DNA of 64,000 nucleotides. It comes from Desulfurococcaceae archaeon. Its GTDB lineage: Archaea; Thermoproteota; Thermoprotei_A; Sulfolobales; Desulfurococcaceae. The notes beneath the pieces are model-generated. The model was given only the letters and a program-made list of their open reading frames with translations, had not been told where the DNA came from and did not search any database. Below are positions 1 through 64,000 of the stretch, piece by piece. Position numbers and translations under genes: made by a program. Position 1 is the first letter of the stretch, and each line of letters starts with the position of its first letter. The stretch is from assembly GCA_038816475.1 (NCBI GenBank), contig JAWBAI010000007.1:10142-74141 (forward strand), read 5' to 3'.

Positions 1-1113
1 ATGCACTCATCAGCAACTCTTCCCGTTTGTGTGATCAGTGTTCCAGCGCATGTAGTGTCAGACCTACTCAGCAATCACCAAAGTAGAATCGAAGTTGAAG
101 CAGCCTCTACTTTAGCTAGAAGTGAGGGTACTGTAGTGGTAGCTCGTGTCAATGGGAGTGGAGAGCACGATGTACATCTTGTTACACACCACGATACCCT
201 AGTAGGAGAATTCAAGCATACAACCTCAAGCATGCTACCTCGGATCTTAAGAAGGCTCCGAGATCTGAACCTGAAGTTCAACGTCGTTGCTATATCCTAC
301 ACGGCTAGAGAAGTAGGCGATGCATCATTCACAGAGTACCATTTTACGTGGGGTGAAAAGTACCTGTTAAGCGTGCTCGACGCCAAAGGAGCACTAGATA
401 GAGTGGCCTACGCGATTGGACTGGGCCCTATACACGGAGATACGGACCTTATTGCACACTCGCACCCCGTGTTCAAGGAGACGCTCGCGGAACATGTAAA
501 CTCCATAGACTACAACCACTTGTTCATGGAAAGCCACTTCTACATGGAGCATGGTGTACCCGCGTTCACCCTCACAACTCTTCCAAGAACGTGGAGCATT
601 CACAACAGCAGTGCTCAACCGGCACACGCGGAAAGCGCGGTAGTCAGAGTAGCGAATATTGTACTCGATGTATTAAGCAAAGTTAAGCCGAATGATGATT
701 GGTTCACGAAAACAAGGAGAAGTATTTATGAACAACTCGGTGAAACTAGACTTGAAGCTAAAATCGCGATGTCTAGGTTGCTTGACGCTTCAGCACGTTA
801 CGGTTCTTGGACTGGTTTACGCGAAGTAACCAAGGGCACCTACGGTGTATTCGGTATAGCTTGTACAAATCCGCTGAGCGCCGAAGCGAACTCGGGTTTA
901 GGAGTAGTTCTATCGGAGAGAACTCTAAACACGATTGAGAAGAGCAGGGAGCTATGCCATGAAGACCTGCTCATTACCACACGAGAGTACACCATGATAA
1001 TACCCGGTGGTACTAAACTATTTTTAGATGGTTACCTAGAATACTGGTTAAGAAAAACGGAGTTCAATATTAACCAAATGGTGTTAAAAGCGCTGTGTAG
1101 GCTTGGTGAATAA
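1..1113 (+). CDS. 5'-truncated hypothetical protein, possibly the C-terminal part of an M28/PA-domain aminopeptidase-like protein
   Basis: Frame open from the window edge; ends overlapping the proS start. Only a weak resemblance to peptidase folds. Confidence 0.45.
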   Translation: MHSSATLPVCVISVPAHVVSDLLSNHQSRIEVEAASTLARSEGTVVVARVNGSGEHDVHLVTHHDTLVGEFKHTTSSMLPRILRRLRDLNLKFNVVAISYTAREVGDASFTEYHFTWGEKYLLSVLDAKGALDRVAYAIGLGPIHGDTDLIAHSHPVFKETLAEHVNSIDYNHLFMESHFYMEHGVPAFTLTTLPRTWSIHNSSAQPAHAESAVVRVANIVLDVLSKVKPNDDWFTKTRRSIYEQLGETRLEAKIAMSRLLDASARYGSWTGLREVTKGTYGVFGIACTNPLSAEANSGLGVVLSERTLNTIEKSRELCHEDLLITTREYTMIIPGGTKLFLDGYLEYWLRKTEFNINQMVLKALCRLGE

Positions 1114-2554
1114 TGTGGCTTGGAAAAGCATAGGAATAGACAAGTACAAGAACTTCGACGAATGGTACCACTCAGTACTAAGAGAAGCTGACATAGTTGA
1201 CATTAGGTACCCAGTTAAGGGGATGATAGTATGGAAACCATACGGACTTAAAGCCCTAAGACTAGTACAGAGAATCCTGATAAGCCTACTGGAAGAAACA
1301 GGACATCAAGAAGCTTACTACCCTACTCTCATACCTGAATCCATATTTTCAAAGGAAAAGGACTTTCTTCAGGGGTTCGGAGGAGAAACACTGGTCATCG
1401 AGGGCACAGCGTCCAAGAGGTTCTCTGAAAGATATTTCCTTAGACCAACAAGTGAAACCGTTATGTACTACATGTGGAGTTTGTGGATCAAGGGACGAAA
1501 AGATCTTCCTTTGAAGATATACCAGGTTGTCAACGTCTTTAGATACGAAACCAAGATGACTCATCCTATACTGAGAGTCAGAGAAATAATGAGCTTTATA
1601 GAAGCACACACAGCACATGCTTCAATGGAGGAAGCTGAGAAGCAGATAGTGGAGGCTATAGGAGTGTACAAGAAGTTCTTCGATAGGCTTTACTTACCGT
1701 ACTTCATCGTGAAGACACCTCCGTGGGATACCTTTGCGGGTGCTGAGTACAACTACGACTTTATCACTGTTATGCCCGATGGTAAAGGACTCGAGCTCGG
1801 AAGTGTAATTAACCTCGGGCAAAGGTTTGCGAGAGCTTTCGACATAAAGTTCATGGATAGTGATGGGAGTGTTAAATACGTGTACCAGACGTGCTACGGT
1901 GTAAGCGAGAGAGTTCTTGGAGCAGTAATAGCTATTCACGGTGACGAGAAAGGATTGGTTTTCCCACCCGAGGTTGCCCCCATACAGATCGTAATTGTTC
2001 CCATAGCCAAACCCGAGGATAGGGACGTACTCGAGTATGCCAAGAGCATTAAAACCTACCTTGAGAGAAACAATATGAGAGTGCTACTGGACGATGACCC
2101 GGAGCATACACCAGGGTGGAAGTACTACTATTGGGAAATGAAAGGGGTTCCTCTAAGACTCGAGATCGGTAGAAAAGAGCTAGACACGAGAACCGTTACT
2201 ATCGCTAAACGTGATGGTTCCCCCAAGGTGACTGTTAAGCTCGAAGACCTTGTAAACATCATTCAGCAGGTTTCATTAGAACTAGGTGAAAGCATTAGAA
2301 GCAGAGCTCTAGAACACTTGAAGAAGCTAACGAGATTATACCTTGACTGCAGTTTTCATGAAAACTACAGAGGATTAGTGATCGCGCCATGGGATGGTTC
2401 CAGAGGTGATGCTGAACGCTTGGAGGAAACGTACAAAATGAGTGTGCTCGGCGAGATCGTTGAGTCGCCTATAGATCTGCCCAATCCCAAGAACTTTACA
2501 ACCTGCAGTGGAAGCAGAGCAGATAGATTCGCTCTCCTGGGAACCACCTACTAG
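1103..2554 (+). CDS. proS: Proline--tRNA ligase (archaeal/eukaryotic type)
   Basis: LRPTSET, FRYETK..PILRVRE (motif 2), QTCYGVSER (motif 3), PGWKYYYWEMKGVPLRLEIG anticodon-binding domain. Confidence 0.97.
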   Translation: MVNNVAWKSIGIDKYKNFDEWYHSVLREADIVDIRYPVKGMIVWKPYGLKALRLVQRILISLLEETGHQEAYYPTLIPESIFSKEKDFLQGFGGETLVIEGTASKRFSERYFLRPTSETVMYYMWSLWIKGRKDLPLKIYQVVNVFRYETKMTHPILRVREIMSFIEAHTAHASMEEAEKQIVEAIGVYKKFFDRLYLPYFIVKTPPWDTFAGAEYNYDFITVMPDGKGLELGSVINLGQRFARAFDIKFMDSDGSVKYVYQTCYGVSERVLGAVIAIHGDEKGLVFPPEVAPIQIVIVPIAKPEDRDVLEYAKSIKTYLERNNMRVLLDDDPEHTPGWKYYYWEMKGVPLRLEIGRKELDTRTVTIAKRDGSPKVTVKLEDLVNIIQQVSLELGESIRSRALEHLKKLTRLYLDCSFHENYRGLVIAPWDGSRGDAERLEETYKMSVLGEIVESPIDLPNPKNFTTCSGSRADRFALLGTTY

Positions 2555-2651
2555 ACAAATCCTAGTGGAGGTGCGAGTTCGCAAAGGTTATATTCTAAAG
2601 TTCTAAAGTTATATAAGGGAATACGAAGCTTACTGTAAAACGTTCTAGTAG

Positions 2652-2915
2652 TTGATGCATATGAGTGAGTACATAAAGCAGTTCAAAATACAACTGGTAA
2701 GTAGGGTGAAGGAGGTAAAGTTCGAAGATGTATCAGCTGTAGAGATCATAGTACGCAAAACAGGATTTCCCGATGTCAGAGTTAGAGATGAAAGAGACTA
2801 CGTTGTAGTAAGAATACAGAACAACGAGTACAAGTACGATAAATGGTACACTAAGCCAGAGCATCTGGCTGAGATAATAAAAGTGTACTACACAAAGGAA
2901 GCTACACCACCCTAG
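2652..2915 (+). CDS. Small hypothetical protein
   Basis: 87-aa ORF with an upstream TTATATAA box (~2609-2616); convergent 4-nt overlap with the next gene. Confidence 0.65.
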   Translation: MMHMSEYIKQFKIQLVSRVKEVKFEDVSAVEIIVRKTGFPDVRVRDERDYVVVRIQNNEYKYDKWYTKPEHLAEIIKVYYTKEATPP

Positions 2916-3607
2916 TGTTTTTTAACAAGCTCATGATCTTCGATTACAAAGTAACCTTCGAAATCTGAAACCCATACTGCTTTTCCATAAACTCTGATCT
3001 CGTACTTGAACAACGGTGCATTCAGTACAAGTGTTTCTGCATCACCTCCTTCGAACGATAAGTTAAAACCGTACTTCCTGCTGAGAACTGTGAGTTTTTC
3101 CAAGTCTTCCAACGTGAACTTTTTGCCTAGGATATCATGGGGGATACCCATTGATGTGATCGAAACAACTGCGAACTCTATTCCATACTCCAGCAGAGAC
3201 CTCATGTAACTGTAGTCATCTTCTCCCCAGTGTGGTGAGTACAGCGTAACCCCGTACTTCGAGGCTACTTTATTAAAGGCTTTTCTTTGGTAATCGCTGC
3301 GAATAGCGCCAGTTACTAGAACATCTATGCCGTAGTCATGGACAGCTTTTTTCACTAGCCACTCCAACGCATCGAGTTCTTTCAGCTTGTCGTATAAACC
3401 TATAGACTCTAATGGTATTCCCAGCGATTGCGCTTGGGATACTAGAACGGAGAAGTAGGGCGGGTGATACAACATAGAGTACTTATAGTGTGGTACCACC
3501 GTTAGTAGTACACTAACCCTTAAACCGGATTCTACAGCCTTGTGGAGAGCGTAGGTTGAATCTTTACCCCCAGTGAATAGTACAGCGGCGTTTTTCAAGT
3601 TCCCCAA
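2912..3607 (-). CDS. Diphthine--ammonia ligase family (PP-loop ATP-binding protein)
   Basis: FTGGKDS PP-loop, GAIRSDYQ, FEGGDAETLVLNAPLF. Confidence 0.9.
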   Translation of the reverse strand: MGNLKNAAVLFTGGKDSTYALHKAVESGLRVSVLLTVVPHYKYSMLYHPPYFSVLVSQAQSLGIPLESIGLYDKLKELDALEWLVKKAVHDYGIDVLVTGAIRSDYQRKAFNKVASKYGVTLYSPHWGEDDYSYMRSLLEYGIEFAVVSITSMGIPHDILGKKFTLEDLEKLTVLSRKYGFNLSFEGGDAETLVLNAPLFKYEIRVYGKAVWVSDFEGYFVIEDHELVKKH

Positions 3608-3887
3608 CCGCTACACAGTAAATGCTTATTCGTGTGCTTTATGCTTTTATATTCATTCCTCTAGTCATCTACTTCTCAACGGTCCTTTTAGACCTTCTTG
3701 CCCGGAAGCTTTTCAGCATTGTCCATGATTCAGCATTCATGAATTTCGAAACCCAGAGGAACCGTTAACCTCGGTAAGTTCTTGGCTTTAAAACCACAGC
3801 ACACACGAATAACCCAAGTGAGCACCAAGAAAGAAAATGGCCCCTTTATATAGTTAATTATAACGTAGATACGCATAGGGGGTTTTC

Positions 3888-4589
3888 GTGAAAGTAACAG
3901 TGATATCAGATGACAAAGTTCTTTCTCAAAACCTCATTGCTAAACACTCTTACTCTATTCTCTTAGAGGTAGGCTTTAACAAGTATTTGTTTGGGGCAGC
4001 TGCTGACCACAACACTCTAGAGCACAACACGAAAGAGCTAGACATAGACCTTGCAACCATAGATTACCTTATCGTTTCCCATGAACACACACCTCATTAC
4101 GGAGGATACCGCTTCGTAGCTCAGGAAGCTCCCTTCGTTGATGCTTTAATACCCTATGGGTCTAGCGAGTCTTTGGGGTTAATGTTTCGTCAACACGCAT
4201 TAAAACCCATGGAGGTTACCACGTGGACAAGGCTCAGCGAAGGTGTGTACGTATCAGCACCATTCTATGGACCACCCTACGAGCATTTCCTGGTTCTCAA
4301 CCATAGTAAAGGACTTGTTGTTATCTCCGGGTGTATGCACAGTGGTGTCAGAGTACTCGAGAACATAGCTAGATTTTTCAATAGAAGAATCTACGCTTTA
4401 ATAGGAGGATTTCACTTATACAACGCTCCATTGGATATTGTAGACAGAGCTGTTGCCTTCATTGCTGATACGGTGAAACCTGATCTGGTTATTCCATTGC
4501 ATTGTAGTGGAAACGCTTTCATCTACAAGCTGAAGGATCGCGGCATAAACGTTGTAGAAGCAGGTGCAGGATTCAGCATAAGAATATAA
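3888..4589 (+). CDS. MBL-fold metallo-hydrolase
   Basis: SHEHTPH (variant HxHxDH), SGCMH, IGGFH, PLHCSG. Confidence 0.85.
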   Translation: MKVTVISDDKVLSQNLIAKHSYSILLEVGFNKYLFGAAADHNTLEHNTKELDIDLATIDYLIVSHEHTPHYGGYRFVAQEAPFVDALIPYGSSESLGLMFRQHALKPMEVTTWTRLSEGVYVSAPFYGPPYEHFLVLNHSKGLVVISGCMHSGVRVLENIARFFNRRIYALIGGFHLYNAPLDIVDRAVAFIADTVKPDLVIPLHCSGNAFIYKLKDRGINVVEAGAGFSIRI

Positions 4590-4608
4590 AAATATAGAAC
4601 AATGAAAC

Positions 4609-6012
4609 CTAGCTCGAGGAATTCTGCCTGTACTTTGGATGATATTTCCTCGCGATCTCCGGTCTAATGAGCTTCAGCTCTTCTTCAGGTAGAACGGATA
4701 GAACGCTCCAAGCTTTATCAAGGGTTTCATCGATAGTTCTTCTCTCGTACTCGCCCTGGTTGATGAACTCCCGTTCGAACCTGTCTGCAAACTCCAGGAA
4801 CTTTCTATCTCTTGGTGAAAGAGCTTCTGTTCCAACAATTACGCTTAGCTCTCTAAGCCTAATACCCTCAGCGTAAGCGCTGATCAGTTGCATAAAGACA
4901 TCCTTGTGATCCTCCCTGGTTTTACCGGGTCCTATACCATCTTTCATTAGCCTTGAAAGGCTCATTAGGGGATCAAAGGGTGGGTAAATACCCTTTAACC
5001 ACAGAGACCTGGATAGTACCAGTTGACCCTCTGTTATGTAGCCTGTTAAGTCTGGTATTGGATGAGTTATGTCGTCATCAGGCATTGTGAGTATTGGCAT
5101 CTGCGTAATACTCCCCTTCTTCCCAGCGACCTTGCCTGCTCTCTCGTATATTGTTGCAAGATCTGTGTACATGTAACCTGGGTACCCTCTCCTACCAGGA
5201 ACCTCCTCTCTTGCTGCACTTAGTTCTCTTAGTGCTTCACAGTAGAACGTCATATCGGTCATTACCACTAGGACGTGCATATCGTGGTTCCACGCAAGAT
5301 GCTCAGCTATGGTTAAAGCTGTTCTAGGAGTGGCTATTCTCTCTATGACAGGAGCTGAGGCTGTGTTTATAATGGCTACCACATGTTCTAGCGCGCCGGC
5401 TTTCCGGAAGTTCTCCACGAAAAACATGGCATCATCGTATGGTACACCTATAGCAGCGAAGACCACAGCGAACTTTTCCTCCTTTCCTAGAACTCTTGCT
5501 TGTCTAACTATCTGAGCAGCTATTCTGTTGTGTGGTAAACCAGAGCCACTGAAGATTGGAAGCTTTTGTCCTCTAACGATACTGAAGAGACCATCAATAG
5601 CTGATATCCCGGTTTCTATGAACTCCGATGGGGGTAATCTTGAGGCAGGGTTTAGCGGCGCGCCATTGATGTCAAGGTACTCCTCTGGGATGATCTTTGG
5701 TCCACCATCAATGGGTCTACCTAGGCCATCCAGCGTTCTACCAAGGACGTCCATGCTAACAGGGATCTTTAGTGTTTCCCCACGATACTTAACTTTTGTT
5801 CTCTTCAAATCCACGTCTGCTACACCGCCAAATACTTGAACAACCGTTACTTCCTCGCCTGCATCAATAACTTGTCCAAGTCTCGTTTCACCGTTAGATA
5901 ACTCAACCTCAACAATCTCCCCGAATCTTACACCTGGTATTGTTTCAACGAATAGAAGACTACCCTGCGCTCTTAACAAACTGCTGGTCTCTCTAACGAG
6001 TAAGCTAGGCAT
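4609..6012 (-). CDS. atpB: A/V-type ATP synthase subunit B
   Basis: [57 protein letters not shown]. Confidence 0.98.
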
Positions 6013-7777
6013 AAGTTTTCACCTCTTCTATCATCTTGTCGAATTCCTCTTCAACACGCTTGAATAGGTCTGCGAAGAATTTCTCCATTTCTTCGGGAGG
6101 TGTGTAGTAGGGTAGAAGCTTCATCTTAGCTATCTCTCCTCTTACTCGAGCTTCTCTGATCTTCTCAATTGGTACACCGGATTCAAGAGCTTGTTTAGCT
6201 TTCTCATAGAATTTGGCTATCACCTTGGCCATTCTCGCTGTTTTCAACGGTGAACTGTGAGCGTCTTCGAGACTAAGAGCATCCTGCCTGAGAAAGTCCT
6301 CTCTTATCATCCTGGCAACTTCGAGGACCAATCTGTCCTCGGCTGGTAACGCGTCTGCACCCACAAGCCTAACCAGCTCTTCGAGCTCTGCTTCGCGCTG
6401 TAGTATGTACATGAACAGACTTCTGGTTCTTCGGTACTCTGGATCTATCTTAGCCCACCAGTCTGCTACGTTCTCAAAGTAGAGGCTGTAGCTCACCAGC
6501 CAGTTTATAGCTGGATAGTGTCTTCTATAGGCGAGTGCGACGTCCAACGCGTAGAACGCTCTAACAATCCTTAGAGTAGCTTGCGTGACCGGCTCACTGA
6601 AGTCTGCACCGGGCGGTGAAACAGCACCTATTATAGTTAGGCTACCATTTCTCTCGGGTTGACCTAGGACTTTAATGAAGCCGCCCCTCTCATAGAAGGA
6701 TGCTAGCCTTGAACCCAGATAAGCTGGGAATCCTTCTTCACCGGGTAGTTCTTCTAGTCTACCGCTTATCTCCCTCATGGCTTCAGCCCATCTGCTGGTG
6801 GAGTCAGCTACTAGGAGAACATGGTATCCCATGTCCCTGAAGTACTCACCGATTGTTACTCCGAGGAAAACACTTGCTTCACGAGCCGCGACCGGCATAT
6901 TGCTCGTGTTCGCTATGAAAACACTTCGTTCCATCATCGGTTTCCCGGTTTTAGGATCTATGAGTTTTCTAAAGCTGTGCAATGCGTCAGCCATTTCGTT
7001 ACCGCGCTCACCGCAACCCACGTATATTGCTATGTCGGCATGGCTCCATTTAGTAAACGTCTGCAAAGCTACTGTTTTACCTGTTCCAAAGCCACCCGGG
7101 ATTGCAGCTTTACCTCCTATTCCAAGTGGAAACAGGTAGTCTACCACTCTGGTTCCAGTGATCAATGGCATAGTAGGATCGTACTTCTCCACGTAGGGTC
7201 TTGGTTTTCTAACCGGCCACTTCTGGTACATGTATACATCTGTTCCATTGACTCTCGCAATGGGTTCTTCTAGCGTGTATTCACCTTCGTTTGCGATCCA
7301 CTCCAAATTGCCGTGAAATCCGTGGGGTATCATTATGTAGTGTTTCACCGTCTCAGTTTCCTGGACGTAGCCTACGATGTCACCACCGGATACCTTAGTA
7401 CCTGGTTTTACGAGTGGTGTAAAATACCATTTCTTGTCTCTAGGTAGTGGAGGAAGCTTTACACCTTTCCTAACGAAGAACCCGACTAGTTCCTCAAGCT
7501 TCTTCAAGGGTCGCTGAATACCATCAAATACCGAACCTATGAGACCAGGTCCAAGCTCCGCTGAAAGCGGTTCTCCAGTAGAATACACTGGTTCACCTAC
7601 TTTAAGTCCACTAGTATCCTCGTAGACCTGTATTATTGCTTTATCTCCCTGTACTCCAATGACTTCACCAATAAGTCTTTCTTCACCAACTTCTACAACT
7701 TCGTAGACACCAACCCCTTTCATACCCTCTGCTATAACGAGAGGTCCTGAAACTCTGTACGTTTTACCTTTAAGCAT
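6005..7777 (-). CDS. atpA: A/V-type ATP synthase subunit A (start probably ATG 7777, MLKGK; the ORF track extends to 7837)
   Basis: Walker [42 protein letters not shown]; no intein. Confidence 0.98.
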
Positions 7778-7814
7778 GCTACCAGCCGATATTCTCAATA
7801 GGTACAGATGGATA

Positions 7815-8141
7815 TTAAAGCTCGATCTCAACTCCAAGGTCTTTCTTGGCTAATTCCTTGTAGTACTTTCTCGGATCCGTAAACTCCTTTTTGAGTGGGT
7901 ATTCTAATTCAACGAATAGCTTTTCTCTGGAGTACGCGTTCAGTATTCTCCTGAAGCTATTGCAGCTCTCTGCTACGAGGTCTAAGTACACTATTACATC
8001 GTAGTTCTGAATATTGTTTGACAACCAGTTGTTCAGGTCCTCGCAGTTAGCCTTGAACAGGTAAGCATCAAGTCCTGCTGCACGTGCGATCAGTTCTAGT
8101 GCTTCATCACCTATAAAGATCACTCTGCCACGCTTGATCAC
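7815..8141 (-). CDS. atpF: ATP synthase subunit F
   Basis: Size (108 aa), position before atpA, N-terminal VIFIGDE, C-terminal LGVEI. Confidence 0.8.
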   Translation of the reverse strand: MIKRGRVIFIGDEALELIARAAGLDAYLFKANCEDLNNWLSNNIQNYDVIVYLDLVAESCNSFRRILNAYSREKLFVELEYPLKKEFTDPRKYYKELAKKDLGVEIEL

Positions 8142-9082
8142 GGGCTAACCCACCTCTCAATGAACAACCTAAGCTCAGGTTTCACAGATGGCTCTTCTAC
8201 AAACACTAGTACAAGCTTCAGGAGAACACTCTGCCTCAAGTATAGAAGATAGTACTTGAGCAAAGACTCTGCAGGCTTTACATGCAGTATTTGGGATGCT
8301 AAATAGGCTGGAGCCATCACTGCTACTAAGTCCAACCCCTCTATTCTTCCTAGGAACTTGAGAGAATCTTCGTAAATGCTAGAAGCTACACTAGTAGCAG
8401 GATGAGCTTTCTTCAAAATGCCGATGATTTGCTCAGGGCTACTTGTAACCAGTTTGCACGCATCTTTCAGCTCCTGCGCAGGTATAAGTAAAGATTTGAA
8501 TTCAGCATCCGAAAAATAGTGAATGCTGCAGAGCCTGAGCAGAATCAGGTCATAGTATAAACCAGCCGCTAGGTATTCGTGAACATATTCAGAGTCCTTA
8601 ATGATTAGGGCGATCTCATCTAGAACTTTCACGAGGTTCTCGGGCTTTAGTCTACCCAAAGAGCGGTAGTAACCCAGTAGTTTACTTAGAAATGGGTTAG
8701 TAGCGTAGAACTGAGCTGACTCAAGATACTCTTTGATACTGCTCACTCCAGGTACTGGAAAATAGGAGAGAGGTTTTAAACCCATTTGATGAGTCAATAG
8801 TGCAGGCACAGATGAATAGGTTCTGGCTAGAGCATCAACTGCTAGAACTGTTCTCTCAGCTTCAGTTTCTTCGAGAATTCTCGTTAGAAGAATAGCATGG
8901 TACCTGTCGACTTCTGCTAGTATTCTACTTAAATCTCGAGACTCCTCAGCTATTTTAATCAACCTGGGTGCAAACTCTTTGTCGATTATAGCTCTAAGAC
9001 TACCTGATCTTGTGTCAGCACTAAGCATGCTGCAGTATTCTTCCTTCAATACGATACTGCTCTTCCTGAACACGGGTATCAA
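8138..9082 (-). CDS. Probable divergent ATP synthase subunit C
   Basis: 314-aa helical protein in the E-C-F-A-B operon slot; no strong motif. Confidence 0.6.
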   Translation of the reverse strand: MIPVFRKSSIVLKEEYCSMLSADTRSGSLRAIIDKEFAPRLIKIAEESRDLSRILAEVDRYHAILLTRILEETEAERTVLAVDALARTYSSVPALLTHQMGLKPLSYFPVPGVSSIKEYLESAQFYATNPFLSKLLGYYRSLGRLKPENLVKVLDEIALIIKDSEYVHEYLAAGLYYDLILLRLCSIHYFSDAEFKSLLIPAQELKDACKLVTSSPEQIIGILKKAHPATSVASSIYEDSLKFLGRIEGLDLVAVMAPAYLASQILHVKPAESLLKYYLLYLRQSVLLKLVLVFVEEPSVKPELRLFIERWVSP

Positions 9083-9085
9083 AAT

Positions 9086-9661
9086 TCAGCCCCAGAGGCT
9101 CTTGGCGATTTTATCGAGTAGTCTAAGCTCAGCCTGCTTAAGTCTAACTTCAATGCTGTTGTTCACTACGGTGCCTTCTGAGGACACTAGTATGACTCCT
9201 CCCGGCATTTTATCATCTGTTTCAATTTCAACGTTGCTGTACCCGAGTTCATTCAGAATCTCTTTTGCTACCTCAGTGTCGTTTGGGTTAACGACGATCT
9301 TTGATAGGGTTTTTATGTACGCTAAACCCTCGATAATCAGGCTCCTGAGGCTTTGTTTAACATCGTATTCTCTTTTGTGGAGAATACTGCGTGCTTTTTC
9401 AAAAACATCGTTAATGACTTCTTGCTTAGCACTCGCTACTATGATACTAGCCTCTCTCTTGGCATCAGCTAGTATTATGTTTGCCTGTCTAAGTGCTTCT
9501 TCAACTATTCGCTTCCTAGTAGCTTCGGCTTTACTAGTCCACAGTTCTAGCGCGTCTTTGATTATTTTATCTGCTTGATTACGTGCTTCCTCTATTATAG
9601 CGCTTGCCTTTCTCTCGGCTTCCCTTATAATCCTCTCAGAGAAATCGTAGCCTGTTTCCAA
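9086..9661 (-). CDS. atpE: ATP synthase subunit E
   Basis: N-terminal coiled coil, GGVILVS.EG.VVNNSIEVRL. Confidence 0.92.
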   Translation of the reverse strand: METGYDFSERIIREAERKASAIIEEARNQADKIIKDALELWTSKAEATRKRIVEEALRQANIILADAKREASIIVASAKQEVINDVFEKARSILHKREYDVKQSLRSLIIEGLAYIKTLSKIVVNPNDTEVAKEILNELGYSNVEIETDDKMPGGVILVSSEGTVVNNSIEVRLKQAELRLLDKIAKSLWG

Positions 9662-9667
9662 CGCACT

Positions 9668-10129
9668 TCATCCCATTAACGCGTAGCTTAGTATTGTGAA
9701 GACTATTCCTAGTATTCCCCAGAGCTCAACATACACAGCTAGAATAACAGTGCTCATGAAGTTCTTACCCTTGGTTCTAGGCAACTCGGAGATTCCAGAG
9801 GCGCAGACAATGCCCTGCGCCCATGCAGAGAGCCATTCGGCAAACAGTCCTGCGAGCCCTGCACCGAGTATGCCGAGAGCCCTTGCAAGAGTTATCTCTA
9901 CTCCCGGTATGTATGCCCGCAATGTGTATATCATCTGTATTAGTCCGTAAAATGTCTGAGTCATTGGTAGTGCTGCCAGTATTAAGACGTTCTTGAACTG
10001 AGCTGGATCCTCAGCGAGTACCGAGGCTCCGGCGCTAGCTGCACGCTTCATACCTGTAGTTGACCCGATCACGCCACCAACTAGCGGAAGCACAGCACCT
10101 ATATAAGCAATCCCTAATGGGTCTATCAA
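9668..10129 (-). CDS. atpK: ATP synthase subunit K (c), duplicated 4-TM V-type proteolipid
   Basis: Two hairpins; LPMTQTFYG, SAWAQG and a single essential Glu in YVELWG. Confidence 0.93.
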   Translation of the reverse strand: MIDPLGIAYIGAVLPLVGGVIGSTTGMKRAASAGASVLAEDPAQFKNVLILAALPMTQTFYGLIQMIYTLRAYIPGVEITLARALGILGAGLAGLFAEWLSAWAQGIVCASGISELPRTKGKNFMSTVILAVYVELWGILGIVFTILSYALMG

Positions 10130-10177
10130 TTCACATCGCCTTCTTTCAGCCTTGACTTTACTGATCTTAGTCTACGG

Positions 10178-10185
10178 TTTATATA
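10178..10185 (-). promoter_or_regulatory. Putative internal TATA box upstream of atpK
   Basis: TATATAAA on the minus strand in the 100-bp atpI-atpK gap, about 50 nt before the atpK start. Confidence 0.45.
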
Positions 10186-10231
10186 CGTGTATAGTGCCTG
10201 CACTTTGAACCATCTGAACGGATCCCTACTC

Positions 10232-12175
10232 CTATCTGGGTAACACGATAATAGTAGACCTCGTAGCTCTAAACGGTGCGTACTCACGTCCTGATCCGTC
10301 GTAAAACTTCGTTAAGAATTCTAGCATGCAGAGTCTAAGCGAGTGAACAAATGCTCCTAGCTGTGCAAGCACCAATACAAATAAGTGTGCCAGTATGAGT
10401 AGCGGAGTAGCAACCATTAATCCCAGTATACGGAGATTCCCGAAGTATCCATACAGCATTTCTATCATGAAGTTGAATGCGAGCGCCATGTAGTAGGTTG
10501 CCATGCCTACACCTGCTAGTCGAACGTAGCTTAGTACGTCTCCCAGTAGGCCAGTTATCTGAAAGATCCACATGAGAAGACCCAACGCTTTCATGTTCAT
10601 TATGCTACCTGCAATAATCATTGAAACCCCCGCAGTCACACCTGGCCAGATTACTATCTCAGGCAGATCTCCTATAACGGGAACTCTGTACCCCAGGAGC
10701 TTCTCTAGTATTAGGGGTATACCGAACACCTCCGAGATGAGAAGCCCCAGCTCAACTAGAGAATCAGCTAGTTTTCTTTCACCAAGAAACCTCACTGTAG
10801 CCAATACATGAGCTATGTTCACATGAACTAAACCCACTATCAAAGATAGCTTTATGAACCCCAGTGGATCAACAACATCTTTAAATAGTACTGGTAGCTT
10901 TAGGTTAAAGAACCTGAGGAAGTCGCCGAATAGAGTTCCCGAAAGCAAACCAACAACGAGTGCTACAGTGTTCGAAACCAGTAAAACACCCTTGAACTCC
11001 CTGTAATAAGGTGAATGCGGATTTTCAGCAAGTTTATCGAGTACTACGAGTACAGCGAGCAGTCCTAATAGTGCGTAGCCTGCATCAGCGTTCATCAGCC
11101 CAAAGAAGAACGCAAACGAATAGGCTACAAGTGGTGTAGGATCCCACTCCCAATACCTTGGAACTCCATAGAGCCTGGTAATAACCTGGTAGAAGCTTAT
11201 AATAGGCTTGTTCTTCATGAGTGTTGGAGGATTATCGCCTGGCCCGGGGTCTCTAAGCTCTACGAACACTGGGAGATCCGTTTTACGAAGCTCCGATAGT
11301 AGAACGCTGGCTTTCTCAGAAGGGATCCAACCCTGGAGACTGGATAAATACCTGTACTCGCTTAACCTTGAGAAAACCATGTACCTGCTCAGTTCATTGT
11401 TTACGAAGAGCATGTATTTACCGAGTATTTCGAGGTTGGATCTCACGAGCTCAACTAATCTGAGCTCAAGATTGTTAAGCTCCTTAGCTACAACCTCCAG
11501 CTCAGCTTTTACTCGATCCTTAACACATTTAATATCCCTGCAACCCTGTAGCATTTGAACAATAACGTGTGGAAACCATCCATTAACAGACCTTAGTACC
11601 TCGATATAGTCCTCGAAATACTCACTGTCAATTACGGTGATAACAGCATCCAAGTCCTCGTTTACATTATAGACCTTGTAGAACTTAACGTAATCACGCA
11701 CTACTAAGCGGTCAACGTACTCTCTTCTGCAGACTGCAAGTAGCGAGGATATATGTTTCCCCCTGTAGTAGAGCATCTGAGGGTCAATGGTTTGTGGAAC
11801 CTTATCTAGTGTAGACCTTAGTAGCGTGAGATCATCATGCTTTCTCCTGAGTTCACCTATTTGGGATTCCAGAAGCTCTATTTTTGTTAGTAGATCTTTT
11901 ACGTCGTTCTCGATCTTCTCAATGGATAGTGCGAAAGCTTCAGCATCGTAGAGCTCTGCTTTCACAAGGGTTACTTTGGCTTTAGACAAAATGCTCATGA
12001 TCTGATCGCGTAGTTTCCTCAGGCGCTCGTACTCCTCGAGAATTCTCGTGGACTCAACCGGTTCTACGTCGACAACTCCTATGTTCTGAAGTACCGTGAG
12101 AACCTGACTACTGTAATCGTGAGGGCACGCCACGATAACTTTTTTCATGCTCGCGGGCTTGCTCAGGAGGATCAT
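10232..12175 (-). CDS. atpI: ATP synthase subunit I (a)
   Basis: PPTL, DPTP, LGDVLSYVRLAG (essential Arg), HSLRL..LEF..KFY.G.G. Confidence 0.96.
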   Translation of the reverse strand: MILLSKPASMKKVIVACPHDYSSQVLTVLQNIGVVDVEPVESTRILEEYERLRKLRDQIMSILSKAKVTLVKAELYDAEAFALSIEKIENDVKDLLTKIELLESQIGELRRKHDDLTLLRSTLDKVPQTIDPQMLYYRGKHISSLLAVCRREYVDRLVVRDYVKFYKVYNVNEDLDAVITVIDSEYFEDYIEVLRSVNGWFPHVIVQMLQGCRDIKCVKDRVKAELEVVAKELNNLELRLVELVRSNLEILGKYMLFVNNELSRYMVFSRLSEYRYLSSLQGWIPSEKASVLLSELRKTDLPVFVELRDPGPGDNPPTLMKNKPIISFYQVITRLYGVPRYWEWDPTPLVAYSFAFFFGLMNADAGYALLGLLAVLVVLDKLAENPHSPYYREFKGVLLVSNTVALVVGLLSGTLFGDFLRFFNLKLPVLFKDVVDPLGFIKLSLIVGLVHVNIAHVLATVRFLGERKLADSLVELGLLISEVFGIPLILEKLLGYRVPVIGDLPEIVIWPGVTAGVSMIIAGSIMNMKALGLLMWIFQITGLLGDVLSYVRLAGVGMATYYMALAFNFMIEMLYGYFGNLRILGLMVATPLLILAHLFVLVLAQLGAFVHSLRLCMLEFLTKFYDGSGREYAPFRATRSTIIVLPR

Positions 12176-12477
12176 TCTGTTCTCAGCCCTGCAACGTACT
12201 CTACTATTAGTCTCACGGCGTGCTCCATTCTCTGTTTAGCCTGAGACTTCAGCTCATCCGCTTTCTTCCTGGCATTCTCGATTATTCTCTCGGCTTCTCT
12301 CCTAGCTTCGTTGACAATGTTCTCGGCCTCTTTCTTGTACTCATCGATGGGTATGGGTTTTCTCAGTAGCTCCTCCGCGGTAGCTCGTGCCTTCTTCAGT
12401 ATTTCATCTCTCTCTGCAATAGCTCTAGATATTATGGCTTCTACACGCTTGTCAAGTTCTTCTAAACTACCACTCAT
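12172..12477 (-). CDS. ATP synthase subunit H/G (peripheral stalk)
   Basis: Charged coiled coil (EARREAERIIENARKKA) immediately before atpI. Confidence 0.8.
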   Translation of the reverse strand: MSGSLEELDKRVEAIISRAIAERDEILKKARATAEELLRKPIPIDEYKKEAENIVNEARREAERIIENARKKADELKSQAKQRMEHAVRLIVEYVAGLRTE

Positions 12478-12907
12478 TAGTAAGCCACCCAGATTCTCCT
12501 CCTATGATTCGTGGACTTAATAATATGGTGGTCGTAGTTCTAAGAATCCTTCTGAGTTCAAGCACTTGCGGTCTGTAAAGCACCAGGGGTTTTGACCAGG
12601 AATTCAGGTTCAAGACTTGAACAAGAGCTTTTATCGACGGTTCATCTTTAACCACGTACAGTCCTTCTCCTTCGGGAATGTACTCGATGACAATTGGTAG
12701 TTTAAGACTACAGTCTCCGTGAACAACGTTATTGAGTAGCTCAAGTTCTCGCGGATCAATCATGTGAACAGCTCCATCAAAAGTACGCACGTGGGGCACT
12801 TCCGATTTCATGAGCTCACATATAGATAGCCTCTCTCTGGGTGCATGTCTGTTCGCAATTCTCAGCTCCTCTCTTAGGAAGACCTCTAAGAAGTCAGCTT
12901 CACTCAA
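12467..12907 (-). CDS. DUF61 family protein
   Basis: N.HAP.ER.S..EL, P.V...DG..H, LKLPIVIE pattern; overlaps both neighbours. Confidence 0.75.
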   Translation of the reverse strand: MSEADFLEVFLREELRIANRHAPRERLSICELMKSEVPHVRTFDGAVHMIDPRELELLNNVVHGDCSLKLPIVIEYIPEGEGLYVVKDEPSIKALVQVLNLNSWSKPLVLYRPQVLELRRILRTTTTILLSPRIIGGESGWLTNEW

Positions 12908-13551
12908 GTGGACCCCCTGGACTCGAGAATATACTTGATACGCTTTAGCCTAGACTTTTCCTCTCTCTCCCTCTCATCGAACTTTAACTGAAGAGCTCTA
13001 ATAACGCTTCGGAGCCTTGGTATAATAATGTACTGAAGAGCGTTAGCCTTTCTCTTTGTAGCCACAAGCTCCCTGCCTATCTCTCTAAGAGCATACTCGG
13101 CTCTTGCAAGGGCTATGACAGCATCTACGAAGGCTCTACACTGATCCGTGAAGTCTTCTAAACCACTTGGAAGCATCTTGTCTGAGTACTTCAGTACTAC
13201 GCTTTTGACTTTAACACCCATAACGTTCTCTGTACCCACGTATACAGTGGGTTTCGGTGAAACTTCAGCAAGGTAATCCGATGCGGAAGGCCCGTACAAC
13301 CCTAGTACGCCCAGTGCTCTCTTGTAAACCAAAACTGAGCTCTCTTGAACTCTTCTTCTTAGTTCAACAGCTTCCCTTATTCTAGACATGTACTCGTTAG
13401 CCAGGACTACAAGTCTTTCAGTGAGTATTCTGTGTACTCTTACGCTCGTAATCAACCTTCTTCGAAGCCTTATAAGCTCTATCTTGGTTGGTCTAACTCT
13501 CGTAAGCATAGACATTGTTCTTCTCCTGAGCCTTAGGTAAGTACTTACCAA
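12904..13551 (-). CDS. atpD: ATP synthase subunit D (start probably ATG ~13513)
   Basis: RPTKIELIRLRRRL, TKRKANALQYIIIP, EREREE..RLKRIK. Confidence 0.95.
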   Translation of the reverse strand: MVSTYLRLRRRTMSMLTRVRPTKIELIRLRRRLITSVRVHRILTERLVVLANEYMSRIREAVELRRRVQESSVLVYKRALGVLGLYGPSASDYLAEVSPKPTVYVGTENVMGVKVKSVVLKYSDKMLPSGLEDFTDQCRAFVDAVIALARAEYALREIGRELVATKRKANALQYIIIPRLRSVIRALQLKFDEREREEKSRLKRIKYILESRGST

Positions 13552-13562
13552 AGGTAGAAACT

Positions 13563-13934
13563 CTAGTCAAGTTTAATCTTTTTCATGGTTGATGCGTCAA
13601 TAAGGCTGAAAATGTGTATGTTGAGTGTGTTTTCTCCTTTACCTACGTAGTAGAGCGCATATACTAAAGGTGCTTGGGAATCCTTCTCGTAGACACCAAC
13701 TACCATTAAGTTTGCGCACAAGGGTTCACTCGGTAGTAAACGACAACCATCATCCTTGAGTACGGATGCCTCTAATCCGTAAGGCTCTAGTACTTCGTTC
13801 AAAATGAGCGAAAACCTCTCGTTGAAGAAGTCAAGTACTATGTCCATGAGTTCCCTGAGAGCCCAGCCACTAGGACCCTCGATCACTAGTTTGAATTCGA
13901 GAAGTCTTCTTAGAACCTTAGGTTCCAAGCTCAT
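13563..13934 (-). CDS. Hypothetical protein
   Basis: 123-aa ORF with a 4-nt overlap to the NUDIX gene. Confidence 0.65.
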   Translation of the reverse strand: MSLEPKVLRRLLEFKLVIEGPSGWALRELMDIVLDFFNERFSLILNEVLEPYGLEASVLKDDGCRLLPSEPLCANLMVVGVYEKDSQAPLVYALYYVGKGENTLNIHIFSLIDASTMKKIKLD

Positions 13935-14497
13935 ACTAGACCAGCCTCCTTCATTGACTTGTAGAGCATTATTGCGAGAGCAGTCTTCATATCGGTCACT
14001 TGGTTGCTTAACACCATTCTATACGCATCTTCAATCTTCACCTGAAAAGGCTCTATTATTTCGTACCTCTCTGGTTTTGCTCCAACATACTCTAGGTCGT
14101 ATGCTACGTAGAAGTGTAGAACCTCACTACTATATCCAGGTGCTGGAGTGTACTTTCCAAGCTTCACAAGTTTACGCGGCTTGTAGCCGATTTCCTCTAC
14201 TAGTTCACGCACAGCCGCCTCATCCGGTGTTTCACCTTTATCCACAACACCAGCTGGAGCTTCAACTATGAAATCGTTGAACGGTGCTCTAAATTGCTTG
14301 ATCAGCACCAGGTAGTCGTCAATTACAGGTAGTACGACTACGGCTTCAGGGAACACCACTACATCGCGTTCGAAGATTCCTTTAGTACCAACGTATCTTC
14401 GTCTAGTAACGAGGAATCTTAACCCTTTGAACAGAACTCTTTCATCAATGAGACTTGGTGATTCCAAGATCTCGGACCCCAGAGCTATAAGTATCAA
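13931..14497 (-). CDS. NUDIX hydrolase (ADP-ribose pyrophosphatase-like)
   Basis: QFRAP, EAPAGVVDKGETPDEAAVRELVEEIGY Nudix box. Confidence 0.92.
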   Translation of the reverse strand: MILIALGSEILESPSLIDERVLFKGLRFLVTRRRYVGTKGIFERDVVVFPEAVVVLPVIDDYLVLIKQFRAPFNDFIVEAPAGVVDKGETPDEAAVRELVEEIGYKPRKLVKLGKYTPAPGYSSEVLHFYVAYDLEYVGAKPERYEIIEPFQVKIEDAYRMVLSNQVTDMKTALAIMLYKSMKEAGLV

Positions 14498-14526
14498 TCT
14501 TGAGAGAATAAATACGGAGAACGAGT

Positions 14527-15405
14527 ATGCCTAGGTACTGGTTTGGTCCAGCTGGAAAACCCATTACGCTCAAGTCAGCGGACATACTCAAAGCCCCTTC
14601 GTTTCTAAGAGAAATGGGTCTTAACGCAATGGAGTACGAAGCCGTAAGAGGAGTTAACATACGGGAGGATAAAGCTAAAGCCTTTGGACTAGAGGCTAGA
14701 GCCAATGGCGTAAAGCTGAGTCTTCATGCACCCTACTTCATAAACCTTGCTGGCAGAAAAGACGTGGTCGAAGCAAGTATTCGGAGACTCAATGAATCAG
14801 TTGAAGCAGCTAACTGGATGAATGCTTACGTTGTGGTATTTCATCCTGGATACTACAAGGATGCACCCAGCAGAAGGGATGCTTTGAGAAGAGTTATCGA
14901 GAACCTTAAACCAGTTGTAGAGCATAGAGTCCAGATAAACGCACGTGGTGTTTGGCTAGGTCCTGAGACCACGGGGAAAACTAGTCAAGTGGGCGAGTTG
15001 AAAGAGATCATAGAGATATCGAGGAGCCTTGATGGTGTTAGACCCGTTGTAGACTTCGCTCACATATACGCTAGGAGTGGTGGAAAGTACATAACCTCAA
15101 GAGATCACGTGTTAGAGGTTATAGATACCATTGAAAAAGAGCTTGGATCGTGGGCACTAAAGCCCCTTCATGTACACTTCTCCAAGATAGAGTACGGCAA
15201 GGGAGGTGAGAGAGAGCATCACACTCTCTCCGAGGAGGGCTATGGGCCTGACTTTGCGATCGTTTGCTCAGTGCTCTGCGAACACGGTGTAGACGCTGTC
15301 ATCATAAGCGAAAGTCCTGTGCTAGAGCAGGACGCTGTAGTCATGATGAAGATCTGCAAGGAAGTGTGCGGTGAAAACTGCATTGTTGAACAAGTTGCGG
15401 AGTAG
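14527..15405 (+). CDS. Endonuclease IV (AP endonuclease family 2)
   Basis: SLHAPYFINL, VFHPG, GPETTGK, DFAH, HVHFS, IISESP. Confidence 0.93.
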   Translation: MPRYWFGPAGKPITLKSADILKAPSFLREMGLNAMEYEAVRGVNIREDKAKAFGLEARANGVKLSLHAPYFINLAGRKDVVEASIRRLNESVEAANWMNAYVVVFHPGYYKDAPSRRDALRRVIENLKPVVEHRVQINARGVWLGPETTGKTSQVGELKEIIEISRSLDGVRPVVDFAHIYARSGGKYITSRDHVLEVIDTIEKELGSWALKPLHVHFSKIEYGKGGEREHHTLSEEGYGPDFAIVCSVLCEHGVDAVIISESPVLEQDAVVMMKICKEVCGENCIVEQVAE

Positions 15406-15955
15406 AGCAGAGAGATTTTTGCACAACGTTGTAAAACCGCTCTCTAAAACACATGTTACTCCTAACGCTCTTACAGCTACTTCCCTGGTTGTAGCTATTC
15501 TCGGTTATGCATTGGTAGTTTACACTGGATTAGGCACTCTACTAGCATTGGCAATTATGCTATCTGGTTTCATAGACGCTATTGATGGAGCAATGGCGAG
15601 ACTAACGGGGAAAGTAAGTAGAAAAGGCGCGTTTCTGGATTCGGTTGTGGACAGAGTCAGCGAGGCTGTGTTTGCTCTCGCCTTTGTTGAGCTGGGGTTT
15701 AATTCACACATTGTTCTCATCTACCTTGCATCTTCGATGATCGTGAGCTACATGAGAGCCAAGGGAGAGAGTCTGGGTCTTAGCTTATCCGGGGTAGGCT
15801 TGATGGAGAGAGCAGAAAGACTCATTGCACTAGCAGTAGTGGCTATTCTCGCTGATATAAACCACGTAGTAGCATTCGCGCTGTACATTGCTTTTACAGC
15901 AATGGTTGTTTACACAGCAGCTCGGAGGTTTGCGTATGCGTGGAAAACGCTTTGA
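15371..15955 (+). CDS. CDP-alcohol phosphatidyltransferase (archaetidylinositol phosphate synthase-like)
   Basis: TPNALT; DAIDGAMAR...GAFLDSVVDR signature. Confidence 0.92.
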   Translation: MKTALLNKLRSRAERFLHNVVKPLSKTHVTPNALTATSLVVAILGYALVVYTGLGTLLALAIMLSGFIDAIDGAMARLTGKVSRKGAFLDSVVDRVSEAVFALAFVELGFNSHIVLIYLASSMIVSYMRAKGESLGLSLSGVGLMERAERLIALAVVAILADINHVVAFALYIAFTAMVVYTAARRFAYAWKTL

Positions 15956-15976
15956 GAACACGGAGACATGAACTAT

Positions 15977-18007
15977 CTATGTTATAGCAGAGAGGTCGTA
16001 GTGACCAGCAAGCGGCAGGGGTGTTCTGAACGTCACGTAGCCTAGTCTTAGAACATGACTCTTCAGTACACCGACTCTATCGCTTGCTCTCGTGATGAAA
16101 TCCCTGTACTCAGCTGGTAAGTCCAGGGTTGATAAGTGTGTTTTATCTGTTCTTAGAACGATCTTGGTATTAGTTAGTTGGAGTATTATGTCGTGAACAT
16201 CCTTTGGACTATGCGTGCTGAACACTAAGCCTAGTTTTCTCGATCTACCTAATCTAGCGATTCGATCTATCATTCCAGATACGTGCTCCAGGTACTCTTC
16301 AACACCACTCCTGCTCGGGAAAAACCTGTGAGCCTCGTCTATGAAGATCAAGATGGGTTGAGTTTCGAACTTAAACCTGCTTTGAACAAGCTTCCATTCG
16401 AATACCTTGTTTAGTATTCGAAACGCTACTATGCTAATAGTCTTCTCGGGATCAGCCTGCGAATGTATCTGCAGAAACTCGAGGTCTACGACAACGGGGT
16501 AGCCGTTGAACTTTTCAAAGTGCTTTTCAAGAATGTAGTCTATGGGTGGTTCACGCAGGTATTTGTCACCATGCCCTTTCACGTATACATCGAAAATACC
16601 AGTATCCGTTATAGCAGCGATCTGTCGAATCATGTTCTCAAGAGTGCTCTTGTGAATAGCTAGATCTTTAATTACCTCTACAACGTACTCCTTGTTGGGG
16701 TCTAGGACAACCCCACGTGGTCTAGCTTTCTCCTCGATTCTGAATCTTGCTTCCTTTAGAGCCTCGTACAGGTCGTATATAGTTTCTATGTAGGCGTTTT
16801 TCTGCTTGAGCGCGTACGTCAACCTTAAAAGAGCATCCTTCGCTTGCCTAGTAAAGTAAGGGTTGAGTGCTACGAGCTCCTTTGGCTTGAAATCAGTGTA
16901 CCTCAGCGCGTAGGGAACTATGTAGTAATGAACAAGGTCCTTGCAGTAGCCGTAGTTAACTTCTACTGCGGCTTTCACAAACCTAAGAGTACTGTCTCCC
17001 ACAGGCTCCTCTACAACTTCGAGCTCGGATATCGTATAACTCCAGTTGAACTTTCTTGTGATCGGAGACAGTATGCTGTTTATGTAGTCCTCTGCAAGCA
17101 TCTTCAGTACACGAGCCCAGTTTTCGGCTTTCTCAACGTACTCTTCTACAACGGTTCTAGTAATGGGAAGCAGTACTATTAGACCCGATAACCCCGGAAT
17201 GCTACTGGCGATTTTCTCGGAGATCACGTACTCGTCGTCCCGCGTGAAACCGGATACTTTCCACAGTGGCTTAAGCGTCATGGTTACGTAGTCCTTGTTA
17301 GGATCAATTACTATTAACGAAACTCTCGCATCAACGAGCTTGTATCTGGCGATTATAGATGCGATCATGTTTTTAAGCAGAGTTGTTTTACCACTACCCG
17401 TTGTTCCAACCACTAGCACATGTTGGTAAAACGCTTTTAGTGGAAGAAAGAGTTGAGCGTTCCCTTCGAAGATGGGCGTATCGCCTACCGTTACATACCC
17501 GAGGAAAACCCCTTCGCTTGGTAATCCGAGAACACTCTGTATAGCACGAGGATCTCTTAGTATCACAACCGGGCTCTGAGGTTCAATAACGTAGTTTGCA
17601 GCTGTTACTTCACCGGTTTTAATGTTGAAGGCTAGTAGAGGTTTTGCTTTTATTCTAGTCTTGGTGAGTAGTCCTGAGACCTCGTTGTAGGGTAAAGGAG
17701 TGTACATGTCCGGGAGATCCAGCTCCGCTAGTATATCCCTGCGTTCAACGCTGATCACCTTTAGGCTTATCAGGCAGAGGGTTTTTATGTCTACAACACC
17801 GAGGTGCGAACCAGCCTGAGCCAGCGTTTGGAAGTTTGAAAAGTACACTACAGGATCTACATCGAAAACTACATACCCTCCTTCTTCGTTAATGAGCGAA
17901 GGACTGGTCCTGGAAACAAAACCCACTATTTCCCCAAGGGAAGCGGCAATTTCGAAGGCAGCCTTGGACTTGTCTTCGAGAGTTTTAAGTATGTCATTCG
18001 AGCTCAA
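15977..18007 (-). CDS. HerA/FtsK-family ATPase (HerA paralog)
   Basis: HVLVVGTTGSGKT Walker A, IFIDEAHRF Walker B, ARLGR, N-terminal HAS-barrel-like region. Confidence 0.9.
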   Translation of the reverse strand: MSSNDILKTLEDKSKAAFEIAASLGEIVGFVSRTSPSLINEEGGYVVFDVDPVVYFSNFQTLAQAGSHLGVVDIKTLCLISLKVISVERRDILAELDLPDMYTPLPYNEVSGLLTKTRIKAKPLLAFNIKTGEVTAANYVIEPQSPVVILRDPRAIQSVLGLPSEGVFLGYVTVGDTPIFEGNAQLFLPLKAFYQHVLVVGTTGSGKTTLLKNMIASIIARYKLVDARVSLIVIDPNKDYVTMTLKPLWKVSGFTRDDEYVISEKIASSIPGLSGLIVLLPITRTVVEEYVEKAENWARVLKMLAEDYINSILSPITRKFNWSYTISELEVVEEPVGDSTLRFVKAAVEVNYGYCKDLVHYYIVPYALRYTDFKPKELVALNPYFTRQAKDALLRLTYALKQKNAYIETIYDLYEALKEARFRIEEKARPRGVVLDPNKEYVVEVIKDLAIHKSTLENMIRQIAAITDTGIFDVYVKGHGDKYLREPPIDYILEKHFEKFNGYPVVVDLEFLQIHSQADPEKTISIVAFRILNKVFEWKLVQSRFKFETQPILIFIDEAHRFFPSRSGVEEYLEHVSGMIDRIARLGRSRKLGLVFSTHSPKDVHDIILQLTNTKIVLRTDKTHLSTLDLPAEYRDFITRASDRVGVLKSHVLRLGYVTFRTPLPLAGHYDLSAIT

Positions 18008-18035
18008 AGGATACTACCCCATAGTAGGAATTGTT

Positions 18036-19214
18036 CTAGAACACGCTAATATACTGCATAGTTGCTTCCTGAGTTAAACCCGTGAGGTAGAGAACATAGT
18101 TTGCTATGGAGCCAGAGAGCTTCTTTACCCTCTTATCGACAACGAGTATACTGAGAGGAATAACGGAGCCCGTGTAGATGCTATCGTATACGACGTAGCC
18201 TAGGACATTCTCCGTGTACATGTCATCGAATACTTCAACACGGTAGAAAACGTAGTTTCCAAATCCACCTCTAAGTGGGTATATTCTTCTTGATACACCT
18301 ATGTACCAGATTAACCTGTCAACCCCATACTCGTGCTTCTGTTTTACAACTAGTGGTCCAAGGAGCACGTGTTCTCCCTGTAGGTTTTTCTCGGAGATGA
18401 GGAGTGTACTGAGGTAGGCTTCATCGTTCATTTTACCACGTGAGATGCCAGCTGGATCTATCGAGGATAGAATGTAGCTTTTATGCAATCTCTTAACTAC
18501 CGAGATAACAACTACACCGTTCTTTGCAAGCTTCATCAACGTAAGTACTCTGCTTTTATTCATGTGCTCAATGCTCTTCACGTAGATTTTTCTCTCGTGA
18601 ACTGGAATGGCTGGTTCAGGTGATATCGATGTTGAGTACACTAAGGGACCATCAACAAGTAGTACTGTACCATTACTCGCCAGACTACTTCTGCTGAACT
18701 CTTCAAGTAAACATTGTTCTACGCTAAGCCTTAGTTCATTCAGTATAGCGAACTTGTTATAGTTACTTGTATAGGGAACTCCAAGAGGATTGCTGTGCAA
18801 AACGCCAGGTTGCGTTGCCAGCTCCTTAAGTATGTTGTCGAACTTTTCTACCTCGGGTACGATAACTACGTGCTTGCACAGAGGTTCTTCTAAACCCAGT
18901 ATTGACATCACGCTGGGTACATCAAATGCTCTACCTGTGAACCTGCTGAACAAGCTACCGGATGCTATGGCCATGAACAGGTAAGATGACTCAATAACCC
19001 TCGAGCTACTATCCAGCGCAAAGATGTCAACTTCTGGTTTTCTTGGTTCAACGTTGAGCTTCTTTAGAAAGGGTTTTTCAACAAGATCCACTTGCTTGGG
19101 GTGAGCCTCGTCCAAGAGTTCAATGAGATTCGCAGATGAATCCTCGCGTGTAATACGCGCACCTTCAGTTATGTTTTTCCGAAGCATATCAACTATATCG
19201 GAAAGGTATTTCAA
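18036..19214 (-). CDS. NurA-family nuclease
   Basis: FALDSS, LLVDGPL, SVVKR motifs; directly upstream of the HerA-like gene. Confidence 0.85.
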   Translation of the reverse strand: MKYLSDIVDMLRKNITEGARITREDSSANLIELLDEAHPKQVDLVEKPFLKKLNVEPRKPEVDIFALDSSSRVIESSYLFMAIASGSLFSRFTGRAFDVPSVMSILGLEEPLCKHVVIVPEVEKFDNILKELATQPGVLHSNPLGVPYTSNYNKFAILNELRLSVEQCLLEEFSRSSLASNGTVLLVDGPLVYSTSISPEPAIPVHERKIYVKSIEHMNKSRVLTLMKLAKNGVVVISVVKRLHKSYILSSIDPAGISRGKMNDEAYLSTLLISEKNLQGEHVLLGPLVVKQKHEYGVDRLIWYIGVSRRIYPLRGGFGNYVFYRVEVFDDMYTENVLGYVVYDSIYTGSVIPLSILVVDKRVKKLSGSIANYVLYLTGLTQEATMQYISVF

Positions 19215-19267
19215 CCTTCTTTCCCGTATTTAATGATACAGTTTAAAAGCAGAATATGTAAACCGTA

Positions 19268-20308
19268 TTGCTCTCGGCATCGGGTGCTTATATGTCTAGT
19301 AGAAAAAAAGTTTTAGTACTTGGAGACTGGGATTCTGATGGTGTTATTTCAACAGCGCTCATAGAGTACACTCAAAAGCATCTTAAAAAGTATCCGCTCG
19401 AGGAGGACGTAGAATTTCACAAGACACCCGTAGACCCTGACAGGGTAAAATACATTCTATCGCAGATTAAAGACAACTACTATGCAGTAGTGTTCCTTGA
19501 TGTACCGTACAGTGACACTCTTGGAAACATCGTAAAAATGCTTAAACTCCACTTCGGTGTTCAGCAGGTCATATTCGTCGACCACCACATAGCTAGTTTG
19601 CACAGGGTAAACGAGGTGAAAAGCAGCTTCGACGTAGCAGTAGTGGACTTCAGAAAACCAACAGCCGCCTTGCTCTACGATGAGCTCGTATCAAAGGGTA
19701 TAAGGGTTCACGATAAGCTTAAACTGTTTGTTGAAGTGATAAAGTACATGGACTCTGGGAAGAGAGTACCCAGTAATCTTCTCAAGTTGTTCGAAATGGC
19801 TAAGAACATTTCGAAAGCTCTTACAGCTATTAGAAATGAAGAACTGTGGTGTAGGATCGTGGAGTGGTTGGCCGATCCGTCTCCTTCGCCCATGCCCCTG
19901 GACGAGTCAGTATGGAGTATTGCAAAGAAAGTCGTGGAAGAGCGGGATAAGGAGATTAAAGATGTAGCAATGAACCTTGCAGTAAGTGCTGTTAAGGTCG
20001 GTGATCTAAGGTTTGTGGATGCTAGGTACACGTGGAAGAAAAGAGGTGTTACAGCACTAGCTTCTAGACTTTCGCTCATACTAAAAGCACCAGTAGCGCT
20101 TGTTGCGGGAACGAACAGGGAGTACGCATTGCTAATACTAAAAGTACCAAATGGTAGAGCGTACAGAATAGCAAAGTACCTCTTGGCAGAAGGCATAGCG
20201 CAGGATATAGCAGGACACCCCAATCTAGCGATCGTTAGAATCCCCAAGAACATTGATAAGAAAACCCTCATAGATGCTTTATACCAGGCTCTTTACTACG
20301 CTTCATGA
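19268..20308 (+). CDS. DHH-family phosphoesterase
   Basis: GDWDSDG, FLDVP, FVDHH, AGHP. Confidence 0.85.
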   Translation: MLSASGAYMSSRKKVLVLGDWDSDGVISTALIEYTQKHLKKYPLEEDVEFHKTPVDPDRVKYILSQIKDNYYAVVFLDVPYSDTLGNIVKMLKLHFGVQQVIFVDHHIASLHRVNEVKSSFDVAVVDFRKPTAALLYDELVSKGIRVHDKLKLFVEVIKYMDSGKRVPSNLLKLFEMAKNISKALTAIRNEELWCRIVEWLADPSPSPMPLDESVWSIAKKVVEERDKEIKDVAMNLAVSAVKVGDLRFVDARYTWKKRGVTALASRLSLILKAPVALVAGTNREYALLILKVPNGRAYRIAKYLLAEGIAQDIAGHPNLAIVRIPKNIDKKTLIDALYQALYYAS

Positions 20309-20320
20309 GGTTGCATATCA

Positions 20321-21349
20321 ATGCTTAGGGTTCTATACTTGTCCGACTCTGCCTATATGCATAATCCAAGCTTTAATCACCCGGAAAACCCTAAGCGTGT
20401 TCAAAGGGTCATGAACACCCTTAGGAATCTGGGGTTTTCATGGGAAGACATTACAACTACGAGTGTTGATCGCGGCGAATCCTTGAAACTTGCTGAGAGA
20501 ATCCACGCTAAAGGCTACTTGGAGTACCTAGTAAAGCTATCTCAGAAAGCTCCAGCACTAGTAGATGAAGACACGTACTTTTCAAAAGATTCTCTTGAGC
20601 TAGCTCTCTCAGCTTTCTACTACTCGTACTCAGTAGCCTTAAGTAGCAGTAGAACACCTGTGTTCATAGTTCTCCGTCCACCTGGACACCACGCTGGTAA
20701 AGGAGGTAAAGCCATGGGAGCATCAACTCAGGGTTTCTGCTTACTAAACAACGCTGCAGCTGCTGTTCTTGGTTTCGAGGATGCAGGCTTTAAGAACATC
20801 GCAGTTGTGGACTTCGACGCTCACCATGGAAACGGGACAATGGAAATATTCTACAAAATGAGGATCCTTCAGCTCGACTTACACCAGGACCCCGACACCT
20901 TATACCCCCACACCGGCTATCCAGATCAGCTGGGTGAAGGCGAGGGTTTCGGGTACAAGTTAAACTTGATCCTACCACCCAGCAGTGGTGACGACTTATT
21001 CACTGTTCTTGTGAGCAAAGTTCAAAGTGCACTAGAGCATTACGCGCTGGAGGCCCTTGTGATATCGGCAGGTTTCGATGGCTATATCAACGATGGACTC
21101 GCAGATCTGAGTCTGACGGAGGTATCATACTACAGTATAGGTAGAGTTCTCGCTGAGTTAGAGGTACCAACTGTAGTAATGTTCGAGGGAGGCTATGGAA
21201 TTGGGCTGGAAAGAGGTGTACGGGCGTTCGTTGAGGGTCTTGCTCGTGTTGAAAAGCAGTACAAGGTAACAACGAGAACACCCCCGCTCCTCTACAGGAA
21301 AGCAGTGGAAACAGCCGGTAGAGTGCTTTCGAAAATGCGTGTCAGGTAA
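20321..21349 (+). CDS. Histone deacetylase family protein
   Basis: HPENPKR, RPPGHHA, GFCLLNN, DFDAHHGNGT, SAGFD, EGGY. Confidence 0.95.
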   Translation: MLRVLYLSDSAYMHNPSFNHPENPKRVQRVMNTLRNLGFSWEDITTTSVDRGESLKLAERIHAKGYLEYLVKLSQKAPALVDEDTYFSKDSLELALSAFYYSYSVALSSSRTPVFIVLRPPGHHAGKGGKAMGASTQGFCLLNNAAAAVLGFEDAGFKNIAVVDFDAHHGNGTMEIFYKMRILQLDLHQDPDTLYPHTGYPDQLGEGEGFGYKLNLILPPSSGDDLFTVLVSKVQSALEHYALEALVISAGFDGYINDGLADLSLTEVSYYSIGRVLAELEVPTVVMFEGGYGIGLERGVRAFVEGLARVEKQYKVTTRTPPLLYRKAVETAGRVLSKMRVR

Positions 21350-21944
21350 GAACCGGAGTGGATGTACTGTGCTAGAAGAGGAGGTTAAACTCGAGGTAAT
21401 GGACCCTGGCTATGCGAGGAAAACCTTGGCGGAATCGGGCTTTAAGTTCGTTAAAGTATGTACTGAAGTTGACACGTATTTTGCACACCCGTGCAAGGAT
21501 CTCGCTTCAACGGATGAAGCTCTAAGACTACGAAAAAGAATTTGCAACGATGAGGAGAGCTTCGTATTAACCTACAAAGGACCCAGACTTGGTGTGAGCA
21601 AGGAGATTAAGATCAGAGAGGAGATAGAGGTTCGTGTGGCACGTGATGTTCTAGAAGCCTTAAGCCAGATCCTAACTAAGCTCGGATTCATAAGCATACT
21701 GTCCTTCTCCAAGATCAGGGAGATCTACGAGGCTAGTGATGTGCTAGCGTACCTTGACTACATACATGGTTTAGGCTACTTTCTCGAGTTTGAAGCTAGA
21801 ACTGAGATAGGCAAGCAGCTCATCAGAGGCATCTTGAATAGCTCTTTCGGGAACGCTAGAATTGTTGAAGAAACGTACCTCGAGATGTGTTTAAGAACTA
21901 AAAAATGCCAGGTTAATACCGAGATCAACGGGAGGGCGTTTTAA
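21339..21944 (+). CDS. Class IV adenylate cyclase / CYTH-domain protein
   Basis: EEEVK (ExExK), DTYF.HP, DEALRLR, LTYKGP, REEIE, LGYFLEFE. Confidence 0.9.
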   Translation: MSGKNRSGCTVLEEEVKLEVMDPGYARKTLAESGFKFVKVCTEVDTYFAHPCKDLASTDEALRLRKRICNDEESFVLTYKGPRLGVSKEIKIREEIEVRVARDVLEALSQILTKLGFISILSFSKIREIYEASDVLAYLDYIHGLGYFLEFEARTEIGKQLIRGILNSSFGNARIVEETYLEMCLRTKKCQVNTEINGRAF

Positions 21945-21945
21945 C

Positions 21946-22587
21946 ATGTCAACGCAGTATAAACACTACAATTACGTAACGAGATTAATATATGAAAAAG
22001 TGGTTAATGAGCAGATCAGCAGAATAGAGGAGCTGAAGAACCCCGATGTAGTCTACGTCACGGACCTCGTGTTCTGCACGCACAAGTTCCACTTAAAGAA
22101 GAACTATCCTTGGTTGTCTATTTCCTTTGAACCCTCAGCAATTCTCGGAAGCATTGCTCACTGGGGTTTAGAAAGGGTTTTAGCCGAAAAGGGTCTAGTA
22201 GCTGAATTTGATGTACAAACTGAGGTAGAAGTTCAGGGTAAAAAATACATGCTTAAGGGCCGCGTAGACGCGATAGACGTGAGCAACAGAGTAGTAATAG
22301 AGGTTAAAACTGCTAGATCCGCTGTAAACTTGCCCAAGGAACATCACGTTAAGCAGCTGAACATATATCTCAACATGCTGAAGTACGAGAAAGGGATCCT
22401 AGTTTACATTACTCCGATCAAGCTCGTGGAGTATGTAATTGAGTCAAGTAGCTTAAGCCTTGAAGACGAAATAAGAGACCTTATCGAGGACAAGTACCAC
22501 CCCAGGTATCCCTGGGAATGTAAGTACTGCGAGTTCTCAAAGCTTTGTCCATACTACCAGGAAGCCGAGGAGTGGGAGAAAGGGTAA
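21946..22587 (+). CDS. cas4: Solo Cas4-family PD-(D/E)XK nuclease with 4Fe-4S cysteines
   Basis: VTDLVFC, GRVDAID, IEVKT, QLNIY, ECKYC..SKLC. No CRISPR array or other cas genes in the window. Confidence 0.88.
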   Translation: MSTQYKHYNYVTRLIYEKVVNEQISRIEELKNPDVVYVTDLVFCTHKFHLKKNYPWLSISFEPSAILGSIAHWGLERVLAEKGLVAEFDVQTEVEVQGKKYMLKGRVDAIDVSNRVVIEVKTARSAVNLPKEHHVKQLNIYLNMLKYEKGILVYITPIKLVEYVIESSSLSLEDEIRDLIEDKYHPRYPWECKYCEFSKLCPYYQEAEEWEKG

Positions 22588-22623
22588 TTAGGTGGTGTAG
22601 AGAAGAGCACACTTGGATGCGTT

Positions 22624-22678
22624 TAATGATGAGCGCTCGGGTTGGCCGATCCGTGACGAAGGTCTTGAGTTCTGAGCT
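22624..22678 (+). ncRNA. C/D-box methylation guide sRNA
   Basis: C ATGATGA 22626-32, 13-nt guide, D' CCGA 22646-49, C' GTGACGA 22653-59, 12-nt guide, D CTGA 22672-75; intergenic. Confidence 0.88.
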
Positions 22679-22764
22679 CTGAACGCTAACAGTTCGCTTT
22701 CGAATCTCTTAGATTAAGACAGAAGCAGTATCCGAAGTAAGTATGGAGGTGTTGAACACGCGTT

Positions 22765-23589
22765 CTAACTGAGCACTCTCATTATAAGCGTATCTCCCTG
22801 TTTAACTCCCAGCTTTTCGGATGCATTACCTTTGTTAACTGCGAGTTCGAGGTAATCCCAAGAGTTCACGTAGCAGGCGAGCTCTCCCTCTGGTACTCTG
22901 CTGAAGCTTGCCTCGTATGTGCAGGTATGTATGGATGTGCTTGTTTCCACGTTAATTTTCGAGCCATAAACTAGGTTTAGTGCTACGAGCTCATCGGCAC
23001 TAACATTGGTCATCACGTTTCCGTAGACATCTACGTAGAGAACACGTGCCTTGATCACTCTTTTGCCCGCGTCTATCACAGGCTTATCAAAGCTCAGTTT
23101 AACAAGACTATCATAGTCTATTTCAACACCAACATCGTCTAACGGAACACCCTTGCTCACCCAAGCTGCAACCGGCGCGAATATGTCTCTTCCGTGGAAG
23201 GTGTAGGATACCTTGGGTAGATTGTACTTTGTATCAGAGATATCGAAAACTCTTTTCACACCGTCCTTCTCAGCTAGCAGGGTTAAACAACCGTTGTCAG
23301 GTCCTATTAGAATGTAGTTCGTTGTCTCAATTAGTATAGCTTTCCTAGCACTACCTACACCTGGGTCTACGACAACGACGAATATTGTTCCACGTGGGTA
23401 GTACCTCGCTGATACAGCTAGCATGAGTGCAGCTTCAAGTACATTGTGTCGTTCGATACCATGAGTTAAGTCCACTATCTCGGCATCGGGGTTTATAGAC
23501 TTGATAACGCCCTTTACAACACCAACATAAGGGTCTCTGTAGCCGTAGTCAGTCATTAGTGCTATTAACCTACGCTCAGGCATTTTCAC
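22765..23589 (-). CDS. SAM hydroxide adenosyltransferase / chlorinase-fluorinase family (DUF62)
   Basis: LMTDYG..DPYVG, VDLTH, VVDPGVG, GPDNG, TFHGRDIFAP, DVYGN. Confidence 0.93.
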   Translation of the reverse strand: MKMPERRLIALMTDYGYRDPYVGVVKGVIKSINPDAEIVDLTHGIERHNVLEAALMLAVSARYYPRGTIFVVVVDPGVGSARKAILIETTNYILIGPDNGCLTLLAEKDGVKRVFDISDTKYNLPKVSYTFHGRDIFAPVAAWVSKGVPLDDVGVEIDYDSLVKLSFDKPVIDAGKRVIKARVLYVDVYGNVMTNVSADELVALNLVYGSKINVETSTSIHTCTYEASFSRVPEGELACYVNSWDYLELAVNKGNASEKLGVKQGDTLIMRVLS

Positions 23590-23631
23590 CCCTATTGTAA
23601 AGAGATATTTGGGCTGAAATAGATACAGTTA

Positions 23632-23703
23632 ACTAGCCGGGGATGGAGGCGACGGGCGGTCTGACGAGTGATGATTGTTGACGAGGTTAACCCGGCTACT
23701 AGT
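23632..23703 (+). ncRNA. Atypical C/D-box sRNA with a guide to 16S rRNA C1402 (E. coli numbering)
   Basis: Terminal stem TAGCCGGG/CCCGGCTA; GCGACGGGCGGT-CTGA is complementary to the conserved ACCGCCCGUCGC; internal GTGATGA at 23668-74. Confidence 0.8.
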
Positions 23704-23759
23704 CCGATGATTAGCAGCGGATAACCTGAGCAGTGATGCACCCAGGTTTCAGATGAGGA
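23702..23759 (+). ncRNA. Second, tandem C/D-box sRNA candidate
   Basis: C CCGATGA 23704-10, D' CTGA 23726-29, C' GTGATGC 23733-39, D ATGA 23753-56; guides of 15 and 13 nt. Confidence 0.6.
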
Positions 23760-23825
23760 GAATATTTTTCTTCTAGATATCGAGTTTGATTATTAGAGAA
23801 GTGCTAAGTTGAGGATGAACCGAAG

Positions 23826-24737
23826 TTGTCATCGGGAATTGCTACGAGGTGTTTACTCAAAAACGCGTGGTACTTGTCCAGCAGCGACTTCCACTATGGA
23901 TACGTCTTTCTGCACGGATCTAGAGTAGAGGACGTAGGTGAGGGCGATCCCTTGCCTGAGTACGAACTTGCAGAGCTTGTTTACGACTTTGAAGGGGACG
24001 CTTTGATCGTGCATGGTTACAGTTTGATCGTTGACATCGTAGAGTACGTTGTAAGAGGAATGAGTAACATAGATTTAAGCGTTTTCACAGACGAGGAGTT
24101 ACGCAAGCTAGCTAATGTGGGACTAGTAAACGCTTACATGAACGGAGTAACTGTGCCGGTAGCTAAAACCAGGTACTCCAAGATCGTGGCAGATGTTGCG
24201 CGGGAAAACGCTATGAGAGTCGGGTTGCTTGCTGAGCGTGGCACAGTCTCGAGAAACCCGTTCACTGTTCTACTGGAGGTGGACGATGGCTGGTTGTACT
24301 TCGAGGATAAGAGGCTAGGTGAGTATTCATCCATGGTATGCAAGCCTTACGAAGTACGCGAAACCTGTATCCTCGTGGATGCAAGAGGATACGGTAACAT
24401 AACCACGGCGATCGAGAACGTCTACTCTTATACTAGAAGCCCTGAGGTGGCGTTCAGACTATTGACAAACTTCTACCGTGTAGCTAACATAGACAACGGT
24501 TTCGTCGAGAGGAGATCAGCCTCTGACATCATAGTTTACGACCTGAAGAATCCACTTAAATCCATGCCTATAACAAGCAAAAAAGACCTATACTCGCTCT
24601 TAGCAAGATCACAGCAACCAGACATGGTGTTCATTGGTGGTGAAATATTCTACGAGCACGGCGAAAACCTAGCAATACCTGTTGTAAAAATAAACGAGCT
24701 TCTAAAAAGAAGAATCGCTACTTTAAAGCACGAGTAA
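23826..24737 (+). CDS. Degenerate amidohydrolase-like protein
   Basis: N- and C-terminal beta-sandwich signatures (LLKNAW, G.V...SDIIVYDL, VFIGGEI) but no HxH metal motif and a short core. Confidence 0.6.
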   Translation: MSSGIATRCLLKNAWYLSSSDFHYGYVFLHGSRVEDVGEGDPLPEYELAELVYDFEGDALIVHGYSLIVDIVEYVVRGMSNIDLSVFTDEELRKLANVGLVNAYMNGVTVPVAKTRYSKIVADVARENAMRVGLLAERGTVSRNPFTVLLEVDDGWLYFEDKRLGEYSSMVCKPYEVRETCILVDARGYGNITTAIENVYSYTRSPEVAFRLLTNFYRVANIDNGFVERRSASDIIVYDLKNPLKSMPITSKKDLYSLLARSQQPDMVFIGGEIFYEHGENLAIPVVKINELLKRRIATLKHE

Positions 24738-24871
24738 AACTTGGACGTTCTCAATGGTTTCCTCCATCTTATTCCTCCAGAGTAATTTCTCATGGGAACT
24801 CTACGCTGCATAGAAGTTAAGTCGATAAAACACGGATTTAAAAATCTCAAAGCCATAAAAAGTTAAACGAA

Positions 24872-24945
24872 GGGCCCGTAGCTCAGCTTGGTGGAGCGCC
24901 CGGCTGATAACCGGGAGGTCCGGGGTTCAAATCCCCGCGGGCCCA
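24872..24945 (+). tRNA. tRNA-Ile (GAU)
   Basis: Acceptor GGGCCCG/CGGGCCC-A, anticodon arm CCCGG-CTGATAA-CCGGG, T-loop GTTCAAATC; no intron, CCA not encoded. Confidence 0.97.
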
Positions 24946-25029
24946 TCACTCGGAAAAACCTAGGCTTGTTCACGCTCCTTAACGCTAGTTCGATTTTATT
25001 AACTAAACCGCGTATTCTATATCAAACTG

Positions 25030-26865
25030 GTGAGGGTATTGTACGGATGGTGGGGAAAGGTCCTCTACGTGGATTTGACTACTAAACGAGTTAAGGAGCT
25101 CAAGTTAGATCCCTCCTACTACACGGAGTATATTGGGGGCAGAGGGCTTGCCATCAGATTATTGTGGGACCTTAATCCACCAGGCGTTGACCCGTTCTCA
25201 CCCTATAACCATGTCGTCATAGCTACCGGGCCTCTCACAGCGTTGCCCATACCCAGTAGCGGCAAACTCCAAGTTGCTTCGAAAAGCCCCTTAACGGGTG
25301 GTTATGGTGATGGTAACCTTGGAACGATGGCAAGCTACCACCTGAAGCGAACGGGTTTCGACGCGATAGTAATCACGGGTTCCCTCAGAAAAACGGGTTA
25401 TATCTACGTAGAAAACGAGAAAGTCGAATTTCACGATGCAGAAGAACTTTCGGGTCTTGACACGTTCGAGACGGAGAAGAAGCTCGTTGAGAAGCATGGC
25501 AAGAACGTAGGCATTCTTACGATTGGACCAGCGGCTGAAAACCTGGTTCGCTATGCAACGGTTCTCTCGCAGAGAGGTAGAAGCGGTGGAAGACCAGGTA
25601 TAGGCGCGGTGCTTGGAAGCAAGAAGCTAAAAGCTATTGTCATAAAAGGCTCAAGAGACCCACCTGTAGCTGACATGAAGGAGCTGAGAAGACTAGCTGA
25701 GGAAGCCTACTCGAAAATCCTCAGGAGCGATAACTACGAGTTCTGGATTCGGCAGGGTACAATGGCTACGATAGTGTGGAGTCAGAAGAACAGTGTTCTA
25801 CCAACGATGAACTTTAGAGAGGGTGTTTGGGAGTACTATGAAACCATAAGCGGAGACTTGATGGAAAAGCTGAAAACAGCTAGGAGAGGTTGTCCTTACT
25901 GCAACATGCAATGTGGAAACGTTGTCTTGGACTTATCGATCGAGGAGAGCGAACTAGACTATGAAAACGTTGCAATGCTCGGGAGCAACATTCTAGTTGA
26001 AGACCTCAGGAGAGTAGCTGAGCTTAACAAGCTATGTGATAAGCTAGGGTTAGACACAATAAGCATGGGCAACGTGATAGGCTTCTACATGGAGGCAAGT
26101 GAGAGGAAGCTTGTAACGGAGAAAGTTGAATGGGGAGATTTTAGGGAAGCGAAGAGGCTCATCGAGGATACAGCCTACAGGAGAGGCCTTGGATCCTTCC
26201 TAGCTGAAGGAGTAATGAGAATGGTTAAAGCGTTGGGACCAGAAGCTCAGCAGTTCGCAATGCACGTTAAGGGACTAGAGGTTTCAGCGTACGATTGCCA
26301 TGCAGCACCAGCCATGGCGTTATCCTACGCAACTTCACCCATCGGGGCACACCACAAGGACGCATGGATCATAAGCTACGAGATTGCAACCGACAGACTT
26401 GGGTACACTCGGCAGAAGGTTGAAAGACTAGTTTTCCTGCAGGATGTTAGAGGTGGAATGTTCGAGTCGTTGACTACGTGTAGACTACCATGGGTTGAAG
26501 TTGGATTGGACCTAGACTACTACCCTCGCTTCCTCTCGGCTGTTACAGGCGTAACTTGGACTCTTGAAGACATCAGAACGGTTGCGCACAGAATATACAC
26601 CCTGATCAGAGCCTTCTGGGTGAGAGAAATGCAGGGATTCCAAAGGGACCTCGATATGCCGCCGGTAAGGTGGTTTAAGCAACCTCTAACCAAAGGACCA
26701 TACACAGGTGTAAAGCTAGACTACGACAAATACAACCAGATGCTAAGCTGGTACTATGAGCTGAGAGGCTGGAACGAGAAGGGTGTACCAAAGAAGGAAA
26801 CTCTGCGAAAGCTCAATCTTGAATTCACAATACCTGTTCTCGAAAAATTCGAATCTCTCGACTAA
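25030..26865 (+). CDS. Tungsten aldehyde:ferredoxin oxidoreductase family protein
   Basis: GGRG, SKSPLTG, GSKKLKA, C..C...C, DKLGLDTIS, HVKGLE, YYELRGW. Confidence 0.95.
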   Translation: MRVLYGWWGKVLYVDLTTKRVKELKLDPSYYTEYIGGRGLAIRLLWDLNPPGVDPFSPYNHVVIATGPLTALPIPSSGKLQVASKSPLTGGYGDGNLGTMASYHLKRTGFDAIVITGSLRKTGYIYVENEKVEFHDAEELSGLDTFETEKKLVEKHGKNVGILTIGPAAENLVRYATVLSQRGRSGGRPGIGAVLGSKKLKAIVIKGSRDPPVADMKELRRLAEEAYSKILRSDNYEFWIRQGTMATIVWSQKNSVLPTMNFREGVWEYYETISGDLMEKLKTARRGCPYCNMQCGNVVLDLSIEESELDYENVAMLGSNILVEDLRRVAELNKLCDKLGLDTISMGNVIGFYMEASERKLVTEKVEWGDFREAKRLIEDTAYRRGLGSFLAEGVMRMVKALGPEAQQFAMHVKGLEVSAYDCHAAPAMALSYATSPIGAHHKDAWIISYEIATDRLGYTRQKVERLVFLQDVRGGMFESLTTCRLPWVEVGLDLDYYPRFLSAVTGVTWTLEDIRTVAHRIYTLIRAFWVREMQGFQRDLDMPPVRWFKQPLTKGPYTGVKLDYDKYNQMLSWYYELRGWNEKGVPKKETLRKLNLEFTIPVLEKFESLD

Positions 26866-26892
26866 CGTTTTTACTCGGGGTTTTTCACCGAG

Positions 26893-27279
26893 TTGATTAC
26901 CATTGAAGGTAGGGTTATCAGTGGTGTTGGTGAAGGAGCGTATTACGTGGAAAAGTACAGTAGGCTTCTAGAGAAGGTACTTGGAGAACCACCATATCCC
27001 GGAACACTAAACGTTGAGCTCAACACATGCTTCTACGACTTGGTCAAGAAGATCGGGGTTCCACCGCTAGTGATTAAACCAGACCAGGAGGGGCTAGGCG
27101 TAGTGTATGTATACACAGGTAAGGTGAATGGTGTAAAAGTCTTAGTTCTGAAACCAGCTATTACACGGCACAAGTGCGAAATCGTGGAGCTTGTTTCAAG
27201 TAAGCACTTAAGACGTGAGCTTGAACTCAGGGACGGTGATGTTGTAAAAATAACTATTGAGGTTTTAACTAGGTCTTAG
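26893..27279 (+). CDS. ribK: CTP-dependent riboflavin kinase
   Basis: GRVISGVGEGAYY, PYPGTLN, LRRELELRDGD. Confidence 0.92.
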   Translation: MITIEGRVISGVGEGAYYVEKYSRLLEKVLGEPPYPGTLNVELNTCFYDLVKKIGVPPLVIKPDQEGLGVVYVYTGKVNGVKVLVLKPAITRHKCEIVELVSSKHLRRELELRDGDVVKITIEVLTRS

Positions 27280-28836
27280 AATGAACTGCTCTAGTTTAGC
27301 AATGTAGCTTTCAATGTTCATCGTGAGTTGCTCGGAAGCTCTGATGTAGATTACTCGGAGAAGCCACGGTGAAGCCAAGAAAGCTATGCCAAACACTATG
27401 AATGCTACTAGTATTACCAAGGCTAAGTTGGCAAGAGGCATACGTACTTCAGCAGGCTCAACAACGCGGAGTCCGAGAAGGATTACGTATAGCATTTTCA
27501 TGTAGGATATCAACCCAATAGCACTGGCCACCACCATCGCTATAGCGAACGCTATGTTGTACTCGAACAAGGCTTCGTAGAGAAGAAGCTTCGCCAGGAA
27601 ACCGGGTAGTGGTGGAACCCCAGCTAGCGTCAGCACAGAGAGCACTAGGGACAACCCAGCAACGCGGTACCTGGTTCCTAATCCAGCGAGCTTCTCCAGG
27701 TTTCTCGTTCCAGCAGCTTTTATGAATACACCAGCACTAAGGAATAACGTAGCTTTGGCCAGGGAGTGCATGGTCATGTAGAACAGTAGAGCGTTCAAAC
27801 CTTTTTCATTCGCGCAACCAGCAGCCATGAACAGATAACCAAGGTTCATTACCGTTGAATAAGCTATGAGCCTCTTGACATCCGTCTGAATGTACATTAG
27901 AAGCGCACCAATGATAGCTGATACGATACCTGTTGCGATCGCCAGTAGTGAAACAAAGTACTTTGCAGACCCGATTGCCGGTGGCAATGGGCTAGAAGGC
28001 GTACTCCAGGAAGCTATGTAAATAAACTTGTAAAGCCCTATGACGCCCGTGTTTACGACGAGCCCGCTGAGAAGCGCTGAGATCGGTGTTGGTGCTGCAG
28101 GGTGTGCATCAGGTAACCAGAAGTGGTTAGGGAAAACACCGCTCTTGATGCTAAAAGCCCAGAACGATACTAGCATGATCAACCCGTAGGCTACGTACAC
28201 TAGGGTTGTATCCATGGGGCTTCTAAGCTTCTGGGAGAGATCAGCAAAGTTCAGAGTTCCAAAAACACTGTAAGTTATTCCCATTGCTAGCAAGTACAGT
28301 GTAGTACCAAGTGCACCTATGAAGGCATACTTCAGGCCAGATACTATGGAGTCTGCTCTATTCATGTAGTACATGACTAACGCGTAGGATGATATAGCCG
28401 TAACCTCCAGCATTACGAACAGATTAAACATGTCACCTGTACAAATAACACCGAGTATTCCCGAGGATGCTCCAAGCAACAGTATTGAGTACCATGGGTA
28501 CCCTTGGTCCACTATGTAGTCTGTGCTGTAGATTGCTATGGCTAGTAGTATGAATGATGTAACGACAAGCAGTATGGCTGTAGGCATGTCGACCATGTAC
28601 ACTATTCCGATGGGTGCAGGCCACCCTGCAGCTCTGAACACCACGACCTGACGCTCCTGGAAAACGCTGACTGCTACGATAGTGCTAAAAGCGGTTACCA
28701 ACAGGAGTGCTAATATCGTTGAGGAGAAAACGAGTGCTCTGCTACGGGTTAACACGTAGATGATTGATACTAAGAACCCCATAAACGCCGGTATGAAAGG
28801 TATTAATCCTACGAGGATCTCCACCTGGGTGATCAT
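27265..28836 (-). CDS. Mrp/Mbh antiporter subunit D (MbhH-like)
   Basis: TGDMFNLFVMLE, KSGVFP.HFWLPDAHPAAP.PISALLSG, KRLIAYST. Confidence 0.93.
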   Translation of the reverse strand: MITQVEILVGLIPFIPAFMGFLVSIIYVLTRSRALVFSSTILALLLVTAFSTIVAVSVFQERQVVVFRAAGWPAPIGIVYMVDMPTAILLVVTSFILLAIAIYSTDYIVDQGYPWYSILLLGASSGILGVICTGDMFNLFVMLEVTAISSYALVMYYMNRADSIVSGLKYAFIGALGTTLYLLAMGITYSVFGTLNFADLSQKLRSPMDTTLVYVAYGLIMLVSFWAFSIKSGVFPNHFWLPDAHPAAPTPISALLSGLVVNTGVIGLYKFIYIASWSTPSSPLPPAIGSAKYFVSLLAIATGIVSAIIGALLMYIQTDVKRLIAYSTVMNLGYLFMAAGCANEKGLNALLFYMTMHSLAKATLFLSAGVFIKAAGTRNLEKLAGLGTRYRVAGLSLVLSVLTLAGVPPLPGFLAKLLLYEALFEYNIAFAIAMVVASAIGLISYMKMLYVILLGLRVVEPAEVRMPLANLALVILVAFIVFGIAFLASPWLLRVIYIRASEQLTMNIESYIAKLEQFILRPS

Positions 28837-28848
28837 CCGTGATCACCT

Positions 28849-29334
28849 CTAATCGAAGATCCTGGAAGCATGCTCTTCGAATTCTTCGCTAATCGCTTTT
28901 TTAGCTTCAAGAGGTTCAAATGTTGTTACGTTGATCCAGTTAACGTAGAAGTAGTTGTCTTTTTCGTCTACTACAACCGTTCCAGGGGTGTTCGTAATAG
29001 AGTTTGCAACGAGTAGCCTAGCGTACTTTGATTTCACATCTACGGGGACCTTAACTATACCTGGTTTCACTTCACCGGTGATTATTCTTTTAACAACATC
29101 CATGTGAGCTTTGAACTCTATGATGGTAATGTACTTTAAGAAATAGTAAACCAGGTAAAGGAATCGTTTAACGTCCATGAGCTTCCGATCGTCGGATACC
29201 AGGTAGTTTGATGCAGCAGCGCTCAGCAGGCCGGCAACTAGTCCTCCAGTTAATAGGGTGTAAGGTGAAAGAGAACCTGCAAACAGTACAAATACTGTAA
29301 ACAAGAGCAACCAAACAACAAGGTACCTGAACAC
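28849..29334 (-). CDS. Mrp antiporter subunit E (MbhA-like)
   Basis: PGIVKVP, ANSITNTPGT. Confidence 0.92.
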   Translation of the reverse strand: MFRYLVVWLLLFTVFVLFAGSLSPYTLLTGGLVAGLLSAAASNYLVSDDRKLMDVKRFLYLVYYFLKYITIIEFKAHMDVVKRIITGEVKPGIVKVPVDVKSKYARLLVANSITNTPGTVVVDEKDNYFYVNWINVTTFEPLEAKKAISEEFEEHASRIFD

Positions 29335-29732
29335 TACTCACTCACCTCCCCTATGACATACTTCACAGCTCTTCTAGCATCAGTCGTCTTTGTTAAGCGG
29401 TACAACTGTATTATTCCAAAGGCTATTAGTGCGTTAACAGCGAATCCTATGACTATACCTGTAAGCACTAGTGCTTGCGGCAAGGGGTCAACAGCGTGCT
29501 CCAGTAGTATGGTCACCTCTTCTTCGCTCCACGTAATGTACACTGGCGGTAGAACAGGGTGCTTGTAGATGAAACCGGTGAACACTATTGCTATGAACAC
29601 TGTATCAGAAAGTATCGTGAGTGAAATCAACTTCTTAACAAGGCTTCTGCGGTAAATTATCCCGTAGAGAGCCACAAGAGTGTTAATTGCTAGAACTATG
29701 ATTATTCCGACGTGAACGTAAGTTTCAATCAT
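29334..29732 (-). CDS. Mrp antiporter subunit C (MbhG-like)
   Basis: DPLPQALVLTGIVIG. Confidence 0.93.
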   Translation of the reverse strand: MIETYVHVGIIIVLAINTLVALYGIIYRRSLVKKLISLTILSDTVFIAIVFTGFIYKHPVLPPVYITWSEEEVTILLEHAVDPLPQALVLTGIVIGFAVNALIAFGIIQLYRLTKTTDARRAVKYVIGEVSE

Positions 29733-29738
29733 CCATGA

Positions 29739-30479
29739 TCACCTTTCTATGCTCACATGCTCTTCGGGGATTGATAAGTAGAGAGCTATGGCTGTGAACC
29801 CGGCTGCCACAGCGACCGCCTCGAAGAGGTTGTACAGCATTATGCTTCCACTCAATGGTATACCGAAGACATGGGATGGGTAGAACCTCTGATTTGTAAC
29901 GAGTTCAAAACCCTTCAGTACGGGAAGAAACGCTACGATTCCAATTGAGGCTAGAGCTAGGCCTCTTACGGCGATGAGCTTAGCCGACGTTACATTTCTT
30001 GAGATAAAAGCGTTCAAGGTGAATACGGGAACAATCAGCATCGATGCTGTTGCAAGAGTGGATCCACCCTGGAAGCCGCCACCAGGAGTCAAGTGCCCGT
30101 GTAGTGCAATACATGCAGCTATCGTTGCTATGAGAACTACTATTATTCTAGTGGATGTCTTGGTGAGCTCTGTTAAGCCAACAGTTCTTGTCAAAGGCTT
30201 TGGGGTGGCTGCTCTGAAGATCGCGAGACCACCAACTAGTGCTAAGTACAGGACAACGGTTTCATAGATTGTGTCAAGACCTCTGTAATCCCATACAACA
30301 GCGGCAACAGCCTCGGGGCTAGCAGTATCATTGATTGTGTTCTTTACGTAGTACTTTCCAAGATCTCTCAGTGAACGTGGAACGTTCACTTCAACCAGAA
30401 CAGTGATCACAAGGGGCAGTATGAGAGCTACGGCGAGGATAACTAGTAGAACCACAATGCGCCTACTCACGGGAACCAA
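29739..30479 (-). CDS. Mrp antiporter subunit B (MbhE+F-like)
   Basis: VWDYRGLDTIYE; HGHLTPGGGFQGG. Confidence 0.92.
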   Translation of the reverse strand: MVPVSRRIVVLLVILAVALILPLVITVLVEVNVPRSLRDLGKYYVKNTINDTASPEAVAAVVWDYRGLDTIYETVVLYLALVGGLAIFRAATPKPLTRTVGLTELTKTSTRIIVVLIATIAACIALHGHLTPGGGFQGGSTLATASMLIVPVFTLNAFISRNVTSAKLIAVRGLALASIGIVAFLPVLKGFELVTNQRFYPSHVFGIPLSGSIMLYNLFEAVAVAAGFTAIALYLSIPEEHVSIER

Positions 30480-30735
30480 CCTCCTCGTACCTTTCTGTTT
30501 TACTAATAACGAAAACTACTAGTGCTGAGTAGAGCCCAACTGAGACGGCAACATAAGTCATAGTAATGTCGGGTGCAGCCATAGTGTGCAGTAGTATGGA
30601 GTAGCATATGCTCTGTCCAGCTGAAAAGACAACAGCTTTCATTAAATCCCTCTCCGTTACAGCCATGTATACGAACACGAGGCTTAGAACGGATGAAGCC
30701 AGTATTAGCAGTAGTGAAGTGATCACGAGCATCAC
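30463..30735 (-). CDS. Mrp/Mbh small subunit (MbhD/DUF4040-like)
   Basis: RDL.KAV, APDI.MT..AV..G; 3 TM. Confidence 0.85.
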   Translation of the reverse strand: MMLVITSLLLILASSVLSLVFVYMAVTERDLMKAVVFSAGQSICYSILLHTMAAPDITMTYVAVSVGLYSALVVFVISKTERYEEVGSRE

Positions 30736-31088
30736 CTGCTATCTTCTTCGAGCATGTCCACTACGGGTTTCCACGCTACTGAACGTGACTTGTGAGCAGC
30801 GTACGCAAGTACGTGGCTTCCTATCGGGGCTACAATGAGTATTACTAATGCTGTAACAAAAGATGAACCAGCTATTATGAACCTTCCGGGTAGATCAGGG
30901 CTACCGATAGCCATGAGCGATATGCCTATTAGTGGGAGAACAGCTCCGTATATTGCTCCTATAGTTGCTGCATGTAGCCTCACGTAGAAATTGGGGAATC
31001 TGAGAAGACCTACTGATGCTATTAAATCGAACACTCCACCAGCAATAAATAAGCAGGAACCAATCCAGAATAGTGCTGACTCGATCAC
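30732..31088 (-). CDS. Mrp antiporter subunit G (MbhC-like); start probably GTG 31088
   Basis: GLLRFPNFYVRLHAAT, APIGSH.LA.AA; GGAGGTG SD before the GTG. Confidence 0.92.
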   Translation of the reverse strand: MIESALFWIGSCLFIAGGVFDLIASVGLLRFPNFYVRLHAATIGAIYGAVLPLIGISLMAIGSPDLPGRFIIAGSSFVTALVILIVAPIGSHVLAYAAHKSRSVAWKPVVDMLEEDSR

Positions 31089-31363
31089 ACTCCCACCTCC
31101 TTTGCAATTAGATACTTTGAGACGTAGATGTCGAGGATGTAAGCCCACAGTGCTAGCATAATAGGTGGAGCTACCATAAACGGCGTTCTGTAGTATAGAG
31201 AAAGAGCTGCTAGGAATACAGCTAAGTCGTAAGCTAAGCAGTCTGCGGCAAGCACCATGTCAGGTATCGTGGGACCACGTATAAGCCTAGTGGTGTACAA
31301 AACAACAGCCATTATGTACAAAGGTGCTCCAATGCTAATTACCAACTCGATATAGTTGCTCAT
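31085..31363 (-). CDS. Mrp antiporter subunit F (MbhB-like)
   Basis: RLIRGPTIPD.VLA.D; C-terminal SKYL. Confidence 0.92.
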   Translation of the reverse strand: MSNYIELVISIGAPLYIMAVVLYTTRLIRGPTIPDMVLAADCLAYDLAVFLAALSLYYRTPFMVAPPIMLALWAYILDIYVSKYLIAKEVGV

Positions 31364-31545
31364 ACGCTTTGACCCTTCCCGGGTAATAGACTAAACAGGG
31401 TGCAGGTAATATATGGTTTTCTGTATCGTTTAATGCGTTCTCCAGGCTCAGGTCTTAATGCTCTCGTGTACCAGCTGAAAGCATTTAAAACACCTTGAAT
31501 ACTCTAACTCTACACGAGTAGTGCAATCTACCAAGGTGCTACTGC

Positions 31546-31848
31546 ATGTCCACGAGTAAACCTGCACCGAAAAAACCCTCGCCAAAGAAACCTTCGAGAG
31601 AAGCCCCCAAGGTAACCATGAGTCTACGAACAACAGTAGACATTAATAGCATTGTTCAGAAGATCAAAAGCGATGTTGAAAAAGGAGCAGTTAAGTACTA
31701 CACACCCCACACTCTGGCGCAAGCTATGAACATAAAGATAAGTGATGCTAAAAGAGCACTCAGAGAAGCGGTTAACCAGGGTATTCTTAGGCTTTACAGC
31801 GGAGGTAGAAGATCCCCGATCTTTGTACCAGTAAAACACGCTCAGTAG
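31546..31848 (+). CDS. rps25e: 30S ribosomal protein S25e
   Basis: Lys-rich N-terminus, YTP..LA..MNIKISDAKRALRE winged helix. Confidence 0.88.
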   Translation: MSTSKPAPKKPSPKKPSREAPKVTMSLRTTVDINSIVQKIKSDVEKGAVKYYTPHTLAQAMNIKISDAKRALREAVNQGILRLYSGGRRSPIFVPVKHAQ

Positions 31849-31963
31849 GGTGCACAAAGCACAGCGGAATCAACGAAGGTGAACACCACGAGGATGACCA
31901 CCCTGGATTTCATTTTAAAAGCAAAATAAATAAGCCCCCTCTATGTGATATCTAAATGGAACT

Positions 31964-32039
31964 GCGGCGGTCGTCTAGCCTGGACTAGGACGCCGGCCCC
32001 CCAAGCCGGAGATCCCGGGTTCAAATCCCGGCCGCCGCA
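31964..32039 (+). tRNA. tRNA-Gly (CCC)
   Basis: Acceptor GCGGCGG/CCGCCGC-A, anticodon arm CCGGC-CCCCCAA-GCCGG, T-loop GTTCAAATC. Position 33 is C. Confidence 0.93.
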
Positions 32040-32110
32040 TACCACAACAAGGGGCGCAATTCTTGTGGTGGCAACATCGATAATAAGGATTTGCCCCAAG
32101 AGTTACTTAG

Positions 32111-32335
32111 GGTGTGAAACTGTTTTGATGTGCTAGGTTTATATAGGTTTTTGTGGGATTCTTTTCACGATGATGAGGGGTGGTGCTTTGAGATACCTGA
32201 ATGTGAGCTCTGTGGCGTTGGGCTCGAAGGGTGCTCATGACCCTCGCGTAGAGTGGCTAGTAGCCGCCGTGAACAGCGGGGCAAGAGGCACAACCCGCTC
32301 TAGGAAAACCCACAAAAACCTAAAGCGGGAAACGG
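32111..32335 (+). mobile_element. Non-autonomous IS607-derived MITE (left end plus 135-nt right end/omegaRNA region)
   Basis: The first ~50 nt match the IS607 left end at 60873. 32201-32335 matches 62698-62832 with 6 substitutions. Bounded by GG dinucleotides. Confidence 0.93.
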
Positions 32336-32391
32336 GATGATGTAAATAGTGGTCTATGAAGAGTGATTAAACTCCCATGGGCTGACCTCAA

Positions 32392-32805
32392 ATGTCAACG
32401 CATACAAGGAAAAGGAAGCTTTCAGTTAAAGGTTCCACGGAGATATTCTCAAGGATAAACCTTATACTAGCCGAATTTCTGCCCGCGATATACGAGTACA
32501 ACAGTATGATAAAGCACACAGGTTTTTACCTCAAGCCTGTTCACATCACAACGAGAAGATTACAGGATGGAACTTACGTCAAGTACTGCTACTACGGACG
32601 GTACTGGTACAGGCTCGAAAAAGTATCCCCGAGCAGGATCAAGTGGGTCTATGTAGGTCGTGAAAAACCAAGTCCACAATTACCGGATCCACCACCCAAC
32701 ATACTCGAGGGTGTTGTCGTTAAGAAGTACAATGGAGAGGTTGAAATAGAGTTCGCTAGCGAAGAGCTTTTCAGAGAAATCTCCAAGCGGCTTTATCAGA
32801 TCTAA
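32392..32805 (+). CDS. Conserved-looking hypothetical protein
   Basis: 137-aa ORF with YYGRYWYR and KWVYVG aromatic/basic motifs. Confidence 0.7.
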   Translation: MSTHTRKRKLSVKGSTEIFSRINLILAEFLPAIYEYNSMIKHTGFYLKPVHITTRRLQDGTYVKYCYYGRYWYRLEKVSPSRIKWVYVGREKPSPQLPDPPPNILEGVVVKKYNGEVEIEFASEELFREISKRLYQI

Positions 32806-32904
32806 CCATGCTCATGCGGATCTTTCTACAATGAACACTACGACGACGTTGTTATTTAATTACCCTGAGCTCTATCTAAGTAGAGATCGTGAAGCGGTGT
32901 TAAC

Positions 32905-34026
32905 ATGGATGGTAAAGCGGCTACTAGCGGTGTGCTTTACTTCATACTGACAAGCATGATCATATACTCCACTTTGATATCACTAGGCATTGTAGCACAC
33001 ATAACGTACAAGCAACGAAGAAGCGCAAGTAAAGCTAGCAACTTTGAAATAGTCATTGTCTCGAAAGCTGACAGTAAAGTCAAAAAAAGTCTTCTAGAAT
33101 CCGTGAAGTACCATGTAGGCAGATTCAGTAAAGTAGTAGTGGTTGTTGATGAGGGTGCTGAACTTATACCTTATCTCAGGTCGATTAAGGGTGTAAAGCT
33201 AGTCGTGGTTCCTTCGAACTACAGAAGAGATCTGGTTGGTAAAGGGAGAGCTCTTCAGTACTTCGTTGACTGTTGCGTTGATTCATCCAAGTGGTACGTG
33301 TTCATAGACGATGACAACCTGATCATAGGGGACGACTTTCAGCACGAAATCCCCGAGTACGAGAGAATGGGGTATGTTGCAGCCAACGGCATACTCGTAC
33401 CGAGACCCGGTAAAAGCACTCTTGCATACGTAATGGACTGGATAAGGTTTATAGACGATCTTCTTATTTACAGGTTTTTCACAGGTCTCTTGGCAAGACC
33501 TCTCCTCGGATTGCACGGAGACCTTTTGATCGTTAAGGGGTCTGTGCTCAAGGAAATAGGCTTTGGCAGGAGAAGCTTAACGGAAGACTTCGACTTCGCC
33601 GCGGAGTTAGTTAAACGAGGTTACAAAACGTGGCAGAGCAACACAAAGGTCTCTATAAAAAGTCCCAACAGCCTAAAGGACCTTGTACTGCAGAGAGGAA
33701 GATGGTTTAAGGGGATTATATCCGGAATCAGGCACTGCCCAGCTGGAATGAAGCTTGTAGTTTTACTGAGAAGCTTCACCTTCGGTGTGGGCTTTTTCAT
33801 GCTAGCCGTAATTCTACCTATTCTATCACAGCTGGGTTACACGTGGTTCATACTCCCTGCTCTTCCTGGAAGCTTGTACTATGTGGGTACGTACACGTAT
33901 GGCGCGTACAAGGCCAAGCGCTTACACTTAGTGCTACTTGCACCGATCATGGGCATAATTGAAGCCATGTCCAGGCTCTACGGACTTCTGCTCGTTAAAG
34001 ACTACGTGATTATAGACAAGAACTAG
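32905..34026 (+). CDS. GT2 glycosyltransferase (membrane, processive-type motifs)
   Basis: KGRAL, FIDDD, LTED, QRGRW. Confidence 0.9.
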   Translation: MDGKAATSGVLYFILTSMIIYSTLISLGIVAHITYKQRRSASKASNFEIVIVSKADSKVKKSLLESVKYHVGRFSKVVVVVDEGAELIPYLRSIKGVKLVVVPSNYRRDLVGKGRALQYFVDCCVDSSKWYVFIDDDNLIIGDDFQHEIPEYERMGYVAANGILVPRPGKSTLAYVMDWIRFIDDLLIYRFFTGLLARPLLGLHGDLLIVKGSVLKEIGFGRRSLTEDFDFAAELVKRGYKTWQSNTKVSIKSPNSLKDLVLQRGRWFKGIISGIRHCPAGMKLVVLLRSFTFGVGFFMLAVILPILSQLGYTWFILPALPGSLYYVGTYTYGAYKAKRLHLVLLAPIMGIIEAMSRLYGLLLVKDYVIIDKN

Positions 34027-34036
34027 GGATCACGTC

Positions 34037-35206
34037 TTGATCGGGGAGTTCAGCTTCAGGTATAACGACGTGGTTCTTCACTTCGGAGTTGGTGTACTCA
34101 AGAAAATCTTCACGCGAGTAGTCAGCGGTCACAGCAATGCACTAGTAATATCCTCGAGAACAGCTGCTCGTGTATCCGGAGCCTTGGAAGACGTAACGAG
34201 TGCTCTGAGAAGCGCTGGAGTGAGTTACATAATCTATGACAAGATACTGCCAAACCCCGATACGGAAACAGCTGATACCGTTATCGACATCGCGAAGCGT
34301 GAAAATGTGGACCTGGTGATCGGTATTGGAGGTGGAAGCGTTATTGATGTAGCAAAGGTCGTATCCTTAGCTGCTACCACGGAGCTGAGATCCATTGACT
34401 TAATTAGAGGATCTAAGCAGACTCGAGCTTCAGCTGATACGCTGAAACTAGTTGCTGTAAACCTGACCCACGGCACAGGCTCCGAGGTGAACAGGTTTGC
34501 TGTTCTCACCGTAAAGGGTACCATTGAGAAACGCGGTTTCACGGCTAGGTACCCGGACGTGAGCTTCGATGATCCATACTATACTAGAACACTGGACAGA
34601 AACCAGTCTATCTATACATCACTGGATGCGTTTTACCACGCGTACGAGTCGGCTACATCTAGGAGAACAAACATAATGGTTTCATCGCTCGCGCAGATAG
34701 CTATTACCCATATAGTAGAATCACTTCCAAAAGTCCTCGAAGACCCTAGTTGTATTGAGCTCAGAGCTAGGCTACTTTACGCTTCGATGATCGCCGGTCT
34801 CGCTGTTGATATAGCTGGGGGGTCCCACCTAAACCACGCACTAGAGCATGGGTTTAGCGGGTTACAGCCTAAGCTACCTCACGGAGCAGGATTAGCCATG
34901 TTTGGACCAACGGTAATCTACTACACTCACAAGGCTGTGCCGGAGGTTTCAGCGAGGTTACTTAAAGCTCTCGATCCATCGATAAAACCTATTTCCGATG
35001 ATGCGGAGAAAGCTAGAAAAATCGTTGAGGATTTCCAAAAATCGATCGGATTCTCGGAGAGGCTGAGCGACTACGGTATTTCAGAGAAGGATGTTGCCCC
35101 TGTACTCGACTTTGTGGAGAGAACTATAGTTGAGCGGTATCATGCTAATATACCATTCACCGTCAGCAGAGGAATGCTCGAGAGAATAGTTCTAAGTGTG
35201 CTCTAG
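34037..35206 (+). CDS. Iron-containing alcohol dehydrogenase
   Basis: PNP, GGGSVIDVAK, THGTGSE, DAFYHAYE, HALEH, PHG. Confidence 0.94.
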   Translation: MIGEFSFRYNDVVLHFGVGVLKKIFTRVVSGHSNALVISSRTAARVSGALEDVTSALRSAGVSYIIYDKILPNPDTETADTVIDIAKRENVDLVIGIGGGSVIDVAKVVSLAATTELRSIDLIRGSKQTRASADTLKLVAVNLTHGTGSEVNRFAVLTVKGTIEKRGFTARYPDVSFDDPYYTRTLDRNQSIYTSLDAFYHAYESATSRRTNIMVSSLAQIAITHIVESLPKVLEDPSCIELRARLLYASMIAGLAVDIAGGSHLNHALEHGFSGLQPKLPHGAGLAMFGPTVIYYTHKAVPEVSARLLKALDPSIKPISDDAEKARKIVEDFQKSIGFSERLSDYGISEKDVAPVLDFVERTIVERYHANIPFTVSRGMLERIVLSVL

Positions 35207-35223
35207 ACAACGGCTTCACTATG

Positions 35224-36438
35224 CTAAGCTTGAAACGTTCCTTGGTCTAACCCGTACCTATACGAGATTTTTCTAACAATTCTCGAGAAGTTTCTTAGCA
35301 ATACTTCCTTTTCACGATCACCAGTCTTGATACTAGCTAGAACATTTGCGAAGAACTCTATTGTCTTATCCACATCCTTTGGTTTAATCCTGTAGGGAAC
35401 TCCGTCTTTGCCTCCATGAGCATAGGCGTAGAGGAAGGGGTCCAACGGGTGTGTTGTGGGATCCTTGAACGATGGTTCATAACCGTAGATCAGATCAGCT
35501 ACTAGTGCTATTGCTCTCAGAGTCTCCGGACCAAGCCCGGGTATCAGTAGTAGCTCGCTGAATTCACGTAGAGCAGCTTTCTTGATCTCCTCTGCTACTT
35601 TCTCAACGTTCCTAGTGTTCACAACGGGTCTGTAGAAGAGAGGACACTTCGATACCTTAACCCCTAGTTCACCCGGTTGTGTGCTTATTACTCCTTTTAC
35701 GTAGTCCTCAAGACTGGGTAATCTCCTAAGGGCTCTGTTAACACGGTGTACATCATGGATAAGAGAGACTACCGGGGTTGATTGTAGAATGTCCAGTATA
35801 GCTTTCCTAGTACTTCTGGACTCTCCGTTTACGAGGTTCAACGCTGGAGCTGTGATCATGGATGCTACGCCGCTGTGCGGGTCATCGTCTATGGTGTACA
35901 CTCCTGGTTTCTCGAGGAGAATATGGTATCGTCTTGCAAGCCTGGTGTCCAGGTTCATACCCTGCTGAACAACTAGCAAACCGTTTTCTGTGACAAGCAC
36001 ACCGTGGATGTAGAGAGTGTAACCGTCCTGAAGAGCAACAGAATCCACCTTAGCCGAGAGCCTGCTAGTTAGAACCACCTGTTCAGGGTCTACGAGGTCT
36101 CTTAGATAACCCGCTTCTTCTGGTATTTTCCTTGCATCACCACCTTTGCCCCCTAGAACAGCGAGCCCTTCCTCGCGAGCCGATTCCGGCGGAAAAGAAC
36201 TCTTGAGAACGTAGAGAACAATCGTTGTAGACCCACTACTATCCCAATCCATACCTATAACGTTGTTGAAAGCTTGAAACCAAAGAGGATCCGCTAGTCT
36301 TTCCAGGAGCACCCGTGGACCATAGGTCTCAACAATGAACCTGGCTATTAAGGAGCCAAGCTTTTTCATTCTCCTAAGTAATGCTTCAGGTACATGACCA
36401 TTGTGCAGTGGAAGCTCAGCAATACCTTCTAGGAGCAT
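35224..36438 (-). CDS. DUF763 family protein
   Basis: LPLH.GHVP, GMDWDSSG.TT, GGKG, AKVD...QDGY.LY.H, QQGM, AHGGKDG.P. Confidence 0.9.
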   Translation of the reverse strand: MLLEGIAELPLHNGHVPEALLRRMKKLGSLIARFIVETYGPRVLLERLADPLWFQAFNNVIGMDWDSSGSTTIVLYVLKSSFPPESAREEGLAVLGGKGGDARKIPEEAGYLRDLVDPEQVVLTSRLSAKVDSVALQDGYTLYIHGVLVTENGLLVVQQGMNLDTRLARRYHILLEKPGVYTIDDDPHSGVASMITAPALNLVNGESRSTRKAILDILQSTPVVSLIHDVHRVNRALRRLPSLEDYVKGVISTQPGELGVKVSKCPLFYRPVVNTRNVEKVAEEIKKAALREFSELLLIPGLGPETLRAIALVADLIYGYEPSFKDPTTHPLDPFLYAYAHGGKDGVPYRIKPKDVDKTIEFFANVLASIKTGDREKEVLLRNFSRIVRKISYRYGLDQGTFQA

Positions 36439-36765
36439 GATCGCTTCTACCAGTTTACGGCTTCTCCACTATTACACCCACATTAATATACTTGGAAATG
36501 CAAGCCATATAAATGGGCTGTTTTCAGAGAAAAGCTCATACTAGGAGCTAATAGCAGTCTGTGTTATTACGTTGAAACCAAGCTCTCGAATATCCCTACT
36601 AAAGCCGATCTGAGTGGTGTACTACATTTAGCTAACATCATTAAGAGAAAAAAGCTTACAACTGATGAAGGTTCTATCGGTATAACTAGTTAGTTTAGTG
36701 AAATTAAGGAGCAAGCTGTAACGAAGAATGTTATGTAAATTGCTTTATCTTATTTTAGGAGTCAT

Positions 36766-38664
36766 CTACGTACTTCGTGTTTTGAACAATAACGTTACGA
36801 GCTCATCACTACATTTCTCGAGAAGACTACTTCTCGACTCTTTGTATTTATCGATTATGGCTCTTGGAGCTCGAAGTACTACGCTGGGTTCTGCTATAGG
36901 ACCAACACCTGTTCTCACGCTTTTCCTAACGTCCTCAGGGTTTCTTTCGCAATCGTACAAGACAACTATGCCTTCGAATCTAAACTCATCCATGCACTTA
37001 ACAACAGCTGCGCGAACTCCAAGTAGGTTTTCAAGTGCATTTTCGATGGCACCGGGGCTTAACCTGTACCCGCTCACCTTTAGTACTCCATCTAGTCTAC
37101 CGAGAAGATAAACGTAACCGTCCTCCGCTACCACACCGTAGTCACCTGTTCTGTAGAAACCGTTTGACCACTTAGCCTCGAACTCTACTGGGTATTCAAC
37201 CGGCATTGATGGCCATGGGTTTTTAATAACGATCTCTCCAAGCTCGTTTACAACAGATTTACCTTCCTTGTTCACAACCTCAACGATGAAGCCGGGTATT
37301 GGTGGACCAGCTGAGCCCGGCGCTATAGGTGGAAACACGAAGTTCGGTAGGTTACCCGTGATGAACGTTCCAACCTCGCTCTGAATGTAGAGGTTTACAA
37401 CGGGTATTCTACCACTGAGGTTCTCAGGCGTGGATGTGAGTAGTGGTGTTTTACCTGTTCCCACAACACGGTACGTCCACCACCATGTATCAACCTCTAG
37501 TGGTTCAGCTGTTACGAGGATTGCTTTCAGCGTGTCGAAGTTGTGATTTAGCACGTAGCTGTCACCTATTCTGGACAGTATTCTGAGAGCACTGCTCGTT
37601 GTTAGGAACAGTGTTACAGCGTAGTCTTCGAGAATAGTCCACCATCTATCCCACGATGGGTAATCCGGTCCTCCATCGTACAACACTACAGTTGAACCCA
37701 TCATTAGTGGGCCGAAAACAACGTAGCTTACACCTGTAATCCAGCCGGGCCATACCGTGCAGAAGTAGGTATCACGTGGTCTAAGACCGATCCACCTAGA
37801 AGTCGAGAAGACCTGAACAAGGAATCCACCAACAGGGTGTGTTATAGGCTTATGGTCCTCAACGTAACCACTGTGCAATCCGAACAAAGGATGACCGCTC
37901 TCCGCTACGTAGTCCTCTACGCTGTTACCACCGCTCTTCAGAAAGTCCGCGAAAGATAACTCGTTGCTCCTCAGCGCAGGTGAACCGAGACGCTCGTACA
38001 CAACTAGTATCAACGATTGCTTCACAAGCTCCAGTGCTCTTCTAGCTGTTGTCAGCGTATCCACCTGTTTACCTCTGCGGTAGAAACCATCTGATACGAA
38101 CAAAACCTTGGGTCTTCGGCTCGCAACCCTCTTAGCTAACTCGTAATACCCGAAACCTGTGAACACAGGCTCGAATGGGGCTCCCAGCTTAACGGCCGCC
38201 AGCATTGATGCTATCGACTCCGGTAGTGGTGGTGCGTATAGCATTACCCAATCTCCTGGTTTAACACCAAGTGCTTTGAGACTACTCGCTATCCTCTGAA
38301 CTAGCTCATCGAGATCCGCGTACGTTAAAACTCTAGACACCCCTTCTTCACCCTCCCATATCAGGGCTGGTTTACCCCAGGTTCTGTTATCACTCCGATG
38401 GCATCCAATGATGTTGTAGTATGCACTCAGTTTACCATCGGTAAACCACATCATTCTCGGTGGTTTACCCTCGTAAATGCTACTCCAGGGTTTAACCCAG
38501 TAAAGGTATTCTGCTTCGCGAGCCCAGAAGCCAAAGGGGTCCTTCACGCTGTTCAAGTATATTCTCTTGTACTCCTCCACTGTGACAGTTTTCCACTTCA
38601 TGGATGGCGGTACTACTCTTTCACTACTGTAGAAAAGTTTAAGTCTTTTCTCAACGTAGGACAT
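36766..38664 (-). CDS. Acetyl-CoA synthetase-like AMP-binding protein with degenerate catalytic motifs
   Basis: ACS N-terminus (DPFGFW, WF.DG), GWITG.SY, YRTGD, GRLD..LKVSG.RL; P-loop and A10 Lys motif not recognisable. Confidence 0.8.
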   Translation of the reverse strand: MSYVEKRLKLFYSSERVVPPSMKWKTVTVEEYKRIYLNSVKDPFGFWAREAEYLYWVKPWSSIYEGKPPRMMWFTDGKLSAYYNIIGCHRSDNRTWGKPALIWEGEEGVSRVLTYADLDELVQRIASSLKALGVKPGDWVMLYAPPLPESIASMLAAVKLGAPFEPVFTGFGYYELAKRVASRRPKVLFVSDGFYRRGKQVDTLTTARRALELVKQSLILVVYERLGSPALRSNELSFADFLKSGGNSVEDYVAESGHPLFGLHSGYVEDHKPITHPVGGFLVQVFSTSRWIGLRPRDTYFCTVWPGWITGVSYVVFGPLMMGSTVVLYDGGPDYPSWDRWWTILEDYAVTLFLTTSSALRILSRIGDSYVLNHNFDTLKAILVTAEPLEVDTWWWTYRVVGTGKTPLLTSTPENLSGRIPVVNLYIQSEVGTFITGNLPNFVFPPIAPGSAGPPIPGFIVEVVNKEGKSVVNELGEIVIKNPWPSMPVEYPVEFEAKWSNGFYRTGDYGVVAEDGYVYLLGRLDGVLKVSGYRLSPGAIENALENLLGVRAAVVKCMDEFRFEGIVVLYDCERNPEDVRKSVRTGVGPIAEPSVVLRAPRAIIDKYKESRSSLLEKCSDELVTLLFKTRST

Positions 38665-38667
38665 GGT

Positions 38668-39276
38668 TCAGCTCCTCCTTAGTAGTACTATCTGCGTGTA
38701 GGGCTGTGACATATCCCTGAACCTGTAGTAGTCTCTAAGACTAGTGTAGTGTACTGGAATAGTCACAGCGGGTCTAGCAGAACTCACGAGCTCAACAGCT
38801 TCCTCCGGAGTCATCACGCATCCACCACCGATCGGCACGAGGAGAACATCGGCTTTTTCAGCAGCCTCCGCGACCTCTGGAACAAGGTTTGAGTCTCCAA
38901 CGTAGTATACGGATAAACCATCGCGGAAACTTAGGAGAAACCCTACTCCAAGACCCCTAGGATGAGGTGGTGTACCCTCGTAGAGCTCTGGTTCATTGTA
39001 AGCTTCGACAGCAACTACTCTGATGTTACCCAGGTCTAGGAGATCGTTGGGCCTTACAATTCTACCGGCAAAGGGTGAGATCAGCCTATCTTCAGGTAAG
39101 GTCTTCACGCTGTCTCCGCAGTGCTTAGCGTGGTTGTGCGTGCAGAGAACATATGTGCAATCATCGAGTTCTTCACCAGGGTCAATGCACAACTTAACAC
39201 CTCTGTACTCGAGCAGAGCACCAGTGTACCCTCTTGTTGATATTCTCACGCTTCGAACTATCAGAGCTCTAGGCAA
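38668..39276 (-). CDS. MBL-fold metallo-hydrolase (UlaG/UPF0173-like)
   Basis: CIDP, THNHAKH, AYN, HPRG.G.G, YYVGDS, PIGG, IPVHY. Confidence 0.85.
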   Translation of the reverse strand: MPRALIVRSVRISTRGYTGALLEYRGVKLCIDPGEELDDCTYVLCTHNHAKHCGDSVKTLPEDRLISPFAGRIVRPNDLLDLGNIRVVAVEAYNEPELYEGTPPHPRGLGVGFLLSFRDGLSVYYVGDSNLVPEVAEAAEKADVLLVPIGGGCVMTPEEAVELVSSARPAVTIPVHYTSLRDYYRFRDMSQPYTQIVLLRRS

Positions 39277-39285
39277 AACTTTTAC

Positions 39286-40347
39286 CTAGCATATTCTCGG
39301 TACTATTTCACCGCGTGGAGGCTCAATTACTCTTAAACCACCCACGGGTGTTTCTGCTACCACGTAGCCCTTGAACTCGTTTGTTTCTCTGACCTCACCA
39401 ATTACTCTCGCGTTTTCAAAGCCTAGCTTGTGGATAAAGTCCACGAGCTCATCCACACACCACTGCTCTACAGCTAGCACAGCTGATCCCTCGCTCGCAA
39501 GGTTTAACGGGTCTACTCCGAGAGCTTCAGCGTACTTTCTCACAGCTTCTCTGATCGGAACTTTAGATTCATTAATGAGTATCAGTGTACCCGTCTTCGA
39601 AGCCCACTCGTTCAGAACTCCAGCCAAGCCTCCACGCGTGGGGTCTCTAGCCGCTTTGATGCAACCTCGGTACCTGGACAATAGAGGTAGCATGAGCTTC
39701 GTTAACGGCTTAACGTCGCTTCTTAGTTTACCAGTTGTTATCTCTTCCACCTCCTCTCCGAGGCCCATTTGCATTAGAAGTATGACAGCGCCGTGGTCGC
39801 CTACGTAATCGGTTACGATGATTGCATCACTCGGTGATGGTTTATCGACTATGGGTTTACCCTCGGATACGCCTATAGCAGCTGTTGTAATCACGATTCT
39901 GTCTATTTGACCCTTTGGCATAACCTTGAAGTCTCCGCCAATGAGCGCAATGCCTTCTTCTCTGAGCACACTTATCATGGAGTTCACTATGACCTCTAGG
40001 CTGCTCATGGGAAACCCTTCCTCCACAATTATCGTGTCTAGCATTGCTATCGGTTTGCCGCCCATCATTAAAACATCGTTAATGGAGCCACAGGCGGCTA
40101 AAACCCCTATGTTGCCACCGGGAAAGAAGGGTGGATTAACCGTGTACGAGTCTATGGAAACCACCAGGTACCTGTTTTCCCCGATTGGAATAGCTGCTCC
40201 ATCATCTGCAGCATCTATGCCTACACCACCCTCAACTCGCTTGTACTTGTCTTCAACCCGCCTGAAGATCATGTTTTCAAGCAACTCCAGCATTTCAACA
40301 CCGCCGGAGCCGTGTGCCAGCGTTACTCTATCCATGGTTGAGATCAC
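39286..40347 (-). CDS. hypE: Hydrogenase maturation protein HypE
   Basis: LAHGSGG, DSYTV.P.FFPGG.IG, RDPTRGG, C-terminal PRIC. Confidence 0.97.
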   Translation of the reverse strand: MISTMDRVTLAHGSGGVEMLELLENMIFRRVEDKYKRVEGGVGIDAADDGAAIPIGENRYLVVSIDSYTVNPPFFPGGNIGVLAACGSINDVLMMGGKPIAMLDTIIVEEGFPMSSLEVIVNSMISVLREEGIALIGGDFKVMPKGQIDRIVITTAAIGVSEGKPIVDKPSPSDAIIVTDYVGDHGAVILLMQMGLGEEVEEITTGKLRSDVKPLTKLMLPLLSRYRGCIKAARDPTRGGLAGVLNEWASKTGTLILINESKVPIREAVRKYAEALGVDPLNLASEGSAVLAVEQWCVDELVDFIHKLGFENARVIGEVRETNEFKGYVVAETPVGGLRVIEPPRGEIVPRIC

Positions 40348-40637
40348 CCTTGTCCCAGACTTCTCATTTTCTCTAAGAGTACGAGGTAAGATGATATTAG
40401 GTTTTCAGCATCAGGTCCTAGAACCTCCCTGAAGAACTCCACCTGCTCTAGGAGATCACTTGCGTCCATCCTGGACACGATAACTCCTGCGTGAACTACC
40501 ACTAAATCCCCTCTTCCGATCCTCTCCTCGGAGATCCCTATGAGCACTTTTCTCGGTAAACCATCACCGTAGTCTACTACAGCTGTCATGTTCTCGTAGT
40601 CAACGTTCAGCACAACAGCCGGTGAGCCCAGGCACAA
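40344..40637 (-). CDS. hypC: Hydrogenase chaperone HypC (start TTG 40637 gives MCLG)
   Basis: MCLGSPA N-terminus, GDLVVVHAG; GGTGA SD upstream. Confidence 0.93.
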   Translation of the reverse strand: MCLGSPAVVLNVDYENMTAVVDYGDGLPRKVLIGISEERIGRGDLVVVHAGVIVSRMDASDLLEQVEFFREVLGPDAENLISSYLVLLEKMRSLGQG

Positions 40638-40638
40638 G

Positions 40639-41883
40639 CTACTGATCACCTGTTCCTCCCTTGATCTCCCTCATGATCTTCGACAGGAGCTCCCTAGATC
40701 CGTAGTTGGCCCATATGGCGCATGCACCCTCAACTGATACCATGCATGGACCCACGGGTTTAACTGGTGTACACGCTTTAAGGAAGAGAGGACACTGAGA
40801 TGGATAAGCCTTGCCAAGTACGACCTCAGCGCATCTGCAACCGGGTGGCATGTCGTACACCCATGTGCTCGGAGTTAAATCCTTGATACCATACTCGTGA
40901 AAAGCATCGTACTTCTTGTACTCTTCTCTTAACCTCAATCCGCTCTTGGGTAAATACCCAATTCCCCGCCATGGATCGTCTACTACTTCAAAGACCCTCT
41001 TCACAGCTCGCTGAGCCTTTATATCCCCGTGCCACGTAACACTCCTCCTATACTCTACAGTGGTTTTTGCTTCACCCTTCGAGAGCTGCTTGAGCACTTC
41101 TAGTATAGATACAAGAACGTCAAGAGGCTCAAACCCCGAGACAACCACGGGGATGCGAAAGTTCTCGGACACGGGTTCCCAGACCTTTGCTCCTGTTATT
41201 GTTGAAACATGTCCGGGTGCTATTACTCCCATTATCGGGGGCTCTGTGGGCTTCTCTCTGCTAACCTCCAGCGCGTAGAACATTGCTGGTGGTGTTAGCT
41301 TAACAAGGCTTAAGAGCTTTAGGTTCTCCGGTATGTGCTTCTTGATCAGCGCAAAGGCGTAGCCCGGTGCTACTGTTTCAAAGCCCACTCCGGCGAACAC
41401 TGATGGTTTTCCATGAGCAGACGCATCCCTGGATGCTGTTAGTATATCCGGAACAACTTTCACATTACCACCTAGACTCCTAGCTTCGCTCAGAGACCTA
41501 GCACCCTTAACATCTCTATATGCACGTAGTCTGTACACGTCTCCGTACGCATACACTGTTACCCCTTCAAGAGACAATTTTATCAACTCCTCGATGTAGT
41601 AGGATGGTACAACGCAGACGGGGCATCCGGGTCCAGCAACAAGCTCTAATCTACTGGGAACTATGCTTCTGATACCATAATAGGTTATTGTCCACTCATG
41701 TGTACCACAGAAGTTCATGATCTTGAGCTTTTCGACCCCGGTTCTTGTCCTGTACTGATCCCAGTAGTCTCGAATTTTTGCAAGCACGTATTCAACCAAC
41801 CTCTTGTTCAGCCTAAGGTCTTTCTCAAGCATCGAGAACAGCTCTACGCTTGAGTACATGTAAACACCTTGCTTATTCTGCAT
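40639..41883 (-). CDS. hypD: Hydrogenase maturation protein HypD
   Basis: FCGTHE, GPGCPVCV, GFET, PGHVS, GPCMVS.EGAC. Confidence 0.97.
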   Translation of the reverse strand: MQNKQGVYMYSSVELFSMLEKDLRLNKRLVEYVLAKIRDYWDQYRTRTGVEKLKIMNFCGTHEWTITYYGIRSIVPSRLELVAGPGCPVCVVPSYYIEELIKLSLEGVTVYAYGDVYRLRAYRDVKGARSLSEARSLGGNVKVVPDILTASRDASAHGKPSVFAGVGFETVAPGYAFALIKKHIPENLKLLSLVKLTPPAMFYALEVSREKPTEPPIMGVIAPGHVSTITGAKVWEPVSENFRIPVVVSGFEPLDVLVSILEVLKQLSKGEAKTTVEYRRSVTWHGDIKAQRAVKRVFEVVDDPWRGIGYLPKSGLRLREEYKKYDAFHEYGIKDLTPSTWVYDMPPGCRCAEVVLGKAYPSQCPLFLKACTPVKPVGPCMVSVEGACAIWANYGSRELLSKIMREIKGGTGDQ

Positions 41884-41894
41884 TGGAGTTTAGA

Positions 41895-41968
41895 GTGTGT
41901 GAAGGACCGGGGGGCCCACCCCGGTTCATACGACCGAGGGACTTCTCGGCTAGTCACCGGGGCCTCCA
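41895..41968 (-). ncRNA. Candidate single-hairpin H/ACA-like guide RNA with K-turn
   Basis: GC-rich intergenic hairpin: GGAGG/CCUUC base stem then ACA, CCCCGG/CCGGGG stem topped by opposing UGA motifs, apical CCGAG/CUCGG; TTAAAA box ~25 nt upstream. Confidence 0.65.
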
Positions 41969-41993
41969 TGGGTATTAATGGTACTAAGGGGTT

Positions 41994-42305
41994 TTAAGCG
42001 GTGTACATGCCTACGCTTTCTGGTCTTACTTCTTTTTCAATCCATTTACGCAGGTTTCTCGTAACCACGTACGATGCTATGATCAGCGCTAAAGCTACGA
42101 TCATCATTAAGACTATTACTACCGGGTCACCGAAGCCGACGCATATAGGTATGAACATTACGACTATGCATCCTCCTCCAGCTACTCTTAGATCAGCTGT
42201 ATAGCCCTGAACTAGGAGCGCAAGAGTGTACGCTACTGTAGCCAGGAATATAGCTAGAAACCCTGCGAAAATCAAGGCTAAACCTAGCTTGAAGAGCTTC
42301 ACCAA
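41994..42305 (-). CDS. DUF131-like membrane protein
   Basis: GGCIVVMFIPICVGFG motif between TM helices. Confidence 0.75.
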   Translation of the reverse strand: MVKLFKLGLALIFAGFLAIFLATVAYTLALLVQGYTADLRVAGGGCIVVMFIPICVGFGDPVVIVLMMIVALALIIASYVVTRNLRKWIEKEVRPESVGMYTA

Positions 42306-42580
42306 ACCACCCTTAGGACCCCAGATAGTACAAGGTAGACTAGGAGTGTAACTATCATTAGAGTTATCGCAAGCACCACCAAAACCTTCGTTATTCTCGT
42401 AGTAGTTCCGAAGACTATGGGTACAGGACCAACAATTACTACTCCACCAGCTTCAGCTTTACCCTCGGCTCCAGCTTTAGCGAACTCCCTCAGTACACTG
42501 AGCATTAGCAGAATCACACCTACAGTCACAACAGCAAACGATACGAGAAAAACCAGCAGAAAAAGATCTACAAAGCTCAT
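42299..42580 (-). CDS. DUF131 (TIGR00304) membrane protein
   Basis: GGVVIVGPVPIVFGT. Confidence 0.88.
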   Translation of the reverse strand: MSFVDLFLLVFLVSFAVVTVGVILLMLSVLREFAKAGAEGKAEAGGVVIVGPVPIVFGTTTRITKVLVVLAITLMIVTLLVYLVLSGVLRVVW

Positions 42581-42675
42581 AAAACTAACACCTATGCACT
42601 ATACCTATGTCTAGCTATGAAAACGCACTTTAAAAACATCGTACTCGAATTTGACTAGGTGAGAAGAAAAAGTGC

Positions 42676-43914
42676 TTACATTGGTTTTTCTATCTTGGGT
42701 TTTAACCCTATGATCCTTTGAATTAGAACTGTGCAGGCATTGTCTCCTGATACATTGATGGCTGTTCTAATAGCATCCGCTGGTGGGTCTATTACCATCA
42801 TTATTCCTACGCCCTCGAGTGGTAAACCAACAACGGATAACACGTACGCTAGCATTACGGTTCCACCTCCGGGTATAGCTGCTGTTGCTATTGATCCTAC
42901 AAGCGCTGATAGAACTATCAAACCGTACTGGTAGGGTGCTAACGAGATCCCGAACAACTGAGCGATGAACACTGCACTGATAGCCTGGTATAACGCTGTT
43001 CCATCCATATTGACTGTTGCTCCAATAGGTAGTGTAACCTGAAACACCTCGTCTCTCACGCCCATTCTTCTCGCTGCTTCCATGTTGTACGGTAGTGTAA
43101 CAGCAGATGACCTCGTCGCGAACGCCACGAGGAAGGGTGTTAACTGGTGTTTAAAGTAGACTAATGGGTTTAATCCACCTAGTGACACTATTATTGGATA
43201 CACCAGGAAGAAGTGTATGAAGGTAAAGAGGTACTGTGCACCAAGGAGTTTACCGTAGGCACCTAACATCTGGGGACCATACGTTGCTATTAACCAGGCT
43301 GCATAACCAAAGATAGCTACTGGTGCATAGTACATAATCACTCTTACAACGTTTATCATTGTTCTAGAACCTAGCACTAATACCGAGTAGACTTTCCTTC
43401 CCTCTTCGCCGAGCAGAACTGTAGCTACACCCGTGATTATTGCAAATATGATCATGGTCATAGCTCCACCAACTGTTAACAACAAGTTGAAATCGAGCTG
43501 GAAGAAGCTTAGAACTATGTCTACTCCACTAGGAGGCTTTGGAGGCGTGTAACCTGGGGGTGGTGTTAGCCCTACTCCAGCACCGGGTGCGAACAGTAGA
43601 CCAGCTAATACACCCCATACAGCTGCAAGTACCGATGTAGAAACATAGAGCATCATCATGAGCACGAGAATTACACCTAGTTTTCTTAGATCAGCTATTG
43701 AAGCTGTAGCAGCAGCTATCGTAAAGAATATCAACGGCGGTATGACTACCCTTATCAACCTTACGAAGATATCGCCTAGGAGCTTTAACCACGCTGACGC
43801 CTCCGTTCTAACAGCATCTGGAAGTTGCAGTAGTGCATAGCCCACGATGATACCCAACAGGAATCCTATTGCTATGGCTAAAAGTAGAGTCCATCTTCCC
43901 ATTCTGGAGTACAT
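42676..43914 (-). CDS. Dicarboxylate/amino acid:cation symporter (GltPh-like, probably Asp/Glu)
   Basis: TRSSAVTLP, GATVNMDGTALY, TM8 D..RT..N..GD. Confidence 0.95.
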   Translation of the reverse strand: MYSRMGRWTLLLAIAIGFLLGIIVGYALLQLPDAVRTEASAWLKLLGDIFVRLIRVVIPPLIFFTIAAATASIADLRKLGVILVLMMMLYVSTSVLAAVWGVLAGLLFAPGAGVGLTPPPGYTPPKPPSGVDIVLSFFQLDFNLLLTVGGAMTMIIFAIITGVATVLLGEEGRKVYSVLVLGSRTMINVVRVIMYYAPVAIFGYAAWLIATYGPQMLGAYGKLLGAQYLFTFIHFFLVYPIIVSLGGLNPLVYFKHQLTPFLVAFATRSSAVTLPYNMEAARRMGVRDEVFQVTLPIGATVNMDGTALYQAISAVFIAQLFGISLAPYQYGLIVLSALVGSIATAAIPGGGTVMLAYVLSVVGLPLEGVGIMMVIDPPADAIRTAINVSGDNACTVLIQRIIGLKPKIEKPM

Positions 43915-44055
43915 AGCTATACCCTTCCATTGGTGAGTTCAAACGATTTTATAAGTTTTAACTAATGTAAGACCAGGAGGTTATAGAGTTATACTTATAA
44001 ACCGAGCCTCTTTAAGCGTACACATGAGGATTTAGGATTGGTGTAACCGAGGTAT

Positions 44056-44529
44056 ATGACTAGGGTTGCCGAAAGGTTTAGTTTTGTCAACTTCGGGAAC
44101 ATATGCTCCTCGTGTAGTATAAACTGCTGTAGAAGATTCTACGCTGTACTACTACCCGAGGAGGAAGAGGAGTTCAAAGACGTAGCCTTTACAATTAGCA
44201 CTGAGCGCGGTGAAGTAAAATGCATAGGCTCCAGAAGCAGTAAACCATGTCCCTTTCTCGACAGCAGAAGCCTATGCACAATTTACAATAAACGACCCCT
44301 GGACTGTAGACTATGGCCAATCATAGTGTACATAGACTTTAAAACAAGAGAAAAAGTGGTTTACTTAGACATGGACTGTCCAGCAGCAAAAGAAGGTAGA
44401 ATACCCAGGGAAATCATAGAAAAAATAGTCGAGGAAATCAAGAAAGTAGAATTAAACGAATCATGGCTTGAAAAGTACACACTAGCTCCGTGGCCTAACA
44501 ACCTTGTGGAAATAACCAGGTACAAATAG
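44056..44529 (+). CDS. YkgJ-family Cys-cluster (Fe-S/Zn) protein
   Basis: C..C...CC, CPFL, C.IY..RP..CRLWP. Confidence 0.88.
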   Translation: MTRVAERFSFVNFGNICSSCSINCCRRFYAVLLPEEEEEFKDVAFTISTERGEVKCIGSRSSKPCPFLDSRSLCTIYNKRPLDCRLWPIIVYIDFKTREKVVYLDMDCPAAKEGRIPREIIEKIVEEIKKVELNESWLEKYTLAPWPNNLVEITRYK

Positions 44530-44553
44530 TGTAACTAATGAGTTGAGAGAATA

Positions 44554-44735
44554 GGGCCGGTTTACCCCGATCTCCACATAGTAATAAGCTTAACATACTG
44601 GTAAAACACAGAGACCGAGACTGTAAACCAGCACCCACCCGGTTTCCCGGGTGAGCGCCAGCTTACAGCCCCGACCCCCGTGTTTCACCAGTATGTTAAG
44701 CTTATTACTATGTGGAAACCGGCTGGGCCCGGCCC
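44554..44735 (-). ncRNA. Unknown long-hairpin RNA on a bulge-helix-bulge motif; predicted 161-nt circular product (44562-44722)
   Basis: 44573-44642 pairs with 44647-44716 without gaps. All 12 non-WC positions are G-U on the minus strand, the loop is GAAA, and the base forms a canonical BHB. Confidence 0.85.
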
Positions 44736-44896
44736 AGTTTATTACTTGTGCTGATCTTATACATAAGTAGAATGTTTTGTATTAAATGTGCTTACTATCG
44801 TTTTTTCTGCGAACTCTTAAGGCGTTTTTGTATAAGTATTGTTCAAGTAATACGTTCTTCATAATATGGAATGGTATTACTTGAACTATCTTGTTC

Positions 44897-45487
44897 TTAC
44901 TCTTGCTTCCGAGTATTCCATACTATGGTATATGGTGAGACCAAAATTATATTTTTACGTGTTATCTCATCAAAAGCCGAGGGGTGAATGTACAAGCCGT
45001 AGATCAATGCAACTATCCTGTAGTTGAGACCTAGGGTTGCTACTACTTTCTCTATTTTCTCAGCTAGATTAACTACATCCTCCCTGTGAACCCTAGATTT
45101 CGCTTCACCTATTACAACAACTCTTTCACCAGTTTTCCTGTGGTATCCAATACCGTAGAAGTCTACTTCAATGTACTTCCCGTCAACGGTGAAGAAAGCC
45201 CTGCTCAGCTGTGAAACCTCTATGTCCGCGTTGTGAAGTAACCATGATGGAAGAAAGACTCTAGCTGTATCCTCGATTATGAGTCCATAAATATCACTTA
45301 GTCGACTAACTTCTCGCGATAGCTCGTTTACGTGTTTTCCTATCTTCTCAATCTTATCGGCGAGTAGCATAATCGTTTTCTTCAACTCATCAATGTCTTT
45401 ACTATCAGTACTAGCGTCCAGTACCTCGTTGGAACCGCATTTTCTTCTGAATAGTCCTCTGTTAAACAGTACTGCGAAGAACCCCAA
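44897..45487 (-). CDS. Coiled-coil plus PD-(D/E)XK nuclease-like protein
   Basis: Heptad region followed by G.IIE, IEVD, IGEAK. Confidence 0.75.
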   Translation of the reverse strand: MGFFAVLFNRGLFRRKCGSNEVLDASTDSKDIDELKKTIMLLADKIEKIGKHVNELSREVSRLSDIYGLIIEDTARVFLPSWLLHNADIEVSQLSRAFFTVDGKYIEVDFYGIGYHRKTGERVVVIGEAKSRVHREDVVNLAEKIEKVVATLGLNYRIVALIYGLYIHPSAFDEITRKNIILVSPYTIVWNTRKQE

Positions 45488-45585
45488 CTAACCCCTTTAA
45501 ACAAAGCCTTATAGTATAGTTGATAAGGGATTAGACTTGGTATTACCGGGATTAAACATTCATCGTTCACTCGTGGTGATCACTA

Positions 45586-46398
45586 GTGAGCTGCGAAACC
45601 CTATTAAGTGAAACCCTGCTTGAAGCTGTGAAGGTTTTGGTATCACTGGTGTTTCTCGTTGTTTTAGGCTACTACGACATGAGGTCAAGACTATTACCCG
45701 ATGTGTTAGTCTACACTTACGCAGGGGTTTCAACCGTAGTTTTCACGTTTACATTATTCAATATCTTCAGATGCTATTCACCCACTGTATTAGCAATCTA
45801 CGTGCTGTTCTCAACTGCTTTAACAACGGGATTGCTATACGCTTTGTATAAAATGGGGCACGCTGGTGACGGAGATGTGTATGTTATGCTATCTATAGGG
45901 CTTTCACACTCGTTCCCCAGCGTGTATAGAGTAGTGCCGTTGGGGTACGGTTTACTACCACCAGGTCTCGTTATACTGCTCTATGCATGTATCGTTCAAC
46001 TAATCGTGCTAGTGTACCAAGTCTTCGTGAACATTACTAAGTATCGAAGTGTAGTCAAAGACCTTAAAGGAGTGTATAAACTGATTGTTCCACTCATCTC
46101 AAAGCCCGTAAAAATAAAAGACTACGTTAGTAGTCCACGTGAGCATGTGCACCCTATACAGTGCCCGGAGGTTTATGAGAATGAGGTTAAATGGTTCTTC
46201 AGGTTAACATCGAGGATCGACGAAGAGGACTGCATACTGAAGTTTAGGGACGAGCTTGTGAACACAATGGGGGACATGTACATCTGGGTTTCACCGAAAA
46301 TACCCTTCGTGTTCTACATGATGATCGGGTTTGTGATTTTCATACTGCTTGGAGACTACGCTGTACTTGTAGCATTACGAACGCTGGTTCCAAGTTAA
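45586..46398 (+). CDS. A24 prepilin/pre-archaellin peptidase (PibD/FlaK-like)
   Basis: YDMRSR (first Asp), GDGD (GxGD), C-terminal WVSPKIPF. Confidence 0.85.
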   Translation: MSCETLLSETLLEAVKVLVSLVFLVVLGYYDMRSRLLPDVLVYTYAGVSTVVFTFTLFNIFRCYSPTVLAIYVLFSTALTTGLLYALYKMGHAGDGDVYVMLSIGLSHSFPSVYRVVPLGYGLLPPGLVILLYACIVQLIVLVYQVFVNITKYRSVVKDLKGVYKLIVPLISKPVKIKDYVSSPREHVHPIQCPEVYENEVKWFFRLTSRIDEEDCILKFRDELVNTMGDMYIWVSPKIPFVFYMMIGFVIFILLGDYAVLVALRTLVPS

Positions 46399-46546
46399 TT
46401 TCAATCACGGTGGTACGACCTAGCTTGTTTCGTCTCGGAGCAGGTGCATCTCAACTTATGAACTCACTGAAAGCGTTATCGTGTTTCTTAATGATGGGGT
46501 TTTCATAATATCCTCTGATTAGACCAGTAATCGCAAGGGAGCTCTG

Positions 46547-47269
46547 TTGTCTTGGGTTATTAATAAAGAGGAATGGATCAGAATATACAACTACATTACA
46601 ACTCACCTGCCAGAGCTGAACTTCGCAAGAGACCAGCTCGCTACTGATGTCCTGAGTGCTATTATCAGCAAGCACAGGAGTATTCTACCCCTTGAAGAGT
46701 TCCTCGAAGACCTAAGAGGGTTTGATTTAGCTGTCGTAGTAGGTTGTAGTGAATCCCTGTACAAAGACCTTGCAACCCTGGGAAAGCTTACAGCCAGGAA
46801 CGATGGTGTTCTCCTGGTAGCTGCTGATGGAGCTGTAAGCGCGTTGCTAGAGCATGGTTTTGTACCACACCTCGTAGTCTCCGACCTCGATGGCGACTTC
46901 AACAGCATTAAGAAAGCCTCGAGCATGGGTTCAATCGTAGTTACTCATGCTCACGGAGACAACATTAGCAAGCTGAGAAGAGTGCTCGAACTGGAGGGAC
47001 CTGTGATAGGCTCTACGCAGGTTGAACCCAGACCTCATGTACATAACTTTGGTGGGTTCACGGATGGTGATAGAGCTCTCTACATACTATACCATGCTGG
47101 TTACAGAAGAATTATCCTCGCAGGTTTTAACTTCGATGAACCACACGTTTGCCCAGGCAAGGTGGTAGTGGACTATGCTGTAAAGAAGAAGAAACTTGAT
47201 GTTGCTAAGTGGCTTATTTCTTTGCTTGAAGATAAAGGGTTACAAGTGGTGAACACACGTGAGCTGTAG
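46547..47269 (+). CDS. mptE: 6-hydroxymethyl-7,8-dihydropterin pyrophosphokinase
   Basis: AADGA, VSDLDG, HAHGDN, NFGGFTDGDRA, KKKKL..A. Confidence 0.9.
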   Translation: MSWVINKEEWIRIYNYITTHLPELNFARDQLATDVLSAIISKHRSILPLEEFLEDLRGFDLAVVVGCSESLYKDLATLGKLTARNDGVLLVAADGAVSALLEHGFVPHLVVSDLDGDFNSIKKASSMGSIVVTHAHGDNISKLRRVLELEGPVIGSTQVEPRPHVHNFGGFTDGDRALYILYHAGYRRIILAGFNFDEPHVCPGKVVVDYAVKKKKLDVAKWLISLLEDKGLQVVNTREL

Positions 47270-47648
47270 CGAAGACCCTGCCGCGAAGTACTTCTCTTCT
47301 AAGGTTACTCCGAGAGACAGAGCTGTGTTCGAAGCAGGTATAGCCATTGGGACTGCTGTGCACCAATTCAGCGGTATTCCCCTGAGAACACCTCAGGACC
47401 TCGAGGTTATACGTGAAGCCGTGAGAAGAGCTCTACTAGCTCAACCCTGCAGAGAGTACGTTGAAGTCGAAATAGAGTATGAGAAACCATCAAGACCACC
47501 ACCATACGACTACACAACCCTGAAGTCTAGGAACATGGACCTGAGAATAGTTGTTAACTACAAGGGTACTAGAGTAAAGGCTAGGTTAAGGTACATTCCG
47601 GAGCTTGATTTCACTCTCGGCTACATAGAGGACATCGAGGAGTCCTAA
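47259..47648 (+). CDS. mptD: Archaeal dihydroneopterin aldolase (DUF381)
   Basis: RAVFEAGI..G...HQF.G.P, QP, YTTL, Y.PEL....YIE. Confidence 0.9.
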   Translation: MSCSEDPAAKYFSSKVTPRDRAVFEAGIAIGTAVHQFSGIPLRTPQDLEVIREAVRRALLAQPCREYVEVEIEYEKPSRPPPYDYTTLKSRNMDLRIVVNYKGTRVKARLRYIPELDFTLGYIEDIEES

Positions 47649-47649
47649 C

Positions 47650-48375
47650 TTGAAGAGCATTGCTTGGGGAATAACAGGTGCTGGTGCATACCTAGAGGAG
47701 TCTATTGAAGTAATCGAAGAGATCTCAAAGCTCGGTCTCAAGGTCACTGCTTTTGTTTCAAGAGCCGGTGAGCAAGTACTAGAAATGTACGGTTTAAGAA
47801 GCAGGCTGGAGATCGCTCTAAGAGGAGAATACCCGGTTGGTGTTGTCTACGAAAGCGCTGAACCACCTGGGTACCCAGCAACAGGTAGGCTTTACCTTGG
47901 TGTTTACTCTGCTGTTGTGGTCTCACCAGCTACTTTGAATACTGTTGCAAAAATCATTCACGGAATATCCGATACACTTGTAACAAACCTAGTTGCACAC
48001 AGTGTTAAAGCCGGATTACCCGTGTACATACTACCAGTAGATCTTTACGAGGTCAAAAGCAGGGTTCCTCTCTACGTGGACAGATCGAAATGCAACCTCT
48101 GTTCGGAATGCGCCGTAGTACCCGTGTGCCCTACAGAAGCTGCAAAGCCTCACCCGTACTACAAGGTAGTAGTAGACCTGAGGAAATGTACCAGGTGTTT
48201 TGCTTGCACATCCATGTGTCCACACAACGCAATAAGGTTTAACGTAGAGATAGTTGTTCACCCGGTTCCATACTACGTTGAGATAATCAAGAAGCTGGAA
48301 CACATGCCTCGTGTTCGAATCATTAAACACCCATCCGAGATCACCAATATACTGGTGAGGTCTCTACGAAAGTAG
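47650..48375 (+). CDS. Flavoprotein with two 4Fe-4S motifs, dihydromethanopterin reductase (DmrX)-like
   Basis: AWGITGAG, PATLNTVAKI..GI.DTLVTN, C..C..C....CP and C..C..C...CP. Confidence 0.85.
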   Translation: MKSIAWGITGAGAYLEESIEVIEEISKLGLKVTAFVSRAGEQVLEMYGLRSRLEIALRGEYPVGVVYESAEPPGYPATGRLYLGVYSAVVVSPATLNTVAKIIHGISDTLVTNLVAHSVKAGLPVYILPVDLYEVKSRVPLYVDRSKCNLCSECAVVPVCPTEAAKPHPYYKVVVDLRKCTRCFACTSMCPHNAIRFNVEIVVHPVPYYVEIIKKLEHMPRVRIIKHPSEITNILVRSLRK

Positions 48376-49874
48376 TTCTTGTCACTGGTAAAATAGCCTG
48401 TAGTCACCTGGAAAACATAGCTGATGAAGCTAGAAGCAAGCTTAAAATAGACACAGCTGTTCTCTGCTTACCGATCCCGGTTGCAGCGATGATCACAGCT
48501 GAATACCTAGCAAGAGAACTACCAAGATACAGGGACATTGTGCACGGAGCTGACCTCATCGTGGTTCCTGGCTTCGCGAGCGGTGATATGAGATTAGTCA
48601 AGCAGGTAATTGGTGTGGAGGTGGTAAAAGGTCCAAGGTACGCTCACGACCTTATTCACGTACTTAAGTTGGTAACAGAGGGATTCAAGCTCTCACCACT
48701 TGAACCAGCCGATGAGGTCTTAGCCGAGTATCTACGAGACCGAGAGTACGAAGTTTTAAGCCAATCGAGATCAAAGGCTTCGGCGAACAAAGTGTTCGAA
48801 ATCGGAGGGTTACCCGTTAGCTCCGAGTATCCACTGTTGATCGCCGAGGTGTACGCTGATGTTACGTCTGTGAACGTAGAAAACCTTATGTATTCCGATA
48901 TCATCGTGATTGGAGCATCCCATGGTGCACCACACGAAAGAGTTAAAGAACTCATTGAGAACATTAGGAGAGCTACGGGTAAACCCGTCGGAATAGACTC
49001 CCCGGAGCTGAACCTCGTATTAGAGCTAGCTGAATCTGTTGAGCTTATTAACGGTGTACCTGTGGACATGGTAGATCAACTGGTAAACTACGCGGATACT
49101 ATTGGCGATAAACCCATTGTTATCACATCACCTCAGCATAGTGCTGAAGAGCGAGTAAGTGTTCTCCTAGAAGCTCACGACAAGCTAAGGAGAGCTGGTT
49201 TCAAAAGAATAGTACTTGACCCTGTTCTATCACCGCCACTTATTGGTCTTTCAGAGTCCCTTAAAGCGTACATAGAGCTTAAGAGAAGAGCAAGAAGCGT
49301 TCCACTCCTGATGGGCGTAGGCAATGTTACAGAGTTAGCCGATGTAGATAGCGTGGGGCTTAACGCTCTGCTTGCTTTCATCGGCGTGGAGTTGGGCGTT
49401 GAACTGTTCTTAACAACGGAAGCAAGTGTTAAAACAAGAGGCTGTATTCGTGAACTAAGAAGAGCTCTTGATATGGCCGTTGTTGCACGTGAACTCAAAC
49501 GCCCACCAAAAGACCTCTCTCTCAATCTCCTATACCTTAAAAGCAAGAAGCGCACCACCCTGGAGTTGCCTACTGCTCGGGAGATCGTAGAAGCCCGTGA
49601 GAAGCACAAGGTAATTCCAGATCCCAGAGGCTACTTCAAGATCCACGTAGACCACGACTCGGACATGATTGTACTGCAGCACTACAGATACGACTCAAAA
49701 GAACCAACCCTGGAAATCAGAGGTAAAGATCCATATTGCATACTGCGGGTTTTAATTGAAAGAAACCTTGCATCCAGGCTTGATCACTACTTCTACATAG
49801 GTTATGAGCTTGCAAAAGCCGAGATTGCACTGAAGATAGGGAAAGAGTACGTGCAAGACGAGAACCTCTTTTAA
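48366..49874 (+). CDS. Dihydropteroate synthase-like protein with C-terminal DUF4346-type domain (conserved N-terminus starts at ACG 48366; first ATG 48489)
   Basis: KVVLVTGKIA N-terminus, VKGP...DL, DPVL.P, GNVTEL.D.DS.G.NA, PKDL, DP.GYF, Y.G.EL.KAE.AL..GK.Y.QD. Confidence 0.88.
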   Translation, partial: TKVVLVTGKIACSHLENIADEARSKLKIDTAVLCLPIPVAAMITAEYLARELPRYRDIVHGADLIVVPGFASGDMRLVKQVIGVEVVKGPRYAHDLIHVLKLVTEGFKLSPLEPADEVLAEYLRDREYEVLSQSRSKASANKVFEIGGLPVSSEYPLLIAEVYADVTSVNVENLMYSDIIVIGASHGAPHERVKELIENIRRATGKPVGIDSPELNLVLELAESVELINGVPVDMVDQLVNYADTIGDKPIVITSPQHSAEERVSVLLEAHDKLRRAGFKRIVLDPVLSPPLIGLSESLKAYIELKRRARSVPLLMGVGNVTELADVDSVGLNALLAFIGVELGVELFLTTEASVKTRGCIRELRRALDMAVVARELKRPPKDLSLNLLYLKSKKRTTLELPTAREIVEAREKHKVIPDPRGYFKIHVDHDSDMIVLQHYRYDSKEPTLEIRGKDPYCILRVLIERNLASRLDHYFYIGYELAKAEIALKIGKEYVQDENLF

Positions 49875-50062
49875 GCTATAGTACTGGTTCTTCGCTTAAT
49901 TTGTTCACATGCTTTTATCGGACTCAACTGGTTGCAAAGAACTAACTGCACATAGAAACCCCCATGTTTATTCACAAAGCTGTTCGGTTCAGCCGACAAC
50001 CCTTTTACACCTGACACTGCGTTATTTAGGAGCTTTACCAAGTGGTTTTACATGGTGTCATT

Positions 50063-50263
50063 TTGAAAACTATCAAGTGCCCTTACTGCGGGTTTGAGGA
50101 CAAATCACCCGAGTTCATCTACATCTACGAGGCTACACTCTACGTTTACAATGGAGAAGTTGAACGCGAGGAGAGGGAAAGACCTGTTCTCGTTATCTGT
50201 CCAAGGTGTAAGCAAGGTTTCTTCCTAGAGGACCCCTACGCTAGGGCTAAAAAGACTTTGTGA
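50063..50263 (+). CDS. Small CPxCG zinc-finger protein
   Basis: CPYCG and CPRC; TTG start at 50063 preceded by a GGTG SD. Confidence 0.8.
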   Translation: MKTIKCPYCGFEDKSPEFIYIYEATLYVYNGEVEREERERPVLVICPRCKQGFFLEDPYARAKKTL

Positions 50264-50399
50264 ATCACTTGTGCAAATGCATCGTTGTACGGGAGAACTT
50301 CGTTGTTTTGCAAAGACGCCAAATGCTATTAAAGCTGAATTTGCATATATACAACTGTAACACCTTATTAGAGGCTAAGTAAGCGTTGATTAGGGCTTA

Positions 50400-52043
50400 G
50401 TGATGTCAGAGGTGCTTGAACCTTTAGTGGTGATAAGCTTGGAGCATGCTGGTGAAGAGTTCAAACCAAAACTGTTCATGCCCTACAACGGTCAGATCAG
50501 AGATCCCATCCATGGCTACATAGACTACATAAAGGAGCTTGAAGGAGCCGTTATGGACAGCTGGGTAATGCAGAGACTTAGATACATTTATCAGCTTCAG
50601 GCTGCACACTTCGTGTATCCCGGTGCCACGCACACAAGGTTTTCCCACTCCCTTGGCGTAATGCACTTGTCCTACAAGTACATTACGCTCGTTCTTAGAT
50701 CCTCCATCGAAAGCCTTCCAAGCAATGAAAGATCCTTTGCTACTAGGTACTACAGAGAGATAACTACGGCAACCAGGCTTCTCGGGCTATTGCACGATAT
50801 AGGTCATGGACCCTTTAGTCACGCCTTCGACAAGCACGTCTACATGCAGAAGAAGTTCTTAAACTACAGAGTTGGAAACCACGAGGTTCTAGGCTACGTT
50901 CTCTACAAGTTCTACGTGAGAGACCTCATCGAGAAAGCCTTGGTCGAAAATAGAAGTACACTTGAGCTAGACGTTGATACAACACTTGAACTCCTAGATG
51001 CTGGAATGAAGCCGTCCACTGGAGTGAAAATGTTCACAGATCTGCTAAGCAAAAATGTACTTAGTGAAAACGATTTCTTTGTACCTGAGAAGCACAACGG
51101 ATTCGAAGTTGTATCCAGGATCATAGTAAGGGACTACATATACACAAGTGACATCATGGACTATCTGAAGCGCGATAGCTACTTCACAGGTGTTCCAATG
51201 GGTCAAATAAACGATGACTGGATTATTAGAAACTCATACGTGCTTGAAAAGAACGGTAGATTAACCATCGGTGTTGCTTCTAAAGCTCTCGACGAGATTG
51301 CAAGACTATTCGATGCTAGAAAACTCATGTACAAGTACGTCTACTTGCACCCGGTAAACGTAGCCTTCATAGAGACCTTAGGTTCCCTGCTACCCTGCAT
51401 AAAGAGCTTCATAGCAGATGTTCTAGAAAAGGTCATCAACGACCCCGGAAAAGTTGAACACTACATGAAGTTGACAGATCACTCGATATACTCTAAACTG
51501 CAAGAGTTACTCATAAACCCAGAAGCTTCGGAGTGCGAAGATAAATCCTACGTTAAGAAAGCGCTGGAAACACTGTTCTACAAGAGAAAGCCACTATGGA
51601 AGCAAGTTACGAGATTAACGTACGACCTCAGAGAAGCCAGTGTTCTCTACGGTGAAATAGGAATGAGGGTTCAAGAGCTGATCAAGGATAAGATAAGGCA
51701 GGAAGTATCAGCTTCTCTAAGGTCCAAGAACGTTGAACCACAAAACATTGAAGTAGTATTCGACAAAATAGACGTTTATCCAACTGCAGGAAGCGAGATA
51801 CTGGACAAGATCGAAATCGTAGATGTAAAGAACGGGAAACTAGTGTACGTGGAGTCGATTGATCTGAACGATTTTGCGGAAAAGGCGGGTCTTAAACCTG
51901 AAGCCTTGATTACAATTTACGTTGATAGAGACGTATACAAGAGACTCGAGGGCGATGACATATCGAAGGTAATTGATGTATCGAAGAGTATTGTTGAAAG
52001 CTCAATTAAAGGAAAAAGAAAAGAAATACCTGAAACCAGCTAA
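50400..52043 (+). CDS. HD-domain phosphohydrolase (SAMHD1/dNTPase-like)
   Basis: RDPIHG, QRLR.I.QL, PGATHTRFSHSLG, LLHDIGHGPFSH, DIMDYL.RD. Confidence 0.93.
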   Translation: MMSEVLEPLVVISLEHAGEEFKPKLFMPYNGQIRDPIHGYIDYIKELEGAVMDSWVMQRLRYIYQLQAAHFVYPGATHTRFSHSLGVMHLSYKYITLVLRSSIESLPSNERSFATRYYREITTATRLLGLLHDIGHGPFSHAFDKHVYMQKKFLNYRVGNHEVLGYVLYKFYVRDLIEKALVENRSTLELDVDTTLELLDAGMKPSTGVKMFTDLLSKNVLSENDFFVPEKHNGFEVVSRIIVRDYIYTSDIMDYLKRDSYFTGVPMGQINDDWIIRNSYVLEKNGRLTIGVASKALDEIARLFDARKLMYKYVYLHPVNVAFIETLGSLLPCIKSFIADVLEKVINDPGKVEHYMKLTDHSIYSKLQELLINPEASECEDKSYVKKALETLFYKRKPLWKQVTRLTYDLREASVLYGEIGMRVQELIKDKIRQEVSASLRSKNVEPQNIEVVFDKIDVYPTAGSEILDKIEIVDVKNGKLVYVESIDLNDFAEKAGLKPEALITIYVDRDVYKRLEGDDISKVIDVSKSIVESSIKGKRKEIPETS

Positions 52044-52063
52044 ACCCACGGTGGATAAAACCT

Positions 52064-52906
52064 TTGTTAATTTTTAACGACTTGATGACAATTCTTAGAG
52101 AGATTCTAAGGTTCATAGTCAGCATACTCATACTTATAACCCTGGCATCTATTCTTGCTAGGAGAAAGAAACAGTATACCCCTACACTGCTGAGCGAATT
52201 TAAACTCAAATTGAGAACCACGCCACACGCAATAATTCTACCTACTACTCTAAGGTACGAGCATGGGTACATTCGTCTTAGAAAAATACTCAGCGCTCAC
52301 GTTACCGGCGAAGAAGTTAGAGCGGAGTGGAAAGGATCAAAGACTGTTCGCGAAGATAACTTCATAGATGTTCGCGAGCTGTGCATGGATCCGCCTCTCC
52401 TCGCGAAGAGCGAAACCATGTACCAAGCACTCTTACCCGGTGTTATGGTCATGAACGGTAAGTACAAAGGAGCGGTAATCGCGTGCTTCAACACGAGTAG
52501 ACTGAACGCGAAAGGCTTTATACACGACCTATACGAGTACGGGTTTACAAAGGGGTACGTGGAGATCTCGGGCGGTATCATAAAGGTCCTTCTTGAACAC
52601 CAGGATTTTGGAGCTGGGAATGGTAAGAAGTCCAGAGTGAAACTGGATTTATGCTCAGTGAGGAACATTAGATCATGTATGCGAATCCTGGAGTTAACGG
52701 GTAGCGGTGTAAGAGAACTCAAGTACACGTATCCTGTTACCAGGTTAGTAATTATCGGTTACAGTAACGGTGAGGGTTTCGATGAACTCTTTAAAATCAT
52801 AGACAAAGCACCGAGTGTTATAGGTCCTGGACTAGTGCTTAGGCTTACCACTAAGAGAGGTTTTACAAAGCGGGTTACTATGAGCGCGCTGGAGTACTTT
52901 GGTTGA
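52064..52906 (+). CDS. Hypothetical protein with N-terminal membrane anchor
   Basis: Hydrophobic helix followed by RRKK; 280-aa ORF. Confidence 0.6.
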   Translation: MLIFNDLMTILREILRFIVSILILITLASILARRKKQYTPTLLSEFKLKLRTTPHAIILPTTLRYEHGYIRLRKILSAHVTGEEVRAEWKGSKTVREDNFIDVRELCMDPPLLAKSETMYQALLPGVMVMNGKYKGAVIACFNTSRLNAKGFIHDLYEYGFTKGYVEISGGIIKVLLEHQDFGAGNGKKSRVKLDLCSVRNIRSCMRILELTGSGVRELKYTYPVTRLVIIGYSNGEGFDELFKIIDKAPSVIGPGLVLRLTTKRGFTKRVTMSALEYFG

Positions 52907-52967
52907 GCAATTGCGGAGCCCTCCAAGTGTATATTAGACCCTACAGTTTTGTACTATTGACCTAGGG

Positions 52968-53465
52968 ATGCTTATGAACAGTTTGCTATTACTGCAAGCT
53001 GTTATAATAGCTTTTCTACCCATCTTCGAAGTTCGCGGTGCAATACCCTTAGTTGTTTTCACGGCTAGTACTCCAGCTGAGTTTTACCTCGGGGTAATTC
53101 TCTCAGTGGTTTCGAACATGCTTGTACCGCTCGTAGCCTTTAAGCTACTAGAGTACCTGGACTACGTTGTGAACCACGAAAGAACGCCCCGTTCTCTTAA
53201 GAGACTTTACAGCTGGTTACTAACTCTGGGAAGAAAACGGGCCTCGAAGCTTAGAACAGGTAGTTATGTAGCTCTTGCACTATTCGTTGGCTTACCATTT
53301 CCGGCAACGGGTGCATGGACAGGTACTCTTGTAGCATTTGTTCTCGGGATGAACAAGAGGAAAGCTACTCTCTGGATAATCCTTGGTGTTTTAATAGCAT
53401 CATTCATAGTTCTTCTAGCATCTGTACTCGGGCTAGAAGTTCTAAAGAAGGTATTTCTACTGTAG
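52968..53465 (+). CDS. COG2426 small multi-drug export-like membrane protein
   Basis: P.FEVRGAIP; FVGLPFPATGAWTG. Confidence 0.9.
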   Translation: MLMNSLLLLQAVIIAFLPIFEVRGAIPLVVFTASTPAEFYLGVILSVVSNMLVPLVAFKLLEYLDYVVNHERTPRSLKRLYSWLLTLGRKRASKLRTGSYVALALFVGLPFPATGAWTGTLVAFVLGMNKRKATLWIILGVLIASFIVLLASVLGLEVLKKVFLL

Positions 53466-53551
53466 CTTCAGTTAAGACAACTCTGCAGAGGAATTCGGTT
53501 TTAAACTCGGTATGAATACCCCGTGCTTGGTGATACGAAGAGAGCTGTTGG

Positions 53552-54976
53552 GTGCTTAACATGGAATCTACGCTTGGAGCCTACAGGGATAGAGTAATTA
53601 ATGGACCTATCGGAAAAACACTCCTATGGCTTGGTCTACCGCTCATGGCTGTACAGCTAGTACACGTGTCCTACAACATTGCCGATGCCTACTGGCTTAG
53701 CCGATACAGCGAGTACGCTTATGCTGCTCCGAGACAGATATGGCCTTTTTTCATGTTTCTAAATGCGATAGCAATGGGTATATCAACAGCTAACACAGCG
53801 TTGATAAGTCAAGCTATTGGTGCTAAGGATTACGAGTACGCTAAAAGAGTTATATCGTACTTCATTACACTCAATGTACTCCTAAATGCTGCTGCAGCTA
53901 CACTTTTCTACTTGCTCAGACCATGGATGTTCAGGTACCTGATAAATGTCCCACCAGAGATCTACAGCTACGTAATGGTATACTCGGCCATTGTTACTTT
54001 TGATCTCTTCATAGCAGCTTTCACTATCAGCTATTCCTCCATTTTCCAGTCCATTGGCGATACTAGAACACCATCGAGAATAGGGGTTATCTCCGCTATG
54101 ATGAACATTGTTCTAGACCCTCTAATGATATTCGGTGTAAGGATCAGGAATGTTGAGATCATTCCTTCGATGGGTGTAGCTGGTGCTGCACTAGCTACCG
54201 TGCTCTCGAGGCTTACAGGCTTAGTTCTACTACTTAGAGTAATCCGTAAAAGATACGCTGTATTAACACCCAGGTTAACACTAAGCATTGACAAGGACTG
54301 GTTGCATAGAACAATCAGAATAGGTGCTCCTGTAACACTCATGATGATGAGCAATAGTCTAGCCTTCATGTTTCAGCATCGATTGATAAACTCTTTCGGA
54401 GCATACGCGGCAGCCGCTGCAGCTATTGGCTTCATTCTAATGGATCTCGCGGATGCCGCACTATGGGGTTTCACAATGTCTGTTGCAACTATGATTGGAC
54501 AAGCTATTGGTGCTGGACTCGAGAGTAGAGCTAGAAGAGTTGCTTCGAGAGCTATACTGTACATTGGTGTAGCCACCTCAATGGGTTCACTCGTTGTCTA
54601 CGTGCTACGCATGTTCTTCATACAGCTTTTCACGAATCTGGAAGCTGTTGTAGTTGAGGCTGATCTCTTCGTGTCGATCTTCATATTCTCGTTACCCACG
54701 TTCGCAATATTCTTCATAGGTATGTCCATTGGCAGAGGATCTGGTCACACGCTGTACCCAACAATCCTAGGCATCATAAGGCTCTGGGTTCTAAGGCTAG
54801 GAGTAGGTTACCTCCTAGCGTTCCACACGGATATGGGAACAATAGGTATTTGGACAGCTATGTCTCTCAGCAACGTGGTTTCAGGTTTAGCGATCATACC
54901 CTGGGCTCTCCGGGGTAAGTGGACAACACCCGTGATCAAGAAACATTACCTGCATGCTGTACCTGCTAGAGGCTAA
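53552..54976 (+). CDS. MATE family efflux transporter
   Basis: YNIAD, SQAIGA, GDTRTP, NIVLDP, GVAGAALAT, GQAIGA. Confidence 0.95.
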   Translation: MLNMESTLGAYRDRVINGPIGKTLLWLGLPLMAVQLVHVSYNIADAYWLSRYSEYAYAAPRQIWPFFMFLNAIAMGISTANTALISQAIGAKDYEYAKRVISYFITLNVLLNAAAATLFYLLRPWMFRYLINVPPEIYSYVMVYSAIVTFDLFIAAFTISYSSIFQSIGDTRTPSRIGVISAMMNIVLDPLMIFGVRIRNVEIIPSMGVAGAALATVLSRLTGLVLLLRVIRKRYAVLTPRLTLSIDKDWLHRTIRIGAPVTLMMMSNSLAFMFQHRLINSFGAYAAAAAAIGFILMDLADAALWGFTMSVATMIGQAIGAGLESRARRVASRAILYIGVATSMGSLVVYVLRMFFIQLFTNLEAVVVEADLFVSIFIFSLPTFAIFFIGMSIGRGSGHTLYPTILGIIRLWVLRLGVGYLLAFHTDMGTIGIWTAMSLSNVVSGLAIIPWALRGKWTTPVIKKHYLHAVPARG

Positions 54977-55060
54977 ATTTGCTCGGTTCGTTAAACCTCA
55001 TCGTGGATACTAGTGCAGGTTTAAGACCTTGCATCTACTACATGTTTAAACTGGGAAGAT

Positions 55061-55115
55061 GCGTTGATGAAGACTTTTGGGTCTGATCAGTGAAGATACG
55101 GTGGGTTTCTGAGCA
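55061..55115 (+). ncRNA. C/D-box methylation guide sRNA
   Basis: C TTGATGA 55064-70, 12-nt guide, D' CTGA 55083-86, C' GTGAAGA 55090-96, 12-nt guide, D CTGA 55109-12; intergenic. Confidence 0.9.
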
Positions 55116-55162
55116 AACCGGGTTCGCTACGCAACGATTCCTCAGCTCAAGAACCATGCACA

Positions 55163-55867
55163 ATGGTGTATTACCTGATGCCTTACGAATGTAATAGTAC
55201 TCTGCGCAAAGCTCTCAGTGCTCTGGTGGAGTGGTTCAAGGAGCACGGAGCCAGATTCCCGTGGAGAGGGGAAATAGGCTGGTACGGTATTCTCGTAGCT
55301 GAAACCATGCTGATTAGAACCAGGAGAACAGTCGCTGAGAGAGTTTTCATAGAGTTTATGGAGAAGTACCCTACTCCAGAGTCCTTGTGTAAAGCTGACT
55401 CCGTGGAGGTAGAAGCGTTGTTCAGGAAAATCGGTTTACCCTGGAGAGCCCGGAAACTCAGAGAAACCGTGTGTCGTATTCTATCGGAGTACCGAGGAGT
55501 TCTTCCGTGTAGCTACAGTGAACTTGTGGAGTTACCAGGTGTAGGAGAATATGTAGCTCGAGTTCTCTTGGCTCGTGTTTGCAAAAAACACTATGCCTTC
55601 GTTGATTCAAACATCAGCAGAGTCTTCAGTAGACTAGTTGGGTTGGATCTAGACGTTAAAGCCATTGAAAGAATCCTTGAAGCCTGCACCGAGCCCGGTG
55701 AGCTGATCATGGTTAACACAGCGCTACTGGACGTTGGAGACTTGTACTGTAAGCCTAAAGAACCTGCCTGCACGCTATGCCCACTGAAGGAAGCCTGCTC
55801 ACATGGATTGCAAACCCGAGAAGCATCCTCGAGCAGAGCAGAAGCTAATTTACCTCTCAATGCATGA
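55163..55867 (+). CDS. HhH-GPD DNA glycosylase (MutY/MIG-like) with Fe-S loop
   Basis: FPWR, VAETML..T, LPGVGEY, VDSN, C....P.C..CPL...C. Confidence 0.9.
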   Translation: MVYYLMPYECNSTLRKALSALVEWFKEHGARFPWRGEIGWYGILVAETMLIRTRRTVAERVFIEFMEKYPTPESLCKADSVEVEALFRKIGLPWRARKLRETVCRILSEYRGVLPCSYSELVELPGVGEYVARVLLARVCKKHYAFVDSNISRVFSRLVGLDLDVKAIERILEACTEPGELIMVNTALLDVGDLYCKPKEPACTLCPLKEACSHGLQTREASSSRAEANLPLNA

Positions 55868-55893
55868 TTGATTCCATGCCTGCGTGGTGAGTT

Positions 55894-57246
55894 ATGAGCA
55901 ACGTACTTGTGAAGAACGGGCTTGTTGTAACATCACATGGTATATACAGATGGGATATCAAGATACTGAACGGTATTATAGCTGAGGTAGGCGCAGGATT
56001 ATCGAGCAGTGGCGTTGAGGAGGTCGTGGATGCGGCTGGATGCTACGTTTTCCCAGGGGTTGTAGACGAGCACGTTCACATGCGGGAACCTGGCTTAGAG
56101 TACAAAGATGACTTTGAACATGGTTCTAGGGCGGCTGTTAAGGGTGGTGTAACCACAGTTATAGAGCATCCTAACACCATACCTCCCGTCGATTCAGCGA
56201 GTAGGCTAATCTCCAAGGCTAAGGCTTTGGAACCCAAGGCTTACGTTGACTACGCTCTTCTCGGGGTTTTACACGATGGAAACGTGCACGAGTTCGAGGA
56301 CATTCTGAGCGCTGGTGCTATCGGGTTCAAGGTTTTCATGGGTCCAACAACCGGTAATATACCACCACCGAGTGATCATGCACTCGTAGAGATTCTTTCT
56401 AAATCCGCAAAAACAAACACCAGGATAATGTTTCACGCTGAGGACCACGCGCTAGTAGTATACTTCACCGAGGTTGCAAAGAAGCTAGGCGAAGACCCTG
56501 CTCTCCACGAGCAAGCAAGACCACCGCTCGCAGAGGTTTACAGTATTGCGAAGATAGCAACTGTAGCCAAGTACACTGGTGGAAAAGTGCACATTGTTCA
56601 TGTATCTTCTGCTGACGCCTTAGAAGCGGTGCTCAAAGCCCGAGAGGTCGGTGTAGACATTACAGCTGAAACGTGTCCACACTACCTGGTGCTTGAGAAG
56701 AGTGATTACTACAAGTATGGTTCATTGATCAAGGTGAACCCACCTATACGTGGCGGGATTCACAGGGAAACGCTGCTGAAGGCTACTGCGAGAGGGGTAG
56801 TTGATACCATAGGCTCAGACCACGCACCTCATGCACCAGAGGAGAAGCTGAGAAGCATCTGGGACGCAGCTGCAGGAATGCCGGGTGTTCAAACGCTTTT
56901 CCCCATTATGCTAGACTTAGCGCTTAGAGGTCTCATTCCGTTGACCGTTCTGCCAAGATTACTCTCCGAGAACCCTGCTAAGCTGTTCAAGCTTTACCCG
57001 TGGAAGGGTGCTATAATCCCCGGTTCCAGCGGAGACCTCGTAATCGTGGATCCGAGCAGTGAGTTCACCGTTACAGAGAAATGGCTCGAGTACAAGCACA
57101 AACTTACACCGTTCCTAGGCTGGAGGTTAAAGGGTAGAATAAAGTACGTTACTCTACGTGGATACATCGTGGTAAGAGATGGTGAATTAACCGGTGTAAA
57201 AACCGGTAGATGGTTAACCAGAGGTGAGCTGCTCGATGAGGGATAA
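55894..57246 (+). CDS. Cyclic amidohydrolase (dihydroorotase/allantoinase family)
   Basis: PG.VD.HVHMREPG, GGVTT, FKVF, HAED, ETCPHYL, KVNPP.R, SDHAPH. Confidence 0.92.
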   Translation: MSNVLVKNGLVVTSHGIYRWDIKILNGIIAEVGAGLSSSGVEEVVDAAGCYVFPGVVDEHVHMREPGLEYKDDFEHGSRAAVKGGVTTVIEHPNTIPPVDSASRLISKAKALEPKAYVDYALLGVLHDGNVHEFEDILSAGAIGFKVFMGPTTGNIPPPSDHALVEILSKSAKTNTRIMFHAEDHALVVYFTEVAKKLGEDPALHEQARPPLAEVYSIAKIATVAKYTGGKVHIVHVSSADALEAVLKAREVGVDITAETCPHYLVLEKSDYYKYGSLIKVNPPIRGGIHRETLLKATARGVVDTIGSDHAPHAPEEKLRSIWDAAAGMPGVQTLFPIMLDLALRGLIPLTVLPRLLSENPAKLFKLYPWKGAIIPGSSGDLVIVDPSSEFTVTEKWLEYKHKLTPFLGWRLKGRIKYVTLRGYIVVRDGELTGVKTGRWLTRGELLDEG

Positions 57247-57257
57247 AATTAACAGGT

Positions 57258-57527
57258 CTAGAAGACTATTCTAAACCCCTTCAGATCTCCTCGTGGCGGT
57301 TCATACGTTATTTTCACATTGGTAACATGGCCCGGACCCCGTGTTTTTATGGTCTCTACGAGGTTCTCGATGAGCTTTTCATCACCTTCAACTACTATTT
57401 CAACAGAACCATCGCTGAGGTTTCTCACATACCCGTTTAAACCGAGTCTTCTAGCTTCTCTGTAAACAAAGTACCTCATTCCAACACCTTGAACTATACC
57501 GTACAACCTGATCGTAGCTCTCTTCAT
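57258..57527 (-). CDS. acyP: Acylphosphatase (start probably ATG 57527)
   Basis: GIVQGVGMR, GYVRNL.DGSVE. Confidence 0.93.
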   Translation of the reverse strand: MKRATIRLYGIVQGVGMRYFVYREARRLGLNGYVRNLSDGSVEIVVEGDEKLIENLVETIKTRGPGHVTNVKITYEPPRGDLKGFRIVF

Positions 57528-58015
57528 GGGGAGTACCTTGGTCGAAGTTTTCACCACAACACCCATATTGTGGAATGCGCCTCAAAAACACTTCTATATT
57601 TTCGGTTTCACTTGGACCCACGATACGCTCGGATCATCAATGGTCTGTAACAGTTTCTCGGCAACTGCAAGACTCAGCTTCTACCCGAGCAATGGGTTTG
57701 TGGACATAAACCATGTACACACCCACCGCTATGCACCAACACGAGTAGGAAAGATAGAGTTACAGAAGGCTTTGCGATCGCCTTAACATGAAAACCTAGG
57801 GGCTTAGAGACATATAGTCATACTTGAATTTGAAGGTTCTTCGAGCTTGTAGAGAGCATTGTGCAGAAAGCAAAAATCCATGGAGTGTGCTCTTTAGTCT
57901 CTTAAAGCAATACAGTACACTTGGACGCTTTGCTTACGTGTTTAGATTCTAGGCTAGCTCCAGAAAAAATGTTGCAGTATCATAGTTCCCCAAATAGCAC
58001 TGGTTGTTCTAGGAA

Positions 58016-59395
58016 CTACTTTATTAGAATTTTACCTGGGTAAATGCTCAGCTTACAAATCTCCATGAGCACTCCAGTTGCTTTAACGGGAACTTCGACA
58101 ACATAGTTCATTACGGATTTATATACCTCCTTGATACCTCGCCGAGTTAACCTGTAGGTTCCTCCTGCTTTCGTAACAATACCACTTAGCTCTAAAACTT
58201 TCAATAGCAGTTTCACTTTGAACGGTATTTTTCTAAGACCTATTAACCTGAACGAATCTTCCGATATCTCAACAGCGCTCAGTTGATCAAAGAACAATCT
58301 CCATACTCTTGAGGTGTATTTCAATTTCCGAGAGTAAATAGCAGGCAATGCGTTCTTTTCTCCAATTGAACTAACGTACTCTTGTATGCTATGTACGTTT
58401 ATATACTGGTACGTACCAGTGTTACTCCAGGCACCTGCACCTAGACCTATTAGAGGACCCACTAGTTCCAGGTTTACTGTAGCATACTCATAGCGCTTCC
58501 TAGATGCAGAGTATACTCTTACAAGGTGTAAGCTGTTGTTCTCAGCAAACTCTACGGCTTCATCAATAAACGTATCAATGTGCTCTAGTTCTTGACTCAG
58601 CTTTTCGTACTCAGCGAGTTTGTAACCAGGAGAGTACTTTGGTACTACAGTTGGATAGAATGTTATTTGATGCACACCAAGCTCGTAGGACTTTTCAAGA
58701 TCTTCTCTGAACGCTTTCAACTTCTCATCTAAAGTAAGTTCTACATAGCCTTTAATACTGGGAGTAAGGAACATTACATCTACGTTAATCCACTTGAAAC
58801 CCGCTCTGATGCTGTTCTCAATAGCCTTAGCGTTGTCCTCGGGTGTGTGCTTTCTGCCTATTGACTTCAGGATTCTTCTATCGAAGCTCTGAACACCTAT
58901 ACTGACCTCGTCAACACCAACCGAGTAGAGCTCTTCTACGTACCTGTAATCCCTGAAGTCCTCCGGGTTAACCTCTATTCCTAACCCGCACTTAATGCTG
59001 AAAAACCGTGCTAGTGTGCTAACGAGCTCCTTGTACAACTTTGAAGGAACAAGGCTTGGGGTTCCACCACCCACATGTATTTCTACAACTCTAAGATTCT
59101 TATCCTCTAGGTGTTTACCGTAAATTTCAAGCTCCCTCAGCAGAGCTTTAAAGTATTTCTCGAGCTCGTGCTCACTCCTTAGTACATCTCTAAAGTAGGG
59201 GCAGAACATGCATATGGATCTACAGTAGGGTATGTGAACATATATGCCTACATCTCTGTTCTCAATGGTGTTCTTAACGTTGCTCAGGTGCTCGAGTGGA
59301 TCGTCAATTCTCCTGAACTTCAGGCTGATCTTCCTTCTGAGAAGAAAGTGTGTTCTAAGTCTCCCGGAGTCTAAGATCGGGGCGTCCGTGCTCAT
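58016..59395 (-). CDS. HemN/HemW-like radical SAM protein
   Basis: YVHIPYC..IC.FC, GGGTPS, S.GVQSF, G.GAGA. Confidence 0.9.
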   Translation of the reverse strand: MSTDAPILDSGRLRTHFLLRRKISLKFRRIDDPLEHLSNVKNTIENRDVGIYVHIPYCRSICMFCPYFRDVLRSEHELEKYFKALLRELEIYGKHLEDKNLRVVEIHVGGGTPSLVPSKLYKELVSTLARFFSIKCGLGIEVNPEDFRDYRYVEELYSVGVDEVSIGVQSFDRRILKSIGRKHTPEDNAKAIENSIRAGFKWINVDVMFLTPSIKGYVELTLDEKLKAFREDLEKSYELGVHQITFYPTVVPKYSPGYKLAEYEKLSQELEHIDTFIDEAVEFAENNSLHLVRVYSASRKRYEYATVNLELVGPLIGLGAGAWSNTGTYQYINVHSIQEYVSSIGEKNALPAIYSRKLKYTSRVWRLFFDQLSAVEISEDSFRLIGLRKIPFKVKLLLKVLELSGIVTKAGGTYRLTRRGIKEVYKSVMNYVVEVPVKATGVLMEICKLSIYPGKILIK

Positions 59396-59494
59396 GTCTG
59401 CTAACCATCATGGTTAGATCAAGGCTGAATTTTTAAGGTTCGAATGCGCGCTTACGTTGACACCCTGGTTTATGGTGCTCTATTATCTGAAGTG

Positions 59495-59923
59495 TTATGC
59501 TGATTGCCTGGAACCGCGGCTTTCAAGTAGTTTTTTGACTTTATCAATGAACTTCTCAGTGTTGACTATGAATCTCTCGTGAACACCTTCACCTATTAGT
59601 AAATCCCCGTAGTACGCTTTTACCTCGAATACTAACTTTCTACCCTCACGCAGAACTATCCTAGACTCTACTCTGATCGTTGAGCCAACTGGTGCTGGAT
59701 TAACGTGCTTTACGTTCACTAGAACACCAACCGTTGTGTAGCCCTCGGGAAGGTACCTTTGAACACAGTTCATTGATGTTCTCTCCATGAAAGCTATCAT
59801 TGAAGGTGTAGAAAGCACTCTTACGTTGCCACTACCCACATGCTTAGCAATGTGCTCTTCTCCAATCAAGAACTCCTCTGAGCAAACAACACCCAGAGGG
59901 ATTCTAAATTCGTTGTTCTCCAT
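59495..59923 (-). CDS. Hot-dog thioesterase (fluoroacetyl-CoA thioesterase FlK-like)
   Basis: VLSTP.MI..ME, TTVG....V.H..P, IG.G.HER. Confidence 0.9.
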   Translation of the reverse strand: MENNEFRIPLGVVCSEEFLIGEEHIAKHVGSGNVRVLSTPSMIAFMERTSMNCVQRYLPEGYTTVGVLVNVKHVNPAPVGSTIRVESRIVLREGRKLVFEVKAYYGDLLIGEGVHERFIVNTEKFIDKVKKLLESRGSRQSA

Positions 59924-60279
59924 GATTAATCACGCTGAACAGCGCTGTTAATCAATGAACTAATATCCAGGCTATACCTAAATAAACTAAGCTCACTCAG
60001 CATGGGACTTGCGCGAACATCATCACGTTATTGGGGAACGTGAGTACACCAGCGCGAAGAACCCGGGAAATACGCTTACTTATTGAGGATTTTTCTAAGC
60101 TCACATGCGAAGGGCGATCACAGGATACAACTCTAACTTGAGCATGAGCTTCAAACTGTTGAACACGAGCAGTGCTCGTGAACCCCTTAAAGAATATGTA
60201 GCTAAGTAGCTGGGTTGATCTACGGCGAAAAGTGCAACTTAGAAATGATTTCAAATGATTTTACGGTTTAAAAAGTATT

Positions 60280-60669
60280 CTAGAAGGATGGTTGTTGAGT
60301 TGTGGAAGGAGCCGTTGGCTTTTGCGGAGGTTCCCATGTTAATCCAAGTATACCTCCTATTAATCCAAGAATGAATCCTATGAGGAATCCGCCTCCTGAG
60401 ATGAACAGGCTTAGTATCGAGAATACAAGTACTAGTATTGATCCTGTTTTAACCTTACCAGGTTCACCGGTGTTTATCATAATTGCACCAACAATCATCA
60501 ATACACCGAGGAATAATCCAACAACTCCTACTGTTGCAACTACTCCACCAACTACTGGTAGTATTTCTCCTACTAACCCACCCGCAACGATTACGAGAAT
60601 ACTGGATAGTATTACGAGTACACCTCCTATTAGTGATAGTACAAAAGCTGCTGTTGGCTTCTCGGGCAT
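60280..60669 (-). CDS. Small Gly-rich membrane protein (DUF6114-like)
   Basis: PTAAFVLSLIGG; GGGFLIGFILGLIGGIL; 4 TM. Confidence 0.8.
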   Translation of the reverse strand: MPEKPTAAFVLSLIGGVLVILSSILVIVAGGLVGEILPVVGGVVATVGVVGLFLGVLMIVGAIMINTGEPGKVKTGSILVLVFSILSLFISGGGFLIGFILGLIGGILGLTWEPPQKPTAPSTTQQPSF

Positions 60670-60872
60670 AATCTCTACCCCTCGATACATATATTATAGT
60701 GCATCACAGTTATATGCGCTTTTTCACTCCAGAGAGCCTCCTTGCACGTTCATTTCAAGCTTCACATTTATTTACAGCCATCGGTGTGAGCAGAAGTGGT
60801 TACGAGCTCTTCTGGTCATACGTTTGTGATACCGATTAATGAGGGTCTAGGACCTCAACGAAGCTCATCCAG

Positions 60873-62832
60873 GGTGTGCAACTGTTATGATGTGTTAGGT
60901 TTATATAGGTTTTTGTAGGATTTTTTATGTTGGTGTAGGTTGTTTGGAGAGGTACTACTCTACTAGGGAGGTCTGCGGGATTCTCGGAGTAACCAATAGA
61001 ACTCTTAGGAGGTGGATTAAGGAAGGAAGGATCAAGGCTGTCAACGTCTATGGTAGGTGGAGGATTCCTGAGAGCGAGGTTAAGAGACTTCTCGGTCAAC
61101 CAGTTGAAGAGTTCAAGGAGGTTAAGCTCCTCAGAGCAGTTGTGTATGGACGTGTGAGTGGTTCCAGCCAGAAGAGGGAGCTCGAGAACCAGGTGGAGGC
61201 GTTGAAGAAGTACGTTGAGCAAAAGGGTTGGAAGCTCGTAGCAGTAGTAACAGATGTTGCCAGCGGTTTGAACGAGGATAGGAGAGGACTGAGGAAGGTT
61301 CTTGATATGGCTAAGAAGCATGAGTTCGACGTCCTGGTTGTTGCCTACAGGGACAGGCTAACAAGGTTCGGCTTCACATACCTACAGGAGCTGTTCAAAG
61401 CTTACGGTGTAAATGTGGTAGCTTTCTTCCAGGAGGAGCCGAAGGACTACGTGCAAGAACTCGTGGAGGACATGGTCGAAGTAGTAACGTCATTTGCGGC
61501 GAGGATATACGGTGAGAGAAGCTACAAGTACGAGAAGCTGGTGAAGTGTGTTGAAGAATCAACCAGAGAACCTTGAGAGAACCGTTGTACTGGTATCACC
61601 AGATCTCACTAAGAGAAAGCACACCATTCTCAGCTACGTCTACGAAGCCTACGGGGAGATACTTAGAGAAGCACTGGACTATATGTACTCTAAAGGTCTA
61701 ACCTCATGGGTGAAAGCAAAGAAAGAACTCTACAGGTACTTCAGGGAGAAGCATCCGGAGCTACCATCGCACTACATTCATGAAGCAATACGCGATGCAT
61801 CCACCAGGTTGAAGTCTTTCCTCAAGCTGAAGAAGAAAGGTCTTGCTTACACGGAGAAGCCAGAGGTTAAGCGGTGGAGTGTTGGCTGTGATAACCAGAT
61901 GTGGAAGCTTACTCTACAGGGAGTTTCAATAGCCACTCATAGAGGATGGGTTAAAGTACCGTTGCTACTCCACAAGCAGTTCTACAGGTACTACAATACT
62001 GGATGGGTTCTCAGAAGCACCTGCAGGTGGAAGCTTGAGAACGGAAAGCTCAAGCTCTACGTAGTGTTCTCCAAGAGCGTGGAGACCAGAGCAAGCTACA
62101 GCAAGGTTATCGGTGTGGATGTTAATGAGAACAACGTAACGCTCTTCATACTTCCCGACAATAAAGCAGTAACAGTTGTAACCAACCACAGCAGGATTGT
62201 CCTGGGCTACGCCTACAGGAGGAGAGCCATTCAGGAAAAGCATGGAAACAACTCGAGAGTCCTTAGGAAAGCTATGAGGAAGCTGAGAGAAGCAGACGTT
62301 AAGAAGGATTTGAGAAATAAGGTTGCATCCTTCGTGGTTAAGGTAGCTATTGTGGAGAACGCTATTGTTGTTCTGGAGAAGCTTCCCAAGAGGTTTCAGG
62401 ATAGAGCATTAGAGAAGAACGGGTTGAAGTCTCTGAATGCACATAGGCTTAAGCAATCAGCCATCAGAGGCATCCAGAAGCAGGTAGTAGAGAAAGCACT
62501 AGAGCATGATGTAAGAGTAGAGCTCGTAGACCCGAGAGGTACATCCAGAATGTGCCCCGTGTGCGGCTCCAGCCTAACTCTCATGACGGGCAATGCCCAG
62601 AGGAGAAGCTGGAGCCCTAGGTTCGTGAAGTGCACGAAGTGCGGTTTCACCCACGACAGAGACGTAATAGGAGCGTGGAACATAGCTCTAAAACTAGATG
62701 TGAGCCCTGTGCCGTTGGGCTCGAAGGGTGCTCATGACCCCCGCGTAGAGTGGCTAGTAGCCGCCGTGAACAGCGGGGCAAGAGGCACAACCCGCCCTAG
62801 GAAAACCTACAAAAACCTAGAGCGGGAAACGG
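60873..62832 (+). mobile_element. IS607-family insertion sequence (tnpA+tnpB)
   Basis: Both ends defined by homology with the MITE at 32111-32335. GG cores at both ends, no target duplication, 14-bp subterminal inverted repeat 60906-60919/62806-62819. Confidence 0.95.
60944..61576 (+). CDS. tnpA: IS607 TnpA serine recombinase
   Basis: N-terminal MerR-like HTH (TLRRW), YGRVS catalytic Ser, DVASG, DRLTRFGF, ELVED. Confidence 0.96.
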   Translation: MERYYSTREVCGILGVTNRTLRRWIKEGRIKAVNVYGRWRIPESEVKRLLGQPVEEFKEVKLLRAVVYGRVSGSSQKRELENQVEALKKYVEQKGWKLVAVVTDVASGLNEDRRGLRKVLDMAKKHEFDVLVVAYRDRLTRFGFTYLQELFKAYGVNVVAFFQEEPKDYVQELVEDMVEVVTSFAARIYGERSYKYEKLVKCVEESTREP

Positions 62833-62867
62833 TATCTAAAGACGTGGGAGTTCAGCGACTTTCCTGA
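61548..62867 (+). CDS. tnpB: TnpB RNA-guided endonuclease
   Basis: RuvC I GVDVN, RuvC II VLEKL, Zn finger CPVC/CTKC, RuvC III DRDVIGAWNI. Confidence 0.95.
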   Translation: MLKNQPENLERTVVLVSPDLTKRKHTILSYVYEAYGEILREALDYMYSKGLTSWVKAKKELYRYFREKHPELPSHYIHEAIRDASTRLKSFLKLKKKGLAYTEKPEVKRWSVGCDNQMWKLTLQGVSIATHRGWVKVPLLLHKQFYRYYNTGWVLRSTCRWKLENGKLKLYVVFSKSVETRASYSKVIGVDVNENNVTLFILPDNKAVTVVTNHSRIVLGYAYRRRAIQEKHGNNSRVLRKAMRKLREADVKKDLRNKVASFVVKVAIVENAIVVLEKLPKRFQDRALEKNGLKSLNAHRLKQSAIRGIQKQVVEKALEHDVRVELVDPRGTSRMCPVCGSSLTLMTGNAQRRSWSPRFVKCTKCGFTHDRDVIGAWNIALKLDVSPVPLGSKGAHDPRVEWLVAAVNSGARGTTRPRKTYKNLERETVSKDVGVQRLS

Positions 62868-63327
62868 ACCTCAAGAGGGTGATGAGGTTTCAAGACTAGT
62901 GCATGGGAACAGAGATGAGTCAATGACGACGTATAACACGAATTCGCGCCCGTGCTGAACCATCTACGGGGAGCCATGCGCTATCCGCAACGTTAACGTC
63001 GGGACTCGGCCGTTCGTATCTACTTCAGTTCCGATCCTCTTCACGACCTTTACAGGTCCTAAAGATGAGAGAGGCATCGAAAGCGCTTCGATGCGATCGA
63101 ACCTAAAGCCATGGATCGATTAATTCATTCTACGTACTAAACTAAAAGAACCTCTCTGATTGAAATTATAGGCTTGAAAACATGTTATGAAACCAGGTAG
63201 AATGATTCAACGGATTATACTGTATTTCAACGTGTACTACCTGCACAGTTGTTAAGAAATATTCTCCCTAAGTCAGCAGATAGCTTCGGAAGTCAGAGTT
63301 TAGATCTCTAGAGTAAGCGAATGTAAT

Positions 63328-63753
63328 TTAGGTCTTGTACTGCTGGATCAGCTTAAGAACTACGCTGTAAACCTTTAACGCGTAGTTGAGAGCTTCTTCC
63401 GCGTCAAACCTGTCATAGAGCTCGTCTGGTGGAATACCGCTTTCCTCATCCCCATACATAGAGAGTTCTCTTTCTCTGCGTAGTTTCCTCGATATGCGTG
63501 CTAATTCTGGTATCTCGGCTTGAAACCACTCGGGAAACCTCTGCGCTTCTTTTTTGAGAACGGGTCCTACATCGTGCCATTTCGGCGTTTCGACACCAAC
63601 TAATCTTAGTGCTGCTTTAAGAAGTAGTTCAACCGATTCTTGGCATTGCCTAACTACGTACGGATAATTGCCTTCTTCAAGTGCCTCCTTCGCGTGTCGA
63701 ATTCTCTCCTCAGCTTGTCTTAGGTAGGATCGCGCCATGGATACGTTGTTCAC
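63328..63753 (-). CDS. HEPN-domain protein
   Basis: CQESVELLLKA.L, PKWHDV, RELSMYGDEE. Confidence 0.92.
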   Translation of the reverse strand: MNNVSMARSYLRQAEERIRHAKEALEEGNYPYVVRQCQESVELLLKAALRLVGVETPKWHDVGPVLKKEAQRFPEWFQAEIPELARISRKLRRERELSMYGDEESGIPPDELYDRFDAEEALNYALKVYSVVLKLIQQYKT

Positions 63754-64000
63754 AGCTCTATTACCTCACCGAACCTGTAGTCTTTTTTAAGTCTCCAGTA
63801 CCATTTTCTACCATACCTTACTCTCTCTGCTCCAAGTTCTCTAAGTTTCTCTCTAAGATTGTTCAAAACGTTTGTGAAGAAGTCCTCTCTGTCGTACAGT
63901 ACTACAGCATCTTCAACCATGTCTAGGTAAAGCGGTGATACCCTCTTCGCCTCGTTAACACTTTTTATGATTGGTGAGAAATCAACATAGTACCCTTGAG
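63750..64000 (-). CDS. Minimal nucleotidyltransferase (MNT), 3' part; runs off the window edge
   Basis: Minus frame reads ...DFSPIIKS..EA...SPLYLDMVEDAVVLYD...LGAERV..G.KWYW.LK......EVIEL*; GTGA overlap with the HEPN start. Confidence 0.88.
   Translation of the reverse strand, partial: QGYYVDFSPIIKSVNEAKRVSPLYLDMVEDAVVLYDREDFFTNVLNNLREKLRELGAERVRYGRKWYWRLKKDYRFGEVIEL

What the first reader, a model, noticed from the sequence alone, without database searches (positions are those of the whole stretch)
44554..44735. Free-standing BHB-flanked 70-bp hairpin: predicted genome-encoded dumbbell circular RNA
Seen in the sequence: 44573-44642 pairs with 44647-44716 without a gap. The outer 30 bp are perfect and AU-rich. 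The inner 40 bp have 12 non-WC positions, all A-C on the plus strand and therefore all G-U on the minus strand. The minus-strand loop is a GAAA tetraloop. This one-sided pattern indicates selection on RNA structure, not on a DNA palindrome. The minus-strand base reads 5'-GGGCCGG GCCC AGC CGGUU-[stem]-GAUCG GGGU AAA CCGGCCC-3': a 7-bp outer helix, a 4-bp central helix (GCCC/GGGU), two 3-nt bulges (AGC, AAA) each 3' of the central helix, and a 5-bp inner helix. Established: this is the canonical bulge-helix-bulge cut by the archaeal splicing endonuclease EndA after the second bulge nucleotide, and excised pieces are circularised by RtcB, as for tRNA/rRNA introns and the permuted Thermoproteus SRP RNA. 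Inference: the product is a 161-nt covalently closed rod (44562-44722, ~76 bp, capped by GAAA and GGUAA loops). The paired exon arms are only 13+8 nt and are not a tRNA or rRNA, so the circle itself looks like the gene product. A TATA-like TTATGTATAAG lies ~25 nt upstream (~44756-44766). I recognise no known family. Possible roles include dsRNA decoy or antitoxin, guide precursor, or a viroid-like or selfish RNA.
Basis: partly seen in the sequence, partly recalled or inferred. Interest (0 to 1): 0.92.

Follow-up and report, generated by a model that had tools for sequence, protein, structure and literature searches.

The report
Stand-alone splice-motif hairpin RNA gene
A small gene in hot-spring archaea encodes a perfectly paired, roughly 180-base RNA hairpin whose base carries the archaeal splicing signal, so it is probably cut out and sealed into a tiny double-stranded RNA circle, and it always sits just after one nuclease gene.

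Summary
Positions 44573-44642 and 44647-44716 give 58 Watson-Crick pairs and 12 A-C oppositions, which are G.U on the minus strand, and nothing else. The minus strand folds at -153 kcal/mol against -105 for the plus strand.

It is a conserved RNA gene, not a chance palindrome.
- A hairpin of this kind lies about 150-250 nt downstream of a DUF3782/DUF8196 PD-(D/E)xK nuclease gene, on the same strand, at 19 of 24 places in Desulfurococcaceae genomes. These fall in three genera, one of them Thermogladius.
- Nine of 10 metagenome loci carry it too.
- Stem sequences are unrelated between species, but pairing is kept: 90% of cells are paired, and 78 of 81 pairs show two or more Watson-Crick types.
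- G.U outnumbers A.C 219 to 28 on the gene strand.
- The bulge-helix-bulge (BHB) motif at the base covaries. It is canonical in 10-11 of 19 hairpins, relaxed or weakened in 7-8, and absent in one.
- A TATA-like box lies about 30 nt upstream.
- The genome encodes two EndA subunits and RtcB.

No RNA data exist for this organism, so cleavage and circularisation are inferred and the function is unknown. No Rfam family or paper matches it.

The parts
44554..44735 (-). Whole hairpin precursor (182 nt): outer helix, BHB, 75-76-bp stem, GAAA loop
   Evidence: covariance model R1 scores 153.7 bits
44729..44735 (-). 5' strand of the 7-bp outer (exon) helix
   Evidence: outer-helix columns 100% paired with compensatory changes in 7 aligned homologues
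44725..44728 (-). 5' strand of the 4-bp central BHB helix
   Evidence: 69 of 72 cells paired in 18 homologues, with C-G to U-A changes
44722..44724 (-). 5' three-nucleotide bulge; predicted cut between 44723 and 44722
   Evidence: the cut position follows recalled EndA rules
44562..44722 (-). Predicted excised and ligated 161-nt circle (77 bp capped by a tetraloop and a pentaloop)
   Evidence: inference; not shown experimentally
44643..44646 (-). Apical GAAA loop; the about 11 bp below it are the only stem part conserved in sequence
44564..44567 (-). 3' strand of the central BHB helix
44561..44563 (-). 3' three-nucleotide bulge; predicted cut between 44562 and 44561
44554..44560 (-). 3' strand of the outer helix
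44535..44553 (-). Pyrimidine-rich trailer after the hairpin, a likely termination zone
   Evidence: 3' trailers of the 19 homologues listed; inference
44760..44766 (-). TATA-like heptamer starting 31 nt upstream of the outer helix
   Evidence: a similar box at -29 to -32 in 15 of 19 homologues; tRNA promoters in the window look alike
44774..44782 (-). Conserved A-rich nonamer about 8 nt upstream of the TATA-like box (BRE or factor site?)
   Evidence: alignment; sequence
44838..44889 (.). Inverted repeat conserved in sequence (arms 44838-44853 and 44874-44889) between the nuclease gene and the hairpin promoter
44897..45487 (-). Upstream partner gene: 196-aa coiled coil (DUF3782) plus PD-(D/E)xK nuclease domain (DUF8196)

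Best explanation
This is a dedicated non-coding RNA gene on the minus strand. Transcription starts within a few nucleotides of the outer helix, from a TATA-like promoter about 30 nt upstream, and ends in the pyrimidine-rich trailer. [quoted passage not shown] RtcB then seals the excised piece into a covalently closed, almost fully double-stranded 161-nt rod (148-164 nt in most homologues). The 13+8-nt exon stubs are waste.

What is conserved is the pairing, the length, the BHB and the apical 11 bp plus loop; the stem sequence is not. The RNA therefore acts as a shaped, exonuclease-proof dsRNA object rather than by base-pairing to a target. It forms a two-gene module with the upstream coiled-coil PD-(D/E)xK nuclease and most likely works with it as a bound regulator, inhibitor or scaffold.

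Shown: the structure, its conservation, the strand, the linkage and the presence of the processing enzymes. Inferred: the transcription start, cleavage, circularisation and partnership with the nuclease.
For: Structure and strand:
- Over 19 homologues there are 1493 Watson-Crick pairs, 219 G.U pairs and only 28 A.C 1x1 mismatches on the gene strand. That strand is the more stable in 19 of 19.
- In a model-guided alignment of 18 homologues, 1292 of 1435 cells pair and 78 of 81 pairs show two or more Watson-Crick types.
- On a MAFFT alignment of 7 of the 19 homologues, 78% of cells pair against 39-45% with partners slid by 1-3 columns.

BHB:
- A scanner finds a canonical motif in 11 of 19 hairpins (one frame doubtful), against 157 of 3800 shuffled ends and 0 of 19 on the opposite strand.
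- The central helix pairs in 69 of 72 cells, with compensatory changes.
- G007 keeps the geometry with entirely different letters.

Other support:
- Length is 172-193 nt in 18 of 19.
- The TATA-like box is at -29 to -32 in 15 of 19.
- The genome holds two tRNA_int_endo genes and one RtcB gene, and ARAGORN of 63 tRNAs intron-bearing.

Linkage to the nuclease gene:
- A hairpin follows the gene at 19 of 24 places in family genomes.
- The same holds at 9 of 10 metagenome loci; the tenth is cut by its contig end.
- The other flanking genes differ between genera.
- G008 lacks both the gene and the hairpin at the syntenic site.

The protein's D/E...ExK residues are invariant and its fold matches NucS/EndoMS, MspJI and Cas4.
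Against: No RNA evidence exists. The look-up of sequencing runs listed no RNA holder, so expression, cut sites and the junction are untested.

- G004 has a fully paired base with no bulges.
- Six homologues have only relaxed motifs. G005, G003 and G013a have 3 of 4 central pairs. G010 and G014 have an enlarged 5' bulge or a 1-2-bp inner helix. G021 has 2+3-nt or 3+4-nt bulges. G012 has an inner helix of 1 bp before an internal loop, and G025 has a 1-bp outer helix.
- The energy-minimum fold of the window copy prefers a 6x6 internal loop to the 4-bp central helix.
- One common population variant (44576 A>G) makes an A.C mismatch on the minus strand.
- Partnership with the nuclease rests on gene order alone. 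Thirteen loci of more distant paralogues have no hairpin.
- The neighbourhood is housekeeping genes, and no defence family matches the protein.
Confidence: 0.6

Rival explanations
1. A linear long-hairpin RNA. The transcript is made as described but EndA does not process it. The conserved asymmetric loop at the base and the conserved tip are protein-binding sites, for example for the adjacent nuclease, and the resemblance to a BHB is partial convergence.
For: G004 keeps the hairpin, its length and its tip but has no bulges. Six homologues depart from the canonical motif. RNAfold prefers a 6x6 loop in the window copy. The 3' strand of the base loop and the tip loop share a similar G-N-N-A-A pattern in several homologues.
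Against: The 4-bp central helix covaries: 69 of 72 cells pair, with C-G to U-A and G-U to G-C changes. G007 rebuilds a canonical BHB from different letters. The canonical motif occurs in 11 of 19 hairpins against 4.1% of shuffles and 0 of 19 on the other strand. The (alpha-beta)2 type of EndA cleaves non-canonical motifs (abstract of PMC5829648, seen in the listing).
Confidence: 0.2
2. An intron or processing element in the 3' untranslated region of the nuclease mRNA. The hairpin is co-transcribed with the upstream gene, and EndA excision controls the mRNA's 3' end or stability. The circle is then a by-product.
For: The hairpin is on the same strand as, and always downstream of, the gene. No oligo-U terminator is visible between the gene and the hairpin. 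A BHB intron in an archaeal mRNA has precedent (cbf5, recalled).
Against: A TATA-like box at a fixed -29 to -32 in 15 of 19 homologues places a start right at the outer helix. The strict conservation of stem length, full pairing and tip sequence is not needed for a mere excision signal.
Confidence: 0.1
3. A DNA-level palindrome, such as a cruciform, a recombination or replication site, or a target of the neighbouring Hjc-like nuclease, with no RNA role.
For: The outer 30 bp are a perfect DNA inverted repeat. The neighbouring protein has a restriction-endonuclease or resolvase-like fold, and one Atlas cluster carries Hjc. Metagenome contigs break inside the repeat.
Against: The strand asymmetry of 219 G.U against 28 A.C, the better fold of the gene strand in 19 of 19, and a BHB on one strand only (0 of 19 on the other) cannot be explained by DNA symmetry. 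Wobble pairs cluster in the apical half, where they would weaken a cruciform.
Confidence: 0.04
4. A mobile or selfish element: a MITE, an intron remnant, or an integrated viroid-like RNA.
For: The rod-like shape is reminiscent of viroids. G013 carries two modules, and the distribution among genera is patchy.
Against: There is one copy in the genome. It is syntenic with the same gene in three genera. No match was found in phage, plasmid or viral collections. There are no terminal repeats or target duplications, and no host gene is interrupted.
Confidence: 0.02

Closest known systems
Archaeal BHB introns of tRNA and rRNA genes, excised as stable circles (for example the tRNA-Trp intron and rRNA introns of Desulfurococcus and Pyrobaculum; passages of PMC3326292)
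   Same: A helix-bulge-helix-bulge-helix motif at the exon-intron borders. EndA cleavage and ligation of the excised piece into a circle are predicted in the same way.
   Different: There is no host gene. The exons are a 7-bp helix with about 13+8 nt, the unit has its own promoter, and the 'intron' is a perfect hairpin with no ORF and no C/D box.
Pre-16S and pre-23S rRNA processing stems with a BHB, which give circular pre-rRNA intermediates (abstracts seen in the listings)
   Same: A long helix closed at its base by a BHB, with the enclosed RNA released as a circle.
   Different: Here the helix encloses only a tetraloop, so it resembles a processing stem with no cargo.
Permuted SRP RNA of Thermoproteus, made functional by BHB cleavage and circularisation (PMC4731332, abstract seen in the listing)
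   Same: The circular product of BHB processing is itself the functional RNA.
   Different: SRP RNA is a universal family with a known partner and role. This RNA matches no Rfam family and is confined to three genera among those searched.
Engineered circular-RNA expression cassettes that flank a cargo with BHB or tRNA-intron arms (bioRxiv 10.64898/2026.10.12.758436, abstract seen in the listing)
   Same: The same design logic: promoter, BHB arms, cargo, with endogenous endonuclease and ligase making the circle.
   Different: This one is natural, its cargo is a dsRNA rod, and it is linked to a nuclease gene.
RNA-protein two-gene modules such as type III toxin-antitoxin pairs or retron ncRNA with its effector (recalled)
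   Same: A small structured RNA gene is kept next to an enzyme gene across lineages while the other flanking genes change.
   Different: There are no tandem repeats, the RNA lies downstream with its own promoter, the protein is a PD-(D/E)xK nuclease with a coiled-coil stalk, and no toxicity or binding has been shown.
DUF3782 family of prokaryotic PD-(D/E)XK endonucleases with coiled-coil stalks (passages of PMC4786415)
   Same: The partner protein has the N-terminal coiled coil and the C-terminal nuclease domain described for the crenarchaeal members.
   Different: In the passages I saw, that paper treats only the coiled coil and mentions no RNA partner or function.

Membership tests
Archaeal BHB (hBHBh') splicing-endonuclease substrate | Two 3-nt bulges on opposite strands separated by a 4-bp helix, each bulge 3' of its central-helix strand | tested here: met
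   Window copy. Canonical in 10-11 of 19 homologues, relaxed in 6, one flanking helix weak in 2 (G012, G025), absent in 1 (G004).
Archaeal BHB (hBHBh') splicing-endonuclease substrate | Flanking outer and inner helices | tested here: met
   The outer helix has 7 bp and the inner helix at least 12 bp in the window. Both covary. G025 has only a 1-bp outer helix.
Archaeal BHB (hBHBh') splicing-endonuclease substrate | The organism encodes EndA and the ligase RtcB | tested here: met
   Two PF01974 genes (94 and 32.6 bits) and one PF01139 gene (592 bits) in the same assembly.
Archaeal BHB (hBHBh') splicing-endonuclease substrate | Actual cleavage in both bulges and ligation of the excised piece into a circle | not testable with these tools
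   No RNA run holds the sequence. This needs RNA-seq junction reads or an in vitro assay.
tRNA or rRNA intron | The exons belong to a tRNA or rRNA gene | tested here: not met
   ARAGORN and Rfam find only tRNAs at 24872 and 31963/4 in the window and nothing at the locus.
Any curated Rfam family | A match at or above the family's gathering score | tested here: not met
   The best match at the locus scores 21.5-22.4 bits against gathering scores of 74-79 (generic miRNA-hairpin models).
MITE or insertion-sequence remnant | Multiple dispersed copies in the genome | tested here: not met
   Only self-matches in the own genome. It is the only long hairpin in 1.15 Mb. No genome had a second locus in the covariance-model search, which has limited sensitivity.
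Viroid-like or Obelisk-like replicon | An RNA replicon that is not encoded at a fixed chromosomal locus | tested here: not met
   It is encoded in chromosomal DNA at a syntenic place in 19 genome loci and 9-10 metagenome loci, and is present in DNA metagenome contigs.
PD-(D/E)xK nuclease superfamily, DUF3782/DUF8196 (partner protein) | A restriction-endonuclease-like fold with acidic residues and an E-x-K motif, plus an N-terminal coiled coil | tested here: met
   E107, D109, E128 and K130 are invariant in 18 sequences. AlphaFold2 pLDDT is 82.9, with a helix at 25-87 followed by an alpha/beta domain. Foldseek top hits are EndoMS/NucS, MspJI and Cas4 SSO0001. PF26618 and PF12644 labels come; the local Pfam scan gives only E 0.03 for DUF3782.
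Type III toxin-antitoxin system | A tandem-repeat RNA antitoxin processed by, and bound to, an endoribonuclease toxin | tested here: not met
   There are no tandem repeats, and the RNA is a single hairpin downstream of the gene. Toxicity and binding cannot be tested here.

The most novel reading that the evidence does not exclude
The circle and the upstream protein form a new kind of RNA-nuclease module. A genome-encoded, covalently closed dsRNA rod of fixed length, made by the tRNA-splicing machinery, binds the coiled-coil PD-(D/E)xK endonuclease through its two similar end loops and holds it inactive or directs it. The nuclease would be released when transcription, EndA or RtcB activity, or the RNA itself is disturbed, for example by a virus. 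That would be the first natural use of BHB circularisation to build a protein-regulating dsRNA, and the first function for the DUF3782/DUF8196 nucleases.
Probability: 0.3. Interest if true: 0.88.

Novelty: new variant of a known kind. Interest (0 to 1): 0.74.

Why it matters
BHB processing is known for introns, rRNA precursors and a permuted SRP RNA, and in each case it serves another RNA's maturation. Here the whole transcription unit appears to exist only to produce the excised circle, a near-perfect dsRNA dumbbell. Comparative evidence for this (covariation, strand bias, promoter, length constraint) is as strong as sequence alone can give.

If confirmed, it would add a new class of archaeal non-coding RNA. 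It would also be a natural counterpart of engineered circular-RNA cassettes, and it would give a first functional handle on a widespread, uncharacterised nuclease family. It is directly testable in a cultured Thermogladius strain.

It also offers a clean example of how a genome keeps a 76-bp RNA helix without keeping a perfect DNA palindrome, because the wobble pairs are concentrated toward the apex.

Tried and rejected
Expression. The look-up of sequencing runs (kind any) listed 24 runs, all DNA(?) and kept as contigs, of which 20 hold the stretch or part of it. No RNA holder was listed. Read laying on 4 DNA runs gave only population variants and contig breaks inside the repeat, with no joints.

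Known families. Rfam at gathering scores and at E up to 10 gave nothing usable. ARAGORN gave nothing at the locus.

Guide or antisense ideas.
- The longest complementarity between each hairpin and its upstream gene region is 0-9 nt, within the range of shuffles (maxima 10-12).
- The 30-nt perfect arm has no exact match in viral contigs.
- The 182-nt element has no blastn match in the phage or plasmid collections.
- It has no other match in its own genome.

Defence or virus labels for the protein. PADLOC and PHROGs gave only noise. A profile search of PDB sequences gave only coiled-coil noise.

Similarity searches for the RNA. BLAST with the hairpin in 61 relatives found only the 20-30-nt tip. 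Homologues were therefore found through tip and base patterns and then through synteny with the protein.

Consensus folding and model search.
- RNAalifold on a MAFFT alignment of 17 hairpins failed: it gave 20 pairs and none at the base or the tip. I replaced it with a structure projected from the window copy.
- The genome-wide covariance-model search is limited by its first-look filter. It missed 8 genomes with known copies (G003, G004, G005, G007, G010, G013, G014, G021), so it says nothing about absence.

Distant paralogues. Thirteen loci of more distant paralogues showed no hairpin scoring 25 or more.

Context. The neighbourhood of the window is ordinary metabolism, not a defence island.

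Literature. Searches (listings and abstracts) and passages of PMC3326292 and PMC12558985 showed no description of a free-standing BHB hairpin gene. The search for PF26618 found nothing. The search for DUF3782/DUF8196 found 2 papers, one of them relevant. Supplementary files were not opened; supplementary circRNA tables of archaeal circRNA-seq papers might list a relative in other species.

Not used: complex prediction, the search of protein representatives, the listing of cluster members.
Full report
1. THE OBSERVATION

The window at 44554-44735 contains an 89-nt-arm inverted repeat with a 4-nt spacer. By direct count, 44573-44642 against 44716-44647 gives 58 Watson-Crick pairs and 12 A-C oppositions on the plus strand, with no G-T and nothing else. 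The outer 30 pairs are perfect and 67% A+T. Every A-C opposition becomes a G.U pair on the minus strand. That strand folds into 76 uninterrupted pairs plus a 7-bp outer helix at -153.0 kcal/mol (z -18.8). The plus strand reaches only -105.1 kcal/mol.

[quoted passage not shown] A cut after the second bulge nucleotide releases 44562-44722, which is 161 nt.

The element is the only long hairpin in the 1.15-Mb assembly and is single-copy.

2. IT IS A CONSERVED FAMILY

BLAST with the hairpin in 61 relatives found only 20-30-nt matches to the tip. Reading those places showed long hairpins with the same base and tip but unrelated stems.

The gene upstream on the same strand (44897-45487, 196 aa) served as an anchor.
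- It is found in 22 of 63 genomes of the family, at 24 places.
- At 19 of those 24 places a hairpin follows its stop codon by about 150-250 nt, on the gene's strand. These places lie in three genera: g1 (the window's own genus), g6 and g10.
- A named record places g10 in Thermogladius.
- The five places without a hairpin carry the most distant copies (33-38% identity). With eight further order-level paralogue loci they make 13 loci in which my scan found no hairpin.
- Ten metagenome loci found with the protein carry the hairpin in 9 cases. The tenth is cut by the contig end at the tip.
- The total length is 172-193 nt in 18 of 19 hairpins; G006 has 235 nt.

3. SELECTION ACTS ON RNA PAIRING ON THE GENE STRAND

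- Over the 19 hairpins the minimum-energy folds hold 1493 Watson-Crick pairs, 219 G.U pairs and only 28 A.C single mismatches. The gene strand is the more stable in 19 of 19.
- A covariance model (R1) was built from 7 of the 19 homologues, chosen because their base is canonical, with the structure projected from the window copy. With default filters it recovers 18 of 19, and it recovers the last one with filters off.
- In the model-guided alignment of 18 hairpins, 1292 of 1435 cells pair (90%), and 78 of 81 pairs show at least two Watson-Crick types. This alignment is fitted to the structure, so it leans toward it.
- On the plain MAFFT alignment of the same 7, 78.2% of cells pair, against 39-45% when the partners are slid by 1-3 columns. 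There, 54 of 86 pairs have double-sided changes.
- Wobble pairs and G-C pairs concentrate in the apical half (18% G.U and 55% G-C). The basal half has 11% G.U and 41% G-C.

My inference is that the wobbles keep the RNA helix while breaking the centre of the DNA palindrome, where cruciform extrusion would start.

4. THE BHB

A scanner required 4 of 4 central pairs, 3-nt bulges, an outer helix of at least 4 bp and an inner helix of at least 2 bp. It finds the motif in 11 of 19 hairpins, one of which (G021) is in a doubtful frame. The controls give 157 of 3800 shuffled ends (4.1%) and 0 of 19 on the opposite strand.

The central helix pairs in 69 of 72 cells, with C-G to U-A changes in five sequences and G-U to G-C, U-A or A-U changes in single sequences. 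G007 has a canonical motif built from completely different letters.

Departures from the canonical form:
- G012 has an inner helix of 1 bp before an internal loop.
- G025 has a 1-bp outer helix.
- G010 and G014 have a 4-5-nt 5' bulge or a very short inner helix.
- G005, G003 and G013a have one mismatch in the central helix.
- G021 has 2+3-nt or 3+4-nt bulges.
- G004 is fully paired, with no bulges.

The genome encodes two EndA-family proteins, which matches the two-subunit (alpha-beta)2 type. By the abstract of PMC5829648, seen in the listing, that type cleaves non-canonical motifs. The genome also encodes RtcB. ARAGORN calls introns in 20 of 63 tRNAs, some of them doubtful.

5. A TRANSCRIPTION UNIT OF ITS OWN

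A TATA-like heptamer starts 29-32 nt upstream of the outer helix in 15 of 19 homologues. In the window it lies at 44760-44766. A conserved A-rich nonamer precedes it. The two tRNA genes of the window have similar boxes about 30 nt upstream. The sequence after the hairpin is pyrimidine-rich in most homologues.

I infer that the primary transcript is essentially the hairpin itself, so the exons are stubs of about 13 and 8 nt plus a tail. No tRNA, rRNA or Rfam family overlaps the locus.

6. THE PARTNER GENE

The protein has a 63-residue helix (residues 25-87) followed by an alpha/beta domain (AlphaFold2, mean pLDDT 82.9). Foldseek places that domain with NucS/EndoMS, MspJI, Cas4 SSO0001 and AF1548, all of the PD-(D/E)xK fold. 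E107, D109, E128 and K130 are invariant in 18 sequences.

Precomputed labels are PF26618 (DUF8196) and PF12644 (DUF3782). The local Pfam scan gives only a weak DUF3782 hit. A paper on coiled coils calls this a family of prokaryotic PD-(D/E)XK endonucleases with coiled-coil stalks, notably in crenarchaea. In the passages I saw, it gives no function (PMC4786415).

Only this gene stays next to the hairpin.
- The other neighbour is a CxxCxxCC protein in g1, a metallophosphoesterase in Thermogladius and an ABC ATPase in g6.
- G008 (95% complete) has the CxxCxxCC gene but neither the nuclease gene nor a hairpin beside it.
- G013 carries two modules of different subgroups, one with an in-frame TAG in the protein.
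- RNA subgroups follow protein subgroups, as expected if the pair is inherited as a unit.

7. WHAT IT IS NOT

- It is not an antisense regulator of its neighbour: complementarity is at most 9 nt, and shuffles reach 12.
- It is not a spacer-like match to known viruses or plasmids.
- It is not a repeat element.
- It does not lie in a defence island, and the protein matches no known defence family.

8. POPULATION DATA

Twenty DNA(?) runs hold the stretch or part of it, most of them from hot-spring metagenomes. No RNA run holds it. In four of those runs, three variants fall inside the hairpin. 44556 G>A and 44657 G>A make G.U or U.G pairs on the minus strand. 44576 A>G makes an A.C mismatch there. 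This is two for and one against, which is too few to weigh.

9. VERDICT

The structure, its strand, its conservation, its promoter and its linkage to the nuclease gene are shown. EndA cleavage and RtcB circularisation are a well-grounded inference, which I put at about 0.6-0.65. It is weakened by one homologue without bulges and six with relaxed motifs.

The function is unknown. The best guess is a protein-binding dsRNA circle that works with the adjacent nuclease (about 0.3-0.4).

Noticed in passing
window 44838-44889: An inverted repeat with 14-16-nt arms and a spacer of about 20 nt lies just after the nuclease gene's stop codon. It is conserved in sequence, not merely in pairing, across the genus, and an A-rich TATA-like motif follows it. 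It looks more like a protein-binding operator than a terminator. Two other sites with one mismatch exist in the genome (C6:7861, C8:2189), but neither has an obvious partner arm.
   Followed up: partly
G000 contig C3:57000-60110 (loci L085, L086): The second, weaker EndA-family gene (probably the structural subunit) lies about 1.5 kb upstream of RtcB on the same strand. This suggests a splicing gene cluster.
   Followed up: no
G013 (loci L040 and L052): One genome carries two nuclease-hairpin modules of different subgroups. The second protein copy has an in-frame TAG.
   Followed up: partly
window 44573-44716, in runs X2, X6, X8 and X10: Metagenome contigs (Logan) repeatedly end or start at the borders of the 30-bp perfect arms, so the palindrome breaks assemblies. 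Copies of this RNA gene may therefore be under-represented in MAGs.
   Followed up: no
G000 contigs C1:18927-20834 and C2:93164-93251: ARAGORN in intron mode calls a tRNA-Ser with an 1817-nt intron and a 'tRNA-Stop (tta)'. Both are probably artefacts of the permissive intron search, but neither was checked.
   Followed up: no
hairpin ends in all homologues (for example window 44561-44567 and 44643-44646): After the predicted ligation, the loop at the base end would be a G-N-N-A-A pentaloop. It resembles the tip loops of many homologues (GAUAA, GUGAA, GCGAA), so the circle would be a nearly two-fold symmetric dumbbell.
   Followed up: partly
window 44056-44529: The convergent neighbour is a CxxCxxCC (PF03692) putative metal-binding protein. 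It is syntenic within the genus but not in the other two genera.
   Followed up: partly
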